A DNA stretch of 64,000 nt from Spirochaetia bacterium (GTDB lineage: Bacteria > Spirochaetota > Spirochaetia > SP-2023): assembly GCA_965225855.1 (NCBI GenBank), contig CBDDCK010000005.1, positions 1,504,001-1,568,000 on the forward strand, in the 5' to 3' direction. The notes beneath the pieces are model-generated. The model was not told where the DNA came from. It saw only the letters and a list, made by a program, of their open reading frames with translations, and did not search any database. Shown in pieces: positions 1 through 64,000 of the stretch (its first letter is position 1; each line of letters begins with the position of its first letter). Position numbers and translations under genes: made by a program.

Positions 1-180
1 TTCCACGCTTTCATTTAAACTGGCAACTCGTTTGGACAACTCATTGACAATGTCTTCTGTGAATGGCTTATCTGCCCAATACTCTAGTTTTTTGCCTTCC
101 GCTTTATTTTCTACGGTTTCTTTTGCACATCCCAAAACTAGAATGAGAAAAGATAATGTGGTGAACCATAACTTGTTCAT
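1..180 (-). CDS. N-terminal part of a lipoprotein, probably a sugar ABC transporter substrate-binding protein (runs off the window edge)
   Basis: Translated by hand: MNKLWFTTLSFLILVLGCAKETVENKAEGKKLEYWADKPF..., with a VLGC lipobox and an AAGGAG RBS upstream. It lies directly downstream of a glycoside hydrolase gene. Confidence 0.6.
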   Translation of the reverse strand, partial: MNKLWFTTLSFLILVLGCAKETVENKAEGKKLEYWADKPFTEDIVNELSKRVASLNESVE

Positions 181-228
181 TGCTTTACTCCTTATAAATA
201 GCCATTATGATTTGATTTACAAAATAGC

Positions 229-2646
229 TTAAATTCTTATTGAAAATAAATTAATATTTTGTTCACGACACTTACGGAATAATGATTTGACATCACTATC
301 TTCATATACAAAGACTGAATAATCAAACTCGTAAAACCCGCCTAGGTCTACTTTAAAATTGGTTTCCCAAAAGTTATTCATAATCCATGAATAACTTGTA
401 CTGGTATTAAATTTTATATCCTTGCCACTACATAACTGTATAGGTGATGCTTCAAGTTGGTCAAATACGACAAGCGGTGCATCTTTAATAGTTATAACCA
501 TGGATCGTGTTTGACCTACTAAACAAATGCCATTTTGCAATAAATAAAATTCTTTATTGCTTCCTGGAAGTTGGTCAATACCAGGCCTTATAATACAACC
601 AGATTTATCGATGTATTTCACTTCTTCTTCACCGGTAGTAAAAGGCAGACTAACATAAAGATTTTCTGGAGCCACTTCAGAAGCTTTGTGTATGCGAATA
701 GTGCAGTCTATTCTGGGTATATCCTCATAGACTTTCATAATGATACTATATAGTTTAGTTCCCTCTAGCTCGTAATTTAATTGTATCGTGTTGTATATAT
801 CACCTATATCTAAGACATCGAAAGACAATAACTTTGCACTGTAGCGTAAAGTAGAGGAGCTTTTTCGGTTGCGTCCCATGTTTCGGCGAACTGTACAAAC
901 ATCACTAGTAATAGGTGTAAATTCATAAATTCCAGTAAACGCTTTGTACTCTGACAAGGGCCTTATTAAATCAATACAATCTTTTTTATAAATAATAGAA
1001 CGAATCCCCGAACTGTTGTCCAGTTCAATTCTAAATTGCTTTGTCTCTAGTGCATTGCGCTCTTTAGAATTTGCAATGTCTTCTACCCCATCAGCTCCTA
1101 TATAAGCATGATTTTTCACGGTATTAATCTGGTGTAATTCCTTGGTTCTCAAAAATACTTTTTGGGTTTCTTTAGCTTGCAATTTTGTGTAAATATAAAT
1201 TTCAAAACCAGCAGTAATTCTTTTTATTTGGCTATTTATAACACAATTTGTATCACAATCTACAACTTCAAAATGCTCTCTTGGAATCTGAACCGCTTTT
1301 CTATCGCCAATACGATCATGAGTATATAACAGCAGTTTCACGCAGCCTTCTACAGTATGTTCAAAAGGATTGATTAAAAGATACTCTTTATTCCCATTGG
1401 CCGATATGGATTTTTCCCCATAATGTTCTAATACATTAATTAACAACTCTGATAAAATTTTATTAGAGTTAATTGCATACAAAGATTTTTTTAATTCAAG
1501 TTCATTTACTTTTGAATCCCAAGGCTCTAGGACAGAAGAACTATAACCCCAGGTATGTTCTGCATACATCATCATATCCTGCTTAGCTAAGTCCAATAAT
1601 TGCTCATTCTCAATCTTATCTTTTTCTGATAGTAAGCTAATAAGCTCCAATTTTCTCTCTGAATCCTTATATAACTTTACAATTCCGGGTGTAGAACCAA
1701 CTCCATCTGCCCACCAATCATTCCAGTCTCCTTTATGTGTTACAATCTTTCCTACTTTTGACTTTGCGATTGCAAAAAACTCATCTAGTGTAACCATTTG
1801 AATCACTAATTGATTTCCCACATTTGTCATAATTTCAGAACATCTATCTACAATTCCCCGATTGGGATAGGAGTTATCCGTGATGCCACCCGATACCATA
1901 ACAGGAACAAAATCAAAACTATAATTTTCTCTATCTAAATTATTTAGATACCTAGTGATTCGCGTACTTGCTATTTGCACCGGATCAAAAGCTGTGGGAT
2001 AATCTGAAAATTCATCGTGAATTGTATAAGAAGTTTCCCCATAAGGAGATAAACACAGTTCGTTCCCCAAATGATAATGATCAGAAATCCATGTAAAAAG
2101 TGTTTTTCCACTGGGAGCTTCCCATAGGATAGGTTGCTGCTTCTTATATATTGGAAACATACCATGATGGGTATGAATACAACTTATTAAATTTTGCACT
2201 CCTGCATCTATTAATTGATCCGCAAATCCCCAGCTATAACCATTAATATCAGCCGTCATCGCACTACTAATATTGACTCCTAAGGTTTGAGAATATTTTT
2301 TTACTTTTGCAAGCATAGATCGAACCACACTATCACTAGCCAGCTCTGTCATATTTAAATAATTACCAGAGAGACCTATATCCCCTTTTTTAACATAAGA
2401 CTCAAACTTTTGTTTTTGCTCTTCGGTTGCCTTCGCATAGAAATTTTGTACCTGCCAGTAATTTTCACATTGCCATTTAAACCCTATGTTGTCCTTATAT
2501 GTATCATAAATATTATCAAGTATATCTATTACTTGAAGAATAAAGTCCACATGATATTTGATAATTTTTTCTTGAGGGTCTGTGTAACCTATATCAGTAT
2601 GAGAGTGATGAATAAGGTATATATGCCATTTTCTTGCAAGCTTCAT
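229..2646 (-). CDS. Glycoside hydrolase family 38-like (alpha-mannosidase-type) protein
   Basis: 805 aa ORF with N-terminal HHSHTDIGY metal-binding motif, ADINGYSW nucleophile region, EHTWG and MNNFWETNF motifs. Confidence 0.8.
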   Translation of the reverse strand: MKLARKWHIYLIHHSHTDIGYTDPQEKIIKYHVDFILQVIDILDNIYDTYKDNIGFKWQCENYWQVQNFYAKATEEQKQKFESYVKKGDIGLSGNYLNMTELASDSVVRSMLAKVKKYSQTLGVNISSAMTADINGYSWGFADQLIDAGVQNLISCIHTHHGMFPIYKKQQPILWEAPSGKTLFTWISDHYHLGNELCLSPYGETSYTIHDEFSDYPTAFDPVQIASTRITRYLNNLDRENYSFDFVPVMVSGGITDNSYPNRGIVDRCSEIMTNVGNQLVIQMVTLDEFFAIAKSKVGKIVTHKGDWNDWWADGVGSTPGIVKLYKDSERKLELISLLSEKDKIENEQLLDLAKQDMMMYAEHTWGYSSSVLEPWDSKVNELELKKSLYAINSNKILSELLINVLEHYGEKSISANGNKEYLLINPFEHTVEGCVKLLLYTHDRIGDRKAVQIPREHFEVVDCDTNCVINSQIKRITAGFEIYIYTKLQAKETQKVFLRTKELHQINTVKNHAYIGADGVEDIANSKERNALETKQFRIELDNSSGIRSIIYKKDCIDLIRPLSEYKAFTGIYEFTPITSDVCTVRRNMGRNRKSSSTLRYSAKLLSFDVLDIGDIYNTIQLNYELEGTKLYSIIMKVYEDIPRIDCTIRIHKASEVAPENLYVSLPFTTGEEEVKYIDKSGCIIRPGIDQLPGSNKEFYLLQNGICLVGQTRSMVITIKDAPLVVFDQLEASPIQLCSGKDIKFNTSTSYSWIMNNFWETNFKVDLGGFYEFDYSVFVYEDSDVKSLFRKCREQNINLFSIRI

Positions 2647-2845
2647 AGAAATCCTTTGCGCACTCCTTCACTTAATTTTTTACTTTGTTATTTTATTCTC
2701 GCACAAAAATATCAAACTGTCAACAATAAATATCAAATAAATACCAATAGTAATAATAATGATACATTAAAACGTATTAAGTTGAAATATATCTACAATA
2801 AAATAATTATGCATAGATACTTGAATAAAAAGTAGAGTATGATTA

Positions 2846-3637
2846 TTGTATCAATACATGTCAGTTTCTAAAAAAAACACGGATTACCTCGATAACCAAA
2901 TTATTAGTTATCTCAAAGTTCACAAACAAATACGTACAGCCGAAGCTCTTAAAATTTTTCCCGCTTCGCGTATGACTTTATATCGAGCTTTCAAGCGCTT
3001 GGAAACAAAAGGGTATTTAGAGCCCGAACACGGCAAAGTTTACTTAAACCCAGCCATAGAAATTGAGCCAGACTTTGTGAGCAAAACGATTATCAACATA
3101 AAACTAAAAGATAAAATTGCACGATGGGCTGTGGAAGAATTTGTTTCTGAAGGTACCATCGTTGCTTTAGAGTCCGGCACTACAGTAGCTAGTTGTATTT
3201 CATATCTAAAAAGCAAACGGCCAGGAAGCTTACTTAGTAATGGTATTAATGTAGTGCAACTTGCTGCTGCTGAAAGTTTGCCTGATACTGATATTTATTG
3301 TTCTGGCGGCAAACTGCGCCGGCAATCTATGAGCTTTATCGGCTCTGAAGCCCAGCGCTTTTTCTCTGTCCATCACGCTGATATTGCCTTTGTCGGAGCT
3401 TCTGCAATTGATCCCAAACTGGGAATTATGGATACAGAAATTGAGATAAAAAGACAAATTTGCGACAATGCATCTCGTTCTATCTTACTTGCAGATAGTT
3501 CTAAATTTGGCAAACGCTCTTTATTGCGCTTTGGAGATTTAAGCTCTGTTGATACAATTGTTACAGATTCGCAAATCAATCCTGAGGTGGCCACCCAAAT
3601 CCAACAAATGAATGGCGTTAAATTTTTTATTGTGTAG
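2846..3637 (+). CDS. DeoR/GlpR family transcriptional regulator (ATG start probably 2858)
   Basis: N-terminal HTH (SRMTLYRAFKRLE) plus LESGTT and LLADSSKFG motifs. Divergent from the GH38 operon. Confidence 0.9.
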   Translation: MYQYMSVSKKNTDYLDNQIISYLKVHKQIRTAEALKIFPASRMTLYRAFKRLETKGYLEPEHGKVYLNPAIEIEPDFVSKTIINIKLKDKIARWAVEEFVSEGTIVALESGTTVASCISYLKSKRPGSLLSNGINVVQLAAAESLPDTDIYCSGGKLRRQSMSFIGSEAQRFFSVHHADIAFVGASAIDPKLGIMDTEIEIKRQICDNASRSILLADSSKFGKRSLLRFGDLSSVDTIVTDSQINPEVATQIQQMNGVKFFIV

Positions 3638-4253
3638 AAAATAAAACAAATTTCTTTTGTGCATTGCCAAAGGGCCTGGGCAAGATTAGATAGGATTTTG
3701 ACGCAAAATTGAAGCAGGACGCGGCATAAATTTGTATCTTTGAAACAATCACTTATGGAAATTTGTCCTTTGGTGCCCGAATTGGCTCAAGTTGTGGTAC
3801 AGTTTTCGTAACGAAGGTAGAGATTTGACTCAATGAGTCGCCCAATGAGCTATGCCATCATTTTTTACTGCTACTGTAGTTTGGGCTATTTATGAACGAA
3901 ACTCGGGGCACGGAATATTGAATCAAGTGATATTGGCTAGCATTGTTTTAATCCATTATCTAAGAAATCATTGAACAAAAAAGCAAATTCCAAGTGGATT
4001 CACCTGAAAAATTTACTTGGTAAAACCTGCAAGTAATTTCAAATGGAACTCCGCTTTATGATACGGAACATGATAACTGAACGGGATAAGACGCGATAAC
4101 TCGGGATTTTTTTGGGCACAAATGGAAGGTAAAAATTGGCTTACTTTCCAAAATAAAAAGGTAAAAAATTTTTGTTTTTCGGCATATGGGCCATTGTCGG
4201 CAGTAATTGGGCAACAATATGCTTTCAAAATATCATGGTAACGGGCCGTAGTC

Positions 4254-4322
4254 TCAAAAAGCTAGTAAGGTTTTCAAAAAAGCTAGTAAGGTTTTGACTG
4301 AAAACCTTACTAGCTTTTTTGA
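4254..4322. repeat. 22-bp-arm inverted repeat with a tandem extra copy of the left arm
   Basis: TCAAAAAAGCTAGTAAGGTTTT-GACTG-AAAACCTTACTAGCTTTTTTGA (4274-4322), preceded by TCAAAAAGCTAGTAAGGTTTT (4254-4274). Confidence 0.9.
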
Positions 4323-4621
4323 TTGGCAACCTAGGGATTTTCCAACGAGACTGTGGCAGTCTCTAAAAAAATCGCAAAAAATTGTATTGTATTATTTTGC
4401 TAAAAACTGGGCTGTACTGCGATACAAAAAACTCAAATTCTTATTCTTATACTTTGTGCCATGATGTTTCGTACGATCATACGAAACGCAACAGCTCTTC
4501 TATACTTTAAACCATCACTATTAAGCAAACAGCCACAGGGAATTATTCCCGTGGCTGTTTTGCCTACAACACTAAAACATAAAAAAAGCACAAAAAAACT
4601 TACAAAAAGCTTGTATGGGCC

Positions 4622-4649
4622 TTGACGCAACACCCCCCCCTCACAAAAT
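4622..4649 (+). promoter_or_regulatory. Candidate sigma70 promoter with a poly-C tract (C8) in the spacer
   Basis: TTGACG, 16 nt including C8, then CAAAAT. The arrangement is conserved upstream of all three lipoprotein paralogues. Confidence 0.5.
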
Positions 4650-4713
4650 AGGGCACTATACAATAGCCCGTATGGGTTTTGTCAATCTCAAGCCATTTTT
4701 GGAGGTATTGCTT

Positions 4714-6501
4714 ATGTATAAGCTCAAACTATTTTTATTGCCTGTAGCATTGCTACTGGCCTTTATGGCCTTTGCCTGCGCCCCACCCGATGACGATGAT
4801 CGATCTTCTGGGCCGACTATCAATAACGCCATCTACGATGTTGGCACGGCTATCTTAACCGTACAAGGTACTGACTTAAGTCCTACAACTGCGACCCAAG
4901 CGCAAATCCAAACTATCAGGGTAGGAAGCCGAACAAATGGTGTAGCTTTCAGTTCCTATACTGCAGATGACGATGCCACTGGGGTAAATAGTAACGGTCT
5001 TGAAAAAGGTAAGTACCGTATTAAAAGCGATGGCACAGCGCTTTGGCTTAGACTTACCAATCAACATAAAGCTGTTCTTGAGGCCAAGACAGGTATGGAT
5101 AGCGATAGTCTAAAAAAAGGGTTGCTTAGCGTTAGCTCGGGTGCTTGGGCGGGTTTAGATACAGCCAAAGACTTAACCGTTAATATACTCGGTAAGCCAT
5201 CTAAGCAAACCGAAGCCGAACAAGACGAACAAGCCGAAGAAGAGTCGCGTAAGCAAACTGAAGACGAACAAGCTGAACAAGTCGAACAAGCTGAACAAGT
5301 CGAAGAGCAGTCGCGTAAGCAAACTGAAGACGAACAAGCTGAACAAGTCGAACAAGTCGAAGAAGAGTCGCCTAAGCAACCTAAAGCCGAAGAGCAGTCG
5401 CCTAAAGCCGCAATTACCCGTGCAAGCTACCATGTTGGCACGGCGCTGCTAACTTTACAAGGTACTCACTTAGGTAGTGCGACCCAAGCCCAAATCCAAA
5501 CCATCAAAGTATATGGCGTAGTCTTAAGTTCCTATACTGCAGATGACCCAGCCACTGGGCCAGATAGTCGCAGTCTTGCAAAAGGTAAGTACCGTATGAA
5601 AAGCGATGGCACAGCGCTTTGGCTTAGACTTACCGATGCCGATAAAGCTACTCTGAATGACAAGAAAGGTATGGATACCAATGGTCTAAAAGATGGGTTG
5701 CTTAGCGTTGGCTCTGGTGCTTGGGCGGGTTTAAATACAGCCAAACCCTTAACCGTTAGTGGACACCCTGCAATTACCAGTGCAACGTTTAATGCTGTTA
5801 CAGGCTGGTTAGTGATTACAGGTACTAATTTACCGTCAACAGTGGATGGCTGGGACTTTAGCAAATTGAGGTTTGTCTCAGGTATTGGTATTGAGAGTCA
5901 ACCATTAAAAAAGCACTCAACTACAGGTGCAGACAGAGCCACAGGTTCTGCAGCAAGTGGCACATTCTTAGTGATTATTTTAGAGGGTGAAGCAAGAATA
6001 AAAGCCTCTAATGCATTGACGCAGAATGGTCTTGGTGATGATCATGGTGCATACAACCTGAAAGCAGCAGCAGGATTTGCAGGTGGTAGCGCAGCAGACA
6101 CAAGCAATAACCCGATTACCGTTAGTGGCTACAAAAGCTCTATCAGCACCGTATACTACTATCGTAATAAAGGCAGGTTATTGATTTACGGTAACAAGTT
6201 ACCGAAAACATTTACAGAGTGGGACTTTAGCAAATTGACGCTTGTATCCGGTGATGGTAGTAAGAGATACCCATTACCCCAGCACGCAATAGGTGAAAAC
6301 ACAGCCACAGGTTCTGCAGCAAGTACAACAAGAGTAACTATTACTTTAAGCGGTAGTGTAAAAGCGGAAGCCGAGAAGATACTGGTTAACGATGGTAAAA
6401 GTGATAATAATGGTGCATACAACCTGGAAGCAGCAGCAGGATTTGTAACGGGTAATCCAGAAGACTTAACAAATCAGATTGTGGTTAGTGCTAGTAAGTA
6501 G
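4714..6501 (+). CDS. Modular surface lipoprotein, paralogue 1 (A - Q/E-rich linker - A - B - B)
   Basis: GGAGG RBS precedes ATG 4714. Signal peptide MYKLKLFLLPVALLLAFMAFA-C, internal repeated modules, and close paralogues at 48673 and 60826. Confidence 0.85.
   Translation: MYKLKLFLLPVALLLAFMAFACAPPDDDDRSSGPTINNAIYDVGTAILTVQGTDLSPTTATQAQIQTIRVGSRTNGVAFSSYTADDDATGVNSNGLEKGKYRIKSDGTALWLRLTNQHKAVLEAKTGMDSDSLKKGLLSVSSGAWAGLDTAKDLTVNILGKPSKQTEAEQDEQAEEESRKQTEDEQAEQVEQAEQVEEQSRKQTEDEQAEQVEQVEEESPKQPKAEEQSPKAAITRASYHVGTALLTLQGTHLGSATQAQIQTIKVYGVVLSSYTADDPATGPDSRSLAKGKYRMKSDGTALWLRLTDADKATLNDKKGMDTNGLKDGLLSVGSGAWAGLNTAKPLTVSGHPAITSATFNAVTGWLVITGTNLPSTVDGWDFSKLRFVSGIGIESQPLKKHSTTGADRATGSAASGTFLVIILEGEARIKASNALTQNGLGDDHGAYNLKAAAGFAGGSAADTSNNPITVSGYKSSISTVYYYRNKGRLLIYGNKLPKTFTEWDFSKLTLVSGDGSKRYPLPQHAIGENTATGSAASTTRVTITLSGSVKAEAEKILVNDGKSDNNGAYNLEAAAGFVTGNPEDLTNQIVVSASK
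5195..5405 (+). repeat. Intragenic imperfect tandem repeats encoding a Gln/Glu-rich linker
   Basis: Repeated SRKQTEDEQAEQVEQ units and 9-nt GAACAAGCT/GAACAAGTC sub-units. Confidence 0.85.
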
Positions 6502-6700
6502 GGTTTTGTTGTTGCAACGCTTGCATTGGCCAATTGCAGCCTTGATAAATTTTTTATCAAGGCTGCTTTTATCAATTATAGCCTTGGTATAAAGTATTGT
6601 TCCGCATTGGTGCAATACATCTTTCCGCCTTGGATCAAGGCCTTGATCCAAGGCGGAAAGCTATATCATAGCAAGGCACTAAAAAATTTATTAAGTCTAC
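6495..6700. repeat. Palindrome-rich 3' element shared by the lipoprotein cassettes, including a perfect 40-bp palindrome
   Basis: CTTTCCGCCTTGGATCAAGG|CCTTGATCCAAGGCGGAAAG at 6621-6660 is identical at 48511-48550. AGCCTTG/CAAGGCT cores recur, and there is a partial second copy at ~6886-6930. Confidence 0.9.
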
Positions 6701-7085
6701 AAACTTTTTTAGTAATAGCTTTGAACAAACCCCTTACAATAATTATTACCAGAACGTTGCCATAACAATTAAGAGAGTCTCTTAATGCCTAACAAGAGAA
6801 TTTCTTAATAACTAACAAGAATTTTTTGTAACAAGATAAACTTTGGCCAAGCCTTGCTTGCCTTTTGGGTGGGCTATTAGACTGTGTTTGGTTGTTGCAA
6901 GGCTTGCATTGTCCAATTACAGCCTTGGAAAGTAGAAGAGTCGAGTTATCACGCCTAAGCTGCAGTTTGGGTATGTAGAGGGAAGGAAGCTGGGGTTTAA
7001 TCATTTCAATTAAGATTTCAATAAAATGTGATTTTCGGTATAATAGGCAAAAAGCTCTCTTTGTAATTTTGTAATAAGGATTCAA

Positions 7086-8675
7086 ATGCTTGACGATCGA
7101 ATAGTGCGCGTTCGCTATGCGCCCTCTCCTACAGGTTTACAACATATTGGCAGTGTCCGTACGGCTCTGTTTAATTACCTTTTTGCTCGTAGCAGTGGGG
7201 GGCGTTTTATTCTTCGCATTGAAGATACAGATAATATCCGCTCGGAAGAACGCTACATTCAAGATTTATATCAGTCTTTAGAATGGCTGGGCATTCAACC
7301 CGATGAAGGGCCTATAGAAGCTGGTTTTAAAGGAGGGGATTTTGGTCCCTACATGCAATCCCAACGCATAGAGCTTTATCAAAAATATGCCCGCCAATTG
7401 CTGGACGAAGGGAAAGCTTATTACTGTTTTTGCAGTTCTCAACGCTTAGAGCAATTGCGAGAGCAACAGCAACAAACAAAATCCTCATGGCAAGGTTATG
7501 ATCGCCATTGTCGCAATCTCGATCCTGCAGAAGCTACAGCGCGTTTTAATCAAGGGCAACCTTGCGTGCTTCGCTTTGCTATACCTCTTGAGCTTACGGC
7601 TAGGGGAGCTGCACCTGTAACGGTGTTTACTGATTTATCATTGGGGCAAATCGAACGGGCCAATAGCGATATAAATATCGACCCAATAATCCTTAAAGCA
7701 GATGGTTTCCCCACCTATCATTTCGCCAATGTAATTGATGATCATTTAATGCAAATTAGCCATGTATTGAGAGCACAAGAATGGCTATCCTCTAGTCCAC
7801 TGCATATTTTGCTATATCAGGCTTTTGGCTGGGAACCGCCTAAATTTTGCCATTTACCTATGGTTATGGGCAACAATGGTGCTAAACTTTCTAAACGGCA
7901 CGGCTCAACTTCTTTAATAGAATTTCGTAAGGCTGGCTATTTGAGCCATGCTATTATCAATTATGTAGCACTGCTGGGTTGGGCTTTTGACGATAGCCGA
8001 GAGTTTTTTAACTTAGCTGAATTGGAACAATGTTTTGATTTGTCTAAGTTAAGCCGTTCACCGGCTACATTTGACTACCAAAAGTTGGAGTGGTTTAACG
8101 GCCAGTATATCCGTAAATTAGAAGTCCACAAACTGCAGCAACTGCTACACAAGCAAAATATTTGGGCAGGGACTTCCTTTACCAAACCCCAGAATTTTGA
8201 ACAAAGCTTGGAATGGATATTGCCTCTGTTACAAGAGCGACTAAAGTTTCTTAACGATGCACCTAATTTGGCAGCATACTTTTTCAGTCAGCCAGAATAC
8301 TTTAAACCTATACTTGCGGTGCCTAAAAAACACAATATAGAAGAGACTTTAGCACTTTTGCAAAAAGGCCGTATAGTGTTGCAGCAGCTTTGTGCCCAAA
8401 ATGGCAGTAAAGACTGGCATAACTTTGCAAGTTTGCTAAAAGTCAAACAAAATTGGGAGGCTGCTTTTCGTGCAGCAGCGGCCGATGCGAAATTAAAGAT
8501 GGGGCCTTTGATGCAACCCATACGCTATGCTATCACCGGTAATATAGCAGCACCACCGCTACTAGAATCCATGCTAATTATAGAACGATTGGCGGGCGCT
8601 GAGGAATTATTTACTCGGCTTGATACCTTAGCCCAGTTGTTGAGCAATTTGCAAAGTCAATTAGATAAAGATTAG
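7086..8675 (+). CDS. gltX: Glutamate--tRNA ligase
   Basis: RYAPSPTGLQHIG (HIGH-like), LRIEDTD, PTYHFANVIDD and KLSKR motifs. Confidence 0.97.
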   Translation: MLDDRIVRVRYAPSPTGLQHIGSVRTALFNYLFARSSGGRFILRIEDTDNIRSEERYIQDLYQSLEWLGIQPDEGPIEAGFKGGDFGPYMQSQRIELYQKYARQLLDEGKAYYCFCSSQRLEQLREQQQQTKSSWQGYDRHCRNLDPAEATARFNQGQPCVLRFAIPLELTARGAAPVTVFTDLSLGQIERANSDINIDPIILKADGFPTYHFANVIDDHLMQISHVLRAQEWLSSSPLHILLYQAFGWEPPKFCHLPMVMGNNGAKLSKRHGSTSLIEFRKAGYLSHAIINYVALLGWAFDDSREFFNLAELEQCFDLSKLSRSPATFDYQKLEWFNGQYIRKLEVHKLQQLLHKQNIWAGTSFTKPQNFEQSLEWILPLLQERLKFLNDAPNLAAYFFSQPEYFKPILAVPKKHNIEETLALLQKGRIVLQQLCAQNGSKDWHNFASLLKVKQNWEAAFRAAAADAKLKMGPLMQPIRYAITGNIAAPPLLESMLIIERLAGAEELFTRLDTLAQLLSNLQSQLDKD

Positions 8676-8684
8676 CAAAGCCCT

Positions 8685-9758
8685 ATGGAAAAATTAGGTT
8701 TTATCGCAAGGCATTTAGAGTTATTGGAAGAAACAATAATCTATCGCTTTCTTGATCGCGTACAATTTGCGGCACACCCAGAACTATACCAGCCACAAAC
8801 GATGGACATTCAGCTAGCTACTAAGAACGATTTAGGGCTATCTTATCAAGATGATTTTCGGCAACCTGTTCCCTACTATGTCCCAAATGATTCAGCAGAA
8901 TACTCTTCCGAAGAAATATTGCGCCTTAGTCTGCTGGGTTTACGCTTGAGAGCCCATGAGGCAATGGAACAAGAATTTGAACGCTATAACGTGGTAGAGG
9001 AGTTTCCGTTTAGCCCTTTTACCCCACCATTCTCTGCTGCATTTTTGGCCGAAGCTAAGGCCAGAGCTCAAACAACTTCACCAGCTATCTTACAAAAATT
9101 AGGGTTAGCTAAAACTTCATGTAGCTTTGAAGCAGATTTGCCATTGCCCCTAGCTATTATTCGGGAAATTAGCCAATGCAAGTCTATTTTACAGTGCTAT
9201 CTGGCCTTTCTGTACCGCTATTGCCACCAGCCCAAAGGCCGCAACAAAGAACAAATACCAACGCAACAAACCATGCAGATAGCGTTACACGCATATAAAG
9301 AACACTATGATTATGGTTCTGCTCTCGAGCACGATGTAATGGCATTGCAGGCTATATCGCGGAGAGTGCACTACGGTGCTATTTATGTTGCAGAGAGCAA
9401 ATTCAACTCTCAAGAGAAGCTACTTAGACCCTTGATCAAACAATGGCAAGAATCTTGTAATAACTCAAATTATAAGTATGGAGAATATCTAATCAATAAT
9501 AAGGACGAAGCAATCGAATATCAGGAGCGTATCTTAGATTTAATTATTCGCCCAGAAATAGAGAAAAATATCTTACAGAGAGTTTATGATAAGACTCTTA
9601 CTATTCAATTAGGTAGTCAAGGCCAAGCAGAAACAAATAATAATATTACTTTGCATCGTTTTTATCTACAACCCGATGCCCTTCGTGATTTTTATGCCAA
9701 CTGTGTTATTCCGCTAACCAAGCAGGGTGAGCTTGCTTATCTATATCGCCGTGTATAA
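8685..9758 (+). CDS. Chorismate mutase, eukaryote-type AroQ class (yeast Aro7-like)
   Basis: LEETIIYRFLDRVQF, DVMALQAISRRVHYG.YVAESKF and VIPLTKQGELAYLYRR parallel the conserved blocks of fungal and plant chorismate mutases. Confidence 0.75.
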   Translation: MEKLGFIARHLELLEETIIYRFLDRVQFAAHPELYQPQTMDIQLATKNDLGLSYQDDFRQPVPYYVPNDSAEYSSEEILRLSLLGLRLRAHEAMEQEFERYNVVEEFPFSPFTPPFSAAFLAEAKARAQTTSPAILQKLGLAKTSCSFEADLPLPLAIIREISQCKSILQCYLAFLYRYCHQPKGRNKEQIPTQQTMQIALHAYKEHYDYGSALEHDVMALQAISRRVHYGAIYVAESKFNSQEKLLRPLIKQWQESCNNSNYKYGEYLINNKDEAIEYQERILDLIIRPEIEKNILQRVYDKTLTIQLGSQGQAETNNNITLHRFYLQPDALRDFYANCVIPLTKQGELAYLYRRV

Positions 9759-10962
9759 AAGCTTGTGGCAGTGGCAAGCAGAAAAATTATTGAACAAGTT
9801 ATATAAACCTGTTCAGGACTGGTTTGCCCAACACGGTAAAAAGTATCCTTGGAGTATTAGTTCTGTAAAATTAAAACATTCAAATAATAAACTTAATGGC
9901 ATAAGATCGCATGCTATAATCGATAGCAGACCCTATAGCCAATCAGTTGTAATTGATGATTTTCGCGATGAGAATGTGCATATGCTGCCGAGTAGTTATG
10001 CTGTATGGGTCTCGGAAGTAATGTTGCAGCAGACGCGCGTGGAGACTGTGATACCATATTATAACGCTTGGTTGCAGCGATGGCCTTCATTGAGCCAGCT
10101 AGCTACCTCCGCAGAAGAACAAGTTTTAAAGCAATGGGAGGGTTTAGGGTACTACAATCGCGCACTCAATATGCGCAAGTGTGCGCAAAAATGCGTGAAT
10201 GAACAAGGGCGCACAGAGCTACCAATAAGTAGTATTGAGCTGCGAAAGCTACCTGGGATAGGTGAATATATTGCTGCTGCGATAGCCAGTATCAGTAGTA
10301 ATGAAGCGGTATTAGCTTTGGATACCAATGTTAAACGGATTTTTAGCCGACTCTACCAAGAACAACCTAGCTCTGCCACTATAAAGGCTTGGCAAAGGCA
10401 GCATCAGCAGGCGTTGCAGCTTTGTCTTTGGTGTGGTAACGCCAATGTTGCATTGATCCAACTGGGGCAGCAATTATGCAAAGCAAGCAAACCCTTGTGT
10501 GTTGTCTGCCCGTTACAACCCATTTGTCCAGCAGCAACCCAAACGGGCAAAGGCAATTGGGACGTATTCCCTAGCCCGAAAACTTACCAAAAACACAAGT
10601 GCAGCAGCCAGCGATTATTGTTGTGCGCTGAAGGTAAATATTTATTGCTGCGCAAACGCAGCGGCCATTTATGCCATTTATGGCGTCTTCCCGAAGCACA
10701 GCAATTGGGGCTATCTGATTCCAAATTATTCCATCATACATATCTTGGGTGTTTTCATCATGCCTATTTACAAACCCAAGAACAAATAAAAGTATGGGCC
10801 TACAATACTATTAGTTTCTGCTATGAATGGGAGGTTATTCTAAACCAACAAGCCCACCAGTTTGAATGGTTATGGACGGAAGACTTTTCCGCATTGACTT
10901 TGGCAGGCCCCTATCGTAAATTTTTAGCAAGAACGGCCATTCAAACTAGATTAGTTCGATAA
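9727..10962 (+). CDS. mutY: A/G-specific adenine glycosylase (start codon uncertain)
   Basis: VWVSEVMLQQTRV, WEGLGYYNRA, HhH motif LPGIGEY and a C-x6-C-x2-C-x5-C FeS motif. Confidence 0.9.
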   Translation: MSLLIYIAVYKSLWQWQAEKLLNKLYKPVQDWFAQHGKKYPWSISSVKLKHSNNKLNGIRSHAIIDSRPYSQSVVIDDFRDENVHMLPSSYAVWVSEVMLQQTRVETVIPYYNAWLQRWPSLSQLATSAEEQVLKQWEGLGYYNRALNMRKCAQKCVNEQGRTELPISSIELRKLPGIGEYIAAAIASISSNEAVLALDTNVKRIFSRLYQEQPSSATIKAWQRQHQQALQLCLWCGNANVALIQLGQQLCKASKPLCVVCPLQPICPAATQTGKGNWDVFPSPKTYQKHKCSSQRLLLCAEGKYLLLRKRSGHLCHLWRLPEAQQLGLSDSKLFHHTYLGCFHHAYLQTQEQIKVWAYNTISFCYEWEVILNQQAHQFEWLWTEDFSALTLAGPYRKFLARTAIQTRLVR

Positions 10963-11420
10963 GAACATATAATAAAAGACTATCTGTATTAAAGTAAGTA
11001 CCTAACTAGAATCTATAATTGTCAAATCTTAGGTAAGATTAGTTAAAATCGAGATACAGATTTTATTTAAATTTGATATAAATTCTTACTTTTTTGTTGT
11101 ATCTAAAAACAATCCTTTAACATAAATCAAAATTTTCATCTTAGCCCGTCAATTGATTATATTTTTAGCCAAATATCAAAAAATTTATTTTCTTTATTTT
11201 TTGTGAATCTTGCAAAAAATAGAATCGATGGTATTTAAAATTTGGCTTCTAGAAAATTTGTGTTTTGCAATATTTTTTCATTGTCCAGAATGAAGTTAGA
11301 TGGTAATTTTACCGTCTATTTTTTGTTCAGATATTTTATTCTTTATTTATAATAAGCGATTCTTCAATCGTTAGGAAAACAGAAATTAGAATAAAAAAAT
11401 TGGGTAAACTGTGTTTTTTT

Positions 11421-11447
11421 TAAAGAAAATGTTATATTACCCGAATC
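11421..11447 (+). promoter_or_regulatory. Candidate sigma28 (FliA) promoter of flagellin gene
   Basis: TAAA-N15-CCCGAATC against consensus TAAA-N15-GCCGATAA, 49 nt upstream of the flagellin ATG. Confidence 0.5.
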
Positions 11448-11454
11448 TTTGTTA

Positions 11455-11488
11455 GAGCACGGATGCTCCTAACCAATTCCACGGAGGA
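11455..11488 (+). promoter_or_regulatory. Two GGA-loop hairpins, putative CsrA binding sites in the flaB leader
   Basis: GAGCA-CGGA-TGCTC (11455-11468) and TCC-ACGGA-GGA (11478-11488), the second overlapping the Shine-Dalgarno. Confidence 0.65.
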
Positions 11489-11495
11489 TGATACT

Positions 11496-12347
11496 ATGAT
11501 TATCAATCACAATCTGTCTGCGATGAATTCACAACGTCGCAACAATCTGGCCGATATTGCTACCGGCAAAACTATGGGCAAACTATCTTCAGGTCTGCGC
11601 ATCAATCAAGCTAGTGATGATGCTGCTGGTCTAGCTATTTCTGAGAAAATGCGTTCTCAAGTTAATGGTTTGAATCAGGCTTCTAGTAATGCCCTTCATG
11701 CTATTTCTTTTATTCAAACAACTGAAGGTTACTTAAGTGAAACAACCTCTATTTTGCAGCGTCTACGCCAATTGTCCGTACAATCTGCCAACGGTATTAA
11801 TACACAAGAAGATCGCAGGCAAATACAAGTTGAGGTGTCTCAGTTAGTAGATGAAGTCGATCGTATCGCTAGCCAAGCTCAATTCAACACAATGAATATG
11901 CTCACAGGTGATTATTCTGCAGATCAATCTGCTACAAATTCTATGTGGGTTCATGTCGGTGCCAATGCTGATCAGCGTGAGCGTTTGAATATTGCTACTA
12001 TGACAGCAACCGCTTTGGGTATTCGCGATGCAGGTAATCAAAATTCAATTTCTTTAGAATCTTTGGATTCTGCGAATAATGTAATTGCCACTCTCGACAA
12101 AGCATTGGAAAAAGTTAGTGCACAGCGTGCTGATTTGGGTGCTTATCAAAATCGTTTTGAAATGGCTATTGAAGGTCTTGATATAGCTGCTGAAAATTTA
12201 CAAGCTGCTGAATCTCGTATTCGCGATTTGGATATGGCTCGTGAAACAGTTAAATTTACTCGTGATCAAATCCTAAGTCAGTCCAGTATGGCAATGTTAG
12301 CTCAAGCAAATCAGCGTCCGCAGCTAGTGTTACAACTCCTTCAGTAA
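11496..12347 (+). CDS. flaB: Flagellar filament core protein (flagellin)
   Basis: [11 protein letters not shown] start after [28 protein letters not shown] and AAESRIRD motifs; ~283 aa spirochaete-type length. Confidence 0.97.
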
Positions 12348-12388
12348 GAATTTCTTAACTTATAGTTAGAAGTTTTAGTTTATAGGCG

Positions 12389-12442
12389 CGTAATTACCGA
12401 AAAGATATTAAATAATTTTTTGTTCGGTAATTACGTATTTTT
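12389..12442 (+). terminator. Probable intrinsic terminator after flaB
   Basis: 13-bp inverted repeat CGTAATTACCGAA...TTCGGTAATTACG followed by a T-rich tract. The loop is long (21 nt). Confidence 0.6.
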
Positions 12443-12904
12443 ATGGGTGTGTCTTACGATATTGGTCGAAAAGGTGAGGATATATCCTTAAAATATTTTT
12501 GTAATTTAGGGTATTATTTACTGAAGCGTAACTTTCGGGTTCAATCTTCTAATCCTTTAAGTGAGATTGACTTAATATTCTTAGATATGAAAGGGACAGC
12601 CCCTGTTGATCGTAACGATATTTTTCCACTGATAGGCATTGAAGAGCCTGATCTTTTATATGATTTTGTTGTAAAGCAATCCTCTTGTCTGGAAATCATA
12701 TTTGTAGAAGTAAAATATTGGAAGGCGTATCCTATATCTGATTTATGTTATAATCTCAGTCCTGCTCGACAGCAGAGAATGTTTAATACAGCCGACTGTT
12801 TTTTGCAGGAAAATCCTATATATAGCCATTGTCCTAGGCGTTTTGACCTAGCCATTGTACAAAATGATAATAATATAAAGCATATTAAAGCAGCCTTTCC
12901 GTAA
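12443..12904 (+). CDS. YraN family protein (UPF0102)
   Basis: GRKGED, RNFR, EIDLI, FVEVK and RFD motifs, with a ~30 aa insertion. Confidence 0.85.
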   Translation: MGVSYDIGRKGEDISLKYFCNLGYYLLKRNFRVQSSNPLSEIDLIFLDMKGTAPVDRNDIFPLIGIEEPDLLYDFVVKQSSCLEIIFVEVKYWKAYPISDLCYNLSPARQQRMFNTADCFLQENPIYSHCPRRFDLAIVQNDNNIKHIKAAFP

Positions 12905-12921
12905 AAATTCGGAGTTTTATA

Positions 12922-13062
12922 GTGAAAATTGCAAAGAAAATTGATCTAAGGCGAATTGAAAAACTTCGAAAAGAGATTTATAAACCAGAATATCAAAAGC
13001 AAGCTATCCAAATGATTGCGTTAAACTTAACAGATGCGCTTGCTCGCAAAGATAGTGAGTAA
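12922..13062 (+). CDS. Small 46-aa protein, weakly FlgM C-terminus-like (below the ORF track cutoff)
   Basis: GGAG RBS then GTG; translates as MKIAKKIDLRRIEKLRKEIYKPEYQKQAIQMIALNLTDALARKDSE. Confidence 0.6.
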   Translation: MKIAKKIDLRRIEKLRKEIYKPEYQKQAIQMIALNLTDALARKDSE

Positions 13063-13096
13063 GGCTTAAAAGTCCTAATCCCCTGACTATCTAATA

Positions 13097-14035
13097 TTAA
13101 AGTGCTAAAAGTCTATCTAGTCCTAGTGCTGCACCGCTAGTATTAGGCAAGTCTTGCCATAAATTTAGTGCAGCTAAATCATAACGTGGGTAAATACAAT
13201 CGCTGGATTTCTTTAGATTTGCTATAAAACGAGTTCGATATCGATTCAAATATTGTATTCTATTCTCCTCACCACAAGCATTCGCCAATTCCAAACCGTT
13301 TAAATACAATTCCCAGCGGTCAACCCAGCCTTCCTCTAGGTATTTAGCCGGCAATGGCGTTATATCTGGATAAGGATAGAGTGCGCAATATGGCAGTTCC
13401 TTAGCCATATACGGTTCAAGAAAATCAACCAGAAATAAATGAAATAAATCATCTAAATTTAATTTTGGGGATCGTGTTCCTGCCACTTCACTATATAATT
13501 GCTGTAAACCTTCTAAACCTAGTTCCCAATAGCAATTAAATTCTAAACCCAAAGCACGTTTACACAGTTGCTCAAAACTCAATACTATTGGTTGGGTCCC
13601 CAGAATAATTTTCAGTGTATGAGACGGCTTTAATTTTTGAGCGATGTTTTGTAATAATTCATCTAACAAGCTCAATAATTCCATTGTGGTATAATCAAGG
13701 CCATAAAACTCCAACATGAGAAATTCCCAAAAATGGATAGAATCTTGCTCATCTTCTTGACGGAAGCAATGAGCTAATTGGTAAATAGAGCGGGCTCTAC
13801 TCTCCGAATCCCATCGACATAACAGCTCTTTCATGGCTAATTCTGGAGATGGTAGTAAATAGCGATCGCAATAAGGTAGATGAAAACTATGCACATGTAA
13901 TTCTGGCACAAGAGCAGATTGCATTATCCCTGTATCTACTTCAATAAAATCTTTTCTATTAAAAAAAGAGCGAATAAGTTGTAGAATTTCTGCTTTTTGC
14001 AAAATTTTATGTTCCAATCTCAATTCAGAAGACAT
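13097..14035 (-). CDS. epmA: EF-P lysine aminoacylase GenX/EpmA-like (class II aaRS catalytic domain only)
   Basis: IRSFF...FIEVDT, SPELAMKELL, FRQE...H..EFLMLEFY, RWELYLNGLELAN and GAALGLDRL motifs, with no anticodon domain. Confidence 0.75.
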   Translation of the reverse strand: MSSELRLEHKILQKAEILQLIRSFFNRKDFIEVDTGIMQSALVPELHVHSFHLPYCDRYLLPSPELAMKELLCRWDSESRARSIYQLAHCFRQEDEQDSIHFWEFLMLEFYGLDYTTMELLSLLDELLQNIAQKLKPSHTLKIILGTQPIVLSFEQLCKRALGLEFNCYWELGLEGLQQLYSEVAGTRSPKLNLDDLFHLFLVDFLEPYMAKELPYCALYPYPDITPLPAKYLEEGWVDRWELYLNGLELANACGEENRIQYLNRYRTRFIANLKKSSDCIYPRYDLAALNLWQDLPNTSGAALGLDRLLAL

Positions 14036-14039
14036 GGTG

Positions 14040-14447
14040 TTAGATACGATAGATAACTAAACTAATAGCAATAACAGATGCATAGGCAAACATTAAAATA
14101 GAAGAAAATTCTAAAGGAAAGGCGGCAAGAGGTGCTAAAACCGTATCGAGAAAACGCAATATAACCGTATCCAAAAACATGCCGGGCACACAGAGACTAA
14201 TGGAAGCGACCGGCGCTTGGCTTGGCAATGTTCTCGTTAGCCTTAGGCACAGCAAAAATAAACTAGTCATCACTACGAAAATAATGAACAGTAGCGCGAT
14301 AAATAAAAAACCGCTGCCAAACAAGTTTAGCATTGCTGCCCCACCAAAATATGAAGCCACCGTAAATAAAATAAAAAACACAATACCAATAAGGCAAAAT
14401 CGACTGACTATACTGCGAAAATCTTGATTAAACTGGCGTTGTTGCAT
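14040..14447 (-). CDS. Small four-TM membrane protein (DUF5367-like)
   Basis: Four hydrophobic segments and a VPGMFLD motif. Confidence 0.5.
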   Translation of the reverse strand: MQQRQFNQDFRSIVSRFCLIGIVFFILFTVASYFGGAAMLNLFGSGFLFIALLFIIFVVMTSLFLLCLRLTRTLPSQAPVASISLCVPGMFLDTVILRFLDTVLAPLAAFPLEFSSILMFAYASVIAISLVIYRI

Positions 14448-14505
14448 GAATAAGTACTTCCATCAAAAAATCTAGCGTTACTCTATGTAAGCCATCACCA
14501 TGGCA

Positions 14506-15381
14506 TCAGCTTTGATTGACTATAATAAAAGGTAAGAAATAATAATACAAGGGGGCAACGAATAACAAAGAGTCAATTGAATCTAAAATACCACCGCGGC
14601 CTCGAATGAGTACACCCGAATCTTTGACACCAGCAGCACGTTTGATTAAAGATTCTACCAAATCGCCTAAAATAACGCAGCAGCCGATAGCTAGAGCAAG
14701 AACTGGTAAATACCAAGAAAGCTGAAAAATATCGGGCCAAACTAGCGCAAAAAGTACAAAGGTCAAGATACTGGCAAGTATTCCTCCTAAAAAGCCTTGC
14801 AAGCTTTTATTTGGGCTTACATCAATTAATCCTTTATTTTTGCCAAATAATATGCCAAAAAACCAAGCTAAAGAATCATTGGCTTGAACGCAAACTACAT
14901 ATAATAAAGCTAATAAGGGACCTGAAGAATAAGCCGTTAAAGATACGGCATAGGTCCCCAAGAAGCTGGGATAAAACAAAATAATCAAATAACCAATGCC
15001 TATAAATAAACGCTCTTTCATACTCCATTTTTTGATAAAAATAGGCAAAGCTAAAGATGCTAAGGCCACAATCACAATCAAGCTAGACAGAGCTCTGTAT
15101 TTATCGGCAATGGGAAAAATAATTTCAAAATAGCGTATGGCAGGTAATGAAGCCCCCATCATTGTTGCTGGCAATAATTTTACTTGAAAACCAAGTACGT
15201 TTAGAAGTTTCGCCATTTCTTTGGCTGCTAAGCTGATAAAGACAACGACAACCAAATTAAATGGTAATTGTTGGTAAAATGGCAGCATAATAATCGTAAT
15301 GAGTAGAGGCACTGCAATCACAAACAACAATAAGCGTTGCCCTATATTCTGGCACTTACTTTTGTCCAGTAAACCTTGCAT
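14506..15381 (-). CDS. cdsA: Phosphatidate cytidylyltransferase
   Basis: SPNKSLQG and GDLVESLIKR..GVKDSG.LI.GRGGILDSIDS motifs; follows uppS. Confidence 0.95.
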   Translation of the reverse strand: MQGLLDKSKCQNIGQRLLLFVIAVPLLITIIMLPFYQQLPFNLVVVVFISLAAKEMAKLLNVLGFQVKLLPATMMGASLPAIRYFEIIFPIADKYRALSSLIVIVALASLALPIFIKKWSMKERLFIGIGYLIILFYPSFLGTYAVSLTAYSSGPLLALLYVVCVQANDSLAWFFGILFGKNKGLIDVSPNKSLQGFLGGILASILTFVLFALVWPDIFQLSWYLPVLALAIGCCVILGDLVESLIKRAAGVKDSGVLIRGRGGILDSIDSLLFVAPLYYYFLPFIIVNQS

Positions 15382-15475
15382 TTAAAACCTCTTCTTTACC
15401 TTAAATTCAATTTTTACCAAAAATCTTCAAACAAAAACAGTCTAGTGAAAATGCCTATAATAACAGTGATCAAGT

Positions 15476-16186
15476 TTATTCTTCAGTAGAAATAATTGCG
15501 CCAAAACGGCGTTCTCGCTTGACAAAATTTTTTAAGGCCGCTTCAAATTCTTGTGCGGTCCAATCGGGCCACAGCGTATCGGTAAAATATAGCTCGGCAT
15601 AGGCAGAAGCCCATAGTAAAAAGTTACTGATGCGCTGCTCGCCTCCTGTACGGATCAGTAAATCCAAAGGAGGCAATTCCCCTCCGTGGTAAAGATTTTG
15701 TTTTAAGGTTTCCAGTGTAACAATCTCTCCTGCCTGTCTCAATTTTTCGGCAGCATATACTACTTCATTTTGACCACCGTAATTAATTAAAAGATTTATC
15801 GTGAGCCCATCACCAAAATCTTTCGTTTGTTCTACCACATAAAGAATTTCATCTTGCACTAGCTGCGGTAACTCTTCTAAAACTCCCGAATGCCAAACAC
15901 GAATTCTGTTGTCAATATAAAACTTTAATTCATTGCGTAAATGTTTTTGCAAAAGGCCCATAAGATACTCAATTTCTCTTGAGGGACGCTTCCAATTTTC
16001 GTGGGAAAATACATACAAAGACAAAAAAGGTAGTTTTAATTCCGATGCTCGCCGCACAATATTTTTGCTAACTGTAACCCCTTCACTGTGGCCAAAAATC
16101 CGGGCCTTACCACGATGCTTAGCCCAACGGCCATTGCCATCCATAATAATCCCAACATGCTGTAACGCAATCATCTTAATTTCCAT
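15476..16186 (-). CDS. uppS: Polyprenyl (undecaprenyl) diphosphate synthase
   Basis: HVGIIMDGNGRWA, FSHENWKRP and LIRTGGEQRISNFLLW motifs. Confidence 0.97.
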   Translation of the reverse strand: MEIKMIALQHVGIIMDGNGRWAKHRGKARIFGHSEGVTVSKNIVRRASELKLPFLSLYVFSHENWKRPSREIEYLMGLLQKHLRNELKFYIDNRIRVWHSGVLEELPQLVQDEILYVVEQTKDFGDGLTINLLINYGGQNEVVYAAEKLRQAGEIVTLETLKQNLYHGGELPPLDLLIRTGGEQRISNFLLWASAYAELYFTDTLWPDWTAQEFEAALKNFVKRERRFGAIISTEE

Positions 16187-16195
16187 TCATCAGAA

Positions 16196-16741
16196 TTATA
16201 TTTCTAAAATTTCTTTCTCTTTCTGTTTTAGAATATAATCGACTTTTTTTACCATTTTGTCGGTAAAATGTTGAATTTCTGTCATTTCATGCTTTTGTGT
16301 ATCTTCGCCAAGTTCTTTATTACTTTTAGTATGATCATTCATTTCTCGGCGAATATTTCGCAATGAAACACGGGCTTTTTCGGCTATCGTTTTTGCTTGT
16401 TTCACTAATTCTTTGCGCCGCTCTTGTGTTAGGGCTGGAATTTGCAACCGAATATTTTTGCCGTCATTGTTGGGTACTAGCTCCAAATTTGCCACCTGAA
16501 TAGCACGTTCAACATCTTTTAAAAGGTTGCGGTCAAAAGGCGCAATCAAAATTTCACGAGCTTCCGGAATACTAATATTGGCAACTTGCTTCAATGGGGT
16601 AGGGGTACCATAGTAATCGACCATAACTTTATCGAGTAACTGTGGAGTAGCCCTGCCCGTACGCAAACAAGCATAATCATGTTCTAAACTGGTGATTACT
16701 TTCTTCATTTTTTCAGACATTTCATTGTCAAACAAACCCAT
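16196..16741 (-). CDS. frr: Ribosome recycling factor
   Basis: LRTGRATP, VDYYGTPTPL and PALTQERRKELVK motifs. Confidence 0.97.
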   Translation of the reverse strand: MGLFDNEMSEKMKKVITSLEHDYACLRTGRATPQLLDKVMVDYYGTPTPLKQVANISIPEAREILIAPFDRNLLKDVERAIQVANLELVPNNDGKNIRLQIPALTQERRKELVKQAKTIAEKARVSLRNIRREMNDHTKSNKELGEDTQKHEMTEIQHFTDKMVKKVDYILKQKEKEILEI

Positions 16742-16835
16742 AAAATACCCCTAATGTATACAATAATATTTTTTAGAATTGAAAGTTAAGTAGACAAGAC
16801 TTAACCATTGCCTCCTGAAAATGTAGCGCAAAGAA

Positions 16836-17678
16836 TTAAGCTTCAGCACCCACTTTTAAAATTTTATAACCTTTTAACGTTACCGCTGTCCCATTCTCTT
16901 TGGAAAAATTTTGCAACACTTTTGTAACACTACTTTTCGGTTCTTTGACAAAACCTTGCTCTGCAAAGCAGCATTCAGCCAACCATTTTTTCATTTGGCC
17001 TTTCAAATATCCCTCACGAGCTTTTTCTGGAATATTTTCCTTCTCAGCGCGCTCGCGAAAAATTTCTTCTTGTTCTGCTATTTCTTGCTGGTCGACTTCA
17101 GAAGAATTTAAGAAAGTAGGTTGATAGGCTGCTGCATGCATAGCAAGGTCGCGCCCCAGTTGATGCAATTGAAGCGCATCATAAGTATTGCTAGCTTCGC
17201 AATGCAACACCACAGCCGTACCAATCGAACCATTGTTATGTGAATAACTGACAACTGTATCTCCTGCTGTAACGGCAATATTGGCAATGCTGCCGATATT
17301 CAAATTTTCATTTAACGTGAGAACCGCTTCTTGTACTTTGGTTGTCAAAGTTTCGTTGGTCGTATGTAGATTCTCTTGCAAAACCTGCTGCGCAACAGCT
17401 TCGCCTAACTTGCGAAATTCTTCATTCATGGCGACAAAATCCGTTTCACAACGAATTTCCACCATTACCAGACGTTCTTCGTTTTGGGCAAAAAAGACCG
17501 AACCTTCAGAAGTTTGGCGATCACTGCGTTTGGCCACACTGGCAAGCCCCTGCTTTTTTAAAATTTTTTCAGCTTCTGTAAAATCACCGGCCGCTGCGAT
17601 GAGCGCATTTTTACAATCCAACATACCCGCGCCGGTTTTATCGCGCAGCTGTTTGACATCTTGTGGACGAACACTCAT
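16836..17678 (-). CDS. tsf: Elongation factor Ts
   Basis: VKQLRDKTGAGMLDCKNAL and CETDFVA motifs. ATG at 17678 is preferred over the ORF-track start (17708), which overlaps rpsB. Confidence 0.96.
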   Translation of the reverse strand: MSVRPQDVKQLRDKTGAGMLDCKNALIAAAGDFTEAEKILKKQGLASVAKRSDRQTSEGSVFFAQNEERLVMVEIRCETDFVAMNEEFRKLGEAVAQQVLQENLHTTNETLTTKVQEAVLTLNENLNIGSIANIAVTAGDTVVSYSHNNGSIGTAVVLHCEASNTYDALQLHQLGRDLAMHAAAYQPTFLNSSEVDQQEIAEQEEIFRERAEKENIPEKAREGYLKGQMKKWLAECCFAEQGFVKEPKSSVTKVLQNFSKENGTAVTLKGYKILKVGAEA

Positions 17679-17679
17679 T

Positions 17680-18495
17680 TTATTTTCCCTCCTTTCCCCG
17701 AGAATCATAAATTTCTACATCTTGCTGCTGGGCTTCATAGTTGGCCATTTCTTCAGCAGGAGTCATAAGACTATTTTTTTCTTCGTGCATACTTTCGATA
17801 ACTTCTAGCCCAATTTCATTCTCCGCATCGAGCACAGCAGAAGAAATAGTTTGGGTAAAAAGCTGGATAGCGCGAATAGCATCATCGTTACCGGGGATAG
17901 GGTATCTTACGCCTTCGGGGTTACAATTGGTATCCAAAATAGCAATAACAGGTATCCCCAGACGATTTGCTTCGGCAATAGCAATATGTTCTTTGCGAGT
18001 GTCTACCACAAAAATTGCACCGGGCAGTTCTTTCATTTCTTTGACACCAACTAGCGTTTTTTCCAGTCGTTCTTTTTCTTTTTGTACTAAAGAAATTTCT
18101 TTTTTCGTCATCGAATCAAAAGAACCATCAACACCCATTTTTTCTAATTTTTTCAGGCGATATAAAGAGTGTTTGATGGTGGTAAAATTGGTGAGTATTC
18201 CCCCCAGCCAACGGTGGTTTACATAGTGCATATTACAGCGTTCAGCTTCGGACTTGATAACTTCTTGGGCTTGTTTTTTCGTTCCGACAAACAAAATACT
18301 TTTTTTCTTAATCACAATTTCTTTAGCGGCCATGTATGCATCTTTTAAACAAAGCACTGTTTTCTGTAAATCGACAATATGTATGCCATTGCGCTGCGTG
18401 AAGATGTATTTCTTCATGCGCGGATCCCAGCGCTTAGTCTGGTGTCCAAAATGCACCCCAGACTCTAAAAGACTTTTCATAGAGACAGTTGTCAT
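17680..18495 (-). CDS. rpsB: 30S ribosomal protein S2
   Basis: LLESGVHFGHQTKRWDPRM, RWLGG.LTNF and PIPGNDDAIR motifs. Confidence 0.98.
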   Translation of the reverse strand: MTTVSMKSLLESGVHFGHQTKRWDPRMKKYIFTQRNGIHIVDLQKTVLCLKDAYMAAKEIVIKKKSILFVGTKKQAQEVIKSEAERCNMHYVNHRWLGGILTNFTTIKHSLYRLKKLEKMGVDGSFDSMTKKEISLVQKEKERLEKTLVGVKEMKELPGAIFVVDTRKEHIAIAEANRLGIPVIAILDTNCNPEGVRYPIPGNDDAIRAIQLFTQTISSAVLDAENEIGLEVIESMHEEKNSLMTPAEEMANYEAQQQDVEIYDSRGKEGK

Positions 18496-18874
18496 CTATT
18501 TCCTCCTGCTGAAACTTCAGAATATATTTACCAAAATTCCTTGTACTGCTTACAATGGGCCGTCCCACGAGCAGCACGCCTTTCTCTGAATCTCACAAGT
18601 TTCCTTGTGGAAAATAAAATTACATAAAATAATTTGGGGAATGCTAGCGAATTGTTCTGACTTATGCAACGGAAATATATAGAGAGTAACTAGTTTAATT
18701 TAGAAAAATTGGGTCTGGACAAAGTTAGAGGGGATTTTGACGCAGAATTTTTAACAAATCCCATGCCCCCTACAAATAAATAGCAGAAGTAAGGCATAGC
18801 TATACCCAAATGATCATCCCTAAAGCAAAGAACATAAATTTTGTAACCTAGTCTGTTAAGTTAAAGATGCAAAG

Positions 18875-19333
18875 CTAACGACTCTGTAATTCTGTAATAA
18901 TCTGGACAAATTCTTCTAGTGAATTAAATTTTTTATAGACCGCCGCAAAGCGCACATAGGCGATAATGTCAAATTCGCGCAAATAACGCAAAATCGTTTC
19001 GCCGATTTCATCGCTTGTCAATTCCTTCTTATTGTAACTTCGCTCGCTAAAATGGGCCTCCAACCTACTGAAAAAGTCTTCAATTTTATTGACGCTCAGC
19101 TGGCGTTTTTCAATAGAACGGCTAACTCCATTGCGCAATTTCTGCCAATCAAAATCCTGAATCTGGCCATTTTGCTTGCGTACACGCATCGTGATGGCAT
19201 CAATTTCCTCATGTGAAGTGAAGCGAAAATGACAATCACTACATTCGCGCCGCCGCCGTATTGAAGTAGCTTGGCCACTTTGGCGCGAATCCAGTACTCG
19301 ATTATCCAAACAAGAACAACGTGGGCATTTCAT
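18875..19333 (-). CDS. nrdR: Transcriptional repressor NrdR
   Basis: MKCPRC...VLDSR...IRRRRECSDC zinc ribbon, ATP-cone and AYVRFAAVY motif. Confidence 0.96.
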   Translation of the reverse strand: MKCPRCSCLDNRVLDSRQSGQATSIRRRRECSDCHFRFTSHEEIDAITMRVRKQNGQIQDFDWQKLRNGVSRSIEKRQLSVNKIEDFFSRLEAHFSERSYNKKELTSDEIGETILRYLREFDIIAYVRFAAVYKKFNSLEEFVQIITELQSR

Positions 19334-19388
19334 AATCCCAAGATATTTGGCCTAAAGCCAAAAAACAACAAATCTTTTTATTTTTTTC

Positions 19389-19417
19389 TTGCCACCTCTT
19401 AGTAAATTGCTTAGATT
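19389..19417 (+). promoter_or_regulatory. Candidate sigma70 promoter of groEL
   Basis: TTGCCA-17 nt-TAGATT upstream of an AAGGAG RBS. No CIRCE inverted repeat seen. Confidence 0.55.
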
Positions 19418-19462
19418 TACAACACAAACGATAAGCCAAATATTCTCAAACATAAGGAGTAA

Positions 19463-21118
<1,656 letters not shown>

Positions 21119-21134
21119 ATTCCTACAAAACAAT

Positions 21135-21190
21135 AAAAAGGAATCCAGAAAGTACATATCTATAGCTCATACTTTCTGGGTTCCTTTTTT
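21135..21190 (+). terminator. Intrinsic terminator after groEL
   Basis: AAAAAGGAATCCAGAAAGTA...TACTTTCTGGGTTCCTTTTTT. Confidence 0.75.
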
Positions 21191-21398
21191 ATTTCGATTA
21201 TTCTGTTAATAGTTTTTTTGAGTATCCGATAATCGCTATAGCCTTCATCTAGAAGCCTAGGTATATCAAGAGTATAGTTTTGCTGGCAAAGGTTGTTTTT
21301 CGCTAACGATAATAATTCTAAACAAACTCTTGGTTGGCGACATAAAAACGTTTTTATGAAATACCTATAAGTACTCAAGGAGAATACCCTTCTAAGCC

Positions 21399-21851
21399 AT
21401 GGAATTTTATACGCTAGTCTCATTAGTTTTTTTAGCGATTATAATGTGGTGGTACGTTGTAACCCGTTACAATCGAGAGCCGCTTGAACAAAATTCCATT
21501 TTAGAATTTACCAGTTATCAATTGGAAGAGTTAATCAGCAATGAAGCAATCAATTATTATTTAATTGATGTACGGACCGAGGAAGCCTATCGCCGCGGAC
21601 ATATTCCTACAGCGATCAATATCCCAGCCCGAACTTGCAATGGATTATTGCCTACAGATGACTTATTTATCCTAGTAGTTGTCTATGGTGCGAACCGCAA
21701 AGAAGCCCAAGAAGTGGCAAGGATTTTAAGCGAATTTGGTTATTTCAACGTTCACATTACAGATGCTATAGCCCGCTGGAAGGGCAATATTCAAGAAGGT
21801 GATTACCAAGATTATGTTGCAGAACACGATACAGATGTTCACTATGTTTAA
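21399..21851 (+). CDS. Membrane-anchored rhodanese-like domain protein
   Basis: N-terminal TM helix and IDVRTEEAY..GHIPTAINIP motif. The usual active-site Cys position reads VVYG, so it may be non-catalytic. Confidence 0.8.
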   Translation: MEFYTLVSLVFLAIIMWWYVVTRYNREPLEQNSILEFTSYQLEELISNEAINYYLIDVRTEEAYRRGHIPTAINIPARTCNGLLPTDDLFILVVVYGANRKEAQEVARILSEFGYFNVHITDAIARWKGNIQEGDYQDYVAEHDTDVHYV

Positions 21852-21935
21852 TTTCCCAGTATTTAAGTTTATTGAGCGAAACTTAAACCTTTTGAGCTTG
21901 TCTAATAATCTTAGCATAGCTATATTCTCCGAACG

Positions 21936-22598
21936 ATGGATTTCAACTTCAGTGGCTCTTTTGTTGAAAAGCTACAGTACGGAATTTTTATTTTCAGTAA
22001 TTTTTTCGATCAAAGTGGCCTACTCAATATTCTAATTTTGCTTAGTACGATTGCAATGTTTGCGTTGGTAATTCAAGGCTTTCACTTTTTGCGCAGGCAA
22101 GAAAAAGATGAGCAACAACAAAATTTAACTTTCCAACTAATGCAAAATATAGTGCGGTTGCGCTATCGCTATCGTTCTTTGCGCAGCCCCTTAATCCAAA
22201 CTTTGGAATACCCTCCTAAATTTCAAAATAAAAATCCAGCCAGTCTACATCTCCAAGATGAAGCTCAAATATATCGCCACGTTTTTTTGAAACGCTGGCA
22301 ACAATTCAGCAGTGAATGGGATAAGATGTATGACCATATTTTACTTAGTGAAATATATTGGAAACCTTGGTGCGAAAAAGAAATCCAAGATTTGCAGCGG
22401 ATGATTAACGAATTGAAATACAATATTGAACAACTAATCGTCTTTAAAAAATACGAACTGTTGCATAGCCCTTCAGCCGACCCTATCCATTTAGAACAGC
22501 TCAACTATTTAGTTTTCCTCCAAGGCGATCAAGACCCACATTTAAAACGCTTCCAAAAGAATACAGAGAAAATCCTAAAATTTTTACAAAACTCTTAA
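21936..22598 (+). CDS. Hypothetical membrane protein
   Basis: 220 aa ORF with one hydrophobic segment, co-oriented between the rhodanese gene and cysS. Confidence 0.65.
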   Translation: MDFNFSGSFVEKLQYGIFIFSNFFDQSGLLNILILLSTIAMFALVIQGFHFLRRQEKDEQQQNLTFQLMQNIVRLRYRYRSLRSPLIQTLEYPPKFQNKNPASLHLQDEAQIYRHVFLKRWQQFSSEWDKMYDHILLSEIYWKPWCEKEIQDLQRMINELKYNIEQLIVFKKYELLHSPSADPIHLEQLNYLVFLQGDQDPHLKRFQKNTEKILKFLQNS

Positions 22599-22614
22599 AT
22601 TCAGCAGGAAAAAT

Positions 22615-24165
22615 ATGAAAGCTATAGAGCCACAATATAATACTTTACAACTTTATAATAGCGATGGCCAACAATTGGAAAGATTTGTGCCGCACCAATC
22701 CAACCAAGTAAAGCTATATTGTTGTGGACCAACAGTCTATGGTTATGCCCATATAGGCAATTTGCGGGCTTATACCGTACAAGACATACTGCGTCGCTGT
22801 CTATTGGCCTTGGGCTACCAACTCAATCATGTTATGAACATCACCGATGTTGGCCATTTAACAGACGACGATGACTATGGTGAAGATAAAATACTCGTCA
22901 GTGCTCGAAAAAAAGGGAAAAGTGCAAAAGATATTGCCCAATATTATACCGATGCATTTTTCCAAGATTGTGCTGCTCTCAATATTGCAAAGCCGGAAAC
23001 TATTTGCTTGGCCAGCAATCATATAGCAGATATGCAAAAATTCATTGCAGAAATAGAGGCCGCTGGTTTTACCTATTACAACAACGGTAACTTATACTTT
23101 GATACTGGTAAGTTAGATGACTATGGTCGGTTGGTATGTCTTGTAGGGCTCAAGCACATTTCAGAACAAGAATTATTCTCGCGTACAGGACCCGATAGTG
23201 CCAAAAAAAATCAGCGAGATTTTGTACTATGGTTTTCCAACGGTAAATTTTCAGACCAAGCAATGCAGTGGGATTCCCCTTGGGGGAGAGGATATCCCGG
23301 TTGGCACATTGAGTGCAGTGCTATGGCTCGGCATTTTCTGGGTACTCAAATTGACATCCACTGTGGAGGTGTCGATCACAAAACTGTGCACCATCCAAAC
23401 GAAATAGCTCAGTCAGAAAGCATCATGCAGTTAGGGCAAAAACCTTGGGTTCGATTTTGGTTTCACAACGAATTTGTTACTATGAAAAACGACAAACAGG
23501 ATACGGATAAAAAATCTAAAATTTCCAAAAGTAATGGCAACGCTTTAACGCTACAAGATTTACAAGACAACGGCTACAAAGCTTTGGATTATCGTTATTT
23601 CTTATTGGGTAGCCACTACCGCAGCCAAGTGCAATTTCATTTCCAAGCCCTTGATGGAGCGCAAAAAAGCCGAAAGCGGCTCCAGCAAAAAGCCATAGAA
23701 TTACAAGAACAATGTAACAAACAAATTTCTAAAAATTCAGTCACTCCAGAAAATTCCCTAAAAAACGCTCAAATAAATTGGGAACATTGTGTCAAAACGG
23801 TTAGGAAAATTCAAAACGGAGAAATGAGCAAACCATATATTCAAGAGTTTTTAACATCTTTACTACAAGATTTGAATACCCCGCAAGCCATAGCTTGTTT
23901 ATGGAATGCAATAAAAGATAAAAAGCTATCTCCCCAAGAAAAGCTTACTACACTAGAATTTGGCGAAGCATTTTTACAAATTGGCTTGTTTGACAACAAA
24001 GAAACAGCCGAAATTCCCCCACAATACCTAGAGCTGCTGAACCAGCGCGATATAGCCCGCCATGACAAAAATTATTTACGCGCCGATCAAATCCGTACAG
24101 AACTACAAAATATGGGCTATCAAATTGTCGATACCGCCCAAGGTTCAACCTTAAAGCAATCATAA
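22615..24165 (+). CDS. cysS: Cysteine--tRNA ligase
   Basis: CGPTVY..AHIGN, NITDVGH, GYPGWHIECSAM and KISKS motifs. Confidence 0.97.
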   Translation: MKAIEPQYNTLQLYNSDGQQLERFVPHQSNQVKLYCCGPTVYGYAHIGNLRAYTVQDILRRCLLALGYQLNHVMNITDVGHLTDDDDYGEDKILVSARKKGKSAKDIAQYYTDAFFQDCAALNIAKPETICLASNHIADMQKFIAEIEAAGFTYYNNGNLYFDTGKLDDYGRLVCLVGLKHISEQELFSRTGPDSAKKNQRDFVLWFSNGKFSDQAMQWDSPWGRGYPGWHIECSAMARHFLGTQIDIHCGGVDHKTVHHPNEIAQSESIMQLGQKPWVRFWFHNEFVTMKNDKQDTDKKSKISKSNGNALTLQDLQDNGYKALDYRYFLLGSHYRSQVQFHFQALDGAQKSRKRLQQKAIELQEQCNKQISKNSVTPENSLKNAQINWEHCVKTVRKIQNGEMSKPYIQEFLTSLLQDLNTPQAIACLWNAIKDKKLSPQEKLTTLEFGEAFLQIGLFDNKETAEIPPQYLELLNQRDIARHDKNYLRADQIRTELQNMGYQIVDTAQGSTLKQS

Positions 24166-24187
24166 AAAGGCTATAACACCAAACAGC

Positions 24188-26311
24188 ATGAACAAAATAT
24201 TTTATAGGAGATGGCTATATCTACTAACGCTTGGCATGCTCTCGGCAATTTCTTTACTATTGTATTTCAAATATTTTATTGAATATGATGCCCTAGAAAT
24301 AAACGACTACCAGCAAGAAGATCAGGAAGAACGTATTATACTCTATATCAAAGGCCAGAATTTTGGCAAGCTGGATGAAACACAAATTTACATCAATAAC
24401 AGCGAAATCAACCAAGGGAATTTGCTCAAATGGAATGATAAAGAAATCCAAATTTTTATTCGCAAACCTTTTATTTCGGCCCAGATTCAACTAAAAAAAG
24501 GGAATAAAACAAGCCAGTATATCCCTGTCTGGAATGAACAATATTTACCAAAAGTTCAATACAACCTGCAAATACAAAACTACCCCGTGTTAGAAACCTA
24601 TCGTTTGATTTCAGAACACCCAAACGTTTTAGAAATACGAGGCAAAAATTTAGGCCTCCGCTACCAAGCTCAATGGCTTTTATTGAACCGAAAACTCAAT
24701 AATACCAGTAATGTTTATTTTGATGCTTCATTTTTACAAGACTATCGCATATTAACAATTTCTGAAATTCTCTACTGGAGCAACCAGATCATCCGTGTTC
24801 AAATTCCCCAAGAAGTTGCTGCTGGCCCCATTTTTCTAGTTCGGCAGGCCAAGAATAAAATTTTCAATAGCAATAACTTATATATACCTGCTGCACCCAA
24901 CCGTATTAGCCAGCAAGCAGATCCTACAAATAGTATGACTCTACGTTTATTGTTACTCTATCATAAAGAAATATTTCCCAAACCAGAATTATGGCAAATA
25001 CCAGAACAAATGCACAAACAGAACGCAAACATACAAACAAAAGAAGTATACAACAAACTCTACCAAAAATACCAAACATTCTTAGATGAAAATACAAAGA
25101 ATGCACCTGCCGAATTACCAAACCAAGAGAATAACAAAGATATTCTTCAACAAAACCAACTCTCAAAAAATCAAGATGGGAAAGCTCAAAATACCAAAGA
25201 GCAAGACGCAAAAAATGTATTCTCCCTACTCTTGCCTTTATTCTTGCGCCTGCATTGGCCTCGAAATGAGCTAAACCAATCTTGGCATAGCCTTACCAAT
25301 GAAAATGAATTAAACCCAATGATCCCCGCACAAAATTTTAATTTGCAACCGTTACCAAAAAATATAACGCAAAACAATGAAGCAATGCCCGTAATCAATT
25401 GGCTATTGATTCCACATTCACAAGTCAGTCCTCTAGCACAACGCAGCCTTTTTCTCGAATTATCGTATAGTTTTTGGCAACAAAACCCACCAGTAAGTAG
25501 CCGCAATAAAAATTACAATAGAAAAGAGCTCGCTTATTTGCAATATCAATTTCGGAACAATAAAGCCATCAGCACAAAATACCAAGTACCCTACTGGCAA
25601 TTTAGCAACAGGCTCAAAAACCAAGCCATAAGCCCTTACCAAAAAGCTTTAAAAATTTACAGCCAAACCGTACGCAAATGGAATATAAAATCGGACAACC
25701 TAAATCAATTATTTAAACTATCTTCCAAAACCCGATTAGCGCAATTGTCTCGATGGCCAAACCAATATCTAGCCCCAAGTCAAGAAAAAGAAGTCTCGAA
25801 AGATTCTCAACAAAACGCTCAAAAAAATTTCATTTCCAGTAATGAACCCAAAAATTTACGGCCAGAACAAATATTATTATTATTATTACACAACATGACA
25901 GAATTAAACATACCAGCAAGAATCATTGCTGGGTCAATTTCTACCCTATCGCAGAGCCCAATGAAATTATTCCCCTATTTTTGGCTAGAGATTTACCTAC
26001 CTGAGTTTGGATGGTTTCAAGCCGATCCAATAGCCGCAATTTTAGCCCGGAAAACTCTCTCCAATATTTCCCAAAATTCTGCCAACAATTTTTCTGTTCC
26101 TAAATTTTGGGGAAATTTATCATCACACATAACTAATAAAGTGAAACAGTCCAATCAAATCAAGCTAGCTTTTTTTGCGCTGCAAGAGATATGGCAAAAT
26201 TTTGATGATAATTTTTCTTTTGAACAATTGTCCAAACAGCAAACACAACAAGAATCACCACAGAGCAAATCGCTATTTAGCTGGCAGCTACAAAGAATTA
26301 ATGAGAATTAA
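24188..26311 (+). CDS. Membrane-anchored protein with IPT/TIG-like N-terminal repeats and a degenerate transglutaminase-like domain
   Basis: TM anchor, two I.G.N(F/L)G...W....I repeats, and NIPARIIAG...YFWLEIYLPEFGWFQADP near the C-terminus. Confidence 0.65.
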   Translation: MNKIFYRRWLYLLTLGMLSAISLLLYFKYFIEYDALEINDYQQEDQEERIILYIKGQNFGKLDETQIYINNSEINQGNLLKWNDKEIQIFIRKPFISAQIQLKKGNKTSQYIPVWNEQYLPKVQYNLQIQNYPVLETYRLISEHPNVLEIRGKNLGLRYQAQWLLLNRKLNNTSNVYFDASFLQDYRILTISEILYWSNQIIRVQIPQEVAAGPIFLVRQAKNKIFNSNNLYIPAAPNRISQQADPTNSMTLRLLLLYHKEIFPKPELWQIPEQMHKQNANIQTKEVYNKLYQKYQTFLDENTKNAPAELPNQENNKDILQQNQLSKNQDGKAQNTKEQDAKNVFSLLLPLFLRLHWPRNELNQSWHSLTNENELNPMIPAQNFNLQPLPKNITQNNEAMPVINWLLIPHSQVSPLAQRSLFLELSYSFWQQNPPVSSRNKNYNRKELAYLQYQFRNNKAISTKYQVPYWQFSNRLKNQAISPYQKALKIYSQTVRKWNIKSDNLNQLFKLSSKTRLAQLSRWPNQYLAPSQEKEVSKDSQQNAQKNFISSNEPKNLRPEQILLLLLHNMTELNIPARIIAGSISTLSQSPMKLFPYFWLEIYLPEFGWFQADPIAAILARKTLSNISQNSANNFSVPKFWGNLSSHITNKVKQSNQIKLAFFALQEIWQNFDDNFSFEQLSKQQTQQESPQSKSLFSWQLQRINEN

Positions 26312-26378
26312 AATACTCAAACCCCAGAGCAAAAACCCTAGCAAAAATTCCTACAAACTTTAGTGATAAATTTACAAG

Positions 26379-27905
26379 TTATAACTCACGGCGCAATTGC
26401 TCTGGTGTAACTCTATCCCAGTTTCTGCCCTGAATTTCGGTAATATCTTCTGCATTATTGAATTGAGCTAACAATCTTTTGAGACGTGGTTTACAAAATT
26501 GGCCTTGACAAAAACCCATCGTAACCCGGGTTCTCCACTTTAAAAAATCCAAATTCTGCGCAACAGAACAAAATGCCGAAGCTTTGTTTCTCTGTAACAC
26601 CTCGGTAATTATGCGGCTTTGAACTTGTTCACATCGGCAGACCAAACATTCAGGATCGTCCAAAGGTAAATCGGTATAAGTTTTTATTTGTTTTCCAGAA
26701 ACAAATTCTTTATGCCGTTGACTGGGGATATACGGCTTGCGTTGATGATGAAACCGAGATTTTGCTGTAAACCTACTACCTTGGTCAGCCCAAATTTTGG
26801 CCAGCTTTTGAACCAATTCTTGTGCAATGGGTAGGGCCGAAGTCAGGCCAGGAGAAGCAATACCTAATAATTCACAATGTGTTTGTTGATAGCGAATTAA
26901 AAAATCTCCGGGGCTAAGCACATTGCCCTTCATCATTTTTAATCGAGGCCTCATGCCCGCATAGCTACGAATGACTTTATTCTTTGGAATACCGGGCACT
27001 AAGTTTTGGCCTTTGCGATATATATCTTGTAGATTCGGCAGGCAAGTAGACAAATCACTAGGGTCGTTCACAAATTCGGCATCGGGGCCTAGTATAAGGT
27101 TGCCATGGTAAGTTGGGCAAACCGTTATCCCTTTACCCTTAATTTTATCGGGCAGCGGGAACAACACATGCTTCACCATTTGGCCACAACTGCGGTCAAA
27201 AACCAGATATTGGCCCTTGACCGCCTGCAATTCATAATCGTAACTCTTCAGCATTTGCGAAATTTGCGGCGCCCCCCAGCCCGCAGCATTGATAAGATAA
27301 TGGCAAAAATAATGTTTAGACTTCAAATCATCATGTTGTATCGTTTCTAATGCATAACCATTTTCTGTTGGCTCTAGTATACGTAGTTCTTCGCCCAAGC
27401 ATAGCTTAACATGATTGGCAACAGCATTTTCAGCCAAAGCCAAACAAAATTCTGGCCCGATCACAACTCCGCTTTCAGCAGCATACAAGGCATAGCTTGC
27501 TTCCGAATTAAGCTTGGGTTCGTGTTCGCGAAGTTGGTTCGAGTCCCATAATTCCAACCCCTGAACACCGTTTTTTATACCGTTATTTCGCAACGCTTGT
27601 AGTTTTTCTTTATCACTTTCATGGAAAGCCACTACCAGCGCACCACACTTGCGAAAACCAAAATGTAACTGCTGATTTAAAGCTTCAATAGAAGAGACCC
27701 CATGCAGTGCGTAGCGGCTTTTTACCGAACCTACCGTATCATCAAAACCAGCATGGATAATACTTGTATTACCACGGGTGATACCCGTTGCCACATCTTT
27801 ATCCTTTTCAAGCCATAAAATGCGTAGTTCATAACGCGACAATTCTCGAGCTATAGCTGCCCCAAGCACTCCTGCCCCAACAATGCAAACATCATATTGT
27901 TCCAA
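26379..27905 (-). CDS. FAD-dependent oxidoreductase with a C-terminal BFD-like Cys cluster, probable glycerol-3-phosphate dehydrogenase/oxidase
   Basis: YDVCIVGAGVLG, TRGNTSIIHAG and VCRCE...RTRVTMGFCQGQFC motifs; directly downstream of glpK. TTG start at 27905 chosen because the ORF-track start overlaps glpK. Confidence 0.8.
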   Translation of the reverse strand: MEQYDVCIVGAGVLGAAIARELSRYELRILWLEKDKDVATGITRGNTSIIHAGFDDTVGSVKSRYALHGVSSIEALNQQLHFGFRKCGALVVAFHESDKEKLQALRNNGIKNGVQGLELWDSNQLREHEPKLNSEASYALYAAESGVVIGPEFCLALAENAVANHVKLCLGEELRILEPTENGYALETIQHDDLKSKHYFCHYLINAAGWGAPQISQMLKSYDYELQAVKGQYLVFDRSCGQMVKHVLFPLPDKIKGKGITVCPTYHGNLILGPDAEFVNDPSDLSTCLPNLQDIYRKGQNLVPGIPKNKVIRSYAGMRPRLKMMKGNVLSPGDFLIRYQQTHCELLGIASPGLTSALPIAQELVQKLAKIWADQGSRFTAKSRFHHQRKPYIPSQRHKEFVSGKQIKTYTDLPLDDPECLVCRCEQVQSRIITEVLQRNKASAFCSVAQNLDFLKWRTRVTMGFCQGQFCKPRLKRLLAQFNNAEDITEIQGRNWDRVTPEQLRREL

Positions 27906-27940
27906 TGATAATAACCTATATTCCCTCAAATATTTTTCGT

Positions 27941-29434
27941 TTAGACTTCCCAATTTTGGGAACGCAAAACCGCTTTTTGCCAACCAGAGTATAATTTTTG
28001 TCTTTCGCTTATAGCCATGGTGGGAATAAATTTTTGATCTTCTGCCCAAGTGCGGGCTATTTCGTCTTTACTACTCCAAAACTTTACCGCTAAGCCTGCC
28101 AATAAAGCAGCCCCCAAAGCAGTCGTTTCGACAATAGCCGGGCGAACAACAGTTTGGCCAATAATGTCAGCTTGGAATTGCATTAAAAAATTATTTGAGC
28201 TCGCACCGCCATCGACCCGTAATTCTGGCAATTGTATCCCTGCATCTTTAACCATACTATCGATAACATCTTTTGATTGGTAGGCAATGCTTTCCAATGC
28301 AGCACGGATAATATGTTCTCGCGATATGCCCCTTGTAAGCCCCACAATCGCACCACGGGCATACATATCCCAATACGGTGCGCCTAAACCAGAAAAAGCA
28401 GGCACAACATAAGCACCCTGGGTATCCTTTACCTTAGAGGCGAAATATTCGGTATCTTTGGCATCGTGAATAATTTTCAATTCGTCTCGCAGCCATTGAA
28501 CAACAGCACCTGCAATAAAAACACTTCCTTCTAAAGCATAATCCAATTTTCCGTCTAGCCCCCAGGCTATCGTTGTAAGCAGGCCATTTTCTGATTTTTT
28601 CATTTCAGAACCTGTCTGCATCATAATAAAGCTGCCTGTACCATAAGTGTTTTTGATCATACCGGGTTCAAAACAGGCTTGCCCAAATAGTGCTGCTTGT
28701 TGATCCCCCACAATACTGGCAATGGGGATTTTCGTATTACTCCCCCCTAAGCCGACAGTAGCATACACACAGCTACTATCTTTTACTTCCGGTAACATAT
28801 TTTTAGGGATTCCAAGAGTATCCAGTATTTTTTGATCCCAGATTTTTGTTTTTATGTTAAACAATAAAGTCCTTGCAGCATTGGAATAATCAGTTACATG
28901 AATTTGCCCTCGTGTCAAATTCCAAATGAGCCAGCTATCAACCGTGCCAAACAGCAATTCCCCTTTTTCTGCTTTAGCTCTAGCACCACTAACATTATCG
29001 AGTATCCATCGCACCTTTGTGCCAGAAAAATAGGCATCCAACAGCAAACCTGTAGAATTTTTTACATGCTCTGCAAAACCAGGTTTTTGACGAAATTGCT
29101 CGCAAATTTGTGCTGTTCTTCGGCACTGCCAAACAATAGCATTATATACGGGTTTTCCTGTATTTTTATCCCATACAATTGTGGTTTCCCTTTGATTAGT
29201 AATACCAATTGCAGCGATTTCTTTATTTGGTATTGCTGCTTGCGCCAAGATTTCGGTAATAACCGATCTTTGGGAAGACCATATTTCCATTGGGTCATGC
29301 TCTACCCAACCAGGGTGGGGGTAGTATTGGCTAAATTCCCGTTGCGCCAAAGCGATAATTTTTTGCGCACGATCAAACACAATCGCTCTGGAACTTGCTG
29401 TACCTTGATCTAAGGCAAGAACATACTTAGGCAT
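27941..29434 (-). CDS. glpK: Glycerol kinase
   Basis: [30 protein letters not shown] and KNTYGTG motifs. Confidence 0.98.
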
Positions 29435-29663
29435 CTAAGCCTCCTTAAAAAGGAAGATAGGAACAGATTTTTGTTGCTTTGAAGGCCTCCGATTTGATGA
29501 ACAGAAAAGCGGGCGCGGTGTGTTGCGTGATATTCGCAAAATGCCACCATGCCCTAAGCATTTAATAAACCAACAGCAAAAGAATTTGAATAGAGTAAAA
29601 CAAATTCAAAAAAAACAACAACCAAAGCAACGCCTGCGTGATATATTCAAGATTTAAGTTTTC

Positions 29664-30128
29664 TTATTGCAGTTTATCAACTTTCTCTTGGTTAGGCCCG
29701 TAATCTGCATGATTTGCGCCACACTAAAATCCTCGGCAAGCATATTTACCGTGGTTTTTGGCATAAGTTATCGCCGCCACTAGGCTATCCATCTCTAGCT
29801 CTGTATCGGCAATTTGGCTTAGGTCGATTAGGCAATATTGCATTTGGGGGATATATTTACTTGGCACAGGGCCTGTAGCAATCAAGTCAGCTACTTGAGT
29901 GGTCACCATTGTAGAGCGCGATTTTGTAAATTAGGTCGAACTCGGTTTGTTTTCGGTGCTGATAAAGCTCTTGTCGACTGCTTGAAGGCTTTCGGGCCCT
30001 AGGTTTTAGGCTATTTGTTGCTTAACCAAGCTGCGCATAAATTGGCAGAACACTTGGGGGTTACACAATAGAGCTTTGTAGGCTTTGTCTTAGGGGTAGT
30101 GAATGTCTGGTTGTGCTGATTCTACCAT
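29664..30128 (-). pseudogene. Rpn family (YhgA-like PD-(D/E)XK recombination-promoting nuclease / putative transposase) pseudogene
   Basis: Hand translation across stops and frameshifts: IHYP*DKAYKALL...VDKSFIS...EFDLIYKI/LYNGD...YIPQMQYCLIDLS...NMLAEDFSVAQIMQITGL. Large internal deletions. Confidence 0.75.
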
Positions 30129-30146
30129 TCTCACGCCCTACAAGAG

Positions 30147-30532
30147 CTATTCTTCACGGACTAAACCAATACCCACTATCCACGGGTGATCGCTCTGCTG
30201 TATGCCCTTGGGCCACTTGCTGCGCTGCTTTGCCATTGGGGACTCATAGAACATGCTGCTCATATAGACAATGCTGGATATGTCCCAAGCACTTAGGTCT
30301 TGATTAAAGGAAGAGGCCCCCGTGAACATACTCCACATATTGGTAACGCTGGAGGTGTCTGACTGGGAAATATCGCTGTTAAAATCGCTAACATAGAATA
30401 GGTCGGCCGTATCGCCAGCTTGTTTCATTAGGGCCTTGAGCTGGGCCTTAGTCTGGGGCTTGACCTTGTAGGCAATAGCCTTACAATGTTCTAGCCGGCC
30501 TTGTTTGCTGTTTATTGCTATACATATTGCAT
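30147..30532 (-). pseudogene. Degraded DUF285/BspA-type surface repeat protein
   Basis: FNSDISQ.DTSSVTNM.SMF and FNQDLSAWDISS...MSSMF repeats, preceded in frame by YKVKPQTKAQLKAL. The ATG after the GGAGG RBS (30532) is out of frame and stops after 4 codons. Confidence 0.65.
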
Positions 30533-30787
30533 CTACCTCCTAGGTATAATAGCACAGCATTTGCGTTTATCGGGCAGTAGTATCAAGCTATTTACGTTAT
30601 TTTCCCTAAATAAACCAGAGAACCAATTCTAAATCGTCAATAGAAATCTTCCTAGAGCGTAAGATAAATTCTTATAGAGCAACAAGAGATTTCTTTATCG
30701 TACGTCATTGCTAGCCTAGCAAAGTAAGCTCTAGGCTTTGCTTTAGCCTTTGGGTTATTTTTCGTTAGGTGGGCTTAGTATATGATT

Positions 30788-32206
30788 CTATAGCCAATGT
30801 TGTCGTAGTAGCAGCAGTAATTCAGCAGCAAAATCGCGTTTGCTTTGTAAGCTCAAATCGTATTGGAGTAATTGTTGCTCCTTGGCTATGTTGGGTTGCT
30901 TGTCCGTGGGGGTATCGGGCCTAGACGGGGCAAAGATGAGCTTGGCTTGGGCTTGGTTGCCTTCTAGGTTTTGCGGGCTGTTTAAGACAATAGCATCGCA
31001 GCGTTTGTTGTGCAACTTGGTAAAGGCATAGTCAATAGCTTTGGGTAGCTTCATTTCTTGCCCTTGCTCTGGCTCTGCTTGTAGAGGCCCATCTTCCAAG
31101 GCAAAGCCCAACACTTTTTGCAAGGGCGTTTTATGCTGGCCCCAATAGGCTAAAATATCGCTAGTGGGCCTTAGCTTTAGGGAATAGTGCTGTCTACCTT
31201 CATGCTTTTTAATCTTGCTGCTATGGTATTGTACCGGACGGAAGTCGCACACTGCGGCCACGGCTATGGCCCAATTGCAAACAGCAAAATGCTCGCTAGC
31301 ATGCTGGGCCATTTCTGCAGCACTATGGCAATGCACTACATGGATACCAAACAGCTGCTGTGATAGCGGGTCATGCAACGGCTTGCCAAAGGGATTGGGC
31401 TCAATAGTGGATATTAAAGTAACTTCTGCTCCAAGGTCTCGCGCAGCACAGGCCAAAGCTATCCCCGTTTTGCCACTACTGCGATTGCTAATATAGCGCA
31501 CAGTGTCTATATGCTCACGGGTAGGGCCGGCAGTCAGCAGTAGCTTTTTACCTTCTAGCGGGTGTTCTTTAAATCTAAGTTGGGACTCTACATAGTAATA
31601 TAGTTGCTCGGCTTCAGCCATACGCCCTGGTCCACTGGCTCTGCAAGCAAGGAAGCCTTGTCCGGGCTCAATCAGCGTACAACCTTGTTGCTGTAAGCTG
31701 GCGATATTTTGCTGTAGCACTGGCTTGTACCACATCTCGGGGTTCATGCTGGGGGCAAATAGCAGGGGCTTGGCTTTAGTTGTAGGGCGCTCTGGGCTAT
31801 TGCTATTGGCTATTAGGCTTGCCCATCCGCTTGGGCTAATGGTCCAAGCGGCAAACAAAGTACTTAGCAAATCATCGGCAATACCACAAGCGGCTTTGCC
31901 TATCCAATTGTAACTAGCTGGGGCTATTAAGAATATATCGGCTTCGTCTACTAGAGCAATGTGTAGCACTGGGCTAGTGTTGAGTTGTGTTTGGTACAAA
32001 GGCTGTTCATACCGCTGCGATAGGCTACTATAGACCTTTTGGCAGCTAATGGCTTCTAGTACTGCACGACTAACAAAGCGCCCACCTGCCTCACTAAGCA
32101 CAATCCGTACCGAATAGCCTTGCTGTACCAGTAGTGATACTAAGCTCGGTATCTTATAGGCTGCTATGCCCCCGCAGATACCTAATAGGATATTGCCTTT
32201 ATTCAT
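30788..32206 (-). CDS. coaBC: Bifunctional phosphopantothenoylcysteine decarboxylase/synthetase
   Basis: GICGGIAAYK, APSMNPEMW, LAC...GPGRM and TAGPTREHID.VRYISNRSSGKTG motifs. Confidence 0.95.
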   Translation of the reverse strand: MNKGNILLGICGGIAAYKIPSLVSLLVQQGYSVRIVLSEAGGRFVSRAVLEAISCQKVYSSLSQRYEQPLYQTQLNTSPVLHIALVDEADIFLIAPASYNWIGKAACGIADDLLSTLFAAWTISPSGWASLIANSNSPERPTTKAKPLLFAPSMNPEMWYKPVLQQNIASLQQQGCTLIEPGQGFLACRASGPGRMAEAEQLYYYVESQLRFKEHPLEGKKLLLTAGPTREHIDTVRYISNRSSGKTGIALACAARDLGAEVTLISTIEPNPFGKPLHDPLSQQLFGIHVVHCHSAAEMAQHASEHFAVCNWAIAVAAVCDFRPVQYHSSKIKKHEGRQHYSLKLRPTSDILAYWGQHKTPLQKVLGFALEDGPLQAEPEQGQEMKLPKAIDYAFTKLHNKRCDAIVLNSPQNLEGNQAQAKLIFAPSRPDTPTDKQPNIAKEQQLLQYDLSLQSKRDFAAELLLLLRQHWL

Positions 32207-32219
32207 ATCTAATAAAGCC

Positions 32220-33737
32220 TTATAGTCTCTTTTTGATTAGCCTTTGCAAGTAGTATGCACCAAAGTAAGCTACAATGCCCAATAGTAGGCAGTAAGGCAG
32301 TAGAGCAACGCCACCAAAATTGGGGTAAAGCTGGTTTAGTAACGTGTAACTACCAAGCCCCACTATGCTAGAGCCACAGGCACAATACACATTGGGAAGT
32401 TGGCTGTAGTACAGCCCTAGTACTAGCGGCCACAATAGACTAACTTGAGTGGCGCCCAAAGCATATAGGTTTAGGCTCACCAATAGTTGCGGTGGCTTCA
32501 GTGCCAATAGTGCCATCAATAAGATAGCCAAAGCCGCTAATATGCGGCTAAGCTGGAAGTGCCGAGCTTCTGCTTGGTTTACTGCTTGGCCTTCTTGTTG
32601 GGCATGGCTTGTTTTGCTTGGTTTTGGACCTTGTTGCTGGGTTTGATAGCTAAGTCTGCGTGGCAGTAGATGCCTATAGATAGTCATACCTAATACATTG
32701 ACCACAGAATCTGCGCTAGACATAATAGCAGCCAGCATAGCACTGATGAGCATACCGCTAAAGATGTTGCCCATAAGCCCATATTCGGGCTTACCAAACA
32801 ATTGGCTAATATGGCCCATTAGCTGGTCGCTCTGTTCTATATTGGGCAGCACTATGCGGCCGAGTAAGCCAATAAAGTGGGGCAAAAAGGTTAGTAGCCC
32901 CACCATAACCGTAGCAATAATAATGGCCTTTCGCAAGCTCTTGCCTGGTTCTAAAGCCAGTAGGCGCGAGAAGCTAATAGGCTGCACCACCATACCCAAA
33001 CCCACTAGCACGGTAAAGTTTAGGGTATAGCTCAATGGTTGGATACCGCCACCATCGGCACGAAATAAGGCAGGGTTACTGGCTGCAAAACTTGCTAGGC
33101 CAGTACTACCCCCAGCTTTGTGCCACAGTATCCATACTAGCACTAAACAGGCTACAAGCATCAAGCTACCTTGTAGTATATCGGTTAGCACCACAGCTTT
33201 AAAGCCGCCTAGTAGGGTATAGATGGCCAAAGCTAGGCTAAACCATAATAAGGCTTGGTAGTAGCTTAACCCCCAAGCAAATAGGGCCCCTTGCAATAGC
33301 CGGGCACCGCCCATAATGCCCACCATCAGCCCTAATAACAATACTATAGCTATAATAGTGGCACAGAACTTAGTATATAGTCGGCAGCCATAGCGCAACT
33401 GGATATAATCGGCTAGGTCATACAGTCCGTGTTGCTGTCCAAGGATTTGTACTTGCTTGCCGATAACTCCCATTATCAATAGGTTAACCGGATATTGTAC
33501 TGTAGCTAGGTAAACCCACACCAAGCCCCGAGTATAGGCTAGGCTAGGCCCACCAATAAAGGAAGAGGCACTAATATAGGTAGCAGCGGTAGTCATGGCT
33601 AAAGGCACTATGCCCAGCTTGCGCCCACCTAGGAAGTAGTCCAGAGCTTGATTATGGCTAGAGCAGATAGAACGGTTGCGGCTATAGATGGCAATGGCAA
33701 TCAATAGGGCAAAATAGGTGATAATACTGGCTATCAT
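32220..33737 (-). CDS. panF: Sodium/pantothenate symporter (SSS family)
   Basis: YFLGGR, ATYISASSFIGGP, GGFKAVVLTDILQG and LAAIMSSADS motifs; between a YhdT-like gene and coaBC. ATG 33737 preferred. Confidence 0.88.
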   Translation of the reverse strand: MIASIITYFALLIAIAIYSRNRSICSSHNQALDYFLGGRKLGIVPLAMTTAATYISASSFIGGPSLAYTRGLVWVYLATVQYPVNLLIMGVIGKQVQILGQQHGLYDLADYIQLRYGCRLYTKFCATIIAIVLLLGLMVGIMGGARLLQGALFAWGLSYYQALLWFSLALAIYTLLGGFKAVVLTDILQGSLMLVACLVLVWILWHKAGGSTGLASFAASNPALFRADGGGIQPLSYTLNFTVLVGLGMVVQPISFSRLLALEPGKSLRKAIIIATVMVGLLTFLPHFIGLLGRIVLPNIEQSDQLMGHISQLFGKPEYGLMGNIFSGMLISAMLAAIMSSADSVVNVLGMTIYRHLLPRRLSYQTQQQGPKPSKTSHAQQEGQAVNQAEARHFQLSRILAALAILLMALLALKPPQLLVSLNLYALGATQVSLLWPLVLGLYYSQLPNVYCACGSSIVGLGSYTLLNQLYPNFGGVALLPYCLLLGIVAYFGAYYLQRLIKKRL

Positions 33738-33756
33738 GGGTGGCTTGCTTGTGCTA

Positions 33757-34197
33757 TTAGCCAGCAGTAGAGCTGGGCTGTATACTCTTGTCATCTTTTG
33801 CTTGCCCAGTATCGCCAATATCTTTAGGTAGGTGGATAAGGCATAGAGCCAATAGCAACAACCAGCTCACAATACTACTCAACCAAAACCACAAAGGTAG
33901 CCCTAACCATAATTGTTGTAATAGATAGCCAAGCTTAGCCAGTATGTCCAATTTTGCTAGGCTGGCAAGGGCTGAATCGCTTGGACCTATTAGGCTCAAC
34001 AGTGGCCAGAGAAACCACCAACCATAAAACCATAGGCTCAATAGTAGGCTATGGTAGCTAAGGCTGCCTTTCTCAAAAGGATTATTTACTTTCGGGGCCT
34101 TGGCGGTCTTCGCAGGCCTTGGATGTCGCTGGTTGTCCATATCGCTCCGGGTAGCATCACCGCTTGAACTATCTTGCGTTGTATGCTCGTTAAGCAT
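33757..34197 (-). CDS. YhdT/DUF997-like small membrane protein
   Basis: GLPLWFWLS motif, two hydrophobic helices, position immediately upstream of panF. Confidence 0.65.
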   Translation of the reverse strand: MLNEHTTQDSSSGDATRSDMDNQRHPRPAKTAKAPKVNNPFEKGSLSYHSLLLSLWFYGWWFLWPLLSLIGPSDSALASLAKLDILAKLGYLLQQLWLGLPLWFWLSSIVSWLLLLALCLIHLPKDIGDTGQAKDDKSIQPSSTAG

Positions 34198-34641
34198 GGT
34201 CTAGGTTTGGCTTATGGCTAGTTTATGGCGATTTAGGTTCATGTCGATACCTATCCGAGTTTAGGTTCTGTTTGACCCCGCGTTACCTACTAGTAGTAGC
34301 ACCACAATATTTATTTTATAATATAAGTCAATAGTCGATTTGAAAATATTCCTAAGCAAAAGGGTCAAGACCAACAAATTAGCTGGTGCTGATGGTTTAT
34401 GATATTTAAAGCTTCCACAGCCATAGTATATTGTCCAAAGTTGGAACGCAGGTCTATGCATGTTTTACCGAAGGCTGTAGAGCAAGCAAAGCTGCTTTTT
34501 AAGTAGTAAACAAACTATATCGTAATTGCAGATAATTTAGCTATAGTGGTCTACTATTATATAGCTTTAGTGTATGGCTTGACTTAGCAAAACCATAATA
34601 ATATACCCTTTATAGTAAAGGTATAGTGATAGGAGTATTTT

Positions 34642-35170
34642 ATGAAGCAAGCCCGACTAGCCATGATCTTTGCACTAGCTTGCCCGGCGATAGCCTATGC
34701 TAATTGCTTTCCATGATGAGAGCGGATGCCAACCTAGACATTGTGGATAATGATGATTGGCACCCGCTCTGGGCGTTGCGCAAAGGCGATGTGTTATTAG
34801 TGCAAGACCTTATAAAGCAAGGTGCAGCTTTGGATATAGTGGAACCTAATGGTAGAACGGCCTTGCACAATGCTGCTTCTGGAGGTGACGTAAAGCTGGT
34901 GGAGACCCTTACCTAAGCGAGTGCTACCCTTGACGTAGCCGATGCCGATGGTTGGACAGACTTACACTTTGCGATAGTCAAGAGGTATACTGCCATAGTG
35001 CAAGCTTTGGCTCAAGCGGGGACCAATCTTGAGGTTGTAGATCGCAAGGGTTTTACGGCCTTATACTAGGCTTTATGGTAAGGGGATAGCGAGATAGTTC
35101 GCACTTGACTGCAAGCCGGTACCAGCTTTAACTTAAACAATACTGATAGGCATACTATGCTGGATATATG
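34642..35170 (+). pseudogene. Ankyrin-repeat protein pseudogene
   Basis: RBS and signal-like start MKQARLAMIFALAC, then a frameshift and ankyrin repeats (GRTALHNAA, GWTDLHFAI, GFTALY*AL) broken by several in-frame stops. Confidence 0.8.
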
Positions 35171-35351
35171 AAAGCTATATAGCTATATGCGCCACAATAC
35201 CACCGAGTTCCTTTCTAATTCAAGTCCCTATCAAGCCCCTATGAAATAAGCAAATAAGCATAGGTATATAAGCGAACTGGTTGTTTGTGAAAGAAATATG
35301 AACGAATTGTTGCCCCTATGGTCATTATCGCTATTTTAAGGGCCAGTAGGC

Positions 35352-35380
35352 TTGATCGGCTAATTTGATTACTATATACT
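35352..35380 (+). promoter_or_regulatory. Candidate sigma70 promoter of the ankyrin lipoprotein / ABC operon
   Basis: TTGATC-17 nt-TATACT. A parallel TTGACT-17 nt-TATACC (34579-34607) precedes the ankyrin pseudogene. Confidence 0.55.
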
Positions 35381-35415
35381 TCCCTCTAAAAAACTAGAGT
35401 GATAGGAGCATTTTT

Positions 35416-36666
35416 ATGAAGCAGGTCTTATTGGCTGTACTGGCCATGTTGTTTTTGCTGAGCTGTACCAGCACCAAGTATAATATACAATTATATGAAG
35501 CCGCTAGGCAGGGCGATATGGCCCAGGTACAAGCCCTAATACAAAAAGGCGCGGACCCAAACTATGTAGTGGAACACGGTTCCAATGTCTTGCACCAGGC
35601 GGCCTATAGTGGTAATTTGGCCTTGATACATTACCTAGTCAAGCAAGGGGCTGACCTGAAAATCGTAGACCCGAATGGAACCACTTTGTTGCACATTGTG
35701 GCCTTGAGCGGTGATTTGGAATTGGTGCAATATCTAGTAGAGCAAGGCTTAGACCCGAATGCGCGAGTGGATAGTCAAAAGTCGGTGTTGCATGATGCTA
35801 CCTTTAGCGGAAACCTAGAGCTAGTCCAGTATCTAGTGCAGCATGGAGCTGACCCCCAAGCCATAGCGAAGAATGGCCGAACGGTAATGTTTGGCGCGGC
35901 CTATAGCGGCAGTCTGCCGTTAGCCCAGTATCTGGTGGCGCAAGGAGTAAGTCCTACAAGATTAGCCGATGGCAACGAAAGTCCGCTATCTGCGGCGGCC
36001 TATAGCGGTAGTTTAGAATTGGTACAATACCTAATAGCGCAAGGGGCCGACCCTAAGGTGGAGGACGAGCTGGGGGATAACAGCCTAAATGCGGCGGTGA
36101 TGGGCGGAAATATAGCGGTAATCGAGTACCTAGTGGCGCAAGGTCTTAGCCTGAAACGGCTAGATAAGCAAGGCTATACGTTATTGCATAACGCCCTAGG
36201 CCATAGGGACAGTCTGGATTTGGTGCAGTACCTGGTGCAGCAAGGAGTCGACCCCAAGATAGCTGCGGACGATGGAACTACTACACTGAATCAGGCAGTT
36301 TGGGGTGGCAACTTGAAGGTAGTGCAATACTTAGTGGTGCAGGGAGTCGACCCCAAGGCGGTAAATAATAATGGCGAGAGCGTATTGCATACCGCAGCCT
36401 ACCGCGGACGCCTAGAGATTCTAAAGTACCTGGCGGGGCCAGAAATAGAGCCACGCCTAAGCCTAAATGTAGTCAATTCCAACGGTCAGACGCTCATACA
36501 TACGGCCTTGTTGGCCCATTTTTACTCATTAGAGTTAATCGAGTATTTGGTGCGGCGGGGAGTTGACCCTAAAGCCTTGGATAACGATGGCCGCACCGCC
36601 CTGGATTATGCCCGAAAACGCGCCGATAAACGGGTAATCGCCTATTTAAGAAAAGTGAGCCGTTAG
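35416..36666 (+). CDS. Ankyrin-repeat lipoprotein
   Basis: LLSC lipobox and about 11 33-aa repeats of G..LH.AA.SG.LELVQYLV.QG.DP. Confidence 0.9.
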   Translation: MKQVLLAVLAMLFLLSCTSTKYNIQLYEAARQGDMAQVQALIQKGADPNYVVEHGSNVLHQAAYSGNLALIHYLVKQGADLKIVDPNGTTLLHIVALSGDLELVQYLVEQGLDPNARVDSQKSVLHDATFSGNLELVQYLVQHGADPQAIAKNGRTVMFGAAYSGSLPLAQYLVAQGVSPTRLADGNESPLSAAAYSGSLELVQYLIAQGADPKVEDELGDNSLNAAVMGGNIAVIEYLVAQGLSLKRLDKQGYTLLHNALGHRDSLDLVQYLVQQGVDPKIAADDGTTTLNQAVWGGNLKVVQYLVVQGVDPKAVNNNGESVLHTAAYRGRLEILKYLAGPEIEPRLSLNVVNSNGQTLIHTALLAHFYSLELIEYLVRRGVDPKALDNDGRTALDYARKRADKRVIAYLRKVSR

Positions 36667-36703
36667 GGCAATTGATTCAAACAGCCTATAGGAGGTAGCC
36701 CCT

Positions 36704-37876
36704 GTGTTTATGATAGAAGCCGAAAGCGTAACTAAATATTACGGCAGCCACCAGGCCTTGAGCCAGCTAAGTTTTACCATTGGCAAAGGCCAAGTGGTGG
36801 GCTTTTTAGGTCCCAATGGCGCGGGTAAGTCAACCACAATGCATATTCTCACGGGCTTTTTATCCCTTAGTGAAGGCAACGTGCGCATCAATGGCTATGA
36901 TATTTTTGAAGATGCGCGCAAAGCCCGTGAGAGTGTGGGCTACCTACCTGAACAACCCCCCTTATACAATGAGCTTACAGTAGCCGAATACTTGCGCTAT
37001 ATCTGTGGCTTAAAGAAACTAAAACGCCAAGCATGGCCTACGGAGCTGGCCCGCGTCTTACCGATGTGTAGCTTGCAGCAAGTAGCAGGCCGCAAGATAG
37101 CCCACTTATCCAAAGGCTTTCGCCAACGGGTGGGCTTGGCCCAAGCTCTAGTAGGCCAACCGCCCTTGCTAATATTAGATGAACCCACCGTAGGACTGGA
37201 TCCGCAGCAGATATTGGAGATACGCAAACTAATCCAAGCTTTAAGCCAACAACACACCATATTGCTAAGCTCTCATATATTGTCGGAAATAGAGGCTACC
37301 TGTGAGCGTGTCCTTATCTTAAACCAAGGCCAGCTAGTAGCCGATGATAGTACTGCCAATCTAAGTAGGCAGCTAAAAACCTGCCAATTGCAGCTAGAAT
37401 TGCTCACCTCAACGCCTATGACAACTGTGGCCAACCCAGCCATGCAAACCCCAGGAACAGAGCAGGCGGTAGAAAGTTTGCTAGCCGAAGCCCTAGCCTC
37501 CCAAGGAATTATGGAATTTGATTGTCACAGTAGCGCCATCAATGGTGAACGGCTGTTAGATTTGCATTGCAAACTACCAAAATACCCCGTAGCCCAACAA
37601 GAAGTAGATCATAACCTATTAGAGAAGAAAAGCTCTTATAGAGCTAGAAGAGACTCTATTATAGGCTGGAATAGTCGTAATACGCTAGCTGAACCAGTAA
37701 CGGTTAGTAGTTGGCCATTATTGCAAGCTCGCAGGGACTTGAGTATGGCTTTAAGCCAGCGTGGCTTTACTATTGTGGCCATGCAAACCCAACAACACAG
37801 CCTTGAAGATGTATTCCTCAACTTAACCAATCGGTTGAATGGTGATAGTAGTCAAACAAAAGGTGTTCGGCTATGA
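36704..37876 (+). CDS. ABC transporter ATP-binding protein (GldA-like)
   Basis: GPNGAGKST, LSKGFRQRVGLA and ILDEPTVGLDP motifs. Confidence 0.92.
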   Translation: MFMIEAESVTKYYGSHQALSQLSFTIGKGQVVGFLGPNGAGKSTTMHILTGFLSLSEGNVRINGYDIFEDARKARESVGYLPEQPPLYNELTVAEYLRYICGLKKLKRQAWPTELARVLPMCSLQQVAGRKIAHLSKGFRQRVGLAQALVGQPPLLILDEPTVGLDPQQILEIRKLIQALSQQHTILLSSHILSEIEATCERVLILNQGQLVADDSTANLSRQLKTCQLQLELLTSTPMTTVANPAMQTPGTEQAVESLLAEALASQGIMEFDCHSSAINGERLLDLHCKLPKYPVAQQEVDHNLLEKKSSYRARRDSIIGWNSRNTLAEPVTVSSWPLLQARRDLSMALSQRGFTIVAMQTQQHSLEDVFLNLTNRLNGDSSQTKGVRL

Positions 37877-38733
37877 TAGCCTCTTATCGCAAGGAATTAT
37901 ATTCCTTTATTGTAACCCCATATGGCGTTGCCTTTGCCAGTAGTTTTTTACTGCTTTCTGGTCTAATGACTGCCTTGTATAACCTATTTAGCCAAGACAA
38001 CCACTTTGAGAGTACGACACTCTCTTTATTGCCTTGGTTACTGCTATTGCTATTGCCGCTGCTCACCATGCGCTGCCTAGCTGATGAACAAGCGGCACTG
38101 CCATTATTATATACATCGGCCACAGAACTATGGCAGATTGTCTTGGGCAAATACCTAGCGGTGCTTAGCTTAGTATTGCCGGTCTGTGCTCTCACCATCA
38201 TATACCCCATCGTCTATGACTACTATAGCTACGTCAATTGGAGCAATATCTGGAGCAGTTACTTGGGGCTGGCTTTATTGGTAGCCCTCTACAGCAGTGT
38301 GGGGATATGGGTATCATCATTTAGCAGTAACCAGTCCAGCGCAGCGGTGGTAACCTTGTTGAGCTTTTTAACCCTTTTGCTTAGCGGTATATTGCTAGCA
38401 CGCTTGCCCCAAGGGCGCAGTAGCCAAGTAGTGGTATTGGCGATTATTGCGGCGCTAGCGTTATGGACAGCTTATCGCAACGGCTTACAGCCTATCTACT
38501 TATTGATTGTAACAGCTTTATTAGCCTTAGTGTTATCGGCTTTGGTCATAGCTCAGCCCCGCTTTTTACAAGGTTTGATAGGGCGCAGCGGTGCCTTTAT
38601 TTCACCACTAAAGCACTATACCACCTTCACTCAAGGCCTAATTAGGTTAGCCGATATCCTGTACTTTATCAGCAGCAGTGCGCTTTTTATCTTGCTTAGC
38701 ATACTACAAATGGAGAAGCGCCGATGGCGATAA
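37873..38733 (+). CDS. ABC-2 type permease (GldF-like)
   Basis: RKELYSF..TP, PLLTMR.LADE, IVLGKYLA motifs and multiple TM helices. Confidence 0.85.
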   Translation: MIASYRKELYSFIVTPYGVAFASSFLLLSGLMTALYNLFSQDNHFESTTLSLLPWLLLLLLPLLTMRCLADEQAALPLLYTSATELWQIVLGKYLAVLSLVLPVCALTIIYPIVYDYYSYVNWSNIWSSYLGLALLVALYSSVGIWVSSFSSNQSSAAVVTLLSFLTLLLSGILLARLPQGRSSQVVVLAIIAALALWTAYRNGLQPIYLLIVTALLALVLSALVIAQPRFLQGLIGRSGAFISPLKHYTTFTQGLIRLADILYFISSSALFILLSILQMEKRRWR

Positions 38734-40352
38734 AGTTCTTGGACAAACTAGCGAAGGACTTTGCTCTATTGCGCGGCGGGCGCTATGGTAACCGTGCAGA
38801 AGATAGACAGCGGGAACAACAACATGCCTTAGAGAATAGTAGCCGCAGCCGGCGCAGTGGCTTAGCTTTGTACAGCGGTTTGGTCTTTTGGGTACTATTG
38901 GCTGCTTGGGTATTGTTGAACTTGTTGGCCTCCCAGTTTCCCGCTCGTTTGAATATAGATGCTTCTGATGATAAGCTGTATAGCCTTAGCCCAACCAGTA
39001 TGGAGATACTACAAGGCCTACAGCAAGAAATCCGCATCTATGCTCTATTTTCGGAGGGGAGGCGACCGACTAAACCACTAGACATTTACCGTTATTTAGA
39101 GCTATACCAAAGCAGCAGCCGCCATATCGCAGTAGAAGAAGTTGACCCAGAGCTAGAACCTGAACGGATACGGCCCTTTATTACCGGTATCAAAGGCCAA
39201 GGGCGTGGCAATAACAAAGCCCCCAAGCGCAACTCCTTGATAGTCTTTCGGCCCGGAGGCCGCTTTCGTGTCCTACACTATAGTGAGCTTTACTATGTGA
39301 TGCAGCGGTTTGGCCCTAAAAATCCAACTATCCGCGCTGAACAACAAATTAGCTCGGCTATTGCTTATATCGATGGGGCCAATGTGGCGCAGCTAGGTTT
39401 GCTAACGGGGCACAATGAACAAAGCCTAGAGCTAATGAAGCCCAACTTTGAGCAATTTAATATTGCCGCCCAAAGCGTAGAACTATTGCAGGGCCCAGCT
39501 GCTCTACAAGGTATGGATGTGCTGCTGATATACAAGCCGCAGCTCGATTTAAGCAGTCAAGAATACCAGTATTTAAGGTCATACCTAGGTGGTGTGGAAG
39601 GGTCGGCCAAGGTGGCCAGACGCAAGTCTGTATGGTTGATTTTGGACTTCCAAGCCCAGTATCTACCAAACTTTTACCAATTGAGTAGGGACTATGGCCT
39701 AGAGATACTAGAAGGCTTAGTGCTAGAGCGTGATCCTTTGCGAACTCGGGCGGCTAGTGGCTATACTACCTTTGTTACACCGATTGATAGTTTGCCCAAA
39801 CCCAATGAGAATGTAGCTAGGCATGCTATTATCCGCCCCTTAGAAGATAATGTGATCAGCGACTTGCTGTGGGTAGAAACTATGGCCGTAAGAGAAAGCC
39901 AACCCCGCCCCTACCGCCTGCGTTTTTACTCCCTAGTAGAAAGCAGCAAGGCCTCACTTTTACGCAGTTCGCGCGACCCAAGTAGTCTGGCTCAATTGCC
40001 TAACGATCTCAATGGCCCCCTAACTTTAATGGGTATGACTGTATGGCAAGATGAACAAGGTTCTCGCTCTGGCCCGGCCTTTGTGGTTAGCTTTGATGTA
40101 CCCGGCAACAAGACGGTATTTAGCACACCCAGTAATCGGCAGTTGTTTTATAGTGCCCTATCGTGGCTAGGCAATTCCACAGGTGATGCACAAAGTAATT
40201 CCATGGTGTTCCCTAGTAAAAGCTTACTGATGCTACCGATGCGTTTATCCCAAGCCCAAGCCGTTTGGTGGGCCATTGCCTTTGTGGTTTTACTCCCTCT
40301 AACTGTGCTATTGGCCGGCAGCCTCTTCCTGTGGCATCGTAAGCGTTTGTAG
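38724..40352 (+). CDS. GldG-like ABC auxiliary component
   Basis: ID.S..KLYSLSP.S, VDP and EQQISSAI...TGHNE motifs, with N- and C-terminal TM helices. Confidence 0.8.
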   Translation: MAIKFLDKLAKDFALLRGGRYGNRAEDRQREQQHALENSSRSRRSGLALYSGLVFWVLLAAWVLLNLLASQFPARLNIDASDDKLYSLSPTSMEILQGLQQEIRIYALFSEGRRPTKPLDIYRYLELYQSSSRHIAVEEVDPELEPERIRPFITGIKGQGRGNNKAPKRNSLIVFRPGGRFRVLHYSELYYVMQRFGPKNPTIRAEQQISSAIAYIDGANVAQLGLLTGHNEQSLELMKPNFEQFNIAAQSVELLQGPAALQGMDVLLIYKPQLDLSSQEYQYLRSYLGGVEGSAKVARRKSVWLILDFQAQYLPNFYQLSRDYGLEILEGLVLERDPLRTRAASGYTTFVTPIDSLPKPNENVARHAIIRPLEDNVISDLLWVETMAVRESQPRPYRLRFYSLVESSKASLLRSSRDPSSLAQLPNDLNGPLTLMGMTVWQDEQGSRSGPAFVVSFDVPGNKTVFSTPSNRQLFYSALSWLGNSTGDAQSNSMVFPSKSLLMLPMRLSQAQAVWWAIAFVVLLPLTVLLAGSLFLWHRKRL

Positions 40353-40368
40353 GGAGGGTATGTAAGGT

Positions 40369-42000
40369 ATGGCAATGAAAAGGCGTTTGCGTAAGATTAT
40401 TGTGCTAGCTACAGCGCTAGCTCTATTGAGCATAATCCTCTACTTTCAAAACTTACAACGCTTTAAAAGGAAGCAAGCCGGAGTAGCAGACAGCATGGCC
40501 AATACGTCCAGCAATGCCAACTGGCATCAAGCCTCCAATCTGTTGGAAGAGTTACCGAATTGGACACCCGATGATATTGGGGTGATAACTATAGAGAGTC
40601 GTTTTGACGGCAGTACCGATAATACCCAGCAGGGACATAGACTGGAATTACAACTCGGTAAAAGCAGCATTGGCAGTGCTTGGAAGCTTGGTTTTCCCCA
40701 AGGGATTGTGGTGCGCACTGGTGCCATTGATAGATTGGTGAGTAAGGCCTTCCGCTTATGGGGCAAACAGCTTTCTGTGAGTTTTGACCTAAGCCAAGAG
40801 ACCTCGCAAATACGCTATGGCTTTAACCAAACCAAGCTTACAATCGACTATTTTGGTCAGGCCTCCAATGAGCTAGCTGCTAGAGTGTTGATTGGTGCTG
40901 AAATACCCGGAATTGGGGGCTACTATGCTACGGTTATTTCTGGTAGAGGGTTTGCTCAAAAACAACAGAAACACGTGCTATTTCGTTTGGGTTCCCCGTT
41001 GATCGAAGAACTAGCGGTAGATGCCAATGGCCTTCGTAGGCAAAAACTGGTGGAATTAGCCCTCTCGGGCGGCAAGGAACAATTAAATGCCTTGGAATTG
41101 CGCAATAGGCAAGATGTTTTAAAAATTGAATTTAAGAATGAGGAATTGGCCCAACAATATGGTAACCGCAATGAATTCCAGATGTTTGTTATGACCAAGC
41201 CCTACTCCACGGTGGAAGGTGTGGATATATATGCATTAGAACAGTTGATCAAAAAGCTCCCGAACCCGATACAGATTGTCCGTTATATTGAAGATAGCCC
41301 ACAAGATTTAAGTAGCTATGGCTTGGCTGCAAACCAAAGGCGCAGCATCTATGCCGAGGATAGCCAAGGGAATTTGCTTGATCTATGGCTAGGTCGTGAA
41401 GCAGATATTGATAGTATTTATGCTATGCAAGTTGGCTATGACAGTGTTTTTACCATTAGCAAAAATGTTTTATCGGCCCTTAATTTTAATCCGTTTATGC
41501 TAGTCGATAAATTTGTAGCTTTAATCAACATTAATAAAATAGAGCAAGTGCAACTGCGCGTTGGAGGTGGTTCTGAATATCAGCTAAAAATTTTGTATCG
41601 ACAAACTCAAGAACAGCTTCAAGTAGAACAACAAAATGATGAAGAGAATAAAACCGAAGTAAGTGGCGGCAAACTCCAAAAAAATATTGGCGCACAGAAA
41701 CGCCCTTTAAGTGAAGAGCTCTGCAAAAAACTATACCAGAGTTTTTTGAATCTATTTTTAGTTGGGGAAGTTTCTGATTCTTTTTTTCCGGTAGACAAGG
41801 CTGAAGTGAGCATGATATACTCCTTGCGCAACGGTAGCCAAAGGCGAATTGACTTTTATAAATATTCGGTAAAAGGATATTATGTTGTATCTATAGATAG
41901 GTCAAAAGCGCATTTTGTAACAGAGAAATTGCAGCTAGAAAATTTAGAGAAAACTCTAAATCAAGTTTTACAGACAGGTCAATTGGATATTGTCAAATAA
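40369..42000 (+). CDS. DUF4340-like domain protein
   Basis: N-terminal TM anchor and DLSSYGL motif; fourth gene of a GldA/F/G-like operon. Confidence 0.65.
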   Translation: MAMKRRLRKIIVLATALALLSIILYFQNLQRFKRKQAGVADSMANTSSNANWHQASNLLEELPNWTPDDIGVITIESRFDGSTDNTQQGHRLELQLGKSSIGSAWKLGFPQGIVVRTGAIDRLVSKAFRLWGKQLSVSFDLSQETSQIRYGFNQTKLTIDYFGQASNELAARVLIGAEIPGIGGYYATVISGRGFAQKQQKHVLFRLGSPLIEELAVDANGLRRQKLVELALSGGKEQLNALELRNRQDVLKIEFKNEELAQQYGNRNEFQMFVMTKPYSTVEGVDIYALEQLIKKLPNPIQIVRYIEDSPQDLSSYGLAANQRRSIYAEDSQGNLLDLWLGREADIDSIYAMQVGYDSVFTISKNVLSALNFNPFMLVDKFVALININKIEQVQLRVGGGSEYQLKILYRQTQEQLQVEQQNDEENKTEVSGGKLQKNIGAQKRPLSEELCKKLYQSFLNLFLVGEVSDSFFPVDKAEVSMIYSLRNGSQRRIDFYKYSVKGYYVVSIDRSKAHFVTEKLQLENLEKTLNQVLQTGQLDIVK

Positions 42001-42088
42001 AAAACATATATAAATAGAGAGCGTGTTATGTGGATAATTTTAAATTTTGTTGCCTTGGCTCTATTGTCTATTGTTAGGAGGGCAGGCT

Positions 42089-42970
42089 ATGGCAGAAGTT
42101 AGTGTAAAAGGCGAAACAGGTCGTGTTTCGTTTTTTAATAGCCAACAACATCGGTGCCCAGTTTGTGAAGGAAATTTTAAAAGGGAAGAATTGCTCACGG
42201 GAGGGGGGCGGTTAAATGCTGAAAGATTGACTGACGAGCTCCACCGTTTGTTCCGGCCGACAGATAAATTTGGAGATGTTTACCCCCTTATTTATACGAT
42301 ATGGACTTGTCCAAATTGTTATTATAGTGTATTTCGCGAAGATTTTTCCAAATTGAAAAAAGCTGTGTTGGTAAATTTACAAATGACAGCAGCTCTGCAA
42401 GCTCGCAAAGAGATAGTGGAGCAAGTTTTTGAAAATATCAATTTTGCAGATTACCGCCGTTTGGAAGAAGGTATAGCCTCTTATATTGTTGGAATTTACT
42501 GTTATGAATATTTTGGAGAAAATCAAGCTCCACTTTTAAAACAGGGGATATGTGCGGTTCGTGCAGCTTGGTTAGCGGCCCATCTCGATCGTGATAATCC
42601 GGGGGAAAATTATGATTATCTGGCACGTATTCTCTACCGCAAGGCTGGCTATTTTTACAGTCGTGCGATTGAATTAAATGATACGGCCGAGCAGCCTTTG
42701 ACGCCTAATGCGATTATCAATTATGGCCCTGATATTGACCACAACTTTGGTATGGACGGAGCAATTTATTTGGCTGGAATGTTGCAGTATAAGTATGGTC
42801 AACGCAACAACCTTGAATTGCGTATTAAGCGTTTGAAAGACGCAAAAGTTATGATAGCGCGTTTAGTTGGTATCGGGCGCGCCTCTCAGAATAAACCTGT
42901 GGTTATATTGAACCACAGTCGTGAGCTGTATAGACAAATCAGTGACGAAATCAGTTCTCTACAAAAATAA
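42089..42970 (+). CDS. DUF2225 domain protein
   Basis: CPVC...ELLTGGGRL..YPLIY....CPNC zinc ribbon followed by TPR-like helices. ATG 42089 follows AGGAGG. Confidence 0.8.
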   Translation: MAEVSVKGETGRVSFFNSQQHRCPVCEGNFKREELLTGGGRLNAERLTDELHRLFRPTDKFGDVYPLIYTIWTCPNCYYSVFREDFSKLKKAVLVNLQMTAALQARKEIVEQVFENINFADYRRLEEGIASYIVGIYCYEYFGENQAPLLKQGICAVRAAWLAAHLDRDNPGENYDYLARILYRKAGYFYSRAIELNDTAEQPLTPNAIINYGPDIDHNFGMDGAIYLAGMLQYKYGQRNNLELRIKRLKDAKVMIARLVGIGRASQNKPVVILNHSRELYRQISDEISSLQK

Positions 42971-43823
42971 CGGGGCAAATAAACCATTGCGTAATATTGC
43001 TTTAAAGATAGCCTATCAAGGCAAGGGCTTTCTTGGCTGGCAATGGCAACCTAATGCCCGTACGGTAGAAGGCGAAATTCGTGCTGCTTTGGCTAGATTG
43101 CACAAACGTAGTTCTTTGCGTGATGTTGTGTTATATGCGGCTGGTCGCACAGATTCTGGCGTGCATGCCATAGGGCAAGTAGCTAACTTCTATAGTGATA
43201 TTAGTTCGGATAGTTTACCTGCTAATAAATTTTGTATGGCTATCAATTCTCAATTACCTAATGACGTACGTATTTTGCATAGCTGGGAAGTTTCTAATAA
43301 TTTTCACGCCCGCTATACTGCTTGTATGCGCATTTATCACTACCGTATTGTACAAGGGCAATCGTGTGTACCAGAACAACGTCAAATGGCTTGGTACGTC
43401 CGTACGCCACAGTTAGATACGTCCATATTGAATTGTATGTTACGGCCTTTACTAGGTGAACATGATTTCAGTTCTTTTACCGTTTCCAGAGACCAAGCTA
43501 AAACTAAAATAAGGTGTATCCATGCTGCATACTTTTACTATCAAGGTCCGTATATCGTCTTTTATATAGCTGGTAATGCGTTCTTATGGCACATGGTGCG
43601 CATTATTGTTGGAACAGTGACTGGCCTGTATAGCCAATATTTTACGGCATTGGTCCAATCACAATCCAATAATATTTATCAAGAATTGTATGCTCATCGC
43701 CATTCTTTGCGTGAACAAGTGGCACTATGTTTAGCAAGGAAACAACATAGTGGTTTTAACGCACCCGCTCACGGTTTAACTTTGAGTCAAGTAGTCTACC
43801 CAGAAGCTTTCTTCTCCATATAA
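42921..43823 (+). CDS. truA: tRNA pseudouridine(38-40) synthase (start uncertain)
   Basis: AGRTDSGVHAIGQV, FHARY, GEHDFSSF and FLWHMVRIIVG motifs. Confidence 0.95.
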   Translation: MSCIDKSVTKSVLYKNNGANKPLRNIALKIAYQGKGFLGWQWQPNARTVEGEIRAALARLHKRSSLRDVVLYAAGRTDSGVHAIGQVANFYSDISSDSLPANKFCMAINSQLPNDVRILHSWEVSNNFHARYTACMRIYHYRIVQGQSCVPEQRQMAWYVRTPQLDTSILNCMLRPLLGEHDFSSFTVSRDQAKTKIRCIHAAYFYYQGPYIVFYIAGNAFLWHMVRIIVGTVTGLYSQYFTALVQSQSNNIYQELYAHRHSLREQVALCLARKQHSGFNAPAHGLTLSQVVYPEAFFSI

Positions 43824-43832
43824 ATTGATTTT

Positions 43833-44762
43833 ATGGAACATGATAATAGCATTACAGCCCAATTGTGGCGGCAACTATGGGCTTGTGTTGCCCTTTTAAG
43901 GCGGGAATTAGAGGATAAACCCGATCAATTATGTTGGTATCGTGAACAACAGATTCTGTCGGTACAGCGATTGGATAAGCCTGCCAACAATCATATACAA
44001 CAGCTACCGCAAGGAGTCTCAAAAGACCATACGGAAAAATTGATAGCCACGGCTATTAAAAATAGTAAGGGCGTAACTAACATAAATACAGTACAAACAG
44101 GTAAGCCGATTTCAACTGATTCGTCTACGATAAAACCTAGTATCGATGTAGATCAATCTAGCTACCGTGATTTGAATTGGGAAGATGCTATCTTGTTATG
44201 CCAAGCTTGTAATTTAGGTAAAGAAGCTACACGCATTCGCAAGCAGTCTATTTTGGGCTATCCGCAACAAACTAAAACCCAAAAAATAGAGAGAGTATCG
44301 TTACTCTTGGTCTGCGATGTACCCAATTATGATGCGGACTGCCATAATTTGCCAATGCCTACTGACCATCTTGCATATTTAAAGAAATGGCTGGAAGCTA
44401 TCCAAATGTTAGATAGTTATTATCTGACTAATTTGGTTAAGTGTCGTACCCCGGGTAATCGCGCTGCTTGGCCTGAGGAAGTAAAGAGCTGTAGTATGCA
44501 TTTACAAAAACAAGTTGCCATATTTCAGCCTAAAGCCATATTGGCCTTGGGCAGCAGTTCTGCTCGCAATTTAAGTGCCCAGCGCAGTGATCTCAATACT
44601 CTACGCAACCGAGAGCTATATTGTTGGTTTCCAAACCAAAAAATTCCGTTATTTGTTACTTATTCAGTGGCGGAAGTCTTGCATGATCCAGCACAATTGC
44701 GTGCGCCTGTCTGGCAAGATTTGAAAAAGTTGCGGGCTTATTTACAGCAAAATAATGACTGA
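43833..44762 (+). CDS. Uracil-DNA glycosylase family 4-like protein with degenerate catalytic motifs
   Basis: CQACNL, TNLVKCRTPGNR, E...C...L..Q and P.AILALG motifs are retained. GEAPG reads CDVPN and HP reads SV. Confidence 0.75.
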   Translation: MEHDNSITAQLWRQLWACVALLRRELEDKPDQLCWYREQQILSVQRLDKPANNHIQQLPQGVSKDHTEKLIATAIKNSKGVTNINTVQTGKPISTDSSTIKPSIDVDQSSYRDLNWEDAILLCQACNLGKEATRIRKQSILGYPQQTKTQKIERVSLLLVCDVPNYDADCHNLPMPTDHLAYLKKWLEAIQMLDSYYLTNLVKCRTPGNRAAWPEEVKSCSMHLQKQVAIFQPKAILALGSSSARNLSAQRSDLNTLRNRELYCWFPNQKIPLFVTYSVAEVLHDPAQLRAPVWQDLKKLRAYLQQNND

Positions 44763-47100
44763 TGTATATTACTGCGAAGTCTGCTTTGCTATACCATTGC
44801 CCCAGTGTTTTACCTATATTTATGAAGCAAAGTCTTGGTCTGAACCAATAGAGAAAGTGGCAGGAAGAGGAAAACGGAAGAAAAAACAGCAAGCAACAGA
44901 GGAACAATGCGCTACTAATCAATTGTTATTGCCTGAATTGGGTCACCGTATTGTAGCTAGTTTTGGCCGCAGCTACAAGGAAGGCTGGATTATTTCGGTA
45001 GGCTTGAATCCGCCTCCATCACTCGAGCAAGCCTTGAGAGAAGGGAAACTATCGCTAAACCAGTTAAAGCCATTAGAAATTGCCGATCCCAAACCTTTTT
45101 TTGGTCCAGTTGAGTTGCGTTTAGCCCGCTGGATTGCCCAGTACTATATTTGTAGTTTAGGTGAATCGTTAAACTGCATTCTGCCAACGGGCAAAAAAGA
45201 AAAGGAGCCATTGCTTTGTGCGAATTGTCCCACAGTGTTAGGCGCAACGCCCGAATCATTGGCATTATCCCAGGAGCAAAGCGATGCTGTGGCTACCGTT
45301 TGCCATAGCGGTCAATCTCTGTTTTACTATTTATTTGGCCCCACTGGTTCTGGCAAAACGGAAGTTTTTTTACAGTGCATAGCCTATGTTCTACAGCAGG
45401 GAAAGAGCGTTATTTATTTAGTATCTGAAATTTCACTATGCTACCAGTTGCAAGAACAATTGGAACAACGCTTTAAGCAGCCGGTAGCCTTATTGCACTC
45501 GCACTTGAGTGCGCAAATGCGCTTGTGGTATTGGCGCAATTTGCAAACAGGGGACTGCCGTATTGCTTTAGGGGCTCGCTCTGCCGTATTTGCCCCAGTG
45601 CGGGATTTGGGCCTAATTGTATTAGACGAAGAGCACGAGCAAAGTTATAAAGCAGGGGATACGCCACGCTATCATGCCCGTCAAGTTGCTATGCGGCGTT
45701 GCCGTGATCAACAAGCTATACTTTTGATGGGCAGTGCCACACCTTCGGTAGAAGCAATGCATGCGGCAAATTTACCAGAGCTAAACTGTAATCCTACAAA
45801 ATCATTAGGGGCGCAAGAATATCCAGATAAGGGCCTACTATTTACCGAGAAAACTCTACCTATTCCTGATTATTTGCCTGATTTTATTAAACAAGGTTAT
45901 CAAATTGCAATAGATAATGGTTCTGTTGATGATAATAAACAGAAAAAAAAATCATCAAGAAAATCTAATAGCGAAATAGCAATATTGCATTTAAGCCAAC
46001 GTCTAGCAGGAGGTTGCTTTCCTAAAGTGAAAATTATCGATTTACGTAGTAGTAGAACCATGCTTTCTAGTAGCCTAGTGCGTGAAATTGAGTATGTTAC
46101 CAGTAGGGGCGGCCAAGCGATTTTATTTCTAAATCGTAGGGGCTATTCTCCTATTGTGGAATGTTTTACTTGTGGTAAAGTGCAAGAGTGCCGAGATTGT
46201 AGTGTAGCCTTAGCTTATCATAAAAATTTGATGAGGCTTAAATGCCATCATTGTGGTTTTTCAATGCCGATGATTGTTAGCTGTAATTATTGTCACCAGA
46301 GTCAGTTAGAATTTATTGGTTTCGGAACAGAACAAATTGAAGAAGAATTACAGCGCAATTTTGGCCATCTGCGTATTGCTCGCTTAGATACTGATGTATC
46401 GCGCAAAAAAGGTTTGAGCCAAAAAATTTTACAAAATTTTCGCCAAGGGAATTTGGATTTATTGGTGGGAACGCAGATGGTAGCTAAAGGGCTGAATTTT
46501 GAGCGGGTGGAATTGGTGGGGGTGGTACTCGCCGATACCAGCCTGAATATGCCAGATTTTCGCTCAGCGGAGCGCAGCTTTAGTTTATTAGTTCAAGTTG
46601 CAGGGCGGGCGGGGCGTTACAGTAAAGATGGTAAGGTTGTTATCCAAACCTACCAACCCACTAGCGATGTGATAAAAAGGGCTGCTGCTTTGGATTGGCA
46701 AAATTTTTATGCTCAAGAAATTCAATTGCGAAAGTGCACGTATTACCCGCCATTCAGTCGTATTATTCGTTTGGTTTTTCGAGGAAGTGATACAGCCAAA
46801 GTCAAGGCAGAGGCAGAGCAATGGCACCGCCATTTGCAAGCGGGAATATCGCAGCTACTAAGTGAAAAGCAAAATAATTTTGGGGAAGCTGAAAATAGCG
46901 AAAATTTTGCCCAGTTACTGAACCCGTGTGAGTGCCCATATTTTCGTGTTGCAAAAAAATACCGCTATCATATGTTATTGCGTTGCAGCAACCCACAATT
47001 CCAAAGGGTGCATAATTTTGTAAAGTCTTATTTTTGGCAGGCCAAACGCAACCAGAGTGTTTATGTTGAAGTGGATGTTGACCCTGCAGCTATGATGTAG
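44755..47100 (+). CDS. priA: Primosomal protein N'
   Basis: GPTGSGKTEVF, LDEEHE, GSATPS, LNRRGY, two Cys clusters and GTQMVAKGLNF. Confidence 0.97.
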   Translation: MTDVYYCEVCFAIPLPQCFTYIYEAKSWSEPIEKVAGRGKRKKKQQATEEQCATNQLLLPELGHRIVASFGRSYKEGWIISVGLNPPPSLEQALREGKLSLNQLKPLEIADPKPFFGPVELRLARWIAQYYICSLGESLNCILPTGKKEKEPLLCANCPTVLGATPESLALSQEQSDAVATVCHSGQSLFYYLFGPTGSGKTEVFLQCIAYVLQQGKSVIYLVSEISLCYQLQEQLEQRFKQPVALLHSHLSAQMRLWYWRNLQTGDCRIALGARSAVFAPVRDLGLIVLDEEHEQSYKAGDTPRYHARQVAMRRCRDQQAILLMGSATPSVEAMHAANLPELNCNPTKSLGAQEYPDKGLLFTEKTLPIPDYLPDFIKQGYQIAIDNGSVDDNKQKKKSSRKSNSEIAILHLSQRLAGGCFPKVKIIDLRSSRTMLSSSLVREIEYVTSRGGQAILFLNRRGYSPIVECFTCGKVQECRDCSVALAYHKNLMRLKCHHCGFSMPMIVSCNYCHQSQLEFIGFGTEQIEEELQRNFGHLRIARLDTDVSRKKGLSQKILQNFRQGNLDLLVGTQMVAKGLNFERVELVGVVLADTSLNMPDFRSAERSFSLLVQVAGRAGRYSKDGKVVIQTYQPTSDVIKRAAALDWQNFYAQEIQLRKCTYYPPFSRIIRLVFRGSDTAKVKAEAEQWHRHLQAGISQLLSEKQNNFGEAENSENFAQLLNPCECPYFRVAKKYRYHMLLRCSNPQFQRVHNFVKSYFWQAKRNQSVYVEVDVDPAAMM

Positions 47101-47201
47101 TGAAATATAAGCCAAAACCAAGGTGTTTTGCTTTAAAGGTTGAATTTTTTAAGAGAATATCTATATGGTTTTATTTAGAGTATTGAATATGAAAATTAAA
47201 T

Positions 47202-47942
47202 TCATGCCATTAGAAAGTCTATGATTGCGTCTATCAGGCTATAATTCACGCGCAGGCTAAGGCCAATATTTAAATCGTATATAAGACGGATTTTACCATT
47301 TGTAATGTCCCCATTATAATAGTAAAGGCTATGTTTAGGAATATTACTGTTACTGGCGTTTTCTACATGCCAAGGGAGAATCCCTAAGCCCACGTTTAGG
47401 CTTAGACCCCAGACTTGTTTTTTTCCTAAATAAATCGTCATTTTTTGCCTGAGTCCGAGGCCAAATTCCCATAAATTCAATTCCGTATTCAGATTTTTTC
47501 TGACATATTGGGAGTTTGTGAGCAGAGTGAGAAATTCTAGGTCAGTCCAAATTCGGAATCTGCCTATATGTTTACCAAATCCAGGACCAAGTGTTAACAG
47601 TAAATTGGTTCTTGGTGTTACTTTTGCGCCTCCTGGGCGTAATAAAGTTCCTCCCAGCCAGCCGTGGACTCCCAGTTGTCCATTTAAACCAAATATCCAG
47701 TTTTGCTTTTTGGGAATAAAATTGAGGTCGGAAGAGATGAAAAATCCCAGGCTCTTATCCACAAAGCTTAACCCGATAGACCAATCCCCGATAGACCAAT
47801 CATCGGGGAGGCTCTCTTTGGAAGTATCAAGAATTTTTTTGTCTGTTTCATTGGTTTGTTGTGCACTCATTGAAGTGGTAATGGGAGAGAGTAACAAAGA
47901 AAAGCTAAGAACGAAAACAACATATTTACTTGCAATATTCAT
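47202..47942 (-). CDS. Hypothetical exported protein, possible outer-membrane beta-barrel
   Basis: Signal-peptide-like N-terminus, Gly/aromatic-rich alternating strands, and a small DWSIG duplication. Confidence 0.55.
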   Translation of the reverse strand: MNIASKYVVFVLSFSLLLSPITTSMSAQQTNETDKKILDTSKESLPDDWSIGDWSIGLSFVDKSLGFFISSDLNFIPKKQNWIFGLNGQLGVHGWLGGTLLRPGGAKVTPRTNLLLTLGPGFGKHIGRFRIWTDLEFLTLLTNSQYVRKNLNTELNLWEFGLGLRQKMTIYLGKKQVWGLSLNVGLGILPWHVENASNSNIPKHSLYYYNGDITNGKIRLIYDLNIGLSLRVNYSLIDAIIDFLMA

Positions 47943-48444
47943 TTTGTTATTCCTATATTTTTTATTGGCAATGACTGGGAGTTATCTATAAAAAAGCAAA
48001 TTGAAAATTAAGTATTTTTCGCAATGTTTTTAAACTGCTAGTGGACTGTATTATATGTATCGTAGATGTTGTTGTGAAGATACAATGGTAATACTTGGTA
48101 AACGGGTATGCCATTTTGGGACTGGTAGAGGACTTGGATAATATTTTATAACTTATGGCTTAGCAGGCTACAGCGTACAGTAGCTCTTGCCGTTCAGAAT
48201 GGCATTGATGGCTTTTGTGATAATATTCAAATTTATGGCTTAGAGTTTGGTAATAATGGCTATATAGAGGTAATTCGCCTGCAACTACTTGGAATAAAGC
48301 TTTTAGTACTATTTCGCTATTTTGGCTAGGAATACTGAATTGGAGTAAGAAATATCATTATTCGGCCTAGGTTGACGACTGCGAAATAGAGTGATGCAGG
48401 ACGTGATAACTTTGTGCCATCGGACGTGATAACTCGATTTTTTC

Positions 48445-48675
48445 TACTTACCAAGGCTATAATTGGCAAAAGCAGCCTTAATAAATTTTTCTAGCCTTGC
48501 TATGATATAGCTTTCCGCCTTGGATCAAGGCCTTGATCCAAGGCGGAAAGATGTATTGCACCAATGCGGAACAATACTTTATACCAAGGCTATAATTGGC
48601 CTATGCAGCCTTGATAAAAAACTTACCAAGGCTGCATAGGCCAATGCAAGCGTTGCAACAACCAAACCCTACTTA
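48445..48675. repeat. Palindrome-rich 3' element of lipoprotein cassette 2
   Basis: Perfect 40-bp palindrome at 48511-48550 and a 19-bp-arm hairpin ATTGGCCTATGCAGCCTTG...CAAGGCTGCATAGGCCAAT at 48595-48645. Near-identical to the reverse complement of 6495-6700. Confidence 0.9.
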
Positions 48676-50943
48676 CCAATCTACAACTTGAATAGCATTG
48701 TTTAGGTCTGCTGGACCACCAGATACAAATTCTGCTGCTGCTTCAAGGTTGTATGCACCATTAGCATCACTTTTACCAACCTTAACCAGTATCTTCTCGA
48801 CTTCCGCTTTTACACTACCGCTTAAAGTAATATCTAAGCTGCTTCTAGTTGGATTAGAACCTGTGGCTGTATTTTCACCTGCGGTTGCGTGCCGTGGTAA
48901 TGTGTATCTCTTATTACCATCACCGGATACAAGCGTCAATTTGCTAAAGTCCCAGTCTGCAACTGCTCTCGGTAACCTGCTACCATAAATAGTTAACTCG
49001 CCAGTATTAGGTACGTATAATGCGGATTTGATCTGGCTTACATGGCCACTAACGATAATCGGGTTGCTTGGGTCTGCTGCGCTATAACCTGCAAATCCTG
49101 CTGCTGCTTCCAGGTTGTATGCACCAGCATTATCACGAAGACCATCCTTAACCAGTATCTTCTCGGCTTCCGCTTTTACACTACCGCTTAAAGTAATCGT
49201 TAAGCTTGTTGTATTTGCTAAAGAACCTGTGGCTGTGTTTGCACCTGTTGAGGAGTGCCGGGGTAATTGGTATCTCTTACTACCATCACCGGATACAAGC
49301 GTCAATTTGCTAAAGTCCCAGCCTGTAACTGCTTTTGGTAAACCGCCACCATTAATATATAACACGCCTGTGTTAACATAGTAGTATAAGTCTTTGATAA
49401 AACCTACATAGCCACTAACGATAATCGGGTTGCTTGTGTCTTCAGCCCTACCACCTGCAAATCCTGCTGCTGCTTCCAGGTTGTATGCACCATTATCATC
49501 ACTATCACCATTCTTAACCAGTATAGCATCGGCTTTGTCTTTTTCACTACCCTTTAAAAGAATCGTTAAGCTTGTTGCACTTGCTGCAGAACCTGTGGCT
49601 GTATTTTCACCTATTGCGTGCCGGGGTAATGTGTAGCTCTCACTACCATCACCGGATACAAGCCTCAATTTGCTAAAGTCCCAGCCTGTAACTGCTTTTG
49701 GTAAATTGACACCTGTAATCACTAACACGTCTGTAACAATATTGTAGGTTGCACGGGTAATTGCGGGTGGGTTACCACTAACGGCCAAGGCTTTGGCTGT
49801 ATCTAAACCCGCCCAAGTACCAGTGCTAGTAAGCAACCCATCTTTTAGACCATTGCTATCCATACCTGTCTTGCCATTCAGAGTAGCTTTATGTTGATCG
49901 GTAAGGTAAAGCCAAAGCGCTGTGCCATCGCTTTTAATGCGGTACTTACCTTTTGCAAGACCACGACTATCTGGCCCAGTGGCATCCTCATCTGCAATAT
50001 AGGAACTTAAGGCTAAGCCATCTACCGTGATGGTTTGGATTTGCGCTTCTGTAGGACTTAAGTTAGAACCTTGTACAGTTAAGATAGCCGTGCCAACATG
50101 GTAGGTTGCACTGGTGATTTCGGGGTTTCCACTAACGGTTAAGTCTTTGGCTGTATTTAAACCCGCCCAACTACCAGTGCTAGTAAGCAACCCATCTTTT
50201 AGACCATTGGTATCCATACCTGTCTTGCCATTCAGATTAGCTTTATGTTGATCGGTAAGGTAAAGCCAAAGCGCTGTGCCATCGCTTTTAATGCGGTACT
50301 TACCTTTTGCAAGACCACGACTATCTGGCCCAGTGGCTGTGCCATCTGCAATATAGGAATCTAAAGCTACCCCATCTACCGTGATGGTTTGGATTTGCGC
50401 TTGGGTCGCACTAGCTAAGTCAGTACCTTGTACAGTTAGCAGAGCCGTGCCAACATTGTAGCTTGCACGGGTAATTGCGGGTGGGTTTCCACTAACGGCC
50501 AAGTCTTTGGCTGTATTTAAACCCGCCCAAGTACCAGAGCCAACGCTAAGCAACCCTTTTTTTAGACCATTGCTACCCACCTTGGCCTCAAGAACAGCTT
50601 TATGTTGATCGGTAAGTCTAAGCCAAAGCTTTGTGCCATCGCCTTTAATACGGTACTTACCTTGTTCAAGACCGTTACTATCTTCACCAGTGGCTGGGTC
50701 ATCTGCAGTATAGGAACTTAAGGCTACGCCATCTACTACAATGGTTTGGATTTGCGCTTCTGTAGGACTTAAGTTAGAACCTTGTATGGTTAACAGAGCC
50801 GTGCCAACATCGTAGATGGCGTTATTGATAGTCGGCTTAGACGGCCCAGAAGACGGCGCATCGTCATCGGGTGGGGCGCAGGCCAAGGCCATAAAGGCCA
50901 GTAGCCAGGCTACAGGCAATAAAAGTAGTTTGAGCTTATACAT
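48673..50943 (-). CDS. Modular surface lipoprotein, paralogue 2 (A-A-A-B-B-B)
   Basis: GGAGG RBS, signal MYKLKLLLLPVAWLLAFMALA-C, three A and three B modules, no Q/E linker. Confidence 0.85.
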   Translation of the reverse strand: MYKLKLLLLPVAWLLAFMALACAPPDDDAPSSGPSKPTINNAIYDVGTALLTIQGSNLSPTEAQIQTIVVDGVALSSYTADDPATGEDSNGLEQGKYRIKGDGTKLWLRLTDQHKAVLEAKVGSNGLKKGLLSVGSGTWAGLNTAKDLAVSGNPPAITRASYNVGTALLTVQGTDLASATQAQIQTITVDGVALDSYIADGTATGPDSRGLAKGKYRIKSDGTALWLYLTDQHKANLNGKTGMDTNGLKDGLLTSTGSWAGLNTAKDLTVSGNPEITSATYHVGTAILTVQGSNLSPTEAQIQTITVDGLALSSYIADEDATGPDSRGLAKGKYRIKSDGTALWLYLTDQHKATLNGKTGMDSNGLKDGLLTSTGTWAGLDTAKALAVSGNPPAITRATYNIVTDVLVITGVNLPKAVTGWDFSKLRLVSGDGSESYTLPRHAIGENTATGSAASATSLTILLKGSEKDKADAILVKNGDSDDNGAYNLEAAAGFAGGRAEDTSNPIIVSGYVGFIKDLYYYVNTGVLYINGGGLPKAVTGWDFSKLTLVSGDGSKRYQLPRHSSTGANTATGSLANTTSLTITLSGSVKAEAEKILVKDGLRDNAGAYNLEAAAGFAGYSAADPSNPIIVSGHVSQIKSALYVPNTGELTIYGSRLPRAVADWDFSKLTLVSGDGNKRYTLPRHATAGENTATGSNPTRSSLDITLSGSVKAEVEKILVKVGKSDANGAYNLEAAAEFVSGGPADLNNAIQVVDW

Positions 50944-51007
50944 AAGCAATACCTCCAAAAATGGATAAAGATTGACAAAACCCATACGGGCTAGTCTGTA
51001 AATCCCT

Positions 51008-51034
51008 ATTTTGCTAGGGGGGGTGTTGCGTCAA
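51008..51034 (-). promoter_or_regulatory. Candidate promoter with a C7 tract (paralogue 2)
   Basis: Minus strand reads TTGACG-CAACA-C7-TAG-CAAAAT, a 15-nt spacer. Confidence 0.45.
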
Positions 51035-51070
51035 GGCCCATACAAGCTTTTTGTAAGCTTTTTACAAGTT

Positions 51071-51120
51071 TTTTTGTGTTTTTTTGTGTTTTTTTATGTT
51101 TTTTTATGTTTTTTTATGTT
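51071..51120. repeat. Five tandem 10-bp units (phased A/T tracts)
   Basis: TTTTTGTGTT x2 then TTTTTATGTT x3, directly upstream of the candidate promoter. Confidence 0.9.
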
Positions 51121-51273
51121 TGGGCACTTTTTTTGTGTGTTAGTGTTGTAATGAAAACGGGATATTATTCTTTCAGGGGCGTTCAGAATTTGGCCAACGA
51201 TTTCCGATGATTGTTGTATAGGTCCTGGATTATGTGCCGATGTAGAAAATTTCATTAAAGACTAGGGTATTAA

Positions 51274-51573
51274 TAGGTGGGAGGTAATTCTATTGATAGA
51301 TTTAAGTCGATTCTATTATATAGGTGTGAGGTAATTCTATCAATAGATTTAAGTCAAATCTATCAATAGGTGGGAGGTAATTCTATTGATAGATTTGGGT
51401 CGATTCTATTATATAGGTGGGAGGTAATTCTATTGATAGATTTAGGTCGATTCTATCAATAGGTGGGAGGTAATTCTATTGATAGATTTAGGTCGATTCT
51501 ATTATATAGGTGGGAGGTAATTCTATTGATAGATTTAGGTCGATTCTATTATATAGGTGTGAGGTAATTCTAT
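51274..51573. repeat. Tandem array of about 6.4 units of 46-47 bp with internal dyad symmetry
   Basis: Unit TAGGTGGGAGGTAATTCTATTGATAGATTTAGGTCGATTCTATTATA starts at 51274, 51321, 51367, 51414, 51460, 51507 and 51554 (partial). No unique spacers. Confidence 0.95.
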
Positions 51574-52390
51574 GGTTAGAGGGGTCTGGGGTATTTATTT
51601 ATCGGTATTGTTCTGCTTTAGCCTTAGCTAAAATTTCTTTTACCAGCCTATCATGAATAATCGTTTGGCTATGTTTTAGGCTTTTTTTATCTGAAGCCCT
51701 TTCGCCTTTACCTTGCGGCTCTTCTGGGTATTTAGCGAAAGCGCTCGTTTTGAGACCGTGGCCCGTTACCATGATATTTTGAAAGCATATTGTTGCCGAC
51801 AACCCATATGCCGAAAAACAAAAATTTTTTACTTGTTCCATTTGTGGATTCAGCCGAAAGGCACAAAAAAAGCGGTGCATGGTTTGGTTATCCTAGCACC
51901 GCTTTGGCTTTTTGAAGTTTTGAGCGTTTTGCTCTGGTTTGGTGTTAAAAATGGATTCTGGCTTTTTCTCGTGCTTGGAAAGTAAGCCAATTTTACCTTC
52001 CCATTTGTTCCAAAAAATCCCGAGTTATCACGTCTTATCCCGTTCAGTTATCATGTCCTCTTTCAATTGGGGGACGAGACTCAATTGCAAATATGGAATC
52101 TCAAGATGCAAAGAAAAACATAGAGAAAGGGCATGAGATGATGCAAAATAATTGAAAAGTGCTATTTACTAGCGATTTGAGCCTTTTATTTTGACCTTGA
52201 TGTTTTTGTATTGGTTTCATTAAAAATTTTTATTAAATTTTTTACAGTAATATTGCAGCTTATTATCGAATCTGAAATATATATTCTTAACTAATTTGTC
52301 TAAGCTATTTACGAAACTTTTGCATTGTAGGTTTTCTAAGTTTCTGCTAAACTGCTGATTTTTTCAAAAAACTCCAAAAAAGGAGAGAGT

Positions 52391-52870
52391 ATGGAAACTA
52401 TTGCAAGTTTTGAAGTCGACCATATCCGCATGTTGCGTGGTGTATTTGTTTCGCGCAAGGATTGTGTCGGTGATAAAGTGATCACTACGTTTGATATTCG
52501 TATGAAAGAGCCTAATCGGGAGCCAGTTATAGATGTACCGGCATTGCACAGCATAGAACATTTATCGGCCACCATTTTACGCAATGATGCCGAATATGGA
52601 GGGCGTATGGTTTATTTTGGGCCAATGGGTTGCCGCACTGGCTATTATTTAATTTTACAAGGGGATATGACGTCTAAAGAGGTTGTGCCTCTATTGCGTA
52701 AATTATTCCAGACGATTATCGATTGGAATGATGATGTGCCTGGGGCCAGTGCGGCTTGCTGTGGCAATTGGCGCGACCACAATTTAGAAATGGCTCATTG
52801 GGAATCGAAAAAATTCTTGCAAGAAATATTGGAAAAACCAGAGTACGACAATTTAAATTATCCAGAGTAA
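52391..52870 (+). CDS. luxS: S-ribosylhomocysteine lyase (AI-2 synthase)
   Basis: ASFEVDH, HSIEHL, GPMGCRTGYY and CGN motifs. Confidence 0.97.
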   Translation: METIASFEVDHIRMLRGVFVSRKDCVGDKVITTFDIRMKEPNREPVIDVPALHSIEHLSATILRNDAEYGGRMVYFGPMGCRTGYYLILQGDMTSKEVVPLLRKLFQTIIDWNDDVPGASAACCGNWRDHNLEMAHWESKKFLQEILEKPEYDNLNYPE

Positions 52871-52972
52871 ATTGTTATTGTGATGGATAATTTTATGAAT
52901 GGTTTTATTGGGTATAAAATTTGAAGCCGCAATAAAATATATTCATTATATGTAAGAAATAAGGATAGCTCG

Positions 52973-54271
52973 GTGGCCGATTATAAAATCCGTGTGGAAA
53001 TGGCTTTGCGTGAATTGCAAAAAGGAAATTTTGTGATTGTCGCAGATGATGATTCGCGTGAGAACGAAGCCGATCTAATTGCTGCTGCTGAATGTATTAG
53101 CCCTGCTTTGGTAAATTTTGCCATTACACAAGGGCGCGGTTTGTTGTGTCAAGCGATCGATGAAAAGACAGCGAGTTATTTGGCGTTGCCAACTATGAGC
53201 ACAGCTAATAATTCGATGTTTTCTACTGCGTTTACCGTTAGTGTCGATCATTGTGATGCTGGCACGGGGATTTCAGCTCCAGCTCGCTCTTTAACGATTC
53301 AAGCGATAGCAGAAGCAGCCGGTGATGCTCAGCATTTTCAGGCTACAGAGGCGGAGCTTGGCAAGCAGGCTGCTGTGCGCAAAGCGCTATTGCGCCCTGG
53401 CCATATCTTTCCATTGATTGCAATGCCGTGCGGGGTCTTACAGCGTAGGGGCCAAACGGAGGCTACGGTTGACTTGATGAGGCTTGCTGGGCTGAAACCT
53501 AGTGGTGTTCTTTGTGAGATCATAGCAGACAGCGGAGAGATGTTATCCGGTGTTGAGCTGAAAAATTTTGCAGCCAAACACAGTTTATGTATGCTTAGCG
53601 TAGAAGATATTGTTGCCTATCGGCGCAATATCTTCGGCCATGATTCGAGCGAGCAAGAACAGCTTGAAGCTCGTTTCAATGGGATTTTATTGCAGCAGGG
53701 TACAGAAGTAGAGTTGCCCTGCAAGCAGGGCCATTTTTATTCTTGCGCTGTGGAAGATGTGCATGACATTAGTGCCGAACATTTGTTGATTTGGAAAGGG
53801 AAACTAGATGAACAGAAAAATCCATTACTGCGTATTCATTCAGAATGTTTTACAGGTGAAGTGTTGTTTTCCCAGCGTTGTGATTGCCGCACTCAATTGG
53901 ACTTTGCTTTAGAGCATATTCAAGATGAAGGCCAAGGCTTAGTTATTTATTTGCGTCAGGAAGGCCGCGGTATTGGTCTGCGCAATAAATTGCGTGCCTA
54001 TCATATCCAACAAAAAGAAAATCTGGATACGGTAGAAGCGAATTTAGCGTTAGGTTTTGATGATGATCTTCGCGAATATTCGGTAGCTATCGGTGTATTG
54101 CGCCGTTTGCATATCTATAAAGTGCGTTTGCTGACCAATAATCCATATAAAATTCAGGCCTTAGAACAAGCTGGAATTACGGTAGAGCGTATCGCGATAG
54201 ATGTAGGTGAAAATACTTATAATCAGGATTATTTGGCCACCAAAAAAAATAAAAGTGGGCATTTATTATGA
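52973..54271 (+). CDS. ribBA: Bifunctional DHBP synthase / GTP cyclohydrolase II
   Basis: DDDSRENEADL, RPGHIFPL, RIHSECFTGE...RCDC and RQEGRGIGL motifs. Confidence 0.95.
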   Translation: MADYKIRVEMALRELQKGNFVIVADDDSRENEADLIAAAECISPALVNFAITQGRGLLCQAIDEKTASYLALPTMSTANNSMFSTAFTVSVDHCDAGTGISAPARSLTIQAIAEAAGDAQHFQATEAELGKQAAVRKALLRPGHIFPLIAMPCGVLQRRGQTEATVDLMRLAGLKPSGVLCEIIADSGEMLSGVELKNFAAKHSLCMLSVEDIVAYRRNIFGHDSSEQEQLEARFNGILLQQGTEVELPCKQGHFYSCAVEDVHDISAEHLLIWKGKLDEQKNPLLRIHSECFTGEVLFSQRCDCRTQLDFALEHIQDEGQGLVIYLRQEGRGIGLRNKLRAYHIQQKENLDTVEANLALGFDDDLREYSVAIGVLRRLHIYKVRLLTNNPYKIQALEQAGITVERIAIDVGENTYNQDYLATKKNKSGHLL

Positions 54272-54282
54272 GGAGTTAGTTT

Positions 54283-54768
54283 GTGAAAGAAGCGTATAAA
54301 ATTACAGAAGGATTATTCGATGTGCAAGGGATTCGCTGTGCGCTTGTCTGCTCTCGGTTTAATGAATTTATTGTCAGTAAGTTGCTTGGTGGTGCGATAG
54401 ATTGCCTTGTTCGACACGGTGCATCGGAAGCCGAGCAATCAGTATATTGGGTGCCCGGTGCGATGGAGCTGCCGTTGATCGCCCAAAAGTTAGCTCAACG
54501 GCAAAATATTGATGTGGTGATTTCTTTGGGAGCTGTTATTCGTGGTGGTACCCCGCATTTTGATATAGTGGCGAATGAAGTTTCAAAAGGCATCGCCCAA
54601 GTATCGCTGCAATCTGGCAAGCCGGTAATTTTTGGTGTGTTGACTACCGATAGTATTGAACAAGCTATCGAGCGAGCAGGCACGAAAATGGGCAATAAAG
54701 GTTGGGAAGCGGCTCTCAGCGCAATGGAAATGCATAGTTTGTGCCAAAAAATACAAGGTGAATATTAA
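54283..54768 (+). CDS. ribH: 6,7-dimethyl-8-ribityllumazine synthase
   Basis: [28 protein letters not shown] and EQAIERAG motifs. Confidence 0.97.
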
Positions 54769-55367
54769 TGCTTCCCGCGGTGCTACAGGAACAAGAATTT
54801 CTTTTTGAGCCGGCGCAAAAATCGCAAACGGTTACGAAAATAGAGCGTATTGTGCTATACACTGATGGAGGGTGTAGGGGAAACCCCGGCCCCGGAGCTT
54901 GGGCTGCGGTTAGCTATCTGGAATGCAGACATACTCAAGTTGGCAATAGCCATAGTAATGGCAATGGAATTGAGAATGTTTCTTCTTATGAAATGGCAGG
55001 TTCTGCTGTGCGTACTACTAATAACCAGATGGAGCTACAAGCAGTGATTGAAGGCTTACAATCACTGCCACAAAATTATCCTGAATTTTTTGGTGGTGGG
55101 AACGATACTCCAGAGATTTCTATTCACACGGATTCCCAGTATGTAAAAAACGGTATTACCAGCTGGATTCATACATGGAAAAAAAATTCTTGGCGCACTA
55201 GTTCTAAAAAACCGGTTAAAAATCAAAAGCTCTGGCAGGAATTGGATCGCCAATCTTATTGGATTGAACAACACACAAAATTACAATGGCATTGGGTCAA
55301 AGGCCATGCAGGGCTATACTATAATGAACGTTGTGATCAGCTAGTACGGCAAAATTTCCTCTGTTAA
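54768..55367 (+). CDS. rnhA: Ribonuclease HI
   Basis: YTDGGCRGNPGPG, TTNNQMEL, TDSQYV and WVKGHAG...NERCD motifs. Confidence 0.95.
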   Translation: MLPAVLQEQEFLFEPAQKSQTVTKIERIVLYTDGGCRGNPGPGAWAAVSYLECRHTQVGNSHSNGNGIENVSSYEMAGSAVRTTNNQMELQAVIEGLQSLPQNYPEFFGGGNDTPEISIHTDSQYVKNGITSWIHTWKKNSWRTSSKKPVKNQKLWQELDRQSYWIEQHTKLQWHWVKGHAGLYYNERCDQLVRQNFLC

Positions 55368-55393
55368 TGTTTACACTCAAGGAAAGATAAAAA

Positions 55394-56668
55394 TTACATT
55401 AGGCTGCGTTCAATCAGTAGGCGTTGTTCGTGATGGAAAACGGGTAGGGCAATGCGCAGTAATGTTCCTCTTCCCTCTTCGCTTTGGATTTGTAAATCGC
55501 CATTATGGGTTTGAATAATCCGTAAAACCATGGTCATTCCTAAGCCAGAGCCTTGGGCACTTGTTGTGAAAAAAGGTTCCAAAACTTTCTGTTTTGTCTC
55601 GTCTGACATGCCGCAACCATTGTCGAGAATTTCTAAATATATGTTATTATTTTTATGATAGCTTTTTAGCGTTAGGCTACCCATGTAGGATTCGCAATAT
55701 GATTCACATTTTCCACTTTTTTGTAGTTGCAATTTTTTTTCTTCAATCGCTTGGATAGCATTTTGCAGTAAATTGAACAGCAAGCGTTTCAACATAGAAA
55801 TGTCGATTGCAGCGTTGGGCAATTCTTTAGCCAGATCTAGTACCAATCTTATGTTTTTGTTTTCTAATTCTGGTTGCAATAATTCCAAGCAAGGCAAGAT
55901 CACATTGTGGATACTTTGGCTTACCAGCTCTAATTCCAAAGGGCGCACCGTTAGCAAAAAATCTGTAACAAAAGTATTTAAATGTTCAATTTCCTCTTGA
56001 ACAATATTGCTATATTCCAGTAGCTGCTGATGTAGTGTTTCGCTATTTTCAGGCTTACGCAGCAGTCGCTGAATCAATTGAACGTGGAGGCTCATGGCTG
56101 CCAATGGATTTTTGATTTCATGGGCAACCCCAGCCGTAACGGTAGAAAGAGAAGCCAAAATACCTAACTGCTTTACTTGTCGTTCTTGTTGTCGTAATTC
56201 GCTAATATCGGTAATTAAAAGAATCCAACCTTCAATAGCTCCATTGCGCACTTGGGAAGATATTTCTATTCGTGTAACATATAATTTATTGTTAGAATCA
56301 AAAAATTGAAATTCCCGGGGTTGAGGCAGGCCTTCGCCCTGTAATTCGTTTTCCAACCAATGGGCTAAATCTTCATGAGCCAAATCATGCCAAAATGGCC
56401 AATTAGTATTAGAAGGTTGGCTATTGGACTGGTGCGAAAAAAATAACGAAAACCGTTTAGCGGCCCGATTCATCAATTGTAAATGGAAATCTTTATTGAG
56501 TAGTATAATACCAATCGGTAGGGATTGCAGAAGAGTTTCTCCTTGTTCTAACTCTTTAGAAAGTTCTTTCACTAAATATTCTAAGCGTTCTTTGCCTAAC
56601 CGTTTACTGCTTTTGAGTCGCTCACTGGAAAACAAATTCAAGTTATTGCGCCTGCTGAAAAATGCCAT
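55394..56668 (-). CDS. Cytoplasmic PAS-domain sensor histidine kinase (NtrB/Hk2-like)
   Basis: AHEIKNPL H-box, NLLQNA, DNGCGM, EPFFTT and GSGLGM motifs. Confidence 0.92.
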   Translation of the reverse strand: MAFFSRRNNLNLFSSERLKSSKRLGKERLEYLVKELSKELEQGETLLQSLPIGIILLNKDFHLQLMNRAAKRFSLFFSHQSNSQPSNTNWPFWHDLAHEDLAHWLENELQGEGLPQPREFQFFDSNNKLYVTRIEISSQVRNGAIEGWILLITDISELRQQERQVKQLGILASLSTVTAGVAHEIKNPLAAMSLHVQLIQRLLRKPENSETLHQQLLEYSNIVQEEIEHLNTFVTDFLLTVRPLELELVSQSIHNVILPCLELLQPELENKNIRLVLDLAKELPNAAIDISMLKRLLFNLLQNAIQAIEEKKLQLQKSGKCESYCESYMGSLTLKSYHKNNNIYLEILDNGCGMSDETKQKVLEPFFTTSAQGSGLGMTMVLRIIQTHNGDLQIQSEEGRGTLLRIALPVFHHEQRLLIERSLM

Positions 56669-56670
56669 AA

Positions 56671-57936
56671 TTATTCCTCATTATGATAATTTTGAGTATC
56701 ATATTCTTGTAATAATTCTAAGTAGATATTTTGCAGTAAAAGTATGGCTGGATCGTGATAAATGGTATGCCGTTTTATGGCATCTCGCCCAAGTTGTAAA
56801 AATTTTTGGTAGCGAAAAAAATTGTGTTCGGCCAATAGTTTTTTGGGAGTGTGGTGTTGGGCGATACATTCTTTTTGCAGCATAGAACCTAAATGCTGTA
56901 AAAATGCTTTTAGGTCTAATTTGTTAAAATTTGATTTCAGGGTAAAAAAAGGCCGCCTTTCGCTAAGTGAGTGGAGGAATAATTCACACTCGGCTTGTAT
57001 TGTAGAAAAATCTTGCTCACCAGTTAGAAATAATTGTTTTAATGTTTCGCAATTCGATGTGCGGAAAACTTTTTGTACGATTTGCTGTTCTTCTTCTGCG
57101 CTGCGTTCGCGCAATCCTATCAACCGCAAGCGTGAAAGAATGGTGGGAAGTAATGCTTGTTTTTTTCGTGTTGTCAGAATGAAATAACAATTTTCGGGTG
57201 GTTCTTCTAAAAGTTTTAATATGGCATTGGAAGCTGAAGCATTCATCATATCGACATTTTCGAGAATAGCCACTTTAGCGGTTTCACTAGTTTGATAACT
57301 CCAATGCTGTAGTTGGCGAATTTGTTGGACGGGAATCCCCGTTGGAATTGCGGCAATTAATATTTCAGCTAGGTCTTGCGTGCGATTTAAATCCTTTATC
57401 AAGAGATTTTTATCTTCAAAAATAACTTCAGCTTCTTTAAGAATATCTTTAGGCCGCAACTTTGCCAATAATTCTATAAATTCTTCTTGGACTTTGTGGG
57501 CTTTGCGTTCTTTATCGGTTTTAGTCTTGCCTTCTTTCCAAAGAGCTTTGTCATAGCGTTTGAGAATTTTATTGAGGCTGCGTAGCCAAACCAACAATAG
57601 TATGCGCAATTGTTTTGGGGGAAGACCATTCACTAAAGCTTGCTCAAAGAATTTACGACAGATGTTCATTTCTCTGCTAAAGTCCGAACTACCTAAAACG
57701 AGGACTTGGTTTTGCGATAATTCTCGTTGTTGTCGGCAAGACCAGCAATCACAGGTCCATTTGCCAAGCTCACTGTTATTTTGGCAAGTCAAAACCCTTG
57801 AGAGTTCGAGTGCCAAAGTTGTTTTACCACTTAAAGGGCTACCATGTATTAAAATAGAAGGCGGGAGAGTCCGACTGATAATATCTTTGCTTAATTCGCT
57901 ACAGGCATTTTTTTGGAAGAGTATATTGTCAAACAT
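56671..57936 (-). CDS. holB: DNA polymerase III delta-prime-like clamp loader subunit
   Basis: FDNILFQ, GKTTLALE, C...C.C.SC, ASNAILKLLEEPP and LLPTILSR motifs. Confidence 0.75.
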   Translation of the reverse strand: MFDNILFQKNACSELSKDIISRTLPPSILIHGSPLSGKTTLALELSRVLTCQNNSELGKWTCDCWSCRQQRELSQNQVLVLGSSDFSREMNICRKFFEQALVNGLPPKQLRILLLVWLRSLNKILKRYDKALWKEGKTKTDKERKAHKVQEEFIELLAKLRPKDILKEAEVIFEDKNLLIKDLNRTQDLAEILIAAIPTGIPVQQIRQLQHWSYQTSETAKVAILENVDMMNASASNAILKLLEEPPENCYFILTTRKKQALLPTILSRLRLIGLRERSAEEEQQIVQKVFRTSNCETLKQLFLTGEQDFSTIQAECELFLHSLSERRPFFTLKSNFNKLDLKAFLQHLGSMLQKECIAQHHTPKKLLAEHNFFRYQKFLQLGRDAIKRHTIYHDPAILLLQNIYLELLQEYDTQNYHNEE

Positions 57937-58222
57937 AGGCTTGTATAACCATTAAAGTAATGAATTTAGGAGTATATTGTGGTAAGAAGAACTATTGTAA
58001 AGTTTCGGGGAAAGTTAGGGTAGCATCGCTTGTATCTTTCTGGTCAAATGATTTCATTAAAAATATGAAAAAATTAATAAAAATGTATTTGAAAAAATAT
58101 AGAAAATTTGTATCATATACTTCCTGAAATCTGCTTAGGTTTTAGCAAACTTTTGTTCGATTTTAATAGCACTCCCTCATTTAAAAGAGAGAGTACCTTT
58201 ATTCTTTAGGAGTTGTGTATTT

Positions 58223-59104
58223 ATGATTATTAATCACAACGTTAGTGCCTTGAATGCTCAGAGAGTTCAAGGGCTTAACGATATATCTACTATGCGTAGC
58301 ATGGAAAAACTTTCTTCTGGTGAGCGTATTAACCATGCTGCTGATGATGCTGCTGGCTTGGCCATCTCCGAGAAAATGCGCGGGCAGGTTGCAGGCTTAA
58401 ATCAGGCTAGTCGCAATATTCAAGATGGTGTTTCTTTTATCCAAGCCACTGAAGGTTATTTAAGTGAAACTGTCAGTATTATTCAGCGTTTGCGTGTTTT
58501 GGCTGTTCAATCTGCAAATGGTATCAACCAAGATGAAGATCGCCGGCAAATTCAGGTAGAAGTAAGCCAGTTAATTGCTGAAGTCGATAGGATTTCTTCC
58601 CAAGCTCAATTTAATGGTATGAATATGCTCAACGGTGAATTTGCTGGTGAAGGTCAGCAAACGGCTGCGCCTGCGGCAAGTGGTGAAATTGTTACTGCTG
58701 TTCAATCTTCTGGTGCTTTAGTGATTCATATGGGCGCCAATACAGACCAGAGCTCCAGTATCATGATTGCTAATATGAATGCTGCAAACTTAGGTATTGT
58801 TGAGCTTGATCTTACTGGTTCTGACAGCGCAAATCAGGCTATCGGTGTATTAGATGGATCTTTGCGTATGGTTAACAAACAGCGTGCTGATTTGGGTGCT
58901 TATCAAAATCGTTTGACTGAAGCACGCAAAGGTGTTGATATCGCTTCAGAAAATCTTCAAGCTGCTGAGTCTCGTATTCGCGATACCAATATGGCTAATC
59001 AGGTTGTTGATTTTACTCGTGATCAAATTAAGTTACAAACAGCTGTAGCTATGCTCGCACAGGCTAATCAGCGTCCTCAGCAGATTCTTCAGCTCTTAGG
59101 GTAA
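58223..59104 (+). CDS. flaB: Flagellar filament core protein (flagellin), second paralogue
   Basis: [34 protein letters not shown] and AAESRIRD motifs. Confidence 0.97.
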
Positions 59105-59140
59105 GGGCTTAATGGTGACGTCTGGAGGGGTGCTGTAAAA

Positions 59141-59174
59141 ATAAAAAAGCAGTGTAACCACACTGCTTTTTTAT
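59141..59174. terminator. Bidirectional intrinsic terminator between convergent genes
   Basis: ATAAAAAAGCAGTGT-AACC-ACACTGCTTTTTTAT. Confidence 0.88.
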
Positions 59175-59238
59175 GTATTTTTATTGATTTATAAGTAATC
59201 CCTCTTCTGGGCCTGTAGTAAAACTTACAGTTTGATTA

Positions 59239-60129
59239 TCACTGTTCCGGCTGAATGGTTTCGTCATAGCTATCGGCAGCAATTTGAATTTTTTCACTTT
59301 GAAGGAATAGCAATTGATTTTCGGCCATGGTTTTCCATTGTTTGAAAGTGTTGCGAAAATTACCGGTAATTAAATTCTCCCCTCCGAGGAATCCACTGAC
59401 CTGCTGTAGTTCTTGCCCTAGGGATTGAACTTGCTGCCAATATAGTATCGCTTCATCTTTTTTGTCATTGCGGGCAAAATAATTGCCTAGGTAGATGCTA
59501 GCAATTATTTGTTCTGGTTCTGGTCCGTTTATATCGGCTAGTTCTTGCCATAGCGATATAGCTTTTGCGGTTTGGCCTTCAGAATAAAACAGCCCGGCTA
59601 AGTGCAGCTTGGCTATACTGTGAAAGGTTGGGTCTTGTAAAGTGAGCAATTTTTCTAAAGCGGCTTTGCCATTTTGCATGGTTTGAAAATTAGTTTTTCC
59701 TTTTAAATACAAAGCTTTACGAAATTTAATCCAGTAGGCCCAGGCTTGAATATTTTTTTGTGAGGCTGCAATATTTTGTTCTAACAAAGTCTCTAAGGTT
59801 TTTTCCGTTTCTTCTTTTTTTCGCTTTGTCTCCTCATCTATATCCAGTTTTTCGTTGCTGTCTTCCAAATTTTTTGCTGCAGTCAAAAGACTTTCTGGAT
59901 TTGCTTCCTGCCATTGTTCAAATGCTTTGCGCATTTGGTAAATGGTCTCTGCTATTTTTTGACGATTGGAGGAGCTTACGGCTACGAAAATGCCCCAGCC
60001 AATGGCAATGGCTATTATGCTAACTGTGGAAATTAAAATCATTTTACGCCAACGAAATAATATATCTGAAATCTTGTCAGCAAAACTATTTTGATTATTG
60101 TTACTTTGGCTTTGTTGTTCATTACCCAT
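59239..60129 (-). CDS. Membrane-anchored TPR-like protein (YfgM-like topology)
   Basis: Short cytoplasmic N-terminus, one TM helix, then helical TPR-like repeats (LAGLFYSEGQTAKAISLWQ, LGNYFARNDKKDEAILYWQ). Confidence 0.65.
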   Translation of the reverse strand: MGNEQQSQSNNNQNSFADKISDILFRWRKMILISTVSIIAIAIGWGIFVAVSSSNRQKIAETIYQMRKAFEQWQEANPESLLTAAKNLEDSNEKLDIDEETKRKKEETEKTLETLLEQNIAASQKNIQAWAYWIKFRKALYLKGKTNFQTMQNGKAALEKLLTLQDPTFHSIAKLHLAGLFYSEGQTAKAISLWQELADINGPEPEQIIASIYLGNYFARNDKKDEAILYWQQVQSLGQELQQVSGFLGGENLITGNFRNTFKQWKTMAENQLLFLQSEKIQIAADSYDETIQPEQ

Positions 60130-60735
60130 GGATATAACCTTTCAATATCATTTTTAGAGATAATTTTCCATACAACCTATGCACAAGTTCTGTTTGTGAT
60201 TGTAGAAAATTAATCGTGGACTCTACTGTTTTTAGCTTTTTTAGACAAGGAGCTAACTCACATATTCTGATTTTCTAAAATATGGCTGGCGATAGTAAAT
60301 TGGGGTTTTGTAATAAAGTTCAATAATTGATGAAGGTTAGAAAATATTGACTTTCATTATTGGTAAACCTAACCTATTTCTTTAACATAACTTAGTGTAA
60401 CACTTTCAGTTAAATATTTGTTCATTTAGCCCACCCCAACACCAAACCAATAACTGCCCCACCCCCAACCAACACCCCCAAAGCAACAAACCCAAAACAC
60501 TGTATGGCCAAAGTTGTTTGCGCAAAGCGCTTTCGGTATATACGGGAAGAGCTTCGACTAAATACGGAGAGAGCCCCGACTAAATACGGGAAGCCAATAT
60601 AGCCAAAACTATTGATCATTGCATGAAAACAACCAAAGGCCAACACCCCCCCAAGCCTTTTGATTGGCATTGATTTTTAACCACCTTACAACACTAAAAA
60701 AACACAAAAAAACTTACAAAAATCTTATATAGGCC

Positions 60736-60762
60736 TTGACCCAATTCCCCCCCTAACACAAT
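60736..60762 (+). promoter_or_regulatory. Candidate promoter with a C7 tract (paralogue 3)
   Basis: TTGACC-CAATT-C7-TAA-CACAAT, a 15-nt spacer. Confidence 0.45.
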
Positions 60763-60825
60763 AGGGCGCTATATACTAGCCCGTATGGGTTGGCTAATCT
60801 TTATCCATTCTTGGAGGTATTGCTT

Positions 60826-62517
60826 ATGTATAAGCTCAAACTACTTTTATTGCCTGTAGCATTGCTACTGGCCTTTATGGCCTTTGCCTGCGCCCCACCC
60901 GATGACGATGATCGATCTTCTGCGCCGTCTAAGCCGACTATCAATAACGCCATCTACGATTTTACTACGGCGCTGTTAACCGTACAAGGCACTAACTTAA
61001 GTCCTACAGAAGCCCAAATCCAAACCATCGTAGTAGATGGCGTAGCTTTAGATTCCTATACTGCAGATGAGGATGCCACTGGGCCAGATAGTAGCGGTCT
61101 TGAACAAGGTAAGTACCGTATTAAAAGCGATGGCACAGCGCTTTGGCTTAGACTTACCGATCAACATAAAGCTACTCTTGAGGCCAAGGTGGATAGCAAT
61201 GGTCTAAAAAAAGGGTTGCTTACTAGCTCTGGTGCTTGGGCGGGTTTAAATACAGCCAAAGACTTAACTGTTAGGAATATACCCGATAAGCAGTCGCCTA
61301 AGCAAACCGAACAAACTGAAGATAAGCAGTCTAAGACCGAAACCAAAGATCAGTCGCCTAAGTTACCCGAAGCCGAACAAGCTGAAGAAGAGTCGCTTAA
61401 GCAACCTAAAGACAAACAAGTCGAAGAGGAGTCGCCTAAAGCCGCAATTACCGGTGCAACCTACAATGTTAATACAAGTGTGTTAGTGATTACAGGTATT
61501 CACTTAGGTAGTGCGACCCAAGCGCAAATCCAAACCATCGTGGTAGATGGCTTAGCCTTAAATTCCTATATTGCAGATGGCACAGCCACTGGGCCAGATA
61601 GTCGCAGTCTTACAAAAGGTAAGTACCGTATGAAAAGCGATGGCACAGCGCTTTGGCTTTACCTTACCGATGACGATAAAACTACTCTTGAGGCCAAGCC
61701 CGGTATGAATACCAATGGTCTAAAAGATGGGTTGCTTACTAGCACTGGTACTTGGGCGGGTTTAAATACAGCCAAAGCCTTGGCCGTTAGCGGAAACCCC
61801 GAAGCCGCAATTACCAGTGCAACCTACAATGCTATTACAGGCGTGTTAGTGATTAATGGTACTAATTTACCGACAGCAGTTACAGGCTGGGACTTTAGCA
61901 AATTGAGGCTTGTATCCGGTGATGGTAAGAAGAAATACACATTACCCGATCACAACCCATTTTCAGCCACAGGTTCTGCAGCAAGTGTAACAAGCTTAAC
62001 GATTACTTTAACGGGTAATGAAAAAGCCAAAGCCAATGCTATATTGGTTAAGGATGGTGATAGTGATAATGCTGGTGCATACAACCTGGAAGCAGCAGCA
62101 GGATTTGCAGGTGGTAGCGCTGAAGACACAAGCAACCCTATTACCGTTAGTGGCTACGCAAGCCAGCTCACCGGAGTACATTACTATTCTAGTTCAGGCA
62201 AGTTAATTATTCGTGGTAGCAGGTTACCGAGAGCATTTACAGACTGGGACTTTAGCAAATTGACGATTGTATCCGGTGATGGTAGTAAGAGATACCCATT
62301 ACCCCAGCACGCAATAGGTGAAAACACAGCCACAGGTTCTGCAGCAAATACAATAGGCTTAATTATTATTTTAAGCGGTAGTGTAAAAGCGGAAGTCGAG
62401 AAGATACTGGTTCAGACTGGTGGTAATGATGATGCTGGTAACTACAACCTGGAAGCAGCAGCAGGATTTGTAACGGGTAAGCCAGAAGACCCAACCACTA
62501 GTATAACAAAGTTTTAA
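60826..62517 (+). CDS. Modular surface lipoprotein, paralogue 3 (A - Q/E/K linker - hybrid B/A - B - B)
   Basis: GGAGG RBS, signal MYKLKLLLLPVALLLAFMAFA-C, and the same modules as paralogues 1 and 2. Confidence 0.85.
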   Translation: MYKLKLLLLPVALLLAFMAFACAPPDDDDRSSAPSKPTINNAIYDFTTALLTVQGTNLSPTEAQIQTIVVDGVALDSYTADEDATGPDSSGLEQGKYRIKSDGTALWLRLTDQHKATLEAKVDSNGLKKGLLTSSGAWAGLNTAKDLTVRNIPDKQSPKQTEQTEDKQSKTETKDQSPKLPEAEQAEEESLKQPKDKQVEEESPKAAITGATYNVNTSVLVITGIHLGSATQAQIQTIVVDGLALNSYIADGTATGPDSRSLTKGKYRMKSDGTALWLYLTDDDKTTLEAKPGMNTNGLKDGLLTSTGTWAGLNTAKALAVSGNPEAAITSATYNAITGVLVINGTNLPTAVTGWDFSKLRLVSGDGKKKYTLPDHNPFSATGSAASVTSLTITLTGNEKAKANAILVKDGDSDNAGAYNLEAAAGFAGGSAEDTSNPITVSGYASQLTGVHYYSSSGKLIIRGSRLPRAFTDWDFSKLTIVSGDGSKRYPLPQHAIGENTATGSAANTIGLIIILSGSVKAEVEKILVQTGGNDDAGNYNLEAAAGFVTGKPEDPTTSITKF

Positions 62518-62520
62518 ATT

Positions 62521-62770
62521 GGTAAGTAGGGTTTGGTTGTTGCAACGCTTGCATTGGCCAATTGCAGCCTTGGTAAGTTTTTTATCGTGGCTGCTTTTAT
62601 CAAATTATAGCCTTGGTATGGAGAAAATACCAAGGCTGTAAAAAAATTTATTAAGGCTACAAATTTTTTTGTCAAGGCTGTAAATTTTTTTATTAAGGCT
62701 GCTTTTGCCAATTATAGCCTTGGTAAGTTTTCTTATCAAGGTTGCTTTTGCCAATTATAGCCTTGGTAAA
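62521..62770. repeat. Expanded AGCCTTGG / AAGGCT repeat cluster (3' element of cassette 3)
   Basis: Shares GTAAGTAGGGTT...TGCAACGCTTGCATTGGCC with the other copies. GCTTTTGCCAATTATAGCCTTGGTAA occurs twice, and AAGGCT recurs at a ~21-bp period. The 40-bp palindrome is absent. Confidence 0.85.
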
Positions 62771-63022
62771 TACGGGAAGCCAATATAGCCAAAGGCTGAA
62801 ACAACCAAGCTAAAAAGAACAAAAAAACTTGAAGCCGAATTGAATTACAGGCTTTAGACGGCTAAGTGGTTATATGATCGCAGTACAGCCTAAACAGTAA
62901 GTAAATTTGCACGCAAGTCGTTTGATTTTGCGTGCGCCGTTACATCGAGGGACTTCTAAACTTTTCTTTCTTTAAAGTAGTTAGGCTCTGCTATTAGATG
63001 TTTATCTATAATTGGTTAGTGT

Positions 63023-63853
63023 TTAGTTTAAATGAAACCATGTACGCAAAAATTGAGCAGCTCCATCTTCACGATTGCTTGGGGCTAAGTAATAGCCTTG
63101 TTGTTTCAGCTGGCCAAAAGCATTGCTCATAACGACTGGAACTTTTGCCAATTGCCACATCGACACATCATTATAGCCGTCGCCAATGGCCATCAGTTGT
63201 TCAGCTTGTAGACCTAGATACTCGAGTATATACCTCAAACCTATGCCCTTATTGAGCCGAGCATCTTGAATTTCCATAACACCGGGCATCGAATAGTTGG
63301 CATACAGGTATTCGCTAGAACCCGGCTGTGCTGCTTCCAACCTTTCACGCACTTCTGTTAGTACGGGTTCCAACAAAGAATCTTCCCCTACTGTAACAAA
63401 TTTCAAAATGCTATCTTGTGCATGGTCGGCAAAACAAATATGTTCAAATATCTTCAGTCGCTGGAACTGTGGGGCGTACTTACCTAATAGCTTCATATTG
63501 CTATTTTCGCACCATAGTTTCTCACCAACATAGGCGTGCAAATGGTAGTTGTGGGCCGCAAAACTTTCGGTTACGGCACGGCTGAAAAATTCTGGCAGAA
63601 ATGTTTGTTTTAGCGGTTTATCTTCGCTCAAGTGGGCTAATTGACCCCCGTTTAAGCAAACGGCATACATGCGTTCAGGCAATTCGCCACCGGTTTTCAG
63701 TACGCCGAGGCTGCGTCCAGTGGCAATAATACAGGTAATACCTTTGTCCATCAGGCGGTTCAGTACCTCCAAAGTGAAGGCACTTATCTTGTGGTCATGG
63801 CCCAGTAAAGTCCCATCCATATCCAAGGCAACAGCTCGTATCTCTATATCCAT
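63023..63853 (-). CDS. Cof-type HAD-IIB family hydrolase
   Basis: LDMDGTLL, IATGR, NKG.GL and IGDGYNDVSM motifs. Confidence 0.93.
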   Translation of the reverse strand: MDIEIRAVALDMDGTLLGHDHKISAFTLEVLNRLMDKGITCIIATGRSLGVLKTGGELPERMYAVCLNGGQLAHLSEDKPLKQTFLPEFFSRAVTESFAAHNYHLHAYVGEKLWCENSNMKLLGKYAPQFQRLKIFEHICFADHAQDSILKFVTVGEDSLLEPVLTEVRERLEAAQPGSSEYLYANYSMPGVMEIQDARLNKGIGLRYILEYLGLQAEQLMAIGDGYNDVSMWQLAKVPVVMSNAFGQLKQQGYYLAPSNREDGAAQFLRTWFHLN

Positions 63854-64000
63854 AACAACGTTTCCTATTTGACTAAGGGACTAATCCATTGCAATAATTG
63901 GGGGATTTGGGAAGGCTGCTCTGAAGGTAGATGCAGCTCGCCCAAGTGGCAAATTATCGACTGCTTTGCCTCTATTGAACGGGGCTGGTAGAAAACAATT

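Follow-up and report, generated by a model that had tools for sequence, protein, structure and literature searches.

Natural mini-Mu-like cassettes, in which a lipoprotein gene lies between the ends of a transposable phage, have probably been moved in trans by a prophage transposase in the genome of this Spirochaetia bacterium and then been reshuffled by recombination. The window, i.e., the whole stretch of 64,000 nucleotides that was analysed, holds two such cassettes and a third lipoprotein gene.

Cassette Ends and Lipoprotein Genes in the Genome

There are 63 ends of the cassette type in the genome, with a TGA tip and doubled 11-bp repeats that start 9 bp from this tip. One of 109 paralogous lipoprotein genes lies within 1.6 kb inward of 58 of these 63 ends, when about 6% would be expected, and the polarity is fixed in 57 of the 58 cases: L ends are found upstream of the gene (30 of 30) and R ends downstream of it (27 of 28). 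The L- and R-type ends are different sequences, which have only the core motif in common. In the 64-kb window this motif, ACRYGATAACT, occurs six times against 0.08 expected occurrences, and none of 100 shuffled sequences reached six.

Insertion leaves a trace in some of the copies. An exact 6-bp target duplication surrounds 5 of the 18 two-ended cassettes, a result seen in none of 20,000 shuffles, and duplications of 4, 5 or 7 bp surround none of the 18; the absence of 5-bp duplications speaks against the Mu/D3112 type. The remaining 13 two-ended cassettes, cassette 2 of the window included, have no target duplication. For the cassette at C5:1449578 there is an empty paralogous site with a single GTTAGG at C5:1441011. 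The arrangement is MIC-like in that ends of an autonomous element enclose a passenger gene, with no transposase inside, and in that duplications of the cognate length, 6 bp, occur in two-ended copies, although not in the two window copies.

About 40 end-bearing loci lie in one chromosome, and the cassettes are 2.3–3.9 kb long and contain no phage gene. The lipoprotein family makes up about 8% of the assembly. Its closest paralogues have a median identity of 75%, so that few copies look fresh. Of the 109 genes, 69 have no B3-type end, and 52 lack even a remnant of an end of either type. About half of the family would have spread along a different or older route.

The sequence-only reading had proposed a transposase-less cassette of promoter, lipoprotein gene and 3' palindromes, served by an enzyme encoded elsewhere, and had suggested a genome-wide search for the motif. 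That search returned pairs around further paralogues and a match to a transposase-bearing prophage; with the 6-bp duplications and the empty paralogous site, these pairs support the proposal, the ends being likely transposase-binding sites.

Cassette 2 and Its Predicted Lipoprotein

The features of cassette 2 are as follows.

48392..52065, minus strand: cassette 2, 3,674 bp, with TGA...TCA termini, L end to the right and R end to the left
48392..48453, plus strand: R end of 62 nt, which matches the prophage R tip at 95% identity
48401–48411 and 48424–48434: R-end repeats, likely transposase-binding
48452..48655, no strand assigned: 3' palindromic repeats of the lipoprotein family, with a 74-bp hairpin at 48494–48567
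48673..50943, minus strand: paralogue 2 (756 aa), with LAC at the end of its signal peptide, a lipoprotein as judged from sequence
51008..51034, minus strand: predicted promoter of paralogue 2, TTGACG, 15-bp spacer with C7, CAAAAT
51268..51580, no strand assigned: 47-bp tandem array, 6.7 copies
51841..52065, minus strand: L end, prophage-L-like over about 225 nt but internally deleted, repeats at 52046–52056 and 52023–52033

The perfect 14-bp inverted pair that had been reported around paralogue 2 (GACGTGATAACTCG at 48423–48436, its inverse at 52021–52034) is present, and so are the outer motif copies, offset by 23 bp, at 48401 and 52056. When the element is taken to be bounded by these motifs, the coordinates are right and the limits too narrow: the real ends are situated 9 bp past the outer motif, with TGA at 48392 in cassette 2 and at 4059 in cassette 1, and TCA at 52065. 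The hexamers at the two flanks of cassette 2 are CCCAAT and CTCTAT, in agreement with the earlier statement that it has no target duplication. The window was also said to encode no enzyme for the ends, and this agrees with a Pfam scan of 8 of its 62 ORFs and with the position of the sole genome-wide rve match, which is outside the window.

The N-terminal sequence has a basic start, a hydrophobic stretch and Cys22, and the family proteins, 550–1000 aa in length, are predicted to be surface lipoproteins. After the signal peptide, paralogue 2 has three domains of about 118 aa and then three of about 122 aa, all predicted to be beta-sandwiches. The three C-terminal domains resemble, at 28–40% identity, repeats of giant adhesin-like proteins (DUF4347, Big_9, cadherin-like, Calx-beta, RTX); unlike there, they reside on a predicted lipoprotein of 550–1000 aa, in which Pfam finds no family above cut-off. 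A whole-chain Foldseek search gave generic Ig-chain matches only, with TM < 0.2, and the matches in the Atlas, at 0.94, were clusters without a name.

Paralogue 2 is a mosaic of other paralogues: when cassette 2 is cut into 15 tiles, their best matches spread over 12 different loci. The unit of the 47-bp array occurs in 29 places in the genome, 26 of them near lipoprotein genes. Among the predicted promoters of the 109 genes, the spacer is 15 bp in most copies, 16 bp in paralogue 1 only and 17 bp in one, at C5:800631.

Cassette 1 and a Candidate Inversion

Cassette 1 has lost part of its right end.

4053..4058, plus strand: target 6-mer GCTTTA, with a partner copy beside the R end of a sister cassette in inverted orientation (G000:C5:1385280)
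4059..4166, plus strand: L end, 91% identical to prophage L, repeats at 4068–4078 and 4091–4101
4622..4649, plus strand: predicted promoter of paralogue 1, C8 tract, 16-bp spacer
4714..6501, plus strand: paralogue 1, 595 aa
6512..6930, no strand assigned: 3' palindromic repeats, with a 74-bp hairpin at 6604–6677
6930..6953, minus strand: truncated R end, with the inner repeat present and the terminal TGA tip gone

The motifs lie where they had been described, doubled at 4068 and 4091 and as a single inverted copy at 6942–6954. The cassette is cut off at 6953, and in its truncated state it has no target duplication. Paralogue 1 is the reciprocal best match of the paralogue at C5:1385406–1387244 (81% amino acid identity), and across the first 900 nt, the 5' part, cassette 1 is 99.6% identical to this inverted sister 120 kb away. 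The two also have a crossed target 6-mer in common, for which the chance is 0.0014 per pair. The 120-kb chromosome segment between cassette 1 and its sister, C5:1387898–1508058, is likely, as judged from these sequences, to have been inverted. Against this, the three crossed 6-mers in the whole genome are close to the 1.4 that chance would give, and a second pair of near-identical L ends has no crossed match. Beside the R end of the sister there is a gene remnant, the 5' half of which is absent from window positions 3642–4058 and from the whole assembly. The strand-corrected skew changes sign about 6 kb before cassette 2, in a noisy signal, and a search for DnaA, by which the origin might be located, gave no match.

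A Third Paralogue and a Second End Type

The window contains a further paralogue, which the sequence-only reading did not mention.

60826..62517, plus strand: paralogue 3, 563 aa, without B3-type ends
62875..62944, minus strand: end of a second, Mu-like type (TGTAACGGCGCACG...), downstream of paralogue 3

In the first 19 nt of this second end type, 16 positions are identical to the R tip of phage Mu. A MuA-like transposase had no match in the assembly, nor in any of four genomes of the genus, the latter search having no positive control.

A Prophage as Candidate Helper

A defective B3/BcepMu-type transposable prophage lies at C5:1257677–1293766, about 250 kb before the window. Its 36.1 kb are within the range of about 36–39 kb given for this phage type in the accessible part of PMC8705779, and it encodes homologues of TnpA (transposase), TnpB (transposition ATPase), GemA and Mor, as well as a Mu-type portal and head and tail proteins. 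TnpA is an open frame of 586 aa and the only rve match in the assembly. Its D144, D238 and E274 are conserved in all four aligned homologues and, from their spacing, would form the DDE catalytic triad; among phages, Komp_PAO1_1, Bise, BcepMu and B3 match it most closely, and its identity to the related TnpA of B3/BcepMu-type phages is 28–37%.

The cassette ends match the tips of this prophage over 30–350 nt, mostly at 85–99% identity, with 77–81% for internally deleted L ends, and the R end of C5:1041147 follows the prophage for 348 nt at 98.5%, reaching into phage-specific DNA. The likeness to Tn7 and IS21 ends that had been suggested is therefore not supported, since the ends match a B3/BcepMu-type prophage. 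Enzymes of the B3 type produce 6-bp duplications (PMC8705779). Mobilisation of the cassettes in trans by the prophage TnpA is likely from these sequence matches.

The prophage itself has a canonical R tip, an L tip altered in the first 11 nt, no flanking 6-bp duplication and a broken baseplate J gene, so that the helper may have died out. In the J gene, lipoprotein 3' DNA takes the place of about 354 nt. Partial copies of the prophage exist on C4 (R end plus about 8 kb of tail genes), on C3 (R end) and at C5:2030137 (L end with 690 nt). In the congener G002 the tip layout occurs exactly twice, at both ends of its prophage, and in Pseudomonas phage Bise a matching layout occurs at one end.

Other Genomes and Samples

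The lipoprotein query matched none of 40 other genomes, and the strict end pattern none of five. A scan with the end consensus gave four loci in genome contigs, two of them congener prophage tips and another in a hydroxylase operon, no locus in viral contigs, and one in metagenome contigs, where it terminates a phage-like contig that also encodes a methylase and a reverse transcriptase; these scans revealed such cassettes in no further genome. In each of three congeners luxS, priA and gltX are far apart or next to different genes, so that no ancestral order emerges, and the congeners are too rearranged to yield orthologous empty sites for the window. Contigs from four runs, representing at most three samples from two studies, were compared with the genome, and among the 15 of 49 joints listed there is none that skips cassette 2. 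One run contig overlaps the R junction of cassette 2 by just 30 nt, which is below the detection limit.

Mechanism and Alternatives

To see how such cassettes may arise, consider a prophage copy in which a lipoprotein gene replaces the phage body. TnpA would bind both repeats of an end and, together with TnpB, copy the unit into targets resembling N-Y-T-A-R-N. Replicative transposition and recombination between copies would then swap flanks, delete single ends and invert segments, which would explain both the absence of target duplications in the window and the crossed 6-mer of cassette 1 and its sister. Gene conversion would shuffle the Ig-like domains, and slippage in the promoter C-tract would turn on single copies.

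The 6-bp duplications would also arise if whole prophage copies had jumped and later been converted to cassettes by double crossover through L and R homology, so that no cassette ever transposed. The partial prophage copies and the mosaic cassettes, such as cassette 2 with its tiles, fit this course of events, and the lipoprotein DNA in the J gene favours it, since cassette-to-phage conversion evidently occurs. It is nevertheless unlikely, because it demands up to about 40 separate conversions through just 60–270 nt of homology, each of which must result in one and the same polarity and leave very little phage DNA behind; engineered mini-Mu and mini-D3112, moreover, transpose without the phage body, according to the accessible part of PMC8705779.

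Far less credible is that the ends are served by an IS or Tn7-like transposase (IS21, IS481 or Tn552 type) missing from the assembly, and that shared ancestry accounts for the prophage match. In its favour, the assembly is 94% complete, and the transposase of Tn552 is a relative of B3 TnpA (PMC8705779, accessible part). Against this, the ends are near-identical to the prophage tips and run into phage-specific DNA, and the one rve match in the assembly is the phage TnpA. That each cassette is a switch flipped in situ by a site-specific recombinase, an option raised earlier, was suggested by the 14-bp inverted pair around cassette 2 and is the least probable of all: L and R differ beyond the core, their polarity to the gene is fixed, target duplications point to insertion, and no strand-change joint is present among the 15 of 49 joints listed from the contigs of the four runs. 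Since the promoter is inside the cassette, flipping would also leave expression unswitched.

Discussion

The proposed transposition of the cassettes in trans has parallels in several known systems. B3/BcepMu-type phages (B3, Bise, BcepMu and the transposable prophages of Leptospira; PMC8705779, accessible part) have TG...CA ends, a 6-bp duplication and a related TnpA in common with the present elements, and phage Bise, like the cassettes, has TGA, 6 nt and then an 11-bp repeat twice at 23 bp; unlike these phages, a cassette of 2.3–3.9 kb carries one host-type surface-protein gene and no phage gene. Mini-Mu elements are known laboratory tools. Engineered mini-Mu and mini-D3112, as described in the accessible parts of PMC8705779 and PMC5977238, likewise have phage ends around a passenger and lack the lethal phage genes, whereas the cassettes are natural, occupy about 40 end-bearing loci in one chromosome and have one cargo family and no internal transposase.

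The TALE-carrying MICs of Xanthomonas, with TnXax1 ends (PMC4337579, accessible part), are similar in that transposase-less ends surround a variable, repeat-built gene family, that only some copies keep duplications, and that solo ends and end-less paralogues coexist; their ends derive from a Tn3-family transposon with 5-bp duplications, whereas the ends studied here are those of a transposable phage with 6-bp duplications. TIMEs, Tn3-derived miniature elements, likewise allow the DNA between their non-autonomous ends to be mobilised in trans; according to the accessible part of PMC4133298 these ends are Tn3-type 38-bp inverted repeats with mobility shown by experiment, whereas mobility of the cassettes is inferred. 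We found no paper on natural passenger cassettes with transposable-phage ends in a literature search that left most subscription papers outside, and the accessible part of PMC13626063 does not mention mini-Mu.

Antigenic variation by the cassettes is plausible, for the part of the family that they cover. A wider and quite tentative view is that two transposable phages, one B3-type and, then or before, one Mu-type, supplied the ends with which a dispersed library of adhesin-like surface proteins (about 105 genes, about 8% of the genome) was built and is still being reshuffled. This library would be mostly off through its short spacer, with C-tract slippage activating one copy at a time; the grounded prophage would be kept to supply the transposase, and moving cassettes would invert the chromosome.

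The approximately 60 natural ends define the minimal end that a B3-type transposase needs, with a pair of 11-bp sites in each end and about 60 bp on the R side, together with its target preference, and such ends could yield a compact transposon tool for spirochaetes. If cassette movement by the prophage enzyme is true, the replication enzyme of a temperate phage has been turned into an amplifier of a host gene family, and variable surface repertoires would have arisen in a way that differs from both plasmid arrays and silent-cassette conversion.

Ends of the cassettes

The putative lipoprotein genes at two loci of the window lie between short end motifs, and the motif positions found in a sequence-only reading were confirmed at both loci, with six copies of ACRYGATAACT in the window where 0.08 are expected. 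The same reading took the outer motif as the limit of each unit, which it is not, since the tips (the outermost TGA or its inverse TCA) lie 9 bp farther out.

Features of the window (C5:1504001-1568000) and of the prophage before it on contig C5
48392 (TGA) to 52065 (TCA): cassette 2, with paralogue 2; 3,674 bp
4059 to 6953: cassette 1, with paralogue 1; R end breaks off at 6953 and lacks the tip
60826-62517: paralogue 3, which ends at a different repeat with its tip at 62944
C5:1257677-1293766: transposable prophage of 36.1 kb, closed by one R end

The two ends of cassette 2 differ in sequence, with L on the promoter side and R on the 3' side, and of the phage tips the cassette retains 62 nt at R (95% identical) and about 225 nt at L. 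Its flanks, CCCAAT and CTCTAT, bear out the reported absence of a target duplication.

The probable helper prophage

The prophage encodes a transposase (TnpA), a transposition ATPase (TnpB), DUF3164, GemA, Mor, a Mu-type terminase and portal, and head and tail proteins. Three R ends in the genome lie on phage baseplate genes, and one of them is the R end of this prophage. TnpA is single-copy and the sole rve match in the assembly; its 586-aa frame is open, D144, D238 and E274 are conserved across four aligned homologues, and among phages it is most closely related to Komp_PAO1_1, Bise, Ps59, BcepMu and B3. A related prophage (TnpA 55%) is present in a congener, genome G002, where both prophage tips consist of TGA, six nucleotides and two copies of an 11-bp variant spaced at 23 bp, a pattern that occurs nowhere else in that genome. 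Pseudomonas phage Bise has the identical tip layout at one end. Two independent sequence comparisons, with the congener's prophage and with Bise, thus tie the motif to phage tips.

The probable helper is defective, because its L tip is altered, it has no target duplication and its baseplate gene J is frameshifted. The 3' part of J (C5:1292522-1292876; about 17520-17876 in locus L002) has been replaced by palindromic repeats of the lipoprotein type, and a hairpin of that type is also found inside the prophage at C5:1264383. Partial prophage copies occur on C3, on C4, where J is kept whole, and at C5:2030137. At about 774-928 of L007, a locus on C3, a prophage R tip directly adjoins 156 nt from the repressor region of the prophage, an arrangement that looks like insertion into another phage copy.

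The G002 prophage (L018-L019, G002:C1:229792-257556) is just 27.8 kb long; its tail-fibre modules are duplicated and its head-packaging block is apparently absent by tblastn. A metagenome contig (L058, 1-4138) begins with the cassette and phage tip layout, and the tip adjoins what translations suggest are methylase-like and reverse-transcriptase-like genes with a small partner, a set that resembles a diversity-generating retroelement.

Ends and gene family in the genome

A looser core motif has 119 matches genome-wide, mostly doubled at 23 bp. When the scan is anchored on the tips, it recovers 63 ends (31 L and 32 R), a count that omits the prophage's altered L tip and the truncated R end of cassette 1. 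The cargo family, recognized by an N-terminal motif, comprises 109 genes, 102 of them encoding at least 500 aa, and makes up 7.9% of the assembly (213 kb). The search for further motif pairs around paralogues, proposed with the first description, succeeded: 58 of the 63 ends have a family gene within 1.6 kb inward, where about 6% are expected. End polarity is fixed, since L lies upstream of the gene in all 30 cases and 27 of the 28 R ends lie downstream. Seventeen genes have L and R, one has R twice, 13 have L only, nine R only and 69 neither.

Exact 6-bp duplications flank five of the 18 two-ended copies, with none at 4, 5 or 7 bp, a result that 20,000 random re-pairings of the flanks never gave. 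This is the duplication length left by B3-type enzymes (PMC8705779). Targets tend towards N-Y-T-A-R-N, with a central TA at 28 of 63 ends, and an empty paralogous site with one GTTAGG (C5:1441011) is the counterpart of the cassette at C5:1449578.

AAT lies directly outside the tip in six of the TGAAAGAGG-type L ends (C1:5963, C5:1592757, C5:1620029 and window 52066-52068 among the sites). For two of them, empty-site copies lack AAT and have GCTT alone in common, so that a plain 6-bp duplication is no explanation.

Mode of dispersal

We consider it probable that these are natural mini-Mu-like cassettes, which the prophage TnpA and TnpB moved in trans, and that the cassettes were reshuffled after transposition. 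Two further scars agree with the latter step. One is a direct duplication of 232 bp around C5:402242-405702; in the other, the flanks of two different cassettes meet in an empty copy at C5:1790129. It is rather unlikely that whole prophages jumped and were later converted into cassettes by recombination, a route for which the replaced 3' part of J shows that conversion between cassette and prophage DNA can happen. Use of the ends by an unseen IS-type enzyme fits the data poorly and is very improbable, and an invertible switch, likewise a poor fit, is scarcely credible. Of the original proposal, a mobile or invertible unit served by an enzyme encoded elsewhere, mobility is therefore retained, with matching ends and 6-bp duplications pointing to the prophage TnpA/TnpB, while invertibility is not.

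A common outer flank, itself lipoprotein upstream DNA, is found at five L ends (C1:227251 and C5:1325, 172403, 427678 and 1477305). It appears to be a nested insertion later copied without use of that tip, which would be evidence for a second dispersal route.

Cassette 1 and a sister cassette at C5:1385280-1387897 are mutually inverted and 120 kb apart. Their genes are reciprocal best paralogues (81% aa identity), with the first 900 nt 99.6% identical, and GCTTTA flanks both the L end of cassette 1 and the R end of the sister. Such crossed duplications between inverted copies are a trace of replicative transposition with inversion, or of recombination between two copies. The chance of a crossed 6-mer is 0.0014 per pair, and a match was seen in one of three testable crossed comparisons among two near-identical L pairs. 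The complementary flanks, CCTATC at the sister's L end and CCTAAG after the truncated R end of cassette 1, give no clean match. An inversion between the two is likely from these sequences, and is graded no higher because comparisons of the gene remnant, of synteny and of skew gave no decision either way. The DnaA family PF00308 had no match in the 94%-complete assembly, with 13 of 14 controls positive, and this may be an assembly gap.

A second end type

The repeat that ends paralogue 3 has 18 regular-expression matches in the genome, one apparently unrelated, and is present at 13 of the 69 genes without a B3-type end; 52 of the 109 family genes lack any end remnant. Its first 19 nt are identical to the phage Mu R tip at 16 positions, and with up to three mismatches the Mu R tip has 12 genome sites, which are one sequence in multiple copies, whereas 25 shuffled tips gave 0-2. 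Neither the assembly nor any of four genus genomes (the latter searched without a positive control) yielded a MuA-like gene, and no pair of these ends is linked by a 5- or 6-bp duplication. With moderate confidence, we attribute them to the tips of another transposable phage that has been lost. In place of a lipoprotein gene, one inverted pair of this end family (TGTAA tips) at C5:1149479-1153164 encloses two genes that from sequence look HTH-type and TPR-like, together with a small unknown gene.

Two longer, divergent family members without ends (C5:353655-357602, with a 1315-aa frame, and C5:571733-574801, with a 1022-aa frame) both adjoin coiled-coil genes beginning MTDQELKDL, and are possibly older forms of the family.

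Relation to known systems

Xanthomonas TALE-carrying MICs (PMC4337579) and TIMEs (PMC4133298) work alike, but the cassettes here have phage tips instead, and in this they resemble engineered mini-Mu and mini-D3112 (PMC8705779, PMC5977238). The literature searched, exclusive of supplements, gave no example of natural passenger cassettes with transposable-phage ends, and lipoprotein queries and end patterns gave no second genome with such cassettes among genome, viral and metagenome contigs. The system is real, and its phage tips distinguish it from MICs and TIMEs.

Cargo and its predicted expression

Paralogue 2 begins with a putative signal peptide that ends at Cys22. Six beta-sandwich domains are predicted for it (mean pLDDT 82.9), and its gene contains repeats of 354 and 366 nt. 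It matches no Pfam family above cut-off, and Foldseek returned generic Ig-chain proteins alone, with TM under 0.2. Matches to its C-terminal domains lie in repeat units of giant proteins, with DUF4347, Big_9, cadherin-like, RTX or Calx-beta domains in four of 12 scanned matches, which suggests an adhesin-like role. When cassette 2 is divided into 15 tiles, the best matches spread over 12 loci, which points to gene conversion. In paralogue 1, an acidic Glu/Gln-rich repeat (EQAEQVEQ...) is inserted between domains at window 5185-5410, and it is present in several paralogues.

Each of the 109 family genes is preceded by a TTGAC box, by a C tract and by a predicted -10 box of the CA(A/C)AAT-like kind, with a predicted spacer of 15 bp in 85, 14 in 21, 13 in one, 16 in paralogue 1 of the window and 17 in one. 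Because the usual spacer optimum is 17 bp, most copies of the family would have little or no activity. Promoter phase variation in Treponema is reportedly the subject of a published paper (PMC7864442). In the present family, slippage in the C tract would turn one copy on.
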